From: a virus
Reading direction: 5' to 3' (one strand)
IMG/VR virus record: IMGVR_UViG_3300032516_006146
Location: 1-10,447 of that record
Length of the DNA stretch: 10,447 bases
Shown one piece after another: positions 1 to 10,447 of the stretch. Numbering within the stretch: position 1 is the first letter of the stretch; each line of letters starts with the position of its first letter. Made by a program: the position numbers and the translations under genes. The notes below the pieces were generated by a model that saw only the letters and a list, made by a program, of their open reading frames with translations, was not told the origin of the DNA and did no database searches.

Positions 1-6781: not shown

Positions 6782-7063
6782 TTATTTGAATGATGGTGGT
6801 TCAGGAATCATTTTACCATCAAGATCTATGATTTTAGGTATTGGCAATTCTGACATTTTAATATCAGGATTGAACTGAGTACTGAAATTAAATACCGTAG
6901 TGCCTGGTTTTGGTAATCCATATTTGAAACCAGGGAGACTATAACTATCGTTTGCTAAAACCACACTATGATCACGACCTTCTGATGGTGGAACTGCTTT
7001 GAAATAAAGAAATCCCCATTCATGAATTTTGGTTTCATCGATGTCAATAACTATTCTGAACAT
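6782..7063 (-). CDS. Hypothetical protein, 93 aa
   Basis: ORF with an AAAGGAAT Shine-Dalgarno-like sequence upstream. Its stop codon is directly adjacent to the tRNA 5' end. No family recognised. Confidence 0.4.
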   Translation of the reverse strand: MFRIVIDIDETKIHEWGFLYFKAVPPSEGRDHSVVLANDSYSLPGFKYGLPKPGTTVFNFSTQFNPDIKMSELPIPKIIDLDGKMIPEPPSFK

Positions 7064-7147
7064 ATTATTCCTTTCTTTATGTTAAAGAAGTAGTAGTAAG
7101 TAACGCTACAATCAAATGTTAACAACAATCAAGAACAATCAACAAGG

Positions 7148-7257
7148 GGCTTTGTCTGTGAGCATCATTGACAACAAGTGAGTTTGTGCTCATATAAGAC
7201 AGCCACGATTTGTATCAGACTGGGTTTCGGCGGATACGTGAAACCACGATATACGCC
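7148..7257 (-). other. Structured intergenic element: two long imperfect hairpins (candidate small RNA, processing site or terminator pair)
   Basis: Hairpin A spans 7148..7204: ggct-ttgtctgtgagca ... tgctca-tataagac-agcc, with about 14 pairing positions and a 22-nt loop. Hairpin B spans 7229..7257: ggcggatacgtg-aaac-cacgatatacgcc, about 11 bp including the perfect cgtg/cacg core. Downstream on the minus strand come a TTGATTGTT x2 direct repeat and a TACTTACTACTACTTC tract, ahead of the next Shine-Dalgarno site. Confidence 0.4.
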
Positions 7258-7276
7258 TAGTTACTTACCAACTACC

Positions 7277-7570
7277 TCAAACAATTTCTGATGCAAGTTT
7301 TTCGTACTCGATGTTGATTTCAACCATCGTTTTTGAATTACTTGTTTTGATAGTCTTATCTATCCGGAAAAGAGCATTGTTGATATCAACTATTTTCTTA
7401 TCAACAACCTTGATGTCATAGGTAGGTTCGTCAACCCTTGTCTGTTCGGACCGATCGAAGTACCTTGAACGAGATGTGCCGCTATTTTTCAACTCATTGA
7501 GTTGATCACGCCGGGTTTTCAATGCTTTCTGCATTGCTAACAGTTCATTTACTGAAACTGATTCTGACAT
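7277..7570 (-). CDS. Hypothetical protein, 97 aa, probably helical/coiled-coil. It occupies the position where gp62 would be expected, immediately after gp44.
   Basis: Strong GGAGGA Shine-Dalgarno site 5 nt upstream. Starts 10 nt after the gp44 stop. No recognisable similarity to gp62. Confidence 0.45.
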   Translation of the reverse strand: MSESVSVNELLAMQKALKTRRDQLNELKNSGTSRSRYFDRSEQTRVDEPTYDIKVVDKKIVDINNALFRIDKTIKTSNSKTMVEINIEYEKLASEIV

Positions 7571-7579
7571 TATATCCTC

Positions 7580-8518
7580 CTATTTGATGTTTGATAATTC
7601 GATTAATAATGAAGTAAAATTGATTTCTTTGTCAATAGCAAATGCATGCCAGTTCATATACTGAGCAAGTAATATGTATGCCTGACCTTTTTTGCTTGGA
7701 GTATCGAGCATTGGTATATAATTATCAAACAATGCTCTATAAAGATCAGCAAAATCATATTCGTGTTCAATAATAAATTTTCTTGCCTGTGTGATGTGAT
7801 TTTCGTAGATCAACTTATATAATTCATTATCTATTGACTTGAAAGCAAAAATATCAGAGTTAATTACGTTATTGTTGATGCTACTATATTGCTCAAGAAG
7901 GACAATCATCGATCTGATGTCAGGATAATGGACATCAACAATTTTTTCCACTATAACTTGATCATATTGAACATTTTCCCTCTTAAGTATACCACCAAGC
8001 CTTTTTGCTATTTTTGGTTTCATTTCGGCTTTGCTTTTGGCATCAGTCCAACTGAAATGAAACTTTTCACACCTTGATTGTATTGGTTCTATGATTTGAC
8101 TTATGTTATTGCATGTAAAAAAGAATCGACAAAATTCAGAATATTCTTCAATTGCTGCTCTCATAGCTTTTTGAAGTGCCGGTGATGCACCATCAAATTC
8201 GTCCATGATAACAATTTTTATACCATTTTCATTAGTAACAGACATGGTAGTAGCAAATTTGTCTATTCTTGTTCTTAATGTATCTATGCCATTATCCATA
8301 GATATATTGATATATTCTGTCTCTGCTTTTAATTCCTTACAGAATGCTTTAACTACTGATGTTTTGCCTGAACCAGGTTGATGAGAATATATAAGCAGAT
8401 TTGGTATATTATTCTCTTTTACTTTCTTTGTAAAATATGCCTTAATATGAGAAGGCAATATCATACTGGATATGTCCGGTGGTCTAAACTTTTCAGGCCA
8501 TACTAAAGAATTTGCCAT
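7580..8518 (-). CDS. Clamp-loader large subunit (T4 gp44-like AAA+ ATPase, RFC family)
   Basis: EKFRP near the N-terminus (T4: EQKYRP). Walker A HQPGSGKTS (T4: SPSPGTGKT). Walker B IVIMDEFD (T4: VIVIDEFD). SRC sensor motif (IQSRCEKF). The 312-aa length compares with 319 aa in T4. Confidence 0.85.
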   Translation of the reverse strand: MANSLVWPEKFRPPDISSMILPSHIKAYFTKKVKENNIPNLLIYSHQPGSGKTSVVKAFCKELKAETEYINISMDNGIDTLRTRIDKFATTMSVTNENGIKIVIMDEFDGASPALQKAMRAAIEEYSEFCRFFFTCNNISQIIEPIQSRCEKFHFSWTDAKSKAEMKPKIAKRLGGILKRENVQYDQVIVEKIVDVHYPDIRSMIVLLEQYSSINNNVINSDIFAFKSIDNELYKLIYENHITQARKFIIEHEYDFADLYRALFDNYIPMLDTPSKKGQAYILLAQYMNWHAFAIDKEINFTSLLIELSNIK

Positions 8519-8520
8519 AA

Positions 8521-9204
8521 TTATTCCTCAATTCCGGTAGCAGTAATAATATGTTCTTTATCGTTTTGGTGGTTTGCTTCATTTTCGGCAAGTTCTGCTG
8601 CCAACGCTTGATCAGCTTGTGCGTCACGTTGGGTATTTTCTTCTGGACTACCAACAATAGCTATACTATTGTCCTGAGTATCTCCAGTGGCTTCCTCTGC
8701 AGCAGAAGATATATTTTTGGCATCTTCTTGAGCAAAAAATTGATCTGCTGATTGGGCAAAATTTTCAAGTTTGGTAGCAGCATCGTCCTTAAGTTTATTA
8801 ATTAAATTAGGATCTTGGCGTTTGACCTCAGCAAGTTTTTTATGCATATAACTACGCATTTTCCTGCGTCTTTCATGATTTATTTTTAAACTTGATTGTG
8901 CTATAACATTATCATGAGCATGTTGCTGTGGTGATCTTTTTCTATATAAACAATGACATGGTACAGGAGCACCGGTAGCAAGATCCTTACCAATATATCC
9001 CCTACCATAACATTTATTACATCCCTTACTTGGATCACTAATTTCCATATTGTGTTTTTTTGCCAAAGCCTTAATAATATCCATGGGAGTTACGTCTTCC
9101 GGTTTTACTACCTCGCCCTTATGTACGTCAACAAGGACTTCTTTAGATTCCGGTAGATCGTATACTTCCTCAAATATCTTCTTCTTTGGTTGTTCTTCAG
9201 TCAT
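8521..9204 (-). CDS. Hypothetical protein with a Zn-ribbon-like motif (CNKCYGRG...PCHC), a basic central helical region and an acidic C-terminal tail
   Basis: Tightly coupled to gp44 (TAA-TT-ATG). AAGGA Shine-Dalgarno site. Sits between the gp45 and gp44 homologs, which are adjacent in T4 itself. No family recognised. Confidence 0.45.
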   Translation of the reverse strand: MTEEQPKKKIFEEVYDLPESKEVLVDVHKGEVVKPEDVTPMDIIKALAKKHNMEISDPSKGCNKCYGRGYIGKDLATGAPVPCHCLYRKRSPQQHAHDNVIAQSSLKINHERRRKMRSYMHKKLAEVKRQDPNLINKLKDDAATKLENFAQSADQFFAQEDAKNISSAAEEATGDTQDNSIAIVGSPEENTQRDAQADQALAAELAENEANHQNDKEHIITATGIEE

Positions 9205-9212
9205 TTTTATCC

Positions 9213-9692
9213 TTAATTTCTGTTATCGATTTCTGTTTCTTTTTCTTCCAATTCAATAGCAGTATTTCTTAATATCATTTCTAACTGATCTGATATATTA
9301 AATCTTTTCTTGTTAATGGTTATACTTTTTGTAATGTTTCCATCATTATGTCGTTTTGTGGCTGCAAGCCAATCACACATCATTTCAACAATATCAAATA
9401 AATCCATACAACTTATTTGGTTTTCTGTCGGTACATTAAAAAATTCTGGATGATGTCGGTTATGATCATAATGATGAACTAATGCTGGTTTCATATCGGT
9501 AAGGAATTGTTGATATTCAGGACTGCCGTAAGTACATCCTTTTAATAAAGGAGTAAATTTTTCAAATACAGAAGCTTCAGGCTCTTTAAGTTTAGATGCA
9601 TCATGTTCATGTGCTCTATGAAGTAATTCAGTTGAAAAAATTTGCAAGTATTTTGCTACTCGCATTATGTGTTTTCTTGTTTCAGCTTCCAT
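9213..9692 (-). CDS. Putative HD-domain metal-dependent phosphohydrolase, 159 aa
   Basis: H...HD motif: KHIMRVAKYLQIFSTELLHRAHEHDASKLKEPE, giving the His...His-Asp...Glu pattern of YfbR-like HD hydrolases. Additional His cluster HHYDHNRHHPE and a downstream Asp/Glu-containing segment (DLFDIVEMMCD). Confidence 0.45.
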   Translation of the reverse strand: MEAETRKHIMRVAKYLQIFSTELLHRAHEHDASKLKEPEASVFEKFTPLLKGCTYGSPEYQQFLTDMKPALVHHYDHNRHHPEFFNVPTENQISCMDLFDIVEMMCDWLAATKRHNDGNITKSITINKKRFNISDQLEMILRNTAIELEEKETEIDNRN

Positions 9693-9714
9693 ATTATTCC
9701 AATTAAAAAATTAA

Positions 9715-9802
9715 GGTGTTGGCCGGTGGGGTTTCAAGCCGCGGCCGCGGATCCCATCCTCCGTACACACTGCTATGCAGCGTTTCTTTTCTTACCAACA
9801 CC
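9715..9802 (-). other. GC-rich 88-bp palindromic structured element bounded by 8-bp inverted repeats, between gp45 and the HD protein, followed by a U-tract on the transcribed strand
   Basis: ggtgttgg (9715..9722) and ccaacacc (9795..9802) are exact reverse complements. Inside lie the 12-bp perfect palindrome ccgcggccgcgg (SacII/NotI overlapping), an adjacent ggatcc (BamHI) site and the hairpin ctgc-tat-gcag. On the minus strand the element is followed by TTAATTTTTTAATT. Local GC is far above the surrounding DNA. Confidence 0.4.
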
Positions 9803-9878
9803 AGACTTATCATGTTATTGATCTACACCGATCTCCGACCAAGTGCGGTTGTGTGTCACGCTATATAACACGAATAAG

Positions 9879-10447
9879 TTATTCTGCTTTTTCAGTTTTC
9901 CTGATTCTTCCGCTTACGGCAAAAAATTTCATATCATCCTTTTGCCATTCAAGGAAGATAAAACCGGAATTTACCAAACTGATACGATAATCAGAAACAT
10001 CAGGCATCCTGCTTATGACTTCGGACCGGATAATAAAATCAAAGGTGTCTGTGTTTTCGGCAATTTTTTCCGGTGTGTATGTTTTCTTAAAACTATTATC
10101 ATGTGCCGAATTGAAGAGCTTTAGAGCGATCTGATTTGATGTTTTGTTGAATTTGATTTCTATGTATTCGGCTTTTACCAGATTGCTCATTTTTGATATT
10201 TCGGTAAGATCCTTCACACTAAGAATAAATGTAACATTCGGATCTTTACGGGCAATACTTGTTGGTATTTTTGGCATTGCGGCAGGATTGGTAAGAACGT
10301 AATTGATTTCGCTGTTTTGATTAGATATCACCATACTGTTTTCTGCTTGTGTAAGTGATATTGATTCAAAAGCATTTATAAACTGATGAAATTCGGAGAA
10401 ATCACGAAAATTAATATCTGTTCCTTCAAAATCAAAGAATGTTGCCG
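9879..10447 (-). CDS. Sliding clamp (T4 gp45-like), N-terminus beyond the window end
   Basis: The C-terminal region TDTFDFIIRSEVISRMPDVSDYRISLVNSGFIFLEWQKDDMKFFAVSG aligns with T4 gp45 ENTFNFIINMANMKMQPGNYKLLLWAKGKQGAAKFEGEHANYVVA (from memory). The minus-strand frame upstream of the Met at 10334 stays open to the window edge (...FDFEGTDINFRDFSEFHQFINAFESISLTQAENSMVIS...). The real start is therefore off-window. Confidence 0.7.
   Translation of the reverse strand, partial: ATFFDFEGTDINFRDFSEFHQFINAFESISLTQAENSMVISNQNSEINYVLTNPAAMPKIPTSIARKDPNVTFILSVKDLTEISKMSNLVKAEYIEIKFNKTSNQIALKLFNSAHDNSFKKTYTPEKIAENTDTFDFIIRSEVISRMPDVSDYRISLVNSGFIFLEWQKDDMKFFAVSGRIRKTEKAE

Follow-up and report, generated by a model that had tools for sequence, protein, structure and literature searches.

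A conserved RNA domain with a predicted double-junction fold, linked to a small protein gene in uncultivated large phages

The window, as the whole 10,447-nucleotide stretch of the virus record IMGVR_UViG_3300032516_006146 is called here, contains a 213-bp spacer between two small ORFs (Table 1). Comparison with diverged relatives shows that this spacer encodes a conserved RNA domain of about 188 nt which lies on the mRNA strand and is predicted to fold independently. The same comparison shows that this RNA and the gene of a 97-aa protein directly upstream make up a two-part module, which is inherited together while its surroundings change. Both the RNA and its partner gene are absent from Rfam 15, Pfam, PHROGs and the GenBank phages, and they are proposed here as a putative new family. 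A published catalogue lists about 10,000 candidates for structured RNAs of viruses (PMC10690425), and the RNA may already be among them as an unnamed entry.

The spacer and its fold

The window belongs to a metagenome contig of 12.6 kb, and its source is a distant T4-like phage; the clamp loader is only 36% identical to that of the best GenBank phage. The window has a G+C content of 34.9%, and all of its genes are on the minus strand. The first-pass annotation had singled out the spacer as an unusually long gene-free stretch upstream of a tRNA cluster. The gene strand of the 213 bp has indeed no ORF, and the only ORF of at least 30 aa touching the spacer is a 37-aa GTG ORF on the opposite strand (7178-7291). 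The length is not unique, since the second spacer (6494-6707) has the same size, and the supposed cluster is a single tRNA-Met (6708-6780) which is separated from the RNA by the 93-aa ORF. In the window, the RNA ends 25 nt before the next start codon. A sigma-70-like promoter candidate was found where the clamp-loader gene ends, still inside that gene; it precedes the start codon of the 97-aa ORF by about 35 nt and possibly starts a transcript of the gene and the RNA. Comparable TTGACA-17-TATATT sites exist upstream of the small gene in two relatives (L045 and L076).

Table 1. Features of the window in and around the spacer, in the direction of transcription
Feature	Position	Strand	Remark
Clamp-loader large subunit	7580-8518	-	First in transcription order, upstream of the 97-aa ORF
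Sigma-70-like promoter candidate (TTGACA, 18 nt, CATTAT)	7606-7635	-	Consensus scan, 10/12 matches; consensus match only
97-aa ORF	7277-7570	-	Sole constant neighbour of the RNA
Spacer, 213 bp	7064-7276	-	Between the 97-aa ORF and the 93-aa ORF
Whole structured RNA, about 188 nt, first to last base of P1	7089-7276	-	RNAalifold consensus; covariance models R1/R2 match 7086-7278 with 188-194 bits
P1 5′ strand, GGUAGUUGGUAAGUAAC	7260-7276	-	Directly after the UGA stop codon of the 97-aa gene; inverted repeat I2
ACUAGG junction	7255-7260	-	Precedes P2; UA at 7258-7259 is junction J1/2
P2 hairpin, GUUU loop at 7241-7244	7229-7257	-	12/12 pairs with double-sided changes
Junction GAAACC	7223-7228	-	Precedes the P3 5′ strand
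P3 5′ strand, CAGUCUGAU	7214-7222	-	9/9 P3 pairs with double-sided changes, 95.7% paired
Arm of P4 (GGCU/AGCC), P4b (GUC/GAC) and P5 (UAUGAGCA/UGCUCACA)	7148-7204	-	P5: 8/8 pairs double-changed
P5 apical loop with G/U-rich motif CUUGUUGUCAAUGA	7165-7186	-	Family consensus YUUGUUGUURAURA
Junction CCUU, wobble-rich P6 hairpin (7128-7143) and G/U-rich tail UGUUGUUAAC	7118-7147	-	Contains the TTGATTGT direct repeats
P3 3′ strand, AUUUGAUUG	7109-7117	-	RNAalifold consensus and pair counts
P1 3′ strand, GUUACUUACUACUACU	7089-7104	-	The TACTTACTACTACTTC tract of the first-pass annotation; inverted repeat I2
Linker after P1, UCUUUAACAUAAAGAAAGGAAUAAU	7064-7088	-	Carries the ribosome-binding site of the 93-aa ORF; outside the model match and the conserved fold
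93-aa ORF	6782-7063	-	Downstream of the spacer
tRNA-Met (single)	6708-6780	-	Downstream of the 93-aa ORF
Second spacer, 214 bp	6494-6707	-	Downstream of tRNA-Met
815-aa ORF, major-vault-protein domains		-	Downstream of the second spacer; then glycosyltransferase and HNH-type endonuclease
Small clamp-loader subunit	1474-1896	-	Last in transcription order

The RNA has two nested three-way junctions and is closed by P1, a helix of 16-17 bp which brings the 5′ and 3′ ends together. On the minus strand, the whole spacer folds better than its shuffles (z = -3.0). Two hairpins had been noticed in the spacer before, and both are real: they are P2 and the P4/P4b/P5 arm, and they show compensatory changes in relatives. 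The TACTTACTACTACTTC tract is also present and is not a loose motif; it is the 3′ strand of P1 and pairs with 7260-7276. Thus, both hairpins are parts of one fold of about 188 nt.

The pairing is supported by several counts. In an ordinary MAFFT alignment of five sequences, RNAalifold found compensatory changes in 20 of the 55 pairs. In 16 sequences aligned with the covariance model, 53 of the 57 pairs have changes on both sides, and standard pairs make up 90.5% of the cells versus 37-44% after a shift of the 3′ partners by 1-3 columns; these largest counts come from alignments fitted to the model, which inflates the pairing somewhat. None of 500 column shuffles of the 16 sequences reached the observed pairing values. 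The pairing signal is not a product of model fitting, because the independent MAFFT/RNAalifold result also shows it. The covariation check suggested by the first-pass annotation was thus strongly positive. As for the strand, there are 108 G-U/U-G cells versus 8 A-C/C-A cells. Therefore, the folding strand is the gene strand (minus).

P1 has double-sided changes in 16/16 pairs, with 95% of the cells paired among the 16 sequences. Its compensatory series runs from GGUAGU.../...ACUACU in the window through GGCAAA.../...UUUUGC in L004 and GGCGAA.../...UUUGCC in L007 to GGUGAA.../...UUUACC in L008. Likewise, the GUC/GAC of P4b in the window is replaced by GGU/ACC in L004, L005, and L007. P6 is the least certain helix; its changes are mostly one-sided (G-U/A-U/G-C), with a rare double change in three of the six pairs. 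The indels in the RNA are not multiples of three, and there is no conserved ORF within it.

The bases with the highest conservation lie outside the helices, at the ACUAGG and CAAAG junctions and in a G/U-rich motif which is present in two to three copies. ACUAGG is invariant among the five closest sequences. The copies of the G/U-rich motif are YUUGUUGUURAURA in the P5 loop and UUGUUGAUUGUUGUU around P6, and such UUGUUGUU motifs recur family-wide in unpaired or wobble positions. The P5-loop motif is kept in the window, L004, L008, L048, L049, L058, and L078, and it is recognisable in L045, L046, and L070. The highest sequence conservation in the RNA lies in the stretch 7118-7147 (CAAAGCCCCUUGUUGAUUGU). 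The direct repeat reported in the first pass is genuine; ACAATCAA on the plus strand, or TTGATTGT on the gene strand, occurs three times.

Relatives carrying the gene and the RNA

A first search with the 97-aa protein found five diverged homologues, and a profile search found 241. In L004/L005, L007, and L008, the DNA 3′ of the stop codon of the homologue could be aligned with the spacer (MAFFT). With a covariance model (R1) made from these five sequences, including the window, the RNA was detected over its full length immediately 3′ of the gene in L058-L067 (59.6 bits), L049, and L048. The model rebuilt from eight sequences (R2) added L046, L072, L074, L076, L078, and L080. In summary, I found the RNA at E < 0.01 in 13 diverged metagenomic or viral lineages, with L004 and L005 taken together. 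In each of them, it lies on the strand of the small gene, no more than about 25 nt from its stop codon. The proteins of the small gene in these lineages are 33-80% identical to that of the window. The proposed family is defined by the P1-P6 fold with covariation, which begins no more than 25 nt beyond the stop codon of a same-strand homologue of the 97-aa gene. In several lineages, P1 starts only 0-6 nt after the stop codon.

Four more lineages have weak or visual matches. L045, L047, and L070 match weakly at the right position, and the closing helix and the G/U-rich tracts are visible in L070 and L075. A T-loop-like GGUUCGAUUCC occurs in an insertion within the copy of L045. In L009 and L050, the small gene is accompanied only by a hairpin structure which is different and shorter. 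When the covariance models were run on about 300 kb of fetched loci, no second RNA copy was found elsewhere beyond two marginal matches (L049, 6528-6599, E about 0.5; L048, 9259-9308, E about 0.9-9). nhmmer did not have the sensitivity to detect the most diverged copies.

The surroundings of the module are variable. The genes downstream of the RNA are unrelated among the window, L004, L007, L058, L076, L078, and L080; they include the 93-aa ORF (window), a 90-aa zinc-ribbon-like ORF (L004), a 77-aa ORF (L007), and RNase T (L078). The upstream neighbours of the small gene also differ among the loci. These unrelated neighbours indicate that the gene and the RNA form a unit and that the RNA is not a leader for the downstream gene. 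The upstream gene of about 95 aa, the constant neighbour, was not considered in the first-pass annotation. In L008, the RNA runs after CUCUUUAA directly into a homologue of the second spacer of the window; the 93-aa ORF and tRNA-Met are absent, and there is no ORF after the RNA before the contig end. Thus, the 93-aa ORF and tRNA-Met are an insertion of about 390 bp in the window lineage.

A riboswitch or 5′ leader controlling the downstream gene, which is the 93-aa ORF in the window, would suit the multi-junction fold, the conserved junction nucleotides, and the short distance to the next start codon in the window. That distance ranges from about 6 to more than 200 nt among the lineages, L008 has neither the 93-aa ORF nor the tRNA, and there is no alternative terminator/antiterminator pairing. 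The variable downstream genes largely refute this explanation, which is hardly credible.

The first-pass annotation had also proposed a processing signal or RNase E/III processing module. In this reading, the long closing helix and the A/U/G-rich single strands would be no more than entry sites at which RNase III or RNase E cuts the polycistronic transcript between its cistrons. Intercistronic processing occurs in T7 and T4 early mRNAs, and the intercistronic position, the helix of 16-17 bp, and the U/G/A-rich single strands of the element are in line with it. However, a pure processing module could do without a conserved interior of 150 nt that has two junctions and conserved loops. P1 does not reach the length that RNase III substrates typically have (roughly 20 bp), and the downstream cistron is not conserved or, in L008, does not follow at all. 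I regard this explanation as quite improbable.

Among large uncultivated phages, the module is often located in tRNA islands or among early/replication genes. Six lineages have it in or near tRNA arrays. In the window, one tRNA lies about 300 nt downstream of the RNA, beyond the 93-aa ORF. L045 has 10 tRNAs within 10 kb around the module, and in L046 there are 22 tRNAs and, in addition, an RNase P RNA. The single tRNA of L047 is immediately upstream, whereas the two tRNAs of L048 lie at a distance of about 4 kb and the six of L080 at about 1 kb. In contrast, no tRNA was found in the fetched DNA around the gene in about 11 lineages (up to 3-6 kb on each side, several contigs being much shorter). 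The tRNA association looks like an enrichment and not a rule.

The six lineages, together with the T-loop-like GGUUCGAUUCC in the L045 insertion, would fit an RNA of the tRNA-island class (GOLLD, ROOL, or rnaC/rnaD type) with a role in tRNA biology or translation, perhaps as a self-assembling RNA or scaffold, for which the gene linkage is secondary. GOLLD and ROOL are phage RNAs "often near tRNA islands" (PMC12286853). The lineages lacking tRNAs in the fetched DNA speak against this assignment, as do the absence of matches to the Rfam models of GOLLD and ROOL, the size of the RNA, which is three to four times smaller, and the lack of a match to T4 rnaC/rnaD; palindromic kissing loops were not noticed either. 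Membership in this class is improbable.

Database searches gave no known identity. In the Rfam check suggested by the first-pass annotation, no family of Rfam 15 matches the element of the window at the gathering score. At E <= 10, the region 6400-7400 has only two chance-level matches, which lie at the 3′ edge of the RNA and mostly over the 93-aa ORF (SSRC38 at 6980-7099 with 17.2 bits against a cut-off of 80; rli26 at 6937-7088 with 15.8 bits against a cut-off of 100). In 16 related loci, nothing matches the element at the gathering score, and the copy of L045 has no match at E <= 10. ARAGORN and Rfam found no tmRNA, Y RNA, or pRNA, and the element is not recognised as a tRNA by ARAGORN or by the tRNA model of Rfam. 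When the region was compared with GenBank phages by megablast and blastn, only the tRNA matched. In IMG/VR, an exact scan for the RNA motif had 0 matches, a search with the 93-aa protein found nothing, and a clamp-loader search found one distant locus (L001, 36% identity) without a copy of the RNA. A metagenome scan for the motif CAAAGMCCMTTGTTRATTRT gave 34 matches, of which one is real (the L004 contig again) and the others match the motif alone.

Several identities were considered and rejected. An intrinsic terminator is a short G+C-rich hairpin with a small loop and an immediate U run, whereas P1 encloses about 155 nt and is followed by UCUUUAAC in the window; a terminator scan of 7064-7276 found none. 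The view of the first pass that simple termination is not the obvious role is supported, with a conserved structured RNA found instead. A group I intron splitting one gene does not fit, as the upstream ORF ends at its own stop codon in all lineages and the downstream ORFs are unrelated; the element of the window has no match to Intron_gpI at E <= 10. Type III toxin-antitoxin RNAs (ToxI-like) precede the gene of an endoribonuclease toxin and are tandem arrays whose repeats, about 34-36 nt long, are nearly identical. Here, the repeats are only 8-10 nt, the RNA is downstream of the gene, and the protein has no significant Pfam or PHROG match. A vault RNA was suggested by the major-vault-protein-like gene 600 nt downstream, but no such gene is near the other copies. 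RNase P RNA was rejected because Rfam gives no match, and L046 has a true RNase P RNA besides. Searches for hammerhead and other small ribozyme cores gave no match.

The small protein and the possible role of the RNA

The 97-aa protein is predicted to consist of a helix, a beta-hairpin, and a helix (AF2 model, pLDDT 71). The family has no Pfam match above the curated cut-off and no significant PHROG match (best E-values 0.002-0.2). Nothing but sub-threshold matches to coiled coils came from a sequence search of the PDB and from Foldseek with the AF2 model, and the fold and sequence searches revealed no recognisable RNA-binding fold. The family is near-neutral, with a median pI of 6.6. Such a near-neutral family without an RNA-binding fold weakens the idea that the small protein binds the RNA. 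In GenBank phages, tblastn with two family proteins found no homologue, and a protein-profile search of genome contigs found no relative.

The conserved Ile-Asn-Asn codons in the ORF are almost always AUC AAC AA, while other Ile/Asn columns have mixed codons. AUC AAC AA is the exact complement of UUGUUGAU. Long-range pairing of UUGUUGAU in the RNA with AUCAACAA in the ORF was rejected; the duplex energies are not significant against codon-shuffled ORFs, and the sites are inconsistent.

The reading I prefer, with a probability of roughly 0.4, is that the element may be a co-transcribed non-coding RNA domain whose G/U-rich UUGUUGUU motifs serve as binding surfaces, and which works with the small protein or in the same pathway. 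The gene and the RNA would be transcribed as one short unit, the RNA being the direct 3′ continuation of the mRNA of the small protein. In some lineages, this unit might start at its own sigma-70-like promoter and end at the U-rich tract after P1. The folded 3′ domain would then function as a non-coding RNA, which processing might set free or which might be the RNA half of a dual-function transcript. The two to three exposed copies of the G/U-rich motif, in the P5 loop and around P6, would be its working surface. They might be recognised by a multimeric protein, for which the adjacent protein is the first candidate, or base-pair with C/A-rich targets. The repetition of similar motifs on a single scaffold usually marks a binding platform for a multimeric protein or a multi-site antisense surface.

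Some points count against a non-coding RNA. Where P1 starts 0-6 nt after the stop codon, terminating ribosomes must open it, which fits a cis role at least equally well. In L070, the ribosome-binding site of the next gene follows P1 directly; thus, the element can be internal to a polycistronic mRNA. L009 and L050 appear to have the gene without the fold.

The main rival is a cis-acting 3′-UTR element which would shield the short early mRNA against 3′-to-5′ decay, end or insulate the unit through the closing helix and the U-rich tract, or couple the termination of translation to folding and thereby determine the expression level of the protein. The RNA always lies within about 25 nt of the stop codon on the same strand, and its constant linkage to the upstream gene is what a 3′-UTR element predicts. 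The small protein does not resemble an RNA binder. Roughly half of the lineages have a U-rich tract after P1 (for example, UUUUUU in L004, U8 in L046, and AUUUUU in L049), and P1 may have a terminator-like side role in these relatives, to judge from the tract. On the other hand, one hairpin would suffice for a stabiliser or terminator, whereas six helices with about 57 pairs are conserved here, and the conserved loop and junction sequences (ACUAGG, CAAAG, and UUGUUGUU) would be left unexplained. Furthermore, the spacer of the window has no terminator, and L045, L070, and L075 have no U tract after P1. A cis-acting element is possible, though somewhat less likely than the preferred reading.

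If the preferred reading of a non-coding RNA domain is extended, the protein of about 95 aa and the RNA of about 190 nt might be a new phage ribonucleoprotein or dual-function early transcript. It would be portable among a broad clade of large uncultivated phages, would reside preferentially in tRNA/RNA islands, and would capture a host or phage factor (the translation, tRNA, or RNA-decay machinery or a defence sensor) with its UUGUUGUU loops during the takeover of the host. In this full form, the proposal is speculative and unlikely.

Comparison with known structured RNAs

The first-pass annotation had compared the spacer with T4 rnaC (species 1) and rnaD (species 2), two non-coding phage RNAs, 119-139 nt long, which the gene strand of the T4 tRNA region encodes. 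The analogy has a certain basis in position, as the elements of some relatives (L045, L046, and L080) are also in or near tRNA arrays, but it does not extend to homology. With filters off, R1 gave only a weak match of 10 bits in a coding region of T4 68000-75000, and nothing above about 1.5 bits at rnaC (2909-3047) and rnaD (3054-3172). T4 rnaC has a tRNA-like T arm at its 3′ end (GGUUCGAAUCC; rnaC shows CCGGGUUCGAAUCCCGG), whereas the RNA of the window has no such motif. Nor are the T4 RNAs paired with a homologue of the protein of about 95 aa; Trna.2, Trna.3, and Trna.4 fail the family profile.

GOLLD and ROOL are likewise structured RNAs of phages and prophages with covariation support, often near tRNA islands, and one GOLLD is downstream of a Met-tRNA (PMC12286853). 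They have tRNA-like material inside a variable region, which may be compared with the L045 insertion. They differ from the RNA described here in size, being 3-4 times larger (about 580-800 nt), in the formation of RNA-only nanocages, and in the lack of an obligatory protein-gene partner.

Dual-function and 3′-UTR-derived RNAs, such as S. aureus RNAIII/hld, SgrS/SgrT, and CpxQ, resemble the module in that a small ORF and a structured regulatory domain are on one transcript, and in that short motifs are repeated in loops or linkers as an interaction surface. In GcvB, a G/U-rich stretch pairs with C/A-rich sites of mRNAs; here, the G/U-rich segment showed no significant pairing with the upstream ORF in comparison with codon-shuffled ORFs. 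There is no homology to these RNAs, which are chains of simple hairpins with a terminator and not a closed double three-way junction.

Gene pairs of ribonucleoproteins (smpB-ssrA, rsr-Y RNA, TnpB-omegaRNA, and phi29 pRNA) share with the module an end-paired structured RNA which lies beside one protein gene and is inherited with it. The omegaRNA of TnpB even begins at the 3′ end of its gene. The partner here is different, being a near-neutral helical hairpin of 95 aa without a known RNA-binding or catalytic domain, and the RNA has no tRNA-like domain, Ro-binding helix, or guide segment.

The RNA islands of large phages contain tRNA arrays and, in the relatives, RNase P RNA and a twister ribozyme. 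The island members other than tRNAs, namely T4 rnaC/rnaD, GOLLD, and ROOL, are not known to have been assigned a function in decades. The RNA described here adds a compact and very well supported fold, which is small enough for structure probing, crystallography, and cryo-EM. Moreover, unlike rnaC/rnaD, GOLLD, and ROOL, it has a fixed protein-gene partner, which offers an experimental handle on either half. If it is true that the RNA and the small protein work together, they would represent a new class of phage ribonucleoprotein or dual-function transcript. The case illustrates that "spacers" of uncultivated T4-like genomes can hide conserved RNA genes which are invisible to annotation pipelines and Rfam. 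In summary, the RNA belongs with the phage structured RNAs, among which it is set apart by its fixed protein-gene partner and its closed double-junction fold.

Variant copies of the RNA and codon choice in the 95-aa family

It was found that the structured RNA varies among the metagenomic and viral loci fetched around homologues of the 97-aa gene of the window (the 95-aa family). The copy of locus L045 (5296-5530) has an insertion of ~90 nt in the P5 arm. The insertion holds a T-loop-like GGUUCGAUUCC, in which neither ARAGORN nor Rfam called a tRNA. The L045 locus also has a tRNA with the amber-reading anticodon CUA (1492-1567), a possible sign of stop-codon recoding. In two other loci, an ORF-free stretch of ~0.8-1.1 kb lies downstream of the family gene (L047, 666-1745; L051, 778-1606), and no clear copy of the standard RNA was detected there. 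L047 has the closing helix and the ACUAGG junction, along with a second weak match to the covariance model at 1450-1575. Loci L009 and L050, whose family proteins share 55-60% identity with that of the window, have a shorter spacer of ~105-145 nt after the family gene (526-655 and 3289-3435, respectively). This spacer has a different structure, mostly one long hairpin lacking the G/U-rich motifs, and could be a reduced variant of the RNA or its replacement.

Codon choice in the family gene was assessed in ~15 loci. At one conserved Ile-Asn column (window 7377-7384), Ile is encoded by ATC in 15 of 16 cases and Asn by AAC in 12 of 15, while codon use is mixed in the remaining Ile and Asn columns. 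The preferred codons yield AUCAACAA, which is complementary to UUGUUGAU of the RNA; pairing of the two was not supported by a duplex test.

Two other RNAs were found near the module formed by the family gene and the RNA. In locus L046, which is part of a 176-kb viral contig of IMG/VR, the RNase P RNA lies inside a 22-tRNA array and precedes the module by ~1.8 kb. A literature search on phage-encoded RNase P RNA gave nothing specific. The twister ribozyme of locus L048 lies ~2.6 kb downstream of the module, directly before two tRNAs, on a 219-kb viral contig.

Features of the window and of related loci
Feature	Sequence	Position	Strand	Match
gp44-like clamp-loader gene	window	7580-8518	-	
Second spacer (214 bp), ahead of the MVP-like gene	window	6494-6707	-	
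815-aa ORF, major-vault-protein (MVP)-like	window	4046-6493	-	Pfam MVP_shoulder, E 9.7e-22; Vault_3, E 6.7e-10
HNH/DUF723-type homing-endonuclease-like gene	window	2253-3212	-	
gp62-like clamp-loader gene	window	1474-1896	-	
Bacterial class A RNase P RNA, ~300 nt	L046	3239-3538	+	179.6 bits, E 5e-56
Type-P5 twister ribozyme	L048	8116-8170	+	51.6 bits (gathering score 37.6)

A small cassette and an MVP-like gene after the RNA

Locus L008 lacks both the 93-aa ORF and the tRNA-Met (CAT) of the window (window 6708-7088, minus strand, versus L008 840-982), and a homologue of window ~6540-6690 lies directly 3′ of its RNA. This comparison indicates that the 93-aa ORF and the tRNA-Met are a cassette of ~390 bp, either inserted in or lost from the position after the RNA. 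The 93-aa protein had no match in Pfam or PHROG, and no relative of it was found in IMG/VR.

Besides hairpins (z = -2.2), the second spacer has a promoter-like box (TTGACA). Since TTGACAGAAA...GGTTGTGTGACTGAAT.AC.GGATCACACGAC of this spacer is kept in L008, it is probably a promoter with a structured 5′ UTR. The 815-aa ORF also has a weak SPFH/Band_7 match in Pfam, and its three domain matches mark it as an MVP-like gene carried by a T4-like phage. The first report of viral MVPs, a 2023 preprint (10.1101/2023.11.10.566534), described them from gut phages. No MVP-like gene was found in the neighbourhoods of the other RNA copies.

Accessory genes between the clamp-loader genes

The clamp-loader interval of the window (1474-8518, minus strand) includes the 97-aa gene with its RNA, the 93-aa ORF, the tRNA, the MVP-like gene, a glycosyltransferase gene, the HNH/DUF723 endonuclease gene, and small ORFs. 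In L008, a homologue (2-349) of the C-terminal half of the HNH/DUF723 gene, 55% identical, lies directly upstream of the 95-aa family gene, a possible hint of a mobile-gene hot spot in this region. In T4, the two clamp-loader genes are side by side, whereas ~5.7 kb of accessory genes separates the gp44-like and gp62-like genes of the window.

Follow-up and report, generated by a model that had tools for sequence, protein, structure and literature searches.

The stretch of DNA analysed here (hereafter the window; 10,447 nt in full) derives from an AT-rich (35% GC) T4-like phage that is known from metagenomes alone. All genes of the window are carried by the minus strand. In the direction of transcription, the gene for a gp45-like sliding clamp is followed by a 186-nt spacer, a DUF5662 (HD-like) gene, a 227-aa gene, the gene for the clamp-loader large subunit (PHROG 168, E 1.4e-78) and a 97-aa gene. 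The clamp gene, the TAA stop codon of which lies at 9881..9879, extends past the end of the window; the full-length clamp (241 aa) is found on a contig from ENA (L001 1996-2721). Spacings among the genes from DUF5662 onward are 8, 2 and 9 nt. An earlier note on this DNA had placed the spacer between gp45 and an HD gene, and the profile matches agree with it: the clamp ends at 9879 and the DUF5662 (HD-like) gene starts at 9692. The spacer comprises two modules, termed A and B, and a T-rich tail. These parts and the features within them are as follows.

9879..10447, minus strand: 3' part of the gp45-like sliding clamp gene (PHROG 223, 'DNA polymerase processivity factor', E 2.5e-13).
9693..9878, minus strand: whole intergenic spacer, 186 nt, non-coding; one gap in the alignment with a relative, its final 8 nt being the ribosome-binding site.
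9803..9878, minus strand: module A, 76 nt, 42% GC, closed by an imperfect inverted repeat of about 13 bp (CTTATTCGTGTTAT / ATAACATGATAAG).
9715..9802, minus strand: module B, the GC-rich core, 88 nt, 59% GC, with a three-branch fold on the mRNA strand (P1, P2 and P3).
9715-9722 and 9795-9802: perfect 8-bp inverted repeat (GGTGTTGG / CCAACACC), arms 72 nt apart, delimiting an 88-nt unit.
9794..9802, minus strand: 5' strand of P1, GGUGUUGGU on the mRNA, pairing with 9715-9723.
9767..9783, minus strand: hairpin P2, ACGCUGC-AUA-GCAGUGU, 7 bp with a 3-nt loop, pair probabilities 0.93-0.99.
9739..9750, no strand assigned: perfect 12-bp palindrome CCGCGGCCGCGG, which caps P3, a poorly defined GC-rich arm.
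9715..9723, minus strand: 3' strand of P1, GCCAACACC on the mRNA, with the U-tract at the next base.
9705..9714, minus strand: T-tract TTAATTTTTT, the U-rich UUAAUUUUUU on the mRNA, directly 3' of P1 and of the 88-nt unit.
9703-9813, minus strand: 36-codon open reading frame MISLVLVRKETLHSSVYGGWDPRPRLETPPANTLIF, which spans module B and stops within the T-tract.
9693..9700, minus strand: ribosome-binding region of the DUF5662 gene, GGAATAAT; the motif GGA(A)TAAT-ATG precedes five other genes of the window.
9213..9692, minus strand: DUF5662 (HD-like) gene, downstream of the insert (Pfam PF18907, E 1.3e-35).

What had been reported of the letters of the spacer is borne out. The 8-bp terminal inverted repeats do bound 88 nt, the 12-bp palindrome is perfect, the hairpin ctgc-tat-gcag is present at 9770-9780, and the tract on the transcribed strand is TTAATTTTTT at 9714..9705 of the minus (coding) strand. 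The overlap of restriction sites is also as reported: within the palindrome lie one NotI and two SacII sites, and a BamHI site (GGATCC, 9749-9754) overlaps it, all of them inside 16 bp. On the mRNA, P1 is followed by UUAAUUUUUU, then by AAUU and then by the ribosome-binding site and start codon, GGAAUAAU-AUG.

Two other genes of the window were examined in passing. An 815-aa protein encoded at 4046-6493 (minus strand) contains major-vault-protein (MVP) domains (Pfam MVP_shoulder, E 9.7e-22; Vault_3, E 6.7e-10; and Band_7); phage MVP homologues are the subject of one report, on human-gut phages (bioRxiv 10.1101/2023.11.10.566534). An HNH/homing-endonuclease-like gene at 2253-3212 (minus strand; PHROG 559, E 6e-63) contains three repeat units of about 171 nt each at 2586-3197 (65-78% identity among them), and on the ENA contig a paralogue precedes the dUTPase gene (L001 1-837).

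The most informative property of the spacer, overlooked in the earlier note, is that it is an insertion, lacking in every syntenic relative. Three diverged relatives (85%, 83% and 59% identity) were retrieved with the full-length clamp as query, and one more contig was reached via DUF5662. Three of these contigs are syntenic with the window (clamp 85% and 83% identical where measured). The first, L004 (JGI 3300051400), carries dUTPase, clamp and DUF5662 genes with a clamp-DUF5662 gap of 5 nt; the other two, both from JGI 3300075153, have the same gene order and a gap of 6 nt each, and one of them goes on with a 228-aa gene, the clamp loader and a 97-aa gene, in the order seen in the window. 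When L004 is aligned with the window, the whole spacer forms a single gap that runs from the clamp stop codon to the start and ribosome-binding site of DUF5662, and the DUF5662 protein, 74% identical to its L004 orthologue, has the same N-terminus. Because the spacer measures 186 nt in the window against 5-6 nt in the syntenic relatives, the entire interval 9693-9878 is a lineage-specific insertion. The unit of insertion is the full spacer (module A, module B and the T-rich tail) and not the 88-bp core alone. The gain of about 180 nt is placed in the lineage of the window, since one gain is simpler than three losses. Further relatives reached via DUF5662 have proteins at most 68% identical in non-syntenic contexts and were uninformative.

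The junction at which the insert lies varies in another way. In L005, the relative with a clamp of 59% identity, a homologue of the 227-aa gene (44% identity) begins 9 nt past the clamp (L005 729-2108, against window 8521-10447); DUF5662 is missing there and is therefore itself accessory at this junction. The insert likewise marks the 3' junction of the clamp gene as an indel hotspot within this phage group. The hexamer GAATAA occurs as a direct repeat on both sides of the insert (9884-9879 and 9699-9694), to which we give little weight because it belongs to the common ribosome-binding motif listed above.

SacII, NotI and BamHI sites crowded into 16 bp had raised the suspicion of a cloning-vector, linker or assembly artefact, which we now consider very unlikely. 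Two public contigs encode the DUF5662 protein, one from ENA (ERZ27248201 k141_1497331, 12.6 kb) and one from Logan (SRR9616645, 3.7 kb), and the spacer is base-for-base the same in both. Window and Logan contig agree fully (100% identity over 3,683 nt). Between window and ENA contig there is one SNP (T/C), at 10380 in the clamp gene, which shows that these two records are not plain copies of each other. The presence of an unchanged spacer in contigs of two public sources makes an assembly artefact unlikely, and the phage genes continue on both sides, intact and collinear with those of the relatives. The linker-like appearance is moreover limited to about 16 of the 186 inserted bases. Common polylinkers are not known to share more than the 10-mer GCGGCCGCGG with the insert.

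Searches for a source or a relative of the insert gave chance matches or none. BLAST against 50,697 phage records and 72,556 plasmid records returned no match, the latter result again arguing against a vector origin. Exact-word scans of IMG/VR viral contigs gave two loci (L006 and L029), both interpreted as chance matches: that in L029 sits inside a coding sequence, and that in L006 (IMGVR_UViG_3300031867_000318), a 22-nt identity to the P2 hairpin located between the repeats of a locus resembling a diversity-generating retroelement, is probably due to chance. A 20-mer scanned against JGI metagenomes matched 17 times, each time in an unrelated GC-rich contig with dissimilar flanks, and two scans of GTDB genomes gave no hit in one case and two hits in the other, both inside coding sequences. 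For the most part, the hits of the collection scans fell within genes of GC-rich organisms. All these collection scans used exact 18-25-mers, which diverged copies could escape. The L006 locus itself contains, at the 3' end of a 627-aa gene, two repeats of about 98 nt (9400-9497 and 9622-9719) that differ almost only at adenines of the downstream copy, as expected for the VR/TR pair of a diversity-generating retroelement.

Recurrence elsewhere in the genome, also raised in the earlier note, was checked on the 12.6-kb contig, where the insert is single-copy and shares chance-level words only with the remaining sequence. An origin by duplication within this contig was considered for module A, which resembles the clamp 5' leader (ACACACAA...TCGGAGAT), and was rejected as not significant (P ~0.10). 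In the collections searched, the insert thus appears as a single-copy orphan for which neither a donor nor a relative was found.

The search of Rfam with Infernal proposed earlier did not assign the element to a known RNA family: no hit overlapped 9693-9878 at E up to 10, and over the whole window at E up to 1 the only hit was a tRNA-Met located elsewhere. This tRNA-Met (CAT; 6708-6780, minus strand) begins 1 nt past the stop codon of a 93-aa open reading frame. A tRNA or tRNA-like structure, suggested by the 88-nt unit and its closing stem of 7-8 bp, was rejected on the negative results of ARAGORN and Rfam and on manual inspection, which revealed no T-arm or D-arm on either strand. The 36-aa open reading frame was likewise rejected as a conserved micro-ORF, since it matched only five unrelated repeat proteins, in multiple weak stretches, among 1.84 billion representatives. 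Inspection by eye for a mimic of a CRISPR repeat, a hammerhead or similar motifs gave nothing in support.

How far the features of the spacer exceed chance depends on the background chosen. Against the window as a whole, the element stands out: the GC-richest 60-mer falls within it (67%, against a mean of 35% with an s.d. of 8.6%), CCGCGGCCGCGG is the sole all-GC palindrome of at least 10 bp, and the palindrome, with at most two mismatches allowed, was seen in 0 of 200 window shuffles. Against the spacer's own composition, each feature taken singly is weak: of its dinucleotide shuffles, 15% contained an inverted repeat of 8 bp or longer, and 4% a palindrome of 12 bp or longer. A perfect inverted repeat of 8 bp or longer that is followed at once by 10 nt with at least eight T is found at one coding-strand site in the window, that is, at the element; window shuffles gave a mean of 0.06 such sites, and none of 300 shuffles had one with a GC-rich arm, these criteria having been set post hoc, after the element was known. 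What is unusual is therefore the GC island together with a perfect GC-rich stem that abuts a coding-strand T-tract; the inverted repeat and the palindrome on their own are not striking.

We next describe the predicted fold of the minus-strand transcript, which the earlier note had proposed to compute. On the coding strand, the 88-mer has a minimum free energy of -32.9 kcal/mol (z -2.0), and the whole spacer a z-score of -1.2; these single-sequence z-scores are modest, and that of module A (-0.7) is not significant. The helices P1 and P2 are robust. In a fold that includes 60 nt of flank upstream and 40 nt downstream, their pair probabilities are 0.93-0.995, and all 9 bp of P1 have a probability of 0.956-0.995. 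P1 and P2 are connected by an A-rich joining strand. P3 is ill-defined, and the centroid fold places a 4-bp stem and a tetraloop at the palindrome. The interior closed by P1 measures 70-72 nt and contains two inner arms.

This fold bears on the view of the spacer as a large composite intrinsic terminator or structured RNA, put forward in the earlier note, which holds up best among the readings offered there. As in an intrinsic terminator, a GC-rich stem (P1) is followed on the transcribed strand by a U-rich tract, UUAAUUUUUU, which begins at the next base; the closing helix is robust, its orientation is that of transcription and it lies after a stop codon. The branched interior of 72 nt is atypical, however, P1 lacking the short loop (about 3-8 nt) of a compact hairpin. 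A consensus terminator scan did not call the element, which is explained by the loop limit of the scan (3-8 nt). A similar layout is found elsewhere in this phage. At 3981-4018 (minus strand), after the vault-protein-like gene and before the ribosome-binding site of the next gene, a canonical terminator-like GC-rich hairpin of about 16 bp is followed by UUUU and GGGAUAAU-AUG (fold z -3.0).

The phage also has a promoter-like motif of its own, TTGACA-N17-TTTTTTAT(T), which is conserved on the coding strand in two intergenic regions and for which 0.02 chance matches are expected per window. Its occurrences are as follows.

Window 6651-6681, minus strand: TTGACA-N17-TTTTTTAT, upstream of the vault-protein-like gene.
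L001 1940-1970 and L004 1410-1440: TTGACA-N17-TTTTTTAT, upstream of the clamp gene and conserved in L004, the clamp of which is 85% identical.

The motif is absent from the insert, and a consensus promoter scan of 9693-9878 gave no promoter-like site. The best candidate found manually in the spacer, TTGAAA-N18-TAATTT, agrees at 8 of 12 positions and lies under the threshold of the scan. Only 22 nt separate P1 from the ATG. Without a promoter in the insert, a strong stop would cut off transcription of the essential clamp-loader gene, so that the element should be either leaky or functionless; and since three relatives live without it, it must be dispensable.

The best-supported reading, which we hold tentatively, is that the spacer is a predicted intercistronic terminator or attenuator with a 3' structure, acquired by insertion. 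It is the most economical because the same layout is used at the phage's own 3981-4018 site. In one phage lineage, a single-copy non-coding segment of about 180 nt entered the otherwise tight 3' junction of the clamp gene. As transcription leaves the clamp gene, the RNA of the insert would fold in stages, P2 forming first, then the GC-rich arm that contains the palindrome and finally the 9-bp P1, which would close the branched structure right before UUAAUUUUUU. Such a structure could act as a partial intrinsic terminator (an attenuator) and also protect the 3' end of the clamp mRNA, and would lower transcription into the DUF5662, 227-aa, clamp-loader and 97-aa genes. The GGAAUAAU-AUG at the 3' end of the insert would allow DUF5662 to be translated independently, its close coupling to the clamp having been lost. 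The insertion, its single-copy orphan character, the thermodynamic stability of P1 and P2, their orientation, the neighbouring U-tract and the ribosome-binding site are shown by the sequence comparisons and folds; that termination or attenuation actually takes place, and that the insert has been kept for this reason, is what we infer. The model assigns no role to the 76 nt of module A.

Somewhat less probable, though a serious competitor, is a neutral scar: foreign or rearranged DNA captured at this hotspot junction by illegitimate or microhomology-mediated recombination, with no selected function. Such an insert would be tolerated as non-coding DNA in which a ribosome-binding site is retained, and several of the findings above accord with this, namely its absence from all syntenic relatives, the variability of the junction (L005 having no DUF5662 between the clamp and the 227-aa-gene homologue), the inverted repeat and palindrome that each lie within chance for the composition of the spacer, the weak fold z-scores and the lack of conservation in the collections searched. 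The flanking GAATAA repeat could represent the recombination microhomology, but its membership of a common ribosome-binding motif makes it weak evidence. A neutral origin must also account for a GC-rich closing stem placed beside a U-tract in the right orientation, which is rare by chance, and for a patch of 59-67% GC in a phage of 35% GC, which should decay unless it is recent or selected; nor was a donor sequence found. Functional structure of another kind is unlikely: the insert would be a regulatory or small RNA, either an sRNA derived from the 3'UTR and sharing the terminator, or a leader that regulates DUF5662 in cis, in which the three-way junction itself is functional. Structural RNAs typically stand out as GC islands when the genome is AT-rich (the tRNA-Met of this phage is an example), P1, P2 and their A-rich joining strand would suit such a role, and many sRNAs end in a U-tract as the element does. 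Against it stand the absence of an Rfam match at E up to 10, the absence from the insert of any promoter-like site, including the conserved motif of the phage, and the poor definition of P3; as no homologue turned up in the collections searched, the insert offers no covariation or conservation to examine. Quite unlikely, too, are two bolder variants, in which the insert would be a recent functional RNA module that rewires the replication operon (a 3'UTR-derived sRNA, or a three-way-junction attenuator responsive to a ligand or protein), or else the first copy to be seen of an unrecognized family of miniature GC-rich mobile cassettes in AT-rich T4-like phages, with other copies in the unsequenced remainder of the genome.

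The remaining explanations place the function, or the mobility, in the DNA. We regard as improbable that the palindrome CCGCGGCCGCGG is a site for a dimeric protein (bound by a regulator, serving as an endonuclease target, or as an origin-associated site beside an AT-rich tract). The all-GC palindrome is unique in the window and was not reproduced in window shuffles, and HNH endonuclease genes lie nearby in the phage; yet it is a lone site with no repeated half-sites elsewhere, a palindrome of its length arises in some shuffles of the spacer itself, as given above, and no binding protein could be identified. A miniature mobile element (MITE- or REP-like), consisting of the 88-bp core or of the whole insert and proposed for the core in the earlier note, is highly improbable and largely refuted. 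The presence/absence polymorphism among relatives, the inverted repeats at the ends of the core and the weak complementarity of the ends of the whole insert (TTATTC / GAATAA) are what invites it. By definition, MITEs have terminal inverted repeats no shorter than 10-15 bp, are flanked by a target-site duplication of 2-10 bp and occur in multiple copies (Nadal-Molero et al. 2024, PMC11602168), and the element departs from this definition on all three counts. Its repeat has 8 bp and is within chance; the core is flanked by ...ATTAA and AGACT... (plus strand), with no direct repeat or target-site duplication; and there is no second copy in the 12.6-kb contig, the hits among viral contigs, JGI metagenomes and GTDB genomes all being chance matches with unrelated flanks. 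The core is, furthermore, not the unit that was inserted, which is the 186-nt spacer.

If the attenuator reading is right, the locus would provide a natural example of a T4-like phage that has retuned the ratio of clamp to clamp-loader transcripts, by means of a cassette of structure, U-tract and ribosome-binding site dropped into a tight gene junction of 5-6 nt. The general significance is limited, given that the element is a lone orphan and shows no conservation. The insert is a real if fairly ordinary one-off feature, the most likely role of which would be that of a transcription stop or attenuator.

The insert can be compared with several known systems. With prokaryotic and viral MITEs and REP-like palindromic elements it shares being small, non-coding, intergenic, bounded by inverted repeats and polymorphic in presence or absence, whereas it is single-copy and its relatives were found in no collection searched. 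The GC clusters of yeast mitochondria are, like the insert, short GC-rich palindromic insertions in AT-rich intergenic DNA that are polymorphic among strains; they form multi-copy families, in contrast to the single orphan copy in this phage. Closer in setting are the promoter-early stem-loops (PeSLs), composite terminator/promoter cassettes of T4-type phages (Arbiol et al. 2010, PMC2839356; Comeau et al. 2014, PMC4122927), which recur as conserved sequences and carry a sigma-70-like early promoter after the stem-loop and ahead of the Shine-Dalgarno sequence (PMC4122927). The insert is likewise a small non-coding intergenic stem-loop cassette that ends in a Shine-Dalgarno sequence and start codon, and it likewise lies at an indel between close relatives. 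It differs in having no promoter between stem-loop and Shine-Dalgarno sequence (22 nt from P1 to the ATG) and in not being repeated within the 12.6-kb contig, and an identity with PeSLs was rejected on these two points. From the intrinsic (Rho-independent) terminators and the intercistronic attenuator or stabilizer hairpins of T4-like phages the insert differs in that P1 closes a branched interior of 72 nt, where theirs is a loop of 3-8 nt, in that it sits inside an operon that is tightly packed in the relatives and in that its function is a predicted one. With them it has in common a GC-rich helix that directly precedes a coding-strand U-rich tract, and a place just after a stop codon and before a ribosome-binding site; the phage's own site at 3981-4018 is a canonical example. 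The element is thus real and lineage-specific, and the features of this single copy, with their predicted function, fit a familiar kind, the regulatory stem-loop/U-tract cassette located between genes at an indel of T4-like phages.
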